A stretch of DNA of 20,000 nucleotides. It comes from an uncultured virus (IMG/VR IMGVR_UViG_3300005002_000003). Lineage: Duplodnaviria > Heunggongvirae > Uroviricota > Caudoviricetes. Shown piece after piece: positions 1 to 20,000 of the stretch. Position numbers and translations under genes: made by a program. Location of the stretch: IMG/VR virus record IMGVR_UViG_3300005002_000003; one strand, given 5' to 3'. The stretch's first letter is position 1, and each line of letters starts with the position of its first letter. Under the pieces are notes generated by a model. The model was not told the DNA's origin and did not search any database. It saw nothing but the letters and a program-made list of their open reading frames with translations.

Positions 1-1338
1 GTTCTGAAATCCGACGCCTATGCGAAGGACATTTTGCGCGGTAGCGATGTCTTCAAGGATGCCGAGCGCAAGATACGACTGTTCCTTCGAGGAGCAGGAG
101 GCCTTGGCAAGCAACAGCTGTTTGTACTATACGGCCAGGCTGGCGTGGGTAAGTCGATTGCGGCACGCGAAGCTCTGCTTGCGGAGTGCGGAGCAGAGAC
201 CAGCAGTGCGGAAATCCACAAACGTCTCAAACAATCCATCGCATTTGATCCCGAGGACTTCAAGGTCAGAATGGCCGCCAACCAGGCACGAGATCAAGCC
301 CGTAATCTCTACACACGTTATCTGCACAACTACACGTTGTCGAGAAAAGAAGACACACTGGTTCCGGAAACCGATGCCGATCTCAAGAACAAAGCTCTGG
401 AGAAGGTGAAGGACGTCCTGAAGGATCAGCTCTATGGATATGAACTTACGTTAGACGACGTGGAAGGTCACGGAACTCGCGTCAAGAAGACCGCAAGCGA
501 TCCCGTGGAGAAACTCAAGAAGCTCAGCGGCGACGACGCCAAGCAACCCTACCACCAGGAGAATGGCTGGATGGAAGCTCCAAACGAGATGTCCAATGAA
601 GACCTCTACTTCCAGTGCTATGTCAGCAACGCCGCTACGACATTCATCGACGAAGGCGACTACTTCCTGTCGAAGTCCAACCCATTGATGAAGATCGTCA
701 CCGATAACAAGCAGTTCCGCCGACTGTCTTCCGGCAGTAAGTCGGGCTTTGCGGAGATCAACGGCTTCATCCTGCCCGACAGCTTCTGGTACTCCGGCCG
801 CATGGTGATCACCACCAACCTCACTCCCAGGGATTTCGACGACGCCATCCGCACGCGCTCGGCGTCTTACGGACTCTATCTCTCGCTGGATCAGCTGTTC
901 GACAGACTCCGGGATATCCTGCCAAAGATTCAGAGCAACGACCTGCCGCACCTGCCACCTGTTGTGCTGACTGGCATCCGCAACATCCTCAAGAAGTTCT
1001 CCGACCAGGGAGAACTCAAGCAGTTCGACTTCCGGACCTTCGTATTGCTTGCCGATGAATATGCGCTGATGATCGAAGACACTGTCAAAGAAGCCCGGGC
1101 AGAGAACCCCGAGTTTCCGGAGTTCTCCCCCTACGTGCAGAAAGACGAGACTCTTGATGCCGCTGACGAGAGGTTCCGTAACTGGAGACAGACTCCAGAG
1201 GGCCAGCAGATCGCACAGCGCGTTGGCAAGAAATTCCGCAAGATCATCCTGAATCAGATCCAGGCGATGAACCGCGCGCACGACAGAGACGCCAACATCG
1301 TGGAACTCAAGCCCAAAGCAGACGAGGAAGCGGCGTGA
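1..1338 (+). CDS. AAA+ family P-loop ATPase (phage type), probably 5'-truncated
   Basis: Frame 1 is open from base 1, so the real start is probably upstream of the window. Walker A YGQAGVGKS, Walker B TFIDEGD, sensor-1-like VITTN and arginine-finger-like DDAIRTRS. TGA overlaps the next GTG. Confidence 0.8.
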   Translation, partial: VLKSDAYAKDILRGSDVFKDAERKIRLFLRGAGGLGKQQLFVLYGQAGVGKSIAAREALLAECGAETSSAEIHKRLKQSIAFDPEDFKVRMAANQARDQARNLYTRYLHNYTLSRKEDTLVPETDADLKNKALEKVKDVLKDQLYGYELTLDDVEGHGTRVKKTASDPVEKLKKLSGDDAKQPYHQENGWMEAPNEMSNEDLYFQCYVSNAATTFIDEGDYFLSKSNPLMKIVTDNKQFRRLSSGSKSGFAEINGFILPDSFWYSGRMVITTNLTPRDFDDAIRTRSASYGLYLSLDQLFDRLRDILPKIQSNDLPHLPPVVLTGIRNILKKFSDQGELKQFDFRTFVLLADEYALMIEDTVKEARAENPEFPEFSPYVQKDETLDAADERFRNWRQTPEGQQIAQRVGKKFRKIILNQIQAMNRAHDRDANIVELKPKADEEAA

Positions 1339-1736
1339 ACTACTCTCCGGGAAAACCACCAGCAGATTACAAACCCGTCTTCGAAGCCAACGGCGGCAGT
1401 CGCAAGGAGTCCGTGCAGGACTTCAGAGATCGTTTCTACATCAGAGTTGATCTTGAAGACAAGAGAGCCGCACGCCAGCTCATTGGCAGTGCTGACGAGG
1501 AGCGCAACGTACACGACAAGGTTTTCTTCGTGTTCTACGACGACAGCAAACGAGATGCGGCTGTGGCGGCGCTGTCCGGCGCCGGAATTGCGAGCAAATC
1601 CGGACAGGACGTGCAACCCGAGCTTGTCGGCGCCCCGGAGCCCAACAGCAAGCCAGATGCCGTGGCACCGCAGTCAGCGATGAAGAAAGCCGTTACACAA
1701 CCCCGGGAGCAGTTGAGCCTCTTCAAACCCGACTAA
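1335..1736 (+). CDS. hypothetical protein
   Basis: 133-aa ORF with GTGA start/stop overlap with the ATPase and GAGG upstream. Confidence 0.7.
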   Translation: MNYSPGKPPADYKPVFEANGGSRKESVQDFRDRFYIRVDLEDKRAARQLIGSADEERNVHDKVFFVFYDDSKRDAAVAALSGAGIASKSGQDVQPELVGAPEPNSKPDAVAPQSAMKKAVTQPREQLSLFKPD

Positions 1737-1759
1737 GACAGAAGAGAGGTGATGTTGTT

Positions 1760-2059
1760 ATGATGGAAAAACTGAAAGCCGTAGGTGCGAAACTCGAAGT
1801 AATGTTGCACACCGTTCTTGACTGGGCAACAGCGCAGATCAAGCGCCTTGATACGCCGCAGGAAATCGCAGTAGCCGCGACGCTTGTGATGATAACAGCA
1901 GACGCCGTGACTATCGGACGCTTTGGTGTCATCAAGTTCTTGATTGGCGTAGGCAAAGAAGTTCTGGAGTTCGTCTCCACTACTGCGCAGTCAGGAGGCT
2001 GGGTCTTCGTTGTCTGCATGCTGGTGTGCTACCTGATCGTAAAAGAAATCAGAAAATGA
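1760..2059 (+). CDS. small membrane protein
   Basis: RBS GAGAGGT upstream, hydrophobic segments (IAVAATLVMITA, GGWVFVVCMLVCYLIV) and a basic C-terminus. ATGA overlap with the next gene. Confidence 0.7.
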   Translation: MMEKLKAVGAKLEVMLHTVLDWATAQIKRLDTPQEIAVAATLVMITADAVTIGRFGVIKFLIGVGKEVLEFVSTTAQSGGWVFVVCMLVCYLIVKEIRK

Positions 2060-3033
2060 GTTCTGTCGGCAAACAGAAACCCAGGGGCTTATTCAAGACC
2101 CGGGAAGACCTGAATTCTCTGGATGAACTCCTGAAGGTCCAGCTCCGCGACGGCAACTGGAACTACGACGACTACATGGTGGGCCTCACCAACGGCATGA
2201 TCCTCAGTCGTCACGTAGTTGCAGATGACCCCGGGGAGCCAGCGTTTCGCAGGGCTCCCACACTCGAAGACGCAAGACAACTCCGCGACACCCTGGGGCC
2301 GGCCTACGCCGACATCTCGCTGGCTCAGCTCTGGCAAGGCATCATGGCAGAATTGAAGGAGCACGGCGACACCGCAGGAGACCTGGACGTAATTCCGGGC
2401 CGAGGCAGTGAGGAGTGGCTGACCGCCGCGAGGATCGCCGCCTCACATCTTCTGGAGAACCCCATCTACTACACAGAGATCAAGAAGATCGAGGAGTTCA
2501 CGATATACGACTTGCAGAAGCGCGTCAATCAAGTCATCAAGCGCACCGCAGGCGAGCGTCGTAAGATCAAGGGCGTGATGGAGCGCGGCTTGCAGTTCGT
2601 GAACTTTGATCCTCTATTGGGGATAGCGTATTTCCTCGCAGAGCCTACCAGGAAATTCAGTGCCGACGAATTGGATTTTCAAGGAAACCCAAAAGGAGCG
2701 ACTTCGGCTTACACACTCGAAGTGCGCTTCGTAGATTTTAAATCCTGGTTTGAGGACTGGCGCAAGGTAACTCTGGAGGAGTTTAAGGACTTCCTCAAAG
2801 TCTGCGACGTGCAGTTCTTCTGCTCGTGTCCTGCCTGGCACTTTATGCTGAAGTATCAGAACACACAGACCAATACAGCGATCTACAAGACCAACATTCC
2901 TGATCCAGTTTGGGCTCAGCGCAGTGGACAACCGCGCGGCGCCAATCTCTGCAAGCACGGCATGGCGATGACAACCAAGCTCACTCGCTATCCCGGACAG
3001 CTTCTGAAGGACATCCAGAGCAAACTGAAATAG
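2056..3033 (+). CDS. multidomain protein with a DUF5661-like motif and a C-terminal SWIM-type zinc finger
   Basis: Likely start is ATG 2056 (ATGA overlap). Motifs GIMAELKEHG...ARIAASHLLENPIYYTEI (DUF5661-like, from memory) and CSCPAW...LCKH (SWIM CxC...CxH). Confidence 0.65.
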   Translation: MSSVGKQKPRGLFKTREDLNSLDELLKVQLRDGNWNYDDYMVGLTNGMILSRHVVADDPGEPAFRRAPTLEDARQLRDTLGPAYADISLAQLWQGIMAELKEHGDTAGDLDVIPGRGSEEWLTAARIAASHLLENPIYYTEIKKIEEFTIYDLQKRVNQVIKRTAGERRKIKGVMERGLQFVNFDPLLGIAYFLAEPTRKFSADELDFQGNPKGATSAYTLEVRFVDFKSWFEDWRKVTLEEFKDFLKVCDVQFFCSCPAWHFMLKYQNTQTNTAIYKTNIPDPVWAQRSGQPRGANLCKHGMAMTTKLTRYPGQLLKDIQSKLK

Positions 3034-3035
3034 GG

Positions 3036-3064
3036 TTGACAAAAAACCACGGCGGAGATAGGGT
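3036..3064 (+). promoter_or_regulatory. sigma70-type (early) promoter, probably leaderless
   Basis: TTGACA (3036-3041), 17-bp spacer, TAGGGT (3059-3064), then 6 nt to ATG 3071 with no RBS. Confidence 0.7.
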
Positions 3065-3070
3065 GTCCGC

Positions 3071-3799
3071 ATGGATTACACCTCTCACCTCCCGCCTCGT
3101 CCTGATAAAGTCGAAGTCGGTCAGGTCTGGCGGGAGATCGTCAAGCACTCCCGTTATGACGAGCTTACTCTCGATGTGATATGGCTAGTTTTATCCGAGG
3201 TCTCTATCATGCGACTTGGTGGTAGCTATGGCCACCCTACTCCAGCAGGCGGCGCGCTGGTCTTCGAAGTCCCCACGAAATCGGAGGTGTGGCAATTACT
3301 ATCCCTCCCACGCATAGAATTCAAACCCGGACAGCTCTGGTATAACAGAGCTACCATGAAGCTGTTCCGCGCAGAGAGCAAACGAGGTACATTCTATCTC
3401 AGCGGTGACTGGCACCTCATTGAGGATGCGCCATCTGACGCGAACCTTAATCTATCTGAAACAAAAAATAAAGGAGAAAACAAAATGTTCACACAAACAC
3501 ACAGGGTTTCAGACGTGGTGCTGAAGCAGATCGATCGGGAAACCATTGCAGACTCGGCGCAGGAGCTGGCACAGTTGTTTGGATACGTATCCGTTACCCA
3601 TGACGACAGACTGACTCCTCGTTTTCGCATACCGGGTAAACTTGTGGGAGGTATCGACGTCACCCCGGAAGAAGTAGAAAAATTGTTTCGCGACCGCATT
3701 GTGGGCAACTCCGATCTCACAGTTCTCAACGCCGCATGCGGCTTTGGGATTGTGGAAAGAGTGGTCTTCGAAGAAATCAAGGAAGGAGATCGCCGATGA
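3071..3799 (+). CDS. hypothetical protein, possibly two genes (in-frame internal start at 3485)
   Basis: 242-aa ORF with two GQ(V/L)W motifs in the N-terminal half. Strong AAGGAG RBS at 3471 before in-frame ATG 3485. Confidence 0.6.
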   Translation: MDYTSHLPPRPDKVEVGQVWREIVKHSRYDELTLDVIWLVLSEVSIMRLGGSYGHPTPAGGALVFEVPTKSEVWQLLSLPRIEFKPGQLWYNRATMKLFRAESKRGTFYLSGDWHLIEDAPSDANLNLSETKNKGENKMFTQTHRVSDVVLKQIDRETIADSAQELAQLFGYVSVTHDDRLTPRFRIPGKLVGGIDVTPEEVEKLFRDRIVGNSDLTVLNAACGFGIVERVVFEEIKEGDRR

Positions 3800-4110
3800 A
3801 AGCAATCCGTAAACTCCTATTGCGCTTGCTCCAGAAGGAGCAACGCTGGGTAAGCGGCATGATGGAAGGCTACAACACCGAGGAGCCCGCAGGAGAACCG
3901 TCGCTTACCATATCATCGCCCTTCTCGATCTCCTCTTGCTCCAACTGTCCCTTTCGTATCATAGACCCGGAACACGTCTTTTGTGGATTACCGGGTTCCC
4001 GTCGTGACAAGAATGTCACGAAGTTTTATGACAACGATACACTGCCTAAGTGGTGTCCTCTGCCAGAGTCTCTCGATCGTGATCTCGTAGTGCAGAGATA
4101 TAAATCATGA
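3796..4110 (+). CDS. Cys-rich phage hypothetical protein
   Basis: ATG 3796 with GGAAGGAG RBS and ATGA overlap. CSNCPF...FC...PKWCPL putative metal-binding motif. Confidence 0.65.
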   Translation: MKAIRKLLLRLLQKEQRWVSGMMEGYNTEEPAGEPSLTISSPFSISSCSNCPFRIIDPEHVFCGLPGSRRDKNVTKFYDNDTLPKWCPLPESLDRDLVVQRYKS

Positions 4111-4535
4111 AGCACTACCATTACACATTTGATGTGGACTTCAAGGCGGCAGGCGAGGACAACGACTTCAGCCATGCGCAGAAGCTATACGCTGTTTTGA
4201 TGGAGGCTTTCGAAATTCTGTTGGGTAGGATTCGATACCATCAGCCTTTTGCTTACCCGCTCTTTGCGAATATCGAAGTCTCGCCCCGTGTGATGACCTA
4301 TGTCAGAAAGCTGGCGTGCTACAAGAAAAGCGAACTCAGGTTGCCGCTTCCCGTGGTTGCGACAAATGTTATCGTTCTTCCTGAAGATTCGTCCAGTGAG
4401 ATTCATGGTTATTACTCCTTTGTTATGACAAAGCATCGCAGTTTGAATCGCGGTCTTGACGAGGGAGATAACGAGGCGGGATTTTCGATATATCTGGAAA
4501 ACTACGATACTGTCTATCCGGGAGAACCTCAATGA
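4107..4535 (+). CDS. hypothetical protein
   Basis: 142-aa ORF with ATGA overlap with the upstream gene. Confidence 0.65.
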   Translation: MKHYHYTFDVDFKAAGEDNDFSHAQKLYAVLMEAFEILLGRIRYHQPFAYPLFANIEVSPRVMTYVRKLACYKKSELRLPLPVVATNVIVLPEDSSSEIHGYYSFVMTKHRSLNRGLDEGDNEAGFSIYLENYDTVYPGEPQ

Positions 4536-4589
4536 GTGAAACCCATGACACGAACTGTGGGCCCCTCAGAGCACAGCAGGAGAAGAGTA

Positions 4590-5021
4590 ATGAAGCGTGA
4601 TTACAGTCTGTTACGAGCAGTGATCTATTTCGCAGAGCAGAAACTCAGGGAGACCTGGTGGCTCTGGCTCTATATCGGGATATTGATCCCCGTAGAATAC
4701 ATGGGGAGCGAGCTAAAGTGCCCCAATTGCGGAGACTCGGGTTGGCTGGAGTTTCTTCTCCTCAGAGTGCTCTTGCTACCAATCGTTGCCACCCTGATCT
4801 TCAGCATGTCGGTCCTTGCACTACTCGCCGTGCTCCTAGTGAAAGACTTCTTCCCTGGCTGGATCAGGGAGTTTCTTCTTTGGATAAAGAGGAACTGGGC
4901 GCAGGCAAAAGTCAGGGCGAAGTATAACTCGCCGGTAGAAGAATCCCAGTCCGTACCGGGCCCCGTAGTGAAGGTCAAGCGTGGGAGAGCGAGACGTTCC
5001 TCAGCAGGAGAGCCGAAATGA
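4590..5021 (+). CDS. membrane protein with two TM segments flanking a CPNC motif
   Basis: ATG 4590 follows AGGAG (alternative start GTG 4536). Two hydrophobic stretches. Confidence 0.65.
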   Translation: MKRDYSLLRAVIYFAEQKLRETWWLWLYIGILIPVEYMGSELKCPNCGDSGWLEFLLLRVLLLPIVATLIFSMSVLALLAVLLVKDFFPGWIREFLLWIKRNWAQAKVRAKYNSPVEESQSVPGPVVKVKRGRARRSSAGEPK

Positions 5022-5417
5022 AATCTTTCTCCCTGATTGTGTTCCTTGCGCTGTGCATAACCTGTCAAGAGGAGCCCGCAACGGCTTTGACTTGCAGGGA
5101 AACCGAGACAGCTGACAGCGTGATATCACGGCGCCAGTGGATTCTGGATTGTGTGAAGACTCAGACGTCATCACTGCAAACCTCAGCGGCTCAGCTGGAG
5201 CAGAAAGAAGACATCATTGATGAGTGCGCAGACCATTCCTTGAAGTTGCGCGTGACTACCTGTGAGCCTCAACTCGAAGTCTATGAATGGCGCAGGCTAC
5301 AGGGACTGCGCGGGCTTCAGCGAGAAATCCGTACAGGGGCAGGCCTGCGGCCGCGCGCGACTCTATTACGAGTCCACGGGAAGGCTTCCCCGTGGAAAGG
5401 AGTCGGCGAAGAAATGA
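5018..5417 (+). CDS. exported or lipoprotein-like Cys-rich protein, probably frameshifted near 5282
   Basis: AGGAG RBS and signal-like N-terminus MKSFSLIVFLALCITC. The +1 frame (MNGAGYRDCAGFSEKSVQGQAC...KK*) ends in an ATGA overlap at 5414-5417. Confidence 0.45.
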
Positions 5418-5815
5418 GCAAACCCGGAAAGCCCAGTCACATAGATAAGTTGCACGCATTGCAGGAGTCCGGCTTGTTGCAGGAACTCTGTGACTATGCG
5501 GACTTCGCCCCCCAGAAGCTGGTAGCCGCCTACCGGGCGGTATCGCAGAGTCAGTTGCCAGCGGAGGCCTTGTTGACATCGCTTGACGCACTGGACTCCG
5601 AATGCCAGCGGCTGGGCCTGGAGTTTGATCTCGGTCACACTATGTTTTGCGGCCAGCGGATGAGAGATTTCCACGTCAGGAAGTCTGACCAGACCGGCGA
5701 CCCCATCTGGTTGTCAGTGGAACAACGCAGTGAATTCCAGCACGGACTTGCGGGCCTGCTGATTGCCATGACGTGTGTGTTAACCTGGCGGGGGTCTAAG
5801 CCTGACTGGGAATGA
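5414..5815 (+). CDS. hypothetical protein (C-terminal half of ORF 5018..5815)
   Basis: ATG 5414 preceded by AAGGAG. MSKPGKPSH...DWE*. Confidence 0.55.
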   Translation: MSKPGKPSHIDKLHALQESGLLQELCDYADFAPQKLVAAYRAVSQSQLPAEALLTSLDALDSECQRLGLEFDLGHTMFCGQRMRDFHVRKSDQTGDPIWLSVEQRSEFQHGLAGLLIAMTCVLTWRGSKPDWE

Positions 5816-5836
5816 GGGCGCCTCCTACTCCTAATG

Positions 5837-5981
5837 ATCTGAAAACCTCCGCGCTATGGTGCGGAGCGCGAAATTCCACGCCGGGGTTTCTGCTGTCGTC
5901 GCCGGAGATTCTCCGGTCCCCTCGGGGTTACGACCCCGGGGATGTTGTCTCCGCCCGCTAGACATAGCGGGCATTTTTTTT
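5837..5981 (+). ncRNA. candidate structured small RNA
   Basis: 180-bp intergenic gap with a CTAAT motif at 5831, three GC-rich hairpins and a terminator. No convincing ORF. The start coordinate is approximate. Confidence 0.4.
5953..5981 (+). terminator. rho-independent terminator
   Basis: GCCCGCTA-GACA-TAGCGGGC followed by A and T8. Confidence 0.85.
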
Positions 5982-5985
5982 GCCC

Positions 5986-5991
5986 ACTAAA
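5986..5991 (+). promoter_or_regulatory. putative phage late promoter (-10-only, ACTAAA)
   Basis: ACTAAA begins 11 nt before ATG 5997. The same motif and spacing occur at 7831 and 9777. Confidence 0.6.
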
Positions 5992-5996
5992 GCTAC

Positions 5997-7490
5997 ATGC
6001 CATTCCAAGCCTCCCGCGATCCGGGGAAAAACATCTCTCATCTCAAACACAGCAAGCACGGGAAGAAAATGAAGCCCGAGCAACGCCTGGCGGCGGGCCT
6101 CACCATGGCGCGTAAAGCCGGCGCCGATATTCCGGAGAAAGTCGAGGAAAGTCGCACGCTGTTTATCGACGGCCGGCAGGCTTTCAATGCCAGGGGCCAG
6201 AAGATCGCAACTCTGGAGTCCCTTCAGCACGGCTTTGAGATCGCCGCCATGCGGGGCTTCTCGGAGGTTGTGGATGTCCGAAGCAAGGCGCGATACGTGG
6301 AAGCCAAAGGAAAATTACAGGAAGGCGGCGGTGCCGGCGTCCAGGTGTTTTTCAAAGCGCACCTCACGCCAGCTGGTAAACCCGACACTTACTCCATGCG
6401 AGGAGAAATCCAACTGATATCTTACAACGATTCAATCTCCTCAGAAGACGAGAGGAACGACGAGATTGACCTCGGCACCATCAAAGTCAAATTACATCCT
6501 GAAGTTGTGAAAGAACTGCGCCAGAAAATGCGTAGCGAACAGCAACTCACCACAAAGAAGTTCAGCCAGACTATTCGCATCACCCATGCTGAGTCGCATG
6601 GCTTCGTAGTGAGTGGCGGCTGGATTCGCAAGCCACTTCCCGACAGTGTCTCTACGCCCGGTGGAAGTACTTCTTCAGCATTTCTCTCCGTGGAAGTAAC
6701 CTACGGGCACGACATGATTGTTCAGGAAGAATCCAACTTGTGGACTTGGTATCCATCCGAAGACGTGAAGGGACTGTACGCAGTCCTCGATAGTTTTGAT
6801 GACGAAGAGGAACTTACTGAGAGCGTGCAGGACACCAAAGTAGAGGAAAGTCGCACACTGTTCATGGTCCAAAGCAAGGCGCGATACGTGGAGGCTCATG
6901 CAGATGTCCCTGCCTTACAGAAGCGCACAGCAGACGCGGTCCAGAAATTTGGAGACCTGGCGGCAACCGCTGAGAAACATCTGGCAGACGCCACCTCACA
7001 GCCCACTTATGTAAGTGAGCTGGAAACCGTTTATCAGGCAACTTCAGAACAGTTTCTGAAGGGCGTTACACTTATGGAGCAGGCCTCAAAAGGGCTCTAT
7101 CGATTTCTGTATTCCCCTGATGACGTGAGCGAAATCATGTCATCTCTCACCGAGAGCGCGCAGGACACCTTGAAGAAAGACGTCGTGGCGTACTTCACAG
7201 CGAAAATGCCAGAAGAAGTCCAGCAGGCCTGGGCAAACGCCAGCGCCAATCTCATGCACGGTCCCTCCGCCGGAGAGGGCACCTTCCAGAGCAACACGGC
7301 AATTGTCAAGGAATGGGCAGACGCCAATATCTTCGATGTCTATTACGACGAGCAAACCGGAGAAGTAATGACCGACGAGCCGCAAGGCTTCGAAGACGGC
7401 GATGAGTGGGTTGAGCCCGGAGAATACTGGCAGATTGACGGCTATGATGCCAAACGCTGGGTATTTGGCGAACTTGCGCGTTACGTATGA
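5997..7490 (+). CDS. putative internal head polyprotein with repeated E|S linkers
   Basis: 497 aa. Duplicated KVEESRTLF, SKARYVEA and LTES(V/A)QDT segments, and an acidic C-terminal module. Confidence 0.6.
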   Translation: MPFQASRDPGKNISHLKHSKHGKKMKPEQRLAAGLTMARKAGADIPEKVEESRTLFIDGRQAFNARGQKIATLESLQHGFEIAAMRGFSEVVDVRSKARYVEAKGKLQEGGGAGVQVFFKAHLTPAGKPDTYSMRGEIQLISYNDSISSEDERNDEIDLGTIKVKLHPEVVKELRQKMRSEQQLTTKKFSQTIRITHAESHGFVVSGGWIRKPLPDSVSTPGGSTSSAFLSVEVTYGHDMIVQEESNLWTWYPSEDVKGLYAVLDSFDDEEELTESVQDTKVEESRTLFMVQSKARYVEAHADVPALQKRTADAVQKFGDLAATAEKHLADATSQPTYVSELETVYQATSEQFLKGVTLMEQASKGLYRFLYSPDDVSEIMSSLTESAQDTLKKDVVAYFTAKMPEEVQQAWANASANLMHGPSAGEGTFQSNTAIVKEWADANIFDVYYDEQTGEVMTDEPQGFEDGDEWVEPGEYWQIDGYDAKRWVFGELARYV

Positions 7491-7798
7491 GAGAGACTAT
7501 GATCGACTCCAGATACGCCGCAGACATGCGTTTCCTTCGCGAGGGAGATACTGACCGCGAGATGCGCGCACTACGCGAAGGCGTAATGGATTACAAACAT
7601 ACGCCAACCAATCTTCAGAACTTGGCGTCCAAAAATCCACTAGCTTCGCCGCGCACATCAGGCGTCAGCGATGACGACTATCTGCGAAAGCACGGCGCCA
7701 GATTGCCGGCCCCACGCCAGGAAGACAATCTGCTCGCCCCGGCCAACAGGCTCTGCAACTCGCGATTAAGAAAGGCCTGGTGCAGGGACACTTTGTAA
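7487..7798 (+). CDS. small putative head protein (LREG twice), possible -1 frameshift product ending at 7809
   Basis: ATGA overlap, FLRE|G and ALRE|G motifs, CGA-AAG at 7685-7690. Confidence 0.55.
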   Translation: MRETMIDSRYAADMRFLREGDTDREMRALREGVMDYKHTPTNLQNLASKNPLASPRTSGVSDDDYLRKHGARLPAPRQEDNLLAPANRLCNSRLRKAWCRDTL

Positions 7799-7830
7799 AA
7801 AGGGCGTGACAAATCACGATGAGGGTTCGC

Positions 7831-7836
7831 ACTAAA
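7831..7836 (+). promoter_or_regulatory. putative phage late promoter (ACTAAA)
   Basis: ACTAAA begins 11 nt before ATG 7842, with no RBS in between. Confidence 0.6.
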
Positions 7837-7841
7837 CCTCT

Positions 7842-9443
7842 ATGAACTTCAGTCATCTGTCGTCCGAATTCCAACAGCCCCTTAAAGACGAACTCTGGGC
7901 ACTCCAGGAACGCAAGCTTATCGAAGGCCAACACAGTCACTACACTCTGGATGAACTCCGTGCCATGCCTACTCTCAGTCAAAGTCAGGCCGACAATCTG
8001 AAGTTTGATGATGGCAGGACTCGTGTGTGGCTGTCGCGCATGAAGAAAGCCGATGGCGCGCCTTACAACAACCAGGTTACGGTAGAGGTTCTACACAATG
8101 GCCGCTGGGAGACCAGCGAAGAATACCCGGCTGGACAGGCCCTGAACTGGGATCGGAAACGGAAGCGTCTGGATGCCAAATACGACGCAGAAGCACGGAG
8201 GCCCTCTGTTGGCGGCCATGCTCCGTATCCGCGAGGAAGTCGTGCCGCGAAGTGGATCGGAGAAGCACGCCGGAGCACAGACATTGGCGACGGATTCTAC
8301 ATCCACGACAGTGGATTCGATGTCAATGGCAACTGGCGCGTAACGATTTCCAAAGGCGCCAACCGCGCAGTGGGCATCCAGACCAACGGAAATGCAGATG
8401 CCGCACACCACAAGTCGATTCCGGAGATCGCCGCAGACCCCAGGGCCGTGCAGGAACTCAAGGACTTCTACATGAACTTCATCCACAAGAAGAACCGCAG
8501 TAGAGGTGGCGCGGCTCAGCGCACACTTCCAGCAGGTAGTGATGACTGGAGCGGATTCCAGGAAGCCGATGACAAGAAAGTCACTGCGCTTCAGAACCGG
8601 ATCTCTGGTCTCCTTGGCCCCCAGAACCTCAAGGCAATTGTGGAGCCCAACACCGATAAGCAAGCCGTTGTGAAGCCCGCAGAAGCACTGGAGCAAGCGG
8701 AAGAGAAGACCTGGGCGGACAAAGTCAAATCTGTTCTCACCACAGCGAAGCTGAAGTTCCAACCACAGGGAACCGCTTACTTCATCGTAGACTACCCCGA
8801 GGATCTGAAGGAGAACCGCCGGGTGTCACAAGCCGATCTCGAAGACATGATCGCGAGGTTCAATGCGGAGGGCTCCGACTTCCGTCTCGCTGGCTCCTAC
8901 GGATATCTCGACCTCTGGACAAAGACTCCAGACGGTAAGGATGTTCGCCTGGCGTCGGGAAGCCGCAAGGACATCTACGACGCTCTTGTGAAGAACCGCT
9001 TCAAGTTCCGGGAAGCGTCTCCAGTGGATACGCTCTATATCGACCTGGATAACGCAATCGACTTTCTGGAGCGTACGTTTTTCAACGAGGACGACGTCAG
9101 CTTTGAGTTAAAGAGTGCAGGCCATAACAAGGAACTCGGTCTGCCATTCGCGATCATGAGCATTCAGATTCAGCCTTCAGGGCTAGGGCCTAGATTTGCT
9201 CCAGTCGAACTGGACGTCAAAATTCAGAAGCTACCAGGAGGCGAGATGCGATACAGTCTGGAAGCGTTACCCAGCACTCGCTTACCGCAATGGACAGCAA
9301 TCATTCAAAAGAATGAAGGTGCAGTCAATAATCTTGAAGATCGCCTGGTTATGGCCGTGAAGAAAGTCCGTTCTGTCTTAAACAAACTGCTCAGTAAGAC
9401 AGAGTCCAGCCGTCACGCCAAGTTCCGCGAGGTCCGAAAGTAA
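7842..9443 (+). CDS. putative internal head polyprotein
   Basis: 533 aa. Apparently unrelated modules separated by LIE|G, IGE|A, FQE|A, LKE|N, FRE|A and FRE|V. Confidence 0.6.
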   Translation: MNFSHLSSEFQQPLKDELWALQERKLIEGQHSHYTLDELRAMPTLSQSQADNLKFDDGRTRVWLSRMKKADGAPYNNQVTVEVLHNGRWETSEEYPAGQALNWDRKRKRLDAKYDAEARRPSVGGHAPYPRGSRAAKWIGEARRSTDIGDGFYIHDSGFDVNGNWRVTISKGANRAVGIQTNGNADAAHHKSIPEIAADPRAVQELKDFYMNFIHKKNRSRGGAAQRTLPAGSDDWSGFQEADDKKVTALQNRISGLLGPQNLKAIVEPNTDKQAVVKPAEALEQAEEKTWADKVKSVLTTAKLKFQPQGTAYFIVDYPEDLKENRRVSQADLEDMIARFNAEGSDFRLAGSYGYLDLWTKTPDGKDVRLASGSRKDIYDALVKNRFKFREASPVDTLYIDLDNAIDFLERTFFNEDDVSFELKSAGHNKELGLPFAIMSIQIQPSGLGPRFAPVELDVKIQKLPGGEMRYSLEALPSTRLPQWTAIIQKNEGAVNNLEDRLVMAVKKVRSVLNKLLSKTESSRHAKFREVRK

Positions 9444-9751
9444 TGAAAGCCCTGCTTCTTACCCTGGCGCTGTTGTGGCCTATGGCCCTCAGCGCTCAGG
9501 AGGAACCCCAGGACAATCACGACTGGTTTGTGTTCAACGGAAAGACAGGAGAATGTATCCCCGCAATGGCGGGCACGAAGAAGCTGTCTCCGGCTCACGC
9601 GCTCAATGGCTTTCGGTGTGACGTCAAGGCCTGGGACTGGAAAGCCGGCTGGGTGGTGTTGCAATGCAATGACGCCAAGATCCAGGGCCTGTTGTTTTTC
9701 TCGCTTGACATAAATACGTGTCAGGCTATAAGGGAATCTCTGCTGTTCTGA
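9443..9751 (+). CDS. exported protein with a Sec signal peptide
   Basis: MKALLLTLALLWPMALSA|QEE signal, four Cys, TAATG overlap. Confidence 0.7.
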   Translation: MKALLLTLALLWPMALSAQEEPQDNHDWFVFNGKTGECIPAMAGTKKLSPAHALNGFRCDVKAWDWKAGWVVLQCNDAKIQGLLFFSLDINTCQAIRESLLF

Positions 9752-9776
9752 CTACGATCTCCAGCGGCAGAAGGAG

Positions 9777-9782
9777 ACTAAA
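9777..9782 (+). promoter_or_regulatory. putative phage late promoter (ACTAAA)
   Basis: ACTAAA begins 11 nt before ATG 9788. An AAGGAG also lies just upstream. Confidence 0.5.
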
Positions 9783-9787
9783 CCAGC

Positions 9788-11983
9788 ATGACTCCCTCTA
9801 CTCGTGACCCCCGTGATCCTCAATACCAGAGATACCTTCGTGCTGTAGCCGGCGCTCAGCGCGTGCTACAAGAACGCCAGGTGGTGGAAAATCTTGAGTC
9901 AGGTCAAACCGTTCAACTCTACCTCTGCTACATCGGCGACGGCTACCTGTATGGCGTCAGCGACAACGACGCCGCAAGATCCCCCAGCTACTGGGCCGGG
10001 GTAGATGAAGGCATGGACATCGTGCAGGCCACGTTCCCTGCGGCCATAGCACAAGACCTTCTGAGCTTCACGAACTCCGAGGCCTCCTCCAGCGTAGGCG
10101 ACGGCTACGAGGCCGCTGATCTCGCCGCAAAGCATATGCAAAACGACACCGTCATCTACTCCAGCAAGGGCGAAGCAGAAGACGGCATGATGGAATCCGC
10201 TAGAGTGGCACAGTCTCCGGCCCCGCGATGGAACGAGTCACTGACGCATGTTCAGCAACAACTGAGTTCAATTGACCCCGCTGAGTTCGAAGCCCGCATG
10301 AACGCGGCAAAAAACTTCAAGCAACTCTCCGCAGTTCTGGATGACTACGGCATTGATATCAACCTCTCCAAACAGGGTGATACTTACCAGTGGCAGATTG
10401 CAGGCGCTCCGAAGATGTCAGCAAATGGACGCGGGTTCCAGAAAGCTCGGACCTCCATCACTTCGCAATTGAAGCGGGACATGGTTCCCTCCGGCGCGCG
10501 GGTTAACGAAGACGGAGACAGACTCTCTGGTGATGATCCATCCTCGCTTCAGGAATCCGTAGAAGGATCATCCTTACTGATCAAAGAAGTAGCACGCGAT
10601 CTTATTTCTATGTCGGTAGCGGATGCGCTGGAACGCGAAAACCATGACGCGCTATCCGATTTTGTCAGGTCTCAGGAAGACATTACGGAAACTGTGCCTA
10701 TAGGGTTGCAAGAACACGGGATTGACATAGATAGTTACATTGCGCCAGTCGAAGAACTCGTGAGACAAATTGCAGAACAAATTGGCTCCGAAAACCTGGG
10801 CAAACTCCAGGACGTAGATGATCGAGCACTGTGGTTGGTAATAATGGGTCCGATCCTCAATCATGGCGTAGGCCCTACAGATGATCCCGCTCTGGCAACG
10901 GTTTACAAGGAGGTGGGTTCTCCTCGCCCACAAGTGAAAGGACTGGACGTAACTCTCTTCAATGTTGCTGAAGACATCATCTCTCGCATTTCTAATGGCA
11001 CCTCCATGCTTCAGGAATCCACAGAAGGCAAAGTAGCTCGTAGCTATGTCATCCACGATCACGGAATTGATCACGCGCAATATTTCCGGGGCCACGGTCT
11101 CGCGCATTCCGATATGGAGGACACCGCAACTGGAGCCGGAGACACATTTGAAGACGCTCTGGAAGACGCACTTGATCAACTGGCTTCAGATGATTGGGAT
11201 TTAAGTCAGATCGAGTCCGCAATCGCAACAGAAGCCGCAAGCGCTGGCGCATCTTCATCCGCAGTGGAGGAGTTGAAAACACAAATTCGCGACGAAATCC
11301 TGGCGGAAAATCCAGAGTTTATAGATCCAGAAACCGACGATGTCTATGAAGACAAAGCAGATGAGTTAGAGGGGATGATCGAAGACGTTCTGCAAGACGA
11401 AGGCGGCGATCTCTACTACTACGTGTCTGTAGACGTAAGCACTCAGCCCGCAGGAGGAGGTATCCGGGAATCCACAGAAGGCAACAACCGGTGGGAAGTC
11501 ATCTGGCTTGATGTCTGGGGAAATGCAGAAGAAGGTTTTGAAGTCAATGACGCGCATCATACCGGCAGGTTCGTAGAACTTCCTCCAGAAGTGGCGATGG
11601 GCATTACAGAAGAAGAAGAGCAACAGCTCGTTGACATCCTGATTGCCGCAGGTGAGCTGAGGCGTGACGTCAAAGCCCATCAGATCGAAGTCGAAGACCT
11701 GGGGGAGAACGACATCGGCATCAATGACGCCGAAACCAGAGAACCCTTGTTTCAGCTCCAGCGCGTGGTTGAGACTCAATCAGCCGAGAAGGCAGGCGAG
11801 AAAGTCCAGGAGAAACTCGCACGTCAGGTAATGGAAATCCGCATGCTTGCCGGCGGGAAGTTCGGCATCTTCGACAAGTCCATGAGAGGTGCGGAACCCC
11901 TGGCGAAAGCCAACTCCTGGCATGAAGCCAGAATGAAAATCAACTCCATGATGAGAGACGCGCAGAAGCCGCTGAAAGATTGA
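9788..11983 (+). CDS. acidic putative internal head polyprotein with repeat-bounded modules
   Basis: 731 aa. Linkers LQE|SVEG, LQE|STEG and IRE|STEG, plus MME|S and WNE|S. Confidence 0.65.
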   Translation: MTPSTRDPRDPQYQRYLRAVAGAQRVLQERQVVENLESGQTVQLYLCYIGDGYLYGVSDNDAARSPSYWAGVDEGMDIVQATFPAAIAQDLLSFTNSEASSSVGDGYEAADLAAKHMQNDTVIYSSKGEAEDGMMESARVAQSPAPRWNESLTHVQQQLSSIDPAEFEARMNAAKNFKQLSAVLDDYGIDINLSKQGDTYQWQIAGAPKMSANGRGFQKARTSITSQLKRDMVPSGARVNEDGDRLSGDDPSSLQESVEGSSLLIKEVARDLISMSVADALERENHDALSDFVRSQEDITETVPIGLQEHGIDIDSYIAPVEELVRQIAEQIGSENLGKLQDVDDRALWLVIMGPILNHGVGPTDDPALATVYKEVGSPRPQVKGLDVTLFNVAEDIISRISNGTSMLQESTEGKVARSYVIHDHGIDHAQYFRGHGLAHSDMEDTATGAGDTFEDALEDALDQLASDDWDLSQIESAIATEAASAGASSSAVEELKTQIRDEILAENPEFIDPETDDVYEDKADELEGMIEDVLQDEGGDLYYYVSVDVSTQPAGGGIRESTEGNNRWEVIWLDVWGNAEEGFEVNDAHHTGRFVELPPEVAMGITEEEEQQLVDILIAAGELRRDVKAHQIEVEDLGENDIGINDAETREPLFQLQRVVETQSAEKAGEKVQEKLARQVMEIRMLAGGKFGIFDKSMRGAEPLAKANSWHEARMKINSMMRDAQKPLKD
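10546..11484 (+). repeat. three dispersed direct repeats encoding (L/I)(Q/R)ES(V/T)EG
   Basis: GCTTCAGGAATCCGTAGAAGG (10546-10566), GCTTCAGGAATCCACAGAAGGCAA (11008-11031) and GGAATCCACAGAAGGCAA (11467-11484, an 18-bp exact match to the second copy). Confidence 0.85.
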
Positions 11984-12363
11984 TGCGCATCCTTTTTCTT
12001 GACGATGATGACAACCGGCACCGGGCTTTCAGCAGATGGCTGACGCCCGGACACGACGTTGTCTTTGTTCACACAGCGGCTGAAGCCATACAGGCACTGA
12101 CGTCCCAGAGTTTCGACATCGCGTTTCTCGATCACGATCTCGGTGGTGAAGTCATGGTGACCAGGGTGGAGAACACCGGTTACGAAGTCACGTTGTGGAT
12201 GGAGGCGCACGAACTGTTGTGCCCCGCTGTTGTGGTGTTGCACTCCATGAACCCCTCGGGCCGCCTGCGGCAACAACAAGCACTGCGCGGCCTCCGAAAC
12301 GTCACCGCACATGCCTTGAGCTTCTCATCTCTGATGACGACTCCCTGCACGCTTCAGGCCTGA
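11983..12363 (+). CDS. stand-alone receiver domain, cyclic-phosphate-processing (cREC-like) type
   Basis: Motifs MRILFLDDD, FDIAFLDHDLG, TGYEV and LHSMNPSGR. TGATG overlap places the start at 11983. Confidence 0.8.
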   Translation: MRILFLDDDDNRHRAFSRWLTPGHDVVFVHTAAEAIQALTSQSFDIAFLDHDLGGEVMVTRVENTGYEVTLWMEAHELLCPAVVVLHSMNPSGRLRQQQALRGLRNVTAHALSFSSLMTTPCTLQA

Positions 12364-12393
12364 AGCCAACTACGGTCTTCACTAACTTCAGGT

Positions 12394-14256
12394 ATGACCA
12401 CCACATATCTGGAGTCCAGAGCGGCTAAACTCGGTTTACGCGTGCTCGTAGAATCATCTCAGGTGAGCCTTGGCGACACCGGAGTAACCATTGAACGCTG
12501 TGAGCCCGGAGTCCTGACTGAAGGCACGCAGGGCAAATACCAGGCACTCGCAATCGTACGCAACGTGCCGTTCACGAGGTTCACACGCAACCGCAACGGC
12601 CGCACGTATCTCAGAGAGCTATGGCAACGCGTGCTGGAGACCATCGAAGGCAGTCTGTCGTTCTGCGACCATCCACTGGAGAACACCAACTACCACCCGC
12701 ACAGCGGCGACGGCAGTATGGAGCGCATCTGCGGCGTCTTCCACAACGCCAGGCTGGGAGAGGAATGTGGATACGTGGACTGGTATCTCGTGGGCCCCAT
12801 CGGCAAGCTCATCCTCGAAACCCTGCAAGCCGGCGCCAAAGGCGTGGGGCTGTCAACAGTGGGATTCGGCCAGATCAAGGAGAACTACTACGACGCCAAC
12901 GGCTTCATCCTTGAGGGAGTTGTTGATCCCGAGACCTTCATCTATGAGCGCACGGACTGCGTGTTTCAGCCCAGTCAGGGAGTATTTGCAACCATCGCAA
13001 ATCTCGGTGAAAACACGGGATTTCGGGAAAATCAAAATACTAATGACAGAAGTACTTCTAAATCAGAAGCGAGGAACAGCAATAATATGGATCAAGTAAA
13101 ACTGCTTGAAGGCAATGCAAAGTACCAGACATCCGAGCGCGTGAAGCTCGCAAACAAAGCTCTGAAGTCCGGCGATCTGCAAGAACTCACAGAGCGTTTC
13201 GAAGACCTCAAAGGCTTTGCGGTCGTAGTCGAAAGCATGCCGGCTGAACGCCAGAAGATCGCAGAAGCCCGCGAGCAACTGGAAGCCGCAATCAGCGAAG
13301 CCGCTCTCAAGGGTCAGGACGCTCAGGTAGCGCTCCAGGGCACGGCAAAAAAACTCGCTCTTGCCGAGCAGATGCTGGTGGAAGCCCGCAAGGCCAACAA
13401 GCAGATGGTGGCGGTAATCGAACGCCTGGGCGGAACTCCAGAGACTCTGGACAAGCTCAAGGTAGTTGACGACATGGCGGAGTCCATCGAGACCTTCAAG
13501 GCCAATGAAGCCAAATACAAGCTCAACGAAAAAATCAAAGACGCTGATCTTCAGATTTACGAGAAGGAAATCAACAAAATCTCCAAAGACAACAAGGTCT
13601 ACGAAGGCGAAAACCGCGAACTCGTGGCCGACAACGAATTCCTGGTGAAACAACTTGAGGCTCGCGACGGCGACATCAAGAAATCCCTCAAAGACCGCAT
13701 GGTTATGGAAGGCGATGTGTTGAAGCTCGTGGCCAGCGTGACCAACCTCACGGAAGACCTCGCAGTCGCAGAGGAGAGCATTGCTATCCTTCGCAACAGA
13801 CTGCGCGAAGCCGGCCTGGAAGACGATCCGTATGCGGAAGTCATCGGGGCTCCGCGTGCTGTTAACCCCAGGTTCCCGCAGGAAAATTCCGAAGGCAAGG
13901 GACAGGAGACCGCAAGTCCCGCCATGCGCCGTCAGGCAAGTTCTCGGGGCTACACAATGGGTGAGCGCGCAAACTCTGCTTCTCGCAAAGCGCCTGCTGA
14001 GGGAATCAAGGAGTCCGTGGTGCGCAACGAGATCCGGAGCTTCTACGAGCAGAAAGCCGCAGAATACCCCGCACTCCAGCGCCATCGCGATGCCGTGCTG
14101 AACAGCAAGACGTTGTTCGAAGCCGTGCGCGTAGTGGAAGCCATGACAAGGAATGGTGAAGACCCCGTGATTCGCGCCAGCGAAGACAGTGGAACCAGCT
14201 TCACGGAGTCCAGCCGGGCGGCGAATCGACCATCCTGGCTCAGAGACCGACTGTAA
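12394..14256 (+). CDS. prohead protease (T4 gp21-like) fused to a scaffold domain
   Basis: NRNGRTY, DHP and GLSTVGFG resemble the gp21-family NRNGRxY, xxxHP and GVSSRG motifs. Long coiled-coil C-terminal half, directly upstream of the major capsid gene, with ACTAAC at 12381. Confidence 0.85.
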   Translation: MTTTYLESRAAKLGLRVLVESSQVSLGDTGVTIERCEPGVLTEGTQGKYQALAIVRNVPFTRFTRNRNGRTYLRELWQRVLETIEGSLSFCDHPLENTNYHPHSGDGSMERICGVFHNARLGEECGYVDWYLVGPIGKLILETLQAGAKGVGLSTVGFGQIKENYYDANGFILEGVVDPETFIYERTDCVFQPSQGVFATIANLGENTGFRENQNTNDRSTSKSEARNSNNMDQVKLLEGNAKYQTSERVKLANKALKSGDLQELTERFEDLKGFAVVVESMPAERQKIAEAREQLEAAISEAALKGQDAQVALQGTAKKLALAEQMLVEARKANKQMVAVIERLGGTPETLDKLKVVDDMAESIETFKANEAKYKLNEKIKDADLQIYEKEINKISKDNKVYEGENRELVADNEFLVKQLEARDGDIKKSLKDRMVMEGDVLKLVASVTNLTEDLAVAEESIAILRNRLREAGLEDDPYAEVIGAPRAVNPRFPQENSEGKGQETASPAMRRQASSRGYTMGERANSASRKAPAEGIKESVVRNEIRSFYEQKAAEYPALQRHRDAVLNSKTLFEAVRVVEAMTRNGEDPVIRASEDSGTSFTESSRAANRPSWLRDRL

Positions 14257-14269
14257 ATGTCGGCAGACG

Positions 14270-14300
14270 AAAAGCCCGGGTTGCCCCGGGCTTTTTTTTT
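14270..14300 (+). terminator. rho-independent terminator
   Basis: AAAAGCCCGGG-TTGC-CCCGGGC followed by T9. Confidence 0.9.
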
Positions 14301-14325
14301 GCCCTGATCTCTGAAATCTTCCCAC

Positions 14326-14438
14326 ACTAAAAGCGCAAGGGGGCTGAATCCGACAGCCCGGCTAAGATTTTCGGACCAAGGCTCGCAGGCTGAGAGAGTG
14401 AGTTCGGCCCTCAATCAAACAAACCAAAAGGTTACTAT
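14326..14438 (+). promoter_or_regulatory. putative late promoter (ACTAAA 14326) and structured 5' UTR of the capsid gene
   Basis: The motif follows the terminator and precedes a ~105-nt leader with three nested stems and then an A/C-rich unstructured stretch. Confidence 0.55.
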
Positions 14439-15995
14439 ATGCAACGACTCAGAAATGCGCCTGTTGCCGGTCGTCTCCCAGCACCCGTTGCCTACAAGCA
14501 CGGACGCCGACTTCCTGCACAGCAGTCACTGACTGAAAATCGTCCTGCCGCGTCTCGCGAGCAGTACATCGAAAAACGCATTGTAGCTCTGGACCGTCTT
14601 GTAGAAGAATGGAACCGCAGACCAGAAGGACAATATCTGGAAAGCGTTTACGCCAAGTCTCCTACCATTGCACGGAACACAGCACTGCTCCTGGAAAACC
14701 AGCGCAGACACATGCTTCACATCCGGGAATCCGGAACCCAAATCTCCTCGGCTTTCGGCACGTCTCCAGAGAACGTGTTGCGCATCGTCCGCATCGGCGT
14801 GGCGAACAGCAACCGTGCTGACGTCTTCACAGAATGGGCACTTACGTCTGTAAACGACGCGCTCTTCTATGTAGACGGAGTCTACGGAACATCTATTCGC
14901 GGCGCTACAGCTGGCAATCGTATCTACGATTACGGCGCAGTAACTGCGGATTACGGCGGAGCTTTCCAGACCATCAACGGCACACCTTCCACAGGTGACG
15001 GCGCGACTACAACGTTCACAGGAACATTCTCTCCTACAAATATCAAGCCACACAGCGTGCAAATCGTTGTAGGTAATGCGTTTGTGGGCACAGACGACGG
15101 TGCGGGAAACCTCATCGGAACTCCGAACGGTAGCGGCGGCACAACAGCCACTGTGTCTTCGGGAACCGTGAGCTACACAGCGGGAACATTCTCTGTGACT
15201 CTGACTACGGCTCCAGCACTTGGTGTTGAAATCCGTGCGCAGGCAGTATGGGATGCAGAAAACAGCGCGAACTACTCGTCTTACAACGACATTCAGCTGA
15301 AAGTCTACAAGCGTCCATTCCACCTCATGATGCATCCGATTCGCATCGCTTACTCCAAGATGTCCGAACTGACGTTCGAGACCACTGGACTCGGCGACTT
15401 CGACGAGCAGATCATCAAGCGCGCAGGCGACGAGATGGCAAAACGCCGTGACTTCAAAGCCTTCCAGCTCGCAAGACGCGTAGCGGGACAGAGCACTCCA
15501 TATGTGTTCGACGCAGATCCGGCAAGTGGAAACGACGACAACGACTTTAACCACGCTCAGCGTATCCTGACAACCATCGATAACATCGGTGGCGATATCT
15601 TCGATGCACTGCAACGTGGTGAGATCACGAAAATCGTGGGCAACCCGAAAGCCGTGAACTACTTCCGTAAGAACCTCCAGTGGAAATCCGCTTCTTCTCA
15701 ACAGAAGGTTGGCGCTTCCTATCTCGCGGGTAAACTTGCGGACATCGACGTCTACGTGACTCCAAGTCACTCCACAACAGTAGCGGGAACTTCATCTTCT
15801 GGAGAAGCGATTTGTGTATACAAAAACGCGCAAGAAGAAGGCGAACCGTCTCTGGCGTTCGGCACACTGACAGAACTCAGTGCTGGTCTGGACTACCCAC
15901 AGATGTATCGTGAAGTTGTCCTCGCGCATGTTGAGGGCGAAAACGTGATTCAGCCGGGCTTCATCAAGCTCCTGCAAATCAACAACATCAAGTAA
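14439..15995 (+). CDS. major capsid protein (T4 gp23-like, HK97 fold) with an inserted beta-rich domain
   Basis: gp23-like N-terminus (LVEEW...TALLLENQ...IRE|S), ALFYVD and YLAGKL...VYVTP. Located after the protease/scaffold and flanked by strong terminators. Confidence 0.9.
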   Translation: MQRLRNAPVAGRLPAPVAYKHGRRLPAQQSLTENRPAASREQYIEKRIVALDRLVEEWNRRPEGQYLESVYAKSPTIARNTALLLENQRRHMLHIRESGTQISSAFGTSPENVLRIVRIGVANSNRADVFTEWALTSVNDALFYVDGVYGTSIRGATAGNRIYDYGAVTADYGGAFQTINGTPSTGDGATTTFTGTFSPTNIKPHSVQIVVGNAFVGTDDGAGNLIGTPNGSGGTTATVSSGTVSYTAGTFSVTLTTAPALGVEIRAQAVWDAENSANYSSYNDIQLKVYKRPFHLMMHPIRIAYSKMSELTFETTGLGDFDEQIIKRAGDEMAKRRDFKAFQLARRVAGQSTPYVFDADPASGNDDNDFNHAQRILTTIDNIGGDIFDALQRGEITKIVGNPKAVNYFRKNLQWKSASSQQKVGASYLAGKLADIDVYVTPSHSTTVAGTSSSGEAICVYKNAQEEGEPSLAFGTLTELSAGLDYPQMYREVVLAHVEGENVIQPGFIKLLQINNIK

Positions 15996-16019
15996 TCCCT
16001 CTGAAGAGCCTACTTGAGC

Positions 16020-16053
16020 AATCCCCCGGGGTCACAGCCGGGGGATTTTTTTT
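16020..16053 (+). terminator. rho-independent terminator of the capsid gene (insertion target)
   Basis: AATCCCCCGG-GGTCACAG-CCGGGGGA followed by T8. Confidence 0.9.
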
Positions 16054-16135
16054 CGGAATTATCCCGCAGAGTACATCCAGTTATGTCGTCTGATCGAACT
16101 GGATCGCCTGCCTGTTTACTAAAGATACAAAGGAC

Positions 16136-16510
16136 ATGAGACTGGTAGAACTACAACGACTTTATGCGAGTGGCGGATCATTGTATGAATCTTTTACTTA
16201 TGAATCGTTCTGGCTTTCACCAGAAGGTGAAGTGTCAAAATGGGAGAATCATCGTCTTGGTGCTTTTACAATTCTTAATCGAGATAAAAATGATAATCTT
16301 CATGATTCAATAAGAGCAGATGCGAGAGCCATTGGCTGGCGTGATTTCATCATTACCAATGATAAAAAACTGTGGTTGCGAATGAGATGGGATCACTTGA
16401 ATAAGGTGCAGAAAAAAGCTATTGAAACAATAGCACGAAAACATAAACTTGAGATCAAAGAAGGTACCGAAATGGACGAACTGAACTCTGGAAATCATAC
16501 TGTAAACTGA
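16136..16510 (+). CDS. passenger protein 1: shared leader plus a WLSPEG...H...GW domain of unknown function
   Basis: 124 aa, AT-rich relative to the flanks, preceded by ACTAAAGATACA and AAGGA. Confidence 0.8.
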   Translation: MRLVELQRLYASGGSLYESFTYESFWLSPEGEVSKWENHRLGAFTILNRDKNDNLHDSIRADARAIGWRDFIITNDKKLWLRMRWDHLNKVQKKAIETIARKHKLEIKEGTEMDELNSGNHTVN

Positions 16511-16520
16511 CCAAACCAGT

Positions 16521-16673
16521 TCACGCCGCAGTAGCCAGCAAAGTTCGCTTCATAAAATCGTGAAAGATGTTCTCGTTCTTCCGATTGCTGAACCTCCAGG
16601 AAAATTCGTCGATGTATGCTTGCAGGTACTTCGGGCTGATGTGGTGATACGAGCCGATAATCCCACGCTTCAT
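16521..16673 (-). pseudogene. IS1595-family transposase C-terminal remnant
   Basis: MKRGIIGSYHHISPKYLQAYIDEFSWRFSNRK matches the family C-terminal KRxxxGxYHxxSxKxLxxYxDEFxxRxN motif. It lies 4 bp from the TIR, so the catalytic core is deleted. Confidence 0.9.
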
Positions 16674-16710
16674 GTTTCGGGATAATTCCGTTTTTTTTTT
16701 GCATTTTGTG

Positions 16711-16738
16711 TTGACAACTTTGTGCCGGGGGATATGGT
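16711..16738 (+). promoter_or_regulatory. sigma70-type (early) promoter, probably leaderless
   Basis: TTGACA, 16-bp spacer, TATGGT, then 6 nt to ATG 16745. Same architecture as the promoter at 3036. Confidence 0.7.
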
Positions 16739-16744
16739 GTCTCC

Positions 16745-17359
16745 ATGGAAACAACAGCGACAAAAACAATTGATCAGCGCATTGCGGAAGAACGTCAGGG
16801 AGGCATGACCTATCTCCAGCTCGCGAAAGACGTCATGGAGAACTACCCGGAATACAGTTTCTGCATGATCTGCACAGAGTTCTCCTACGAAGGCGAAGGC
16901 AGATTTAAGTTCCACGATCAGGAGACTCTGGGGGCGGAATTCACCTGTTATGCCTGCGGTAAAGACGCCGCTGATGAGCCCGGAGGCTCGCTCTACCACT
17001 CACATCCGCTTTCGGATTGCAAGGGGAGCGACGGTCAGCCCTGGGCCGACGTTGCGCTGTGCCTGTGCTCCTCCTGCGCAGACGCCACAAAGGACATGAC
17101 CACAGTAGATCAGTTTATGGACTACAAAGCGTCTGTGGCCCAGCATGTTGAGGAAACCGATGAGCGGACGGGCTTGAAGCTCTGGACGGTGACCTACGCG
17201 AGCTTCGCCAAGGGCCTCGAACTCTACCACCTCATGATCCAGAACGGTAAGTGGCGCGGCGATGCTCCCGCGAGCTTCTACGACGCCGGAGACTGGGATG
17301 CCGTTATGGCGGATGTCGCACTGCAACTCTCGATTTTCGGGGAGGTCATCTACGGCTGA
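16745..17359 (+). CDS. phage hypothetical protein with a zinc-finger-like insert and a C-terminal DAxxADxxLQxxxFGEVIYG motif
   Basis: 204 aa with CYAC...CSSC. Has its own promoter and terminator. Confidence 0.75.
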   Translation: METTATKTIDQRIAEERQGGMTYLQLAKDVMENYPEYSFCMICTEFSYEGEGRFKFHDQETLGAEFTCYACGKDAADEPGGSLYHSHPLSDCKGSDGQPWADVALCLCSSCADATKDMTTVDQFMDYKASVAQHVEETDERTGLKLWTVTYASFAKGLELYHLMIQNGKWRGDAPASFYDAGDWDAVMADVALQLSIFGEVIYG

Positions 17360-17381
17360 CAGGCAGAGCGGTCCATTGTTC

Positions 17382-17410
17382 AAGAGGCGGATAACCTCCG
17401 CCTTTTTTTT
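17382..17410 (+). terminator. rho-independent terminator (second insertion target)
   Basis: AGGCGGA-TAACC-TCCGCC followed by T8. Confidence 0.85.
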
Positions 17411-17411
17411 A

Positions 17412-18148
17412 CGGAATTATCCCTCAGTGTACACAGGCTTATGACGCATTAGAATCGCCTCAGATCACTAAAGATACAGGTATGCGTCTGGTAGAATTGC
17501 AAAGGCTTTATGAGAGCGGCGGATCGCTGTATGAAGCAAATTTTTCTCGAATTGAAAAACACGATGATTTTGGTAGGTACTACATCATTGACGGTGCAAT
17601 CGATCCAAATGGAAACTGGAAACGATTAGCCAGCATTCCAGATGATAATTATGTAGCTCTATACCATGCGACAAGCAGAGAGAACGCTCAGGCAATTTTG
17701 GATTCTGGCTGGAATAGAGATGTTGCAACAGAAAAATCTGTGTGGAAGAATCCACTTGGGCAGTTTATTTTTCTTGGTTCTAAGAATGGTCTTGGAACAT
17801 ACTTAGCTCACGCTGGGCGTGATCCTGTATTTCTTGTTTTCAAAGCAAGAAAAAGCGATCTACAACCAGACGATGGCCCAGATTGGGAGCATTACAGGAA
17901 GAATGATAGGAACAGATTTGGCGGACGAAGCGATTTGCCTGTGCATCCAAAAGTAGAAGATACTTACGGTCGCATAAATCAAGTTCGTGTCCATTCTTCA
18001 AAAGCAATACCCATCGGAATTGATGAATTTAGATAGTTTCTTACGCTGTTTTAACAAGCACCGTCCGCTTCATGTAATCGTGGAAAATATTCTCGTTTTT
18101 TCGATTTGAAAATCTCCAGGAGAATTCGTCGATGCACGATTGAAGATA
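17412..18148. mobile_element. second IS1595-family derivative with a passenger gene, one end missing (cassette 2)
   Basis: Same left end CGGAATTATCCC with conserved subterminal blocks (CAGxGTACA, TTATGxCG, ATCGCCT, ACTAAAGATACA). Convergent transposase tail YLQSCIDEFSWRFSNRKNENIFHDYMKR at 18041-18148. No right TIR found. Confidence 0.8.
17482..18036 (+). CDS. passenger protein 2: shared leader plus an ADP-ribosyltransferase-like domain
   Basis: LYHATSRENAQAILDSGW, FIFLG, VFLVF and terminal QVRV...IP follow the strand order of ART-superfamily domains. AT-rich. Confidence 0.65.
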   Translation: MRLVELQRLYESGGSLYEANFSRIEKHDDFGRYYIIDGAIDPNGNWKRLASIPDDNYVALYHATSRENAQAILDSGWNRDVATEKSVWKNPLGQFIFLGSKNGLGTYLAHAGRDPVFLVFKARKSDLQPDDGPDWEHYRKNDRNRFGGRSDLPVHPKVEDTYGRINQVRVHSSKAIPIGIDEFR

Positions 18149-18410
18149 GCCTTCCTGACAGGCGGCCTTACTTGTGCCCCAGAGAACCCGAAAAGTGAAG
18201 TCCTGTCCGTCGCGCCATGTGCTTTTTCGCGAGATGTAGCTGGTGAGCTTCCCAGCCTGGAGCTTTCCTTCGCGGGTAAGTCGAAAGACTTTCTGCTCTC
18301 TGGCCGTGAGCCGGGATTTGTAGTGCAGATCCACGGATGCGCGGAGGGTCTCTGTCATGCGTGATGTGGAAGCCCCGGTAGGTTCCGAAGCTGATTGCGT
18401 CTTGATTCAT
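18041..18410 (-). pseudogene. chimeric or disrupted ORF: resident gene fused to the transposase tail
   Basis: A minus-strand TTGACA-17-TGTAGT (18446-18418) precedes ATG 18410. A second frame from ATG 18358 runs in-frame into the IS1595 tail. Confidence 0.45.
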
Positions 18411-18465
18411 GGTTTGCACTACAACGACAGCACACCGAGCTGTCAAACAAATTCCCTAATACCAG

Positions 18466-20000
18466 GTGTTGCCAGAAAATCTTGCCGCTGATTTCAACAA
18501 GCTCAGTGCCGTCGAACAGCAGGCAGTGAAGGAGATCCTCGGCGGCAACACTGCGTTGCTCCGCCAGTTGCAGGGACACACATTTCGCAAACCGCCCCCC
18601 AGCCCGGAGGAGTTCCTCGACCCCCGCAACGGCTGGCTTCCGGAGGGAGTGGCCAACAAACTCTTTGCACACGTCAAGGAGGACTTCTGTAATATCCTCA
18701 GCGGAAAGTATTCGCAGGTGGCGTTATACGGCGCTGTCCGTATGGGAAAAAGCGTGGGATCTGTCCTGCTCATGGCGTATGTCATAGTCTACATGCACCA
18801 CCTTACCAGCATGGCGGGGGCCTACAATTTGATCTCAACCTCCGCGCTTTCCATCTACTTGATGAGCTTCAAGTATGAGAAGGTGTATGAACTCTACATT
18901 CAGCCGCTGTTCGAGATTCTAGAGCAGAGCCCGAGGTTCCAGAAGACACACTTCCGCGACAACGTGCGAGAAGAGCAGGAAGCCGCTGGAGACGACATCA
19001 TCGTGTATTCAGAGGCCGCGAGAGTCGGGGAGATCACGCTGGCATCTGGCCTGCAACTCGTGACGGGTAATGACGACGCGCTGTCAATCATCGGCGCCAA
19101 CATCATCTGCGCCTTCATCTCAGAGATCGGCTTCTTTATCGAGAAAGCCGGGGCCACCGAGGAGCAGATTTTCCGCATCTACACCGATACCGTCAGTCGT
19201 ATTCGAGGCACTGTTGGCAACAACTACCTGGCGTTCACACTGCTGGATACGTCGGCAAACCTGGCGGAGTCGCAGATCGAACAGCACATCATCAGCAAGA
19301 TGCAATACCGGCCAGAGGTATACTTCCGCTGGCGCAAGCAGTGGGATGCTCCGGAACTCTGTGAGAAGTTTTTCCCCGCATACCACAAAGACAACTCCCA
19401 GGTCTTCCATGTCTGCGTGGGGGATGGCGAGACTCCCGCTCGTATCCTGGAACCCGGAGAGGAACACAACTACGCCCCCGGTCTGGTGGTATCCCCTCCA
19501 ATTGATGTCAAACAGGCTTTTGAAGACAACTTGCTGAAGTCCATCAAAGACATCGCGGGCCAGCCCGCCACCAGCGAGAGCAAGTTCCTGCAACAACGCA
19601 GTCTGATTGCGTCGATCTTCGACCCCACGCTTCCCAACGTCGAAGCCTCAGTTGTGGCCGACAGCAAGTCCATCCCGGAGGATTTGATCTGGAACGCCGT
19701 CAGCCACCTGTTCTTTTCAAAAGGGAACGGAGTTGATCTGTCGCTGATCCGCGCGCCGTCAGCGCCGCGCTACATCGGAGTGGATCTGGCAACCAGCGTT
19801 CGAGGAGACGTCGCAGGCATCGCCATGGCTCACGAGGAACAAATGGAAGATGGTACCGCCACGACGATCTTCGACTTCGCATTTGCGGTGGCACCGGGCC
19901 CCAACGGCATCAACCTCGAAGCCATCCAGATGTTCATCCGTGATCTCCGGGACAAAGGCAGAGTTCACATCGAGCAGGTCAGTGTTGACCAGTACCAAAG
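18466..20000 (+). CDS. terL: terminase large subunit, 3'-truncated
   Basis: Frame 1 is open from GTG 18466 to the window end and is absent from the ORF track. Walker A YGAVRMGKS, Walker B CAFISE, coupling-motif-like LDTSAN and RNase H nuclease YIGVDLA...GDVAGI. CTAAT begins 10 nt before the start. Confidence 0.88.
   Translation, partial: MLPENLAADFNKLSAVEQQAVKEILGGNTALLRQLQGHTFRKPPPSPEEFLDPRNGWLPEGVANKLFAHVKEDFCNILSGKYSQVALYGAVRMGKSVGSVLLMAYVIVYMHHLTSMAGAYNLISTSALSIYLMSFKYEKVYELYIQPLFEILEQSPRFQKTHFRDNVREEQEAAGDDIIVYSEAARVGEITLASGLQLVTGNDDALSIIGANIICAFISEIGFFIEKAGATEEQIFRIYTDTVSRIRGTVGNNYLAFTLLDTSANLAESQIEQHIISKMQYRPEVYFRWRKQWDAPELCEKFFPAYHKDNSQVFHVCVGDGETPARILEPGEEHNYAPGLVVSPPIDVKQAFEDNLLKSIKDIAGQPATSESKFLQQRSLIASIFDPTLPNVEASVVADSKSIPEDLIWNAVSHLFFSKGNGVDLSLIRAPSAPRYIGVDLATSVRGDVAGIAMAHEEQMEDGTATTIFDFAFAVAPGPNGINLEAIQMFIRDLRDKGRVHIEQVSVDQYQ

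Follow-up and report, generated by a model that had tools for sequence, protein, structure and literature searches.

In-frame modules of a T4-related phage protein are joined by DNA repeats that encode likely cut sites of the head protease

The 731-aa protein encoded at 9788..11983 (+ strand) of the window, the 20,000-nt stretch analysed here, is probably an in-frame array of small proteins in which each linker is a recombination repeat and a likely protease site, the freed modules being likely delivered to the host; we put the probability of this reading at about 0.65. The window is the terminal 20 kb of one 73,074-nt contig, and the sequencing runs containing DNA of this phage are labelled activated sludge or sludge. 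By the homologies of its genes, the window carries a T4-type head region and the phage is T4-related. The gene adjoins those for a gp21-like protease and a Gp23-like capsid protein.

The open reading frame was confirmed and encodes an acidic, modular precursor protein of six parts, all features described here lying on the + strand. It begins with an N-terminal leader (residues 1-37; 9788..9898) that ends in candidate x-x-Glu sites and is nearly identical in a relative, P0029. Module N1 (9899..10195), which extends to MME136|S, is common to P0029, and at the position of module N2 (residues 137-256; 10196..10555) P0029 has a different sequence. Linker repeat R1 (LQE|SVEG, residues 254-260; 10541..10566) leads into module M1 (154 aa, 462 nt; 10556..11017), R2 (LQE|STEG, residues 408-414; 11003..11031) into M2 (151 aa; 11018..11470), and R3 (IRE|STEG, residues 559-565; 11462..11484) into M3 (~104 aa; 11471..11782). 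A degenerate site, VQE|K, with a basic C-terminal module follows (11804..11983); this C module is common to P0029 and a second relative, P0028, and the relatives' counterparts of the site are MAE|A and LKE|S. An earlier note on this DNA, made from its letters, had described the modules as very acidic, and net charges of -17 (M1), -32 (M2), and -18 (M3) agree with that description. It had also held that three repeats bracket modules of about 150 aa, which is correct for M1 and M2; M3 is shorter and ends at a linker without a DNA repeat, so the repeats bracket two modules only. Further candidate sites that it missed lie at VVE34/NLE37, MME136, and VQE675. The modules are alike neither to each other nor to any other part of the genome. 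The whole protein matched no Pfam family at E 0.01 and no PHROG family, and no convincing Pfam family was found for three other parts of it.

All three linker peptides named in the earlier note proved to be encoded by nucleotide repeats. R1 and R2 have 13 exact nt in common (10546-10558 vs 11008-11020) and are identical at 22 of 26 nt over a wider stretch (10541-10566 vs 11003-11028), R2 and R3 share 18 exact nt (11014-11031 vs 11467-11484), and the longest run common to R1 and R3 is only 7 nt. To gauge chance, synonymous codons were shuffled with the protein held fixed, at repeat positions that had been chosen after being seen. A run of at least 13 nt at R1/R2 was reached in 8 of 5000 such shuffles, a run of at least 18 nt at R2/R3 likewise in 8 of 5000, and a repeat of at least 18 nt anywhere in the gene in 1 of 500. 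When codon order was shuffled, the longest repeat in 500 trials was 15 nt. Since these run lengths are rarely reached in synonymous shuffles, the linkers resemble each other as DNA more than the peptide needs. The repeats are coding and in frame, and a consensus scan listed no promoter or terminator at them. The GC contents of M1 (0.48) and M2 (0.51), compared with 0.55-0.58 in flanking parts, also bear out that 10560-11460 is more AT-rich than its flanks. Third-position GC is 0.45 in M1 and 0.47 in M2 against a genome median of 0.62, and only 5 of the 58 genome ORFs of at least 150 codons have values of 0.48 or less.

Presence or absence of modules was found among near-identical strains. Seven of 21 listed sequencing runs were examined, all as contigs. 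In two runs from the same single study (X1 and X2; depth 4.3), a contig passes directly from 10545 to 11008, so that exactly M1 (462 nt) is missing. The joint falls inside the 13-nt repeat (10546-10558 in R1), those 13 nt fitting either side, and it is a hybrid with the left flank of R1 and the right flank of R2. No other differences occur over 1063 nt (X1) and 855 nt (X2), and the M1-less form keeps the reading frame plus one LQE|STEG site. The M1-bearing form was found in a run of another study (X15, possibly the window's own source), where a 270-nt contig bridges R1 into M1 with 0 differences. We consider a 13-nt repeat too short to mislead assembly using 31-letter words. A second modular gene (5997..7490) carries a repeated linker, LTE|SVQDT / LTE|SAQDT, at 6813-6836 and 7146-7169, and these copies flank a 333-nt module that is absent from variants: two runs from two further studies (X4 and X5) skip 333 nt at this linker, one joint lying within a 10-nt identity and another one base beyond it. 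At 6892, a second repeated linker of this gene, X1 and X2 continue into different sequence. The linker region of gene 5997 is therefore found in three states: present, skipped, and replaced.

The joints are inside repeats or one base past them, which fits an exchange of modules by recombination between short repeats, as with PeSLs. The earlier proposal of module gain or loss at the linker holds, in that one module, no more and no less, separates the variants and the joint lies within a repeat. The M1 joint is most simply explained by deletion; that modules also arrive at linkers is shown by the replacement in gene 5997 and by the mosaics described below. The gain-or-loss step is thus seen between otherwise identical sequences in two neighbouring genes, as opposed to being read from distant relatives. 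Loss of M2 between the longer 18-nt repeats was seen in none of the seven runs, among joints listed and with patchy coverage, and no backward joints, as module circles would give, were listed in the contigs of these runs, which drop rare forms. One X5 contig that starts exactly at 11008, hinting at a branch at R2, was not counted, there being no listed piece upstream, and 37-nt matches that were loose at either end (10615-10652 and 11664-11700) were ignored as coming from other organisms.

Among relatives, the order of modules is mosaic. P0028 and P0029 were compared as proteins only. P0029 (537 aa) matches residues 1-143 (49%) and 668-731 (73%). M1 and M2 are missing from it, a short stretch resembling M3 lies elsewhere in the chain, and its final module, preceded by LTE|A, is the one that closes a third modular gene (7842..9443) after FRE|A. 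P0028 (771 aa) carries M2 behind IME|G, gene 5997's closing module behind LKE|G, and the C module behind LKE|S; one more of its modules matches stand-alone genes in three M2/M3 loci. The two relatives hold modules of three neighbouring window genes, in other orders. Collinearity of orthologues over their full length, which the earlier note named as evidence against its reading, is not found in P0028 or P0029. Among seven members of the P0028 cluster, no module loss was seen, the members being full length or truncated. M2 also lies inside a 2222-aa protein in the head cluster of locus L042, three genes after a terminase and a T4-like portal, and in the unrelated long proteins P0055 (directly after MKE|S), P0133, P0092, and P0041. 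When viral contigs were scanned with one protein at a time, neither the capsid protein nor the polyprotein gave a match, and no close relative was found whose flanking DNA could be compared. Alignment scans gave 31 viral and 5 metagenome loci with capsid identity of 24-41%, and neither the polyprotein nor P0028 nor P0029 had a match in any of the 31 viral capsid-relative loci.

Homologues of individual modules occur as separate genes. A phmmer search against 1.84 billion representatives returned 590 matches, of which the best 150 were analysed; by blastp, 136 of the 149 non-self matches among them mapped to M2 (105 of these of at most 200 aa) and 10 to M3 (9 of at most 200 aa). Termini implied by homologues of at most 160 aa, with C-termini taken only where alignments reach the end, fell near the linkers: the median N-terminus for M2 is 412 (n = 90; linker site Ser411) and its median C-terminus 556.5 (n = 14), and the corresponding values for M3 are 564 (n = 9; linker site Ser562) and 663 (n = 9). 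In viral contigs, M2 lies in an ORF of at most 219 aa at 29 of 31 loci with a profile match (32 fetched), and M3 at 28 of 28. As judged by homology, M2 and M3 each correspond to a whole phage gene that stands alone elsewhere (~100-150 aa and ~90-110 aa, respectively), with ends mapping to the linkers. The earlier note had proposed searching each module for stand-alone homologues; these were found for M2 and M3 and not for M1, which had none among 99 candidates of 84-270 aa or in the best 150 of the 590 phmmer matches, and no usable Atlas match. M2 had no Atlas match, and one M2 homologue had no match in cultured phages, nor had the whole 731-aa protein by tblastn; one M3 homologue had no match in plasmids. 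The stand-alone copies mostly sit among other small genes. An M3 homologue, P59_016 (68.8 bits), is located in the terminal repeat of Bacillus phage P59, and in related phages such a region holds early takeover genes. Of 59 loci, just two (L043 and L044) have ArdA next to a stand-alone M2.

M2 and M3 are each predicted to fold alone, with AlphaFold2 giving a pLDDT of 92 for either module by itself. Foldseek found nothing similar to the M2 model in PDB or BFVD at E 0.001, and the best VIA hit of this model (Z 5.1) covered only 45 residues of helical hairpin, which is not meaningful; the M3 model had no Foldseek match in PDB, and in profile searches no PDB sequence scored below E 0.09. No known family or fold was therefore found for any module in these searches; the failed fold searches for M2 and M3 do not show new folds.

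In the protein encoded at 12394..14256, a prohead protease domain resembling T4 gp21 is fused with a long region that looks scaffold-like. A profile of 18 sequences for its N-terminal domain matched T4 gp21 (5jbl) at E 2.5e-4, and PF03420 was weakly matched by 3 of the 18 profile members. H93, S154, and D188 are invariant in 18 of 18 rows of the alignment and, from the alignment to 5jbl and what is known of gp21, are presumably the catalytic triad. The Gp23-like major capsid protein (14439..15995; family PF07068 present in 6 of 26 homologues) contains, as the earlier note had indicated, IRE|S, at residues 95-98 (encoded at 14721-14732), with E97 invariant in all 20 aligned sequences of the 26 homologues. 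The gene at 18466 is likely the terminase, by homology to the gene preceding the T4-like portal in L042. T4 gp21 cuts after L/I-x-E; internal proteins lose their leaders to it, and core proteins are fragmented (PMC9026906). Since the protease is intact and gp21-like and the linkers fit this published rule, we infer cleavage in the prohead, and the linker is likely the cut site of a gp21-like protease as well as a DNA repeat. Linkers with differing DNA in genes 5997 and 7842 and in P0028 and P0029 converge on the peptide rule of the capsid site.

Across seven head-region ORFs, picked after the motif pattern had been seen, hydrophobic-x-Glu|Ser/Ala occurs 26 times vs 10.6 expected, 11 of the 26 being in the protease-scaffold protein (over its whole length), while the other 94 ORFs have 51 vs 52.5 expected. 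In the polyprotein alone this loose motif is not enriched (4 vs 3.1 expected), and the stricter [LIM]xES occurs 4 times vs 0.87. At the 31 capsid-relative loci, residues 4-16 contain the motif in 28 of 329 short ORFs vs 11.7 expected, six of the motif-bearing ORFs being in L015 and four in L010. These short ORFs resemble separate cargo genes in the style of T4; the present phage seems to use chains instead.

An ACTAAA motif (9777..9782) stands 5 nt before the start of the polyprotein gene and is common to the protease, capsid, and neighbouring cargo genes. Of the 23 genomic occurrences of ACTAA[ACT], 14 are 4-12 nt upstream of a start; the word precedes genes 5997, 7842, 9788, 12394, 16136, and 17482 and is found 107 nt before the capsid gene. 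It is likely a late promoter element, and its sharing suggests joint late expression with the head genes. A sigma-70-like promoter, TTGACA-16-TATAAG, is also present 83 nt upstream, with a palindrome (9705-9732), making early expression of the 9788 gene possible. A candidate T4-type late promoter at 9710 was set aside for the ACTAA element, since ATAAATA has two genomic occurrences and precedes no other head gene. A short targeting leader of the T4 type is absent, the first candidate site being at residue 29-37. Since longer propeptides have been proposed as leaders for SPN3US (PMC5694885), residues 1-35, nearly identical in P0029, may by analogy be a longer targeting leader.

We propose the following course of events. 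Strains would come to differ by exactly one module through an in-frame joint within a repeat, the step observed above. Exchange would keep the frame and the cut site at each joint because the crossover falls within the sequence encoding that site. The modules would be drawn from genes such as those homologous to M2 and M3, which stand alone elsewhere and occur in other orders and genes in relatives. The polyprotein would be expressed late with the head genes and its leader would target it to the prohead core, where the gp21-like protease would cut after the Glu of each linker. Least certain is the fate of the freed modules, which might remain inside the head, pass into the host together with the DNA, and there counter its defences or help in takeover. 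We give about even odds that the modules are counter-defence or takeover proteins, a role suggested by analogy to T4 Ip1-3, each of which blocks one GmrSD variant (PMC12373910, PMC3012670), and by the neighbourhoods of the stand-alone copies. The earlier suggestion of DNA mimics or anti-defence proteins has only circumstantial support, from gene neighbourhoods. If such a cassette system is general, any small early or anti-defence gene that gains a linker could become part of a head-targeted polyprotein, and a product that otherwise acts after transcription would become cargo injected with the DNA.

Several other explanations bear on how the modules are exchanged and cut. The repeats could be left-over duplications and deletion hot spots only, with modules arriving by illegitimate recombination and no two-way cassette system. 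The hybrid M1 joint is explained by simple deletion, and 13 nt is short for homologous integration; however, the linker region of gene 5997 may be present, skipped, or replaced, relatives bear different modules behind equivalent sites, and the codon use of M1 and M2 looks foreign, so that we regard this explanation as doubtful, though a serious one. The wider claim, of an in-frame cassette system general to T4-related phages, where recombination takes place at the protease cut site itself and the array changes between co-existing strains, we hold tentatively, as somewhat short of an even chance. It is distinctly unlikely, in our estimation, that the product is an uncut multidomain protein of the polyvalent type, possibly early and cytoplasmic, its Glu motif being a mere read-out of the DNA repeat. 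The sigma-70-like promoter with its palindrome and the chance-level frequency of the loose motif in the polyprotein alone are compatible with such a protein, and there are precedents for transfer without cutting in N4 virion RNA polymerase, ArdC, and TraC1 (PMC5512222). Yet linkers of different DNA (5997, 7842, P0028, and P0029) share the peptide rule of the capsid site, and the ACTAA motif is held in common with the protease and capsid genes.

What the modules do once packaged can likewise be read in other ways. If the precursor were packaged and cut, its pieces might serve as an acidic filler of core or scaffold that then exits, as with T4 gp67 and gp68, and would have no role in the next host. 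T4 core proteins are indeed cut into fragments that exit the head (PMC9026906), and the modules are strongly acidic and encoded next to the protease-scaffold gene. Against this, M2 and M3 retain the conserved motifs of stand-alone genes, span their whole length, and have good fold predictions, the cut sites lie between modules and not throughout, and filler would have no need for whole foreign genes; we consider it unlikely. The least probable of the alternatives is that the acidic modules, like Ocr or ArdA, mimic DNA. Their net charges of -17 to -32 and the ArdA gene beside stand-alone M2 in L043 and L044 would fit, but conservation in M2 falls mostly on Gly, aromatic, and Ala residues, several stand-alone M2/M3 homologues have only 11-16% Asp+Glu, and the 731-aa protein has no Pfam match to ArdA or Ocr.

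By analogy, the array that we favour would work like the T4 internal proteins joined as a polyprotein, with PeSL-like shuffling inside the reading frame. If true, it would explain how a phage changes its set of head proteins without new promoters, ribosome sites, or targeting leaders. The cut-site linker would let several proteins be loaded into the capsid from one gene, and it gives exact boundaries of candidate injected effectors that have no matched family or fold. In the literature searched, which excluded supplements and most subscription journals, we found no description of linkers that are both DNA repeat and protease site; Repoila et al. in 1994 reportedly may describe repeat-based variation at T-even IP loci, which could narrow the novelty. 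The T4 internal proteins IPI, IPII, IPIII, and Alt are alike in the T4-type head module, the gp21-like protease, the cut-after-Glu motif, and being small, variable accessory proteins for which transport inside the head is predicted. The T4 IPs have a capsid targeting sequence and are processed by gp21 (PMC3012670, PMC9026906, PMC12373910). T4 has one small basic protein per gene, with a leader of 10-20 residues ending in L/I-x-E, whereas here several acidic modules follow one longer leader in one chain and the inter-module sites are DNA repeats.

Polyvalent proteins (PMC5512222) are similarly mosaic multidomain phage proteins, predicted to be packaged and to have their domains released by proteolysis, their hallmark being catalytic or LPD domains, often with an embedded metallopeptidase. 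The present protein has none of their Pfam-detectable domains and no embedded peptidase; a separate head protease would process it, and DNA repeats lie at its domain joints. In the T4-type phages RB49 and phi1, PeSL cassettes rely on short repeats between small genes for insertion, deletion, and replacement (PMC2839356). A PeSL, however, is an intergenic sigma-70 promoter plus terminator stem-loop, whereas the repeat here lies in the reading frame and encodes a likely protease site. The inner head proteins of SPN3US and phiKZ have longer propeptides with several Glu sites; their processing removes propeptides, and arrays of swappable modules are not described in the available passages of PMC5694885. 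According to those passages, some paralogues begin with the same N-terminal sequence, as do ORFs 16136 and 17482 here.

Modularity in this region extended to the two genes upstream of the polyprotein gene (9788-11983). In the second modular gene (5997-7490), two additional linkers each occur twice, KVEESRTLF (residues 48 and 281) and SKARYVEA (residues 96 and 293), and contigs from sequencing run X5 lacked 27 nt in frame at 6519 relative to the window. When runs X1 and X2 were compared with the window, the last module of the third modular gene, 7842 (window 9179-9317), showed indels of 6, 3, and 27 nt, all of which were in-frame.

The word ACTAA[ACT] occurs closely upstream of head-region gene starts, at 5986, 7831, 9777, 12381, 14326, 16118, and 17467, and a start codon lies 4-12 nt downstream in 14 of its 23 occurrences genome-wide. 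It is likely the late promoter of this phage and differs from the T4 late promoter word. A sigma-70-like promoter (TTGACA-16-TATAAG, 9705-9732) also lies 5' of the polyprotein gene and may serve as a second, regulated promoter. A palindrome, TGACA-N8-TGTCA, overlaps this element.

Two mutually unrelated ORFs (16136-16510 and 17482-18036) have a common leader of 19 residues, with 89% identity and LYE|S or LYE|A at its end; they are preceded by similar DNA and look like T4-style single cargo genes. The latter contains a YHAT motif reminiscent of ADP-ribosyltransferases; a Pfam search of this ORF returned no match. Each of the two ORFs is followed by a minus-strand remnant of an IS1595-family transposase C-terminus (16521-16769, PF12762, E = 1e-9; and 18041-18358), and the two remnants are alike, with 77% DNA identity over 92 nt.

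Between the polyprotein and protease genes sits a stand-alone cREC receiver-domain gene (11980-12363; PF20274, E = 7e-17). The protease ORF itself (12394-14256) joins the protease and a long scaffold-like region in one chain, a fusion also found in relatives with 24-40% capsid identity. Upstream of the protease in two loci of capsid relatives are runs of small genes (L015:47-6806 and L010:966-7583); in many of these genes the hydrophobic-x-Glu|Ser/Ala motif falls at residue 7-8, which resembles T4 targeting leaders. At L042, a 2222-aa head-cluster protein (3901-10569) carries the polyprotein module M2 and at least one further module that occurs alone elsewhere, and shares a basic N-terminus with P0133, another long M2-bearing protein. 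At another locus, a 315-aa basic ORF (L005:17309-18256) contains (I/M/L)-x-Glu|Ser/Gly seven times at regular spacing, mostly 17 residues.

What the first reader, a model, noticed from the sequence alone, without database searches (positions are those of the whole stretch)
16054..18148. IS1595-derived cassettes pairing a phage late promoter and a shared, possibly capsid-targeting leader with swappable payloads
Seen: two elements share the architecture TIR - ACTAAAGATACA - passenger gene - convergent transposase tail. The passengers share an 18-aa N-terminus (MRLVELQRLY[A/E]SGGSLYE, 16136-16189 and 17482-17535) and are unrelated afterwards. Of 10 nucleotide differences in the leader, 9 are synonymous, which suggests selection on the peptide. 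The leader ends in L-Y-E|S/A. Known: T4 gp21 cleaves after (L/I)-x-E, T4 internal proteins carry a short cleaved capsid-targeting peptide, and some IS1595 members carry passenger genes. Inference: a phage-adapted transposon family whose cargo is expressed late, packaged into the head, matured by the prohead protease and injected into the next host. I do not know of a described system like this.
Basis: partly seen in the sequence, partly recalled or inferred. Interest (0 to 1): 0.93.

Follow-up and report, generated by a model that had tools for sequence, protein, structure and literature searches.

The report
Transposon cassettes with capsid-loading tags
In an uncultured sludge phage, two broken-down jumping genes each carry a different passenger gene behind the phage's own late promoter and the same short tag that looks like a "load into the capsid, then cut off" signal, which suggests a transposon that delivers injectable phage proteins, though loading and cutting have not been measured.

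Summary
Observation confirmed, with one correction: element 1 (16054-16690) is a complete transposase-less IS1595 cassette; element 2 (17412-18148) has lost its transposase-side end. A Treponema IS1595 has the identical 12-bp inverted repeat and an 8-bp target duplication; intact transposases 86-93% identical to the remnant exist. Both elements sit in terminator T-tracts. ACTAAA-N5-purine matches the phage's own late-gene starts (3 of 4 host sites lie 11 nt before an ATG). The shared 18-residue leader is under purifying selection (pS 0.62, pN 0.05), stops sharply at codon 18 and ends in the motif enriched in the phage's head proteins (16 vs 4.9 expected). Payload 2 has an ADP-ribosyltransferase fold and belongs to a domain family found in polyvalent proteins; payload 1 is unassigned. 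Best reading: a transporter IS rewired to the T-even internal-protein logic. Not shown: packaging, cleavage, present mobility, phage location of the intact transposases; the leader was found on only two cassettes and one homologue. Both halves are known, and this scan noted each half on other DNA; the combination was in neither the papers searched nor earlier notes.

The parts
16020..16053 (+). Terminator hairpin of the major capsid gene plus T8 tract; insertion site and left target copy of element 1
16054..16065 (+). Terminal inverted repeat, passenger-side end of element 1
   Evidence: identical repeat ends a Treponema IS1595
16118..16129 (+). ACTAAAGATACA, probable phage late promoter (ACTAAA-N5-A)
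16136..16189 (+). Shared 18-codon leader of payload 1, ends L-Y-E|S
16136..16510 (+). Passenger gene 1, 124 aa, GC3 0.29, no family or fold assigned
16521..16676 (-). Transposase remnant, last ~51 codons of an IS1595 transposase (from N271 of ~320 aa); DDE core absent
16679..16690 (-). Second terminal inverted repeat of element 1, abutting the remnant
16691..16700 (+). T10 tract; right target copy (T8 duplication inferred)
17386..17411 (+). Hairpin and T8-A tract after gene 16745-17359; insertion site of element 2
17412..17423 (+). Terminal inverted repeat, passenger-side end of element 2
17467..17478 (+). ACTAAAGATACA, probable phage late promoter
17482..17535 (+). Shared 18-codon leader of payload 2, with L-Y-E|S at 11 and L-Y-E|A at 18
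17482..18036 (+). Passenger gene 2, 184 aa, ADP-ribosyltransferase-fold domain from about residue 19-25, GC3 0.32
18041..18148 (-). Transposase remnant of element 2 (about 35 codons), no inverted repeat beyond it
12394..14256 (+). Context: probable prohead protease-scaffold fusion, six phi-x-E-S motifs
   Evidence: (E 5.9e-4 to an annotated head maturation protease, small local database)
14439..15995 (+). Context: major capsid protein, phi-x-E-S at 68 and 97

Best explanation
The two elements are non-autonomous deletion derivatives of a passenger-carrying IS1595 (transposase, convergent passenger, inward promoter at the far end) that has been rewired for life in a large phage with a T4-type head. 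It inserts into terminator T-tracts, where it breaks no gene. Its passenger end holds the phage's late promoter and an 18-residue propeptide. The passenger is made late, loaded into the prohead through the propeptide, cut by the phage's head protease after L-Y-E, and delivered with the DNA into the next host; payload 2 probably acts as an NAD-using enzyme against a host target. Payloads were exchanged by recombination whose left boundary is the cleavage site and whose right boundary is near the last transposase codons. Shown: IS origin and deletion, promoter grammar, leader selection, boundary, ART fold. Inferred: transcription timing, loading, cutting, injection, enzyme activity, the exchange route.
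For: Identical 12-bp TIR and an 8-bp duplication in a Treponema succinifaciens plasmid IS1595 whose transposase is 50% identical to the intact relatives. Intact transposases P0031-P0033, 319-323 aa, 86-93% identical to the remnant, NF033547 E about 1e-53. A Megaera relative has the same transposase/convergent-passenger layout but TTGACA after the TIR and no CTAAA. All 6 ACTAAA of the window are on the + strand; 3 of 4 host sites lie 11 nt before an ATG (p 1.5e-5), the fourth follows the terminator before the capsid gene, and the base 11 nt on is A at all six. phi-x-E-S: 16 observed vs 4.9 expected in 6 head-module genes, 5 vs 4.0 in 13 others. Leader pS 0.62, pN 0.05 while the tails are saturated (pS 0.97). 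Against homologue P0003 the leader is 9 of 18 identical and the body 83 of 96, keeping only M-x-L-V-x-L and S-L-Y-E-S, as a propeptide would. Payload 2 relatives align from residue 19-27 on; 7 of 13 scanned carry ART-PolyVal domains; model pLDDT 84.7, and all 11 structural hits with Z>=5 are ART-fold entries by title. All five T runs of 7 or more in the window belong to four hairpin terminators, two of which hold the elements.
Against: No transcript, virion or cleavage data. The phi-x-E-S motif and the set of head genes were chosen after looking at the sequences, and 2 of the 6 genes have none. No native gene of the window shares the leader. No further cassette was found: 0 of 69 TIR+CTAAA viral hits had a second TIR in the rows shown, 0 leader-like peptides in 162 loci, 0 in metagenome and genome scans. 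No empty site was seen in 4 runs. The intact transposases could not be placed in a phage. CTAAA-type boxes occur near ends of unrelated bacterial IS1595 elements (L092, L095 at about 65-70 nt; L075, L103 at about 22 nt). Best fold score Z 7.1 is under the tool's bar of 8, Foldseek best E 0.011, and the usual acidic catalytic residue seems replaced by Gln. The protease assignment is weak.
Confidence: 0.6

Rival explanations
1. Two dead IS remnants that each captured an ordinary head-cargo gene from a phage family in which many genes share this leader. The genes are now fixed phage morons; the transposon is incidental and there is no specialised mobile system.
For: Both elements lack the catalytic core, element 2 lacks an end, no empty site was seen. 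Payloads are AT-rich (GC3 0.29, 0.32) against 0.55-0.72 in host genes and 0.70 in tail 1, so they came from elsewhere. Stand-alone relatives of payload 2 have other short N-termini with phi-x-E at residues 8-13 (4 of 9 looked at, no control), so leader plus effector is a general phage pattern.
Against: Homology runs unbroken from the TIR through promoter to codon 18 although the two tails are synonymously saturated: promoter and leader were already part of the element before the two lineages split. A contig in run X2 shows another tail allele with the TIR apparently abutting it and other sequence beyond the stop.
Confidence: 0.25
2. ACTAAA is an IS1595 end signal and the leader serves something other than head loading (a sigma-70-driven passenger with a translation-start, stability or partner-binding peptide); the match to phage signals is chance.
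Against: The two closest named elements with mapped ends have no ACTAA at the passenger end; element 1 has no sigma-70-like site there; spacing and +11 A agree with the host's late genes; the conserved part of the leader is the head-protein motif.
Confidence: 0.12
3. The two passengers are diverged paralogues.
For: A gappy short-mode BLAST alignment runs to residue 80-88.
Against: Without the leader the similarity is not significant; payload 2 is an ART-fold domain with its own family, none of whose 26 hits is payload 1.
Confidence: 0.03

Closest known systems
Transporter IS (tIS) of the IS1595 family and their transposase-less derivatives (mobile insertion cassettes; that name is recalled)
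   Same: Short TIR, about 8-bp AT-rich target duplication, passenger gene convergent with the transposase (seen here in L164, L092, L105). TnCentral preprint 10.1101/2021.05.26.445724 (one passage) restricts tIS to IS1595 and IS66.
   Different: Sits in a large phage, lacks the catalytic core, and its passenger end carries a phage late-promoter motif and a shared propeptide instead of a sigma-70 promoter.
T4/T-even internal proteins (IPI-III and the ip loci) with the capsid targeting sequence
   Same: Unrelated small proteins sharing only a 10-19-residue N-terminal propeptide that loads them into the head and is cut off; injected effectors (PMC9026906 and PMC12373910, passages).
   Different: The ip genes are described as chromosomal hotspot genes, not passengers between transposon ends (in the passages read); other phage group, other leader sequence; loading is proven for T4 and only inferred here.
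T4 Alt and the ART domains of polyvalent proteins (ART-PolyVal, PF18760)
   Same: ART fold, His in strand 1, found in the same polyvalent proteins; Alt is packaged, cleaved and injected (PMC5512222 section on ARTs; PMC9026906 passages).
   Different: No PF18760 match; Alt is R-S-E type and ART-PolyVal H-Y-D, whereas payload 2 reads H-(F/Y)-Q by motif order (not checked by superposition); stand-alone 184-aa form.

Membership tests
IS1595 family (tIS or derivative) | IS1595-type DDE transposase sequence | tested here: met
   Remnant PF12762 E 1e-9; intact relatives NF033547 above cut-off
IS1595 family (tIS or derivative) | Terminal inverted repeats at both ends | tested here: met
   Element 1 has both; identical TIR in the Treponema element. 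Element 2 has only one
IS1595 family (tIS or derivative) | 8-bp target duplication (family value recalled) | tested here: inconclusive
   T8 left and T10 right of element 1 fit but a homopolymer does not fix the length; 8-bp duplications in L163 and L164
IS1595 family (tIS or derivative) | Passenger gene inside the ends | tested here: met
   16136-16510 inside element 1
Autonomous tIS | Intact transposase with DDE core in the element | tested here: not met
   Remnant starts at N271 of about 320 aa
IS1595 family (tIS or derivative) | Mobility: empty site or same element at another place | tested here: inconclusive
   No joint in 4 fragmentary runs; one variant contig ends exactly at the TIR
T4-type capsid targeting sequence / internal proteins | Short N-terminal peptide shared by otherwise unrelated proteins | tested here: met
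T4-type capsid targeting sequence / internal proteins | Peptide ends in the head protease motif | tested here: inconclusive
   Ends in L-Y-E|S/A; phi-x-E-S enriched in head genes, post hoc; the true protease specificity is not measured; the T4 L/I-x-E rule is recalled
T4-type capsid targeting sequence / internal proteins | gp21-like prohead protease in the phage | tested here: inconclusive
   Gene before the capsid gene, E 5.9e-4 to an annotated head maturation protease, D-H-P and G-L-S-T motifs; no library or PDB hit
T4-type capsid targeting sequence / internal proteins | Packaging, cleavage and injection | not testable with these tools
   needs virion proteomics
T4-type capsid targeting sequence / internal proteins | Sequence homology to the T4 CTS | not tested
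   no T4 sequence was fetched
ART-PolyVal (PF18760) | Profile match | tested here: not met
   no Pfam family at E<=0.1, while neighbouring domains in the same large proteins do match
ART superfamily | ART fold | tested here: met
   confident model; all 11 hits with Z>=5 of 48,161 chains are ART-fold entries, best Z 7.1, rmsd 4.0 over 107; scores middling
ART superfamily | NAD-dependent activity | not testable with these tools
   H62, T64 nearly invariant and Y107 invariant in 14 sequences; Q167 where an acid is usual (inferred)

The most novel reading that the evidence does not exclude
An active IS1595 lineage lives in large sludge phages and works as a mobile expression-and-delivery vector: its end supplies late promoter and capsid-loading tag, any domain recombined behind codon 18 becomes an injected virion effector, and intact copies move the mini-cassettes between terminators of related phages.
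Probability: 0.3. Interest if true: 0.87.

Novelty: new variant of a known kind. Interest (0 to 1): 0.66.

Why it matters
T-even phages keep a variable arsenal of injected counter-defence proteins that share only a loading tag; how such leader-payload genes arise and spread is open. A transposon end that supplies promoter and tag would be a concrete route. It would also be a rare case of an IS adapted to a phage's lytic programme (IS1595 transposases matched only 2 of 50,697 phage records, both short and distant), it gives a search handle for new injected effectors, and it points to an uncatalogued ART-fold family.

Tried and rejected
No whole genome is held, so only 20 kb of a contig of about 75 kb (longest contig listed) was seen. 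DNA pattern scans for more cassettes: TIR+CTAAA, 69 viral hits, chance-like, none with a second TIR in the rows printed (rows L028-L038 partly cut from view); 0 in metagenomes; TIR+GAAAC, 6 viral hits with unrelated sequence behind; box+leader start, 34 genome and 10 viral hits, none with a TIR (at least 4 mismatches) or leader; conserved passenger end, 0 in genomes. Protein-guided locus searches found no close relative: tail, capsid protein, intact transposase (best 44%, 50, 72), payloads. These collections evidently lack this phage, so the blanks bound bacterial species representatives only loosely and say nothing on phages. Payload 1: no family, model pLDDT 52, no usable atlas or viral fold hit. 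Parts of the stretch without cover (for example payload 2 in run X2) were not used as evidence. Paralogy rejected. Host not determined: nearest named transposases are in Leptospira and Treponema at about 50%, too far to name a host. Literature: no paper joining IS1595 or transposon passengers with phage late promoters or capsid loading in searches (open-licence library only; PMC2255585 on the ip1 locus was not held; no supplements were read, and those of the polyvalent-protein and jumbo-phage papers may list this ART family).

Full report
Setting. The window is part of an uncultured phage found in activated-sludge runs (20 of 24 rows hold part of 15500-18500, 13 studies). Gene 14439-15995 matches one record of 50,697 phages, the major head protein of Pseudomonas phage QdP_Psa3 (28%), and the gene before it matches that phage's head maturation protease weakly. 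No whole genome is held.

The observation. Element 1 is 637 bp with both inverted repeats, between a T8 and a T10 run. Element 2 has one repeat only; its homology to element 1 ends near 18148, where the tail is joined in frame to a GC-rich phage ORF. Contigs from four runs of four studies bridge all the junctions.

It is an IS1595 derivative. The tail matches PF12762. A search among longer proteins gave 4 hits of 7 candidates, three of them intact 319-323-aa transposases 86-93% identical to the tail. The remnant begins at N271, so the catalytic core is gone. The nearest named relatives are about 50% identical (Leptospira, Treponema). The Treponema plasmid element ends in exactly CGGAATTATCCC with an 8-bp duplication; a Megaera plasmid element has a near-identical repeat, a T-rich 8-bp duplication and a convergent passenger with TTGACA just inside the repeat. 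So transposase plus convergent passenger is the inherited layout of this lineage. All five T runs of 7 or more in the window belong to four hairpin terminators; two of these hold the elements, and removing element 1 with one T8 leaves hairpin-T10-GC, like the native hairpin-T8/T9-GC terminators.

The promoter. ACTAAA occurs 6 times, all on the + strand (count alone is near expectation). Three of the four host sites lie exactly 11 nt before an ATG (5997, 7842, 9788; p 1.5e-5 for lying 5-20 nt before one of 18 starts), the fourth follows the terminator ahead of the capsid gene; ACTAAC precedes the protease gene. The base 11 nt after the box start is A at all six sites and G at the seventh, which fits a transcription start with leaderless or near-leaderless messages (inference). 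Against this, ACTAA[AC] lies 65-70 nt inside the passenger end of two distant AT-rich bacterial elements (L092, L095), and CTAAA about 22 nt inside ends of two others (ends with duplication were found in 6 of 36 loci scanned). The two closest mapped elements have no ACTAA at that end.

The leader. pS 0.62 and pN 0.05 (p 7e-5); the tails have pS 0.97, so the two elements are old relatives. Identity in register falls from 14-16 of 18 nt to 1-7 of 18 right after codon 18. The one outside homologue of payload 1 (P0003; 2 hits of 8 candidates, the other being the window's own) keeps 9 of 18 leader residues but 83 of 96 body residues, and what it keeps is the first six-residue pattern and S-L-Y-E-S. 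Hydrophobic-x-E-S occurs 16 times against 4.9 expected in six head-module proteins and 5 against 4.0 in 13 others (motif and gene set chosen post hoc; two of the six have none). No native gene of the window has this leader.

The payloads. Payload 2 has 26 relatives among 1.84 billion representatives (two are repeat proteins matching only residues 20-64). Alignments start at residue 19-27 or later, never in the leader. Of 13 relatives scanned, 7 carry ART-PolyVal domains, others NUDIX, GNAT, sigma-70 or 2H phosphoesterase domains, the make-up of polyvalent proteins, which PMC5512222 (passages and its ART section) predicts to be packaged and injected. The model (pLDDT 84.7, leader region under 60) matches ART-fold chains in all 11 rows with Z of 5 or more, best 7.1; Foldseek agrees weakly (best E 0.011). 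It is not a PF18760 member. Payload 1 stays unassigned. Both payloads are AT-rich at third positions (0.29, 0.32) against 0.55-0.72 for host genes and 0.70 for tail 1.

More cassettes? One contig of run X2 covers 16531-16690 with 17 differences and 4 gaps, ends at the repeat and carries other sequence beyond the transposase stop; one of run X7 has the same foreign flank. Read by hand, the listed differences give the tail allele of P0033. This suggests a third cassette type with the same repeat-tail junction; 6 of the 17 differences are not listed, so the repeat side is not fully verified. X2 also has a strain-variant contig of equal depth that runs from the capsid gene into the element's left end; that both belong to one strain with another payload at this site is a guess. 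The intact transposases differ mostly after the motif K-R-T-V, which fits an exchange boundary there. All direct searches for further cassettes were blank, no empty site was seen, and no close transposase was found among 185,579 species genomes or 72,556 plasmids (all 421 matches under 60%).

Mechanism and comparison. Most likely (0.6) a transporter IS whose passenger end was rewired to the phage late programme and to a head-loading propeptide. It works like the T-even internal proteins, which share nothing but an N-terminal leader that directs packaging (PMC12373910, passages; 10-19-residue propeptides in PMC9026906, passages), but membership of that system is not shown. It is a member of the IS1595 family as a non-autonomous derivative (tIS definition from one passage of the TnCentral preprint). 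PMC7824862 was read in passages and added nothing specific. The T4 L/I-x-E rule, the 8-bp family value and the term mobile insertion cassette are recalled. Searches found no paper on the combination; earlier notes of this scan hold capsid-tag systems and transposase-less IS1595 cassettes in phages separately, and none with both.

Verdict. Real feature; new variant joining two known kinds; interest 0.66. It would deserve about 0.87 if intact, phage-borne, mobile copies with varied packaged payloads are shown (probability 0.3).

Noticed in passing
window 3036, 16711 (+), 18446 (-): Three sigma-70-type promoters (TTGACA, 16-17 nt, -10 box) followed within 6-7 nt by ATG: early-type genes also look leaderless.
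   Followed up: partly
window 18410-18041 (-): An early-type gene with an apparent frameshift near 18358 (GC3 0.76 before, 0.67 in the shifted frame) whose 3' part is fused in frame to the tail of element 2; contigs of runs X4 and X7 show the same sequence.
   Followed up: partly
window 18455-20000 (+): Probable large terminase (Walker A-like motif, no library hit) starting at a GTG at 18466 that lies 11 nt after CCTAAT, a near match to the late box at the same spacing.
   Followed up: no
window 5997-7490 and 9788-11983: Two large unassigned proteins with internal DNA repeats centred on hydrophobic-x-E-S motifs (repeat families D15, D16, D20): look like multi-module head proteins cut into pieces.
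   Followed up: no
window 7487-7798: Small protein with M-R-x-L-R-E-G twice near its N-terminus and a short match to the capsid protein's N-terminal region.
   Followed up: no
window 11980-12363: cREC receiver domain (PF20274, E 7e-17) directly before the protease gene.
   Followed up: no
window 17355-17363 and 18154-18162: The same 9-mer lies just outside both sides of element 2; may be chance.
   Followed up: no
L163 2352-4320: The Treponema succinifaciens plasmid IS1595 has a tandemly doubled left end (two copies of the repeat 36 nt apart) and a small gene ahead of the transposase.
   Followed up: no
P0002, P0020, P0021, P0009: Stand-alone members of the payload 2 family carry other short N-terminal peptides with hydrophobic-x-E at residues 8-13; P0002 has a second domain after I-T-E-S.
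   Followed up: partly
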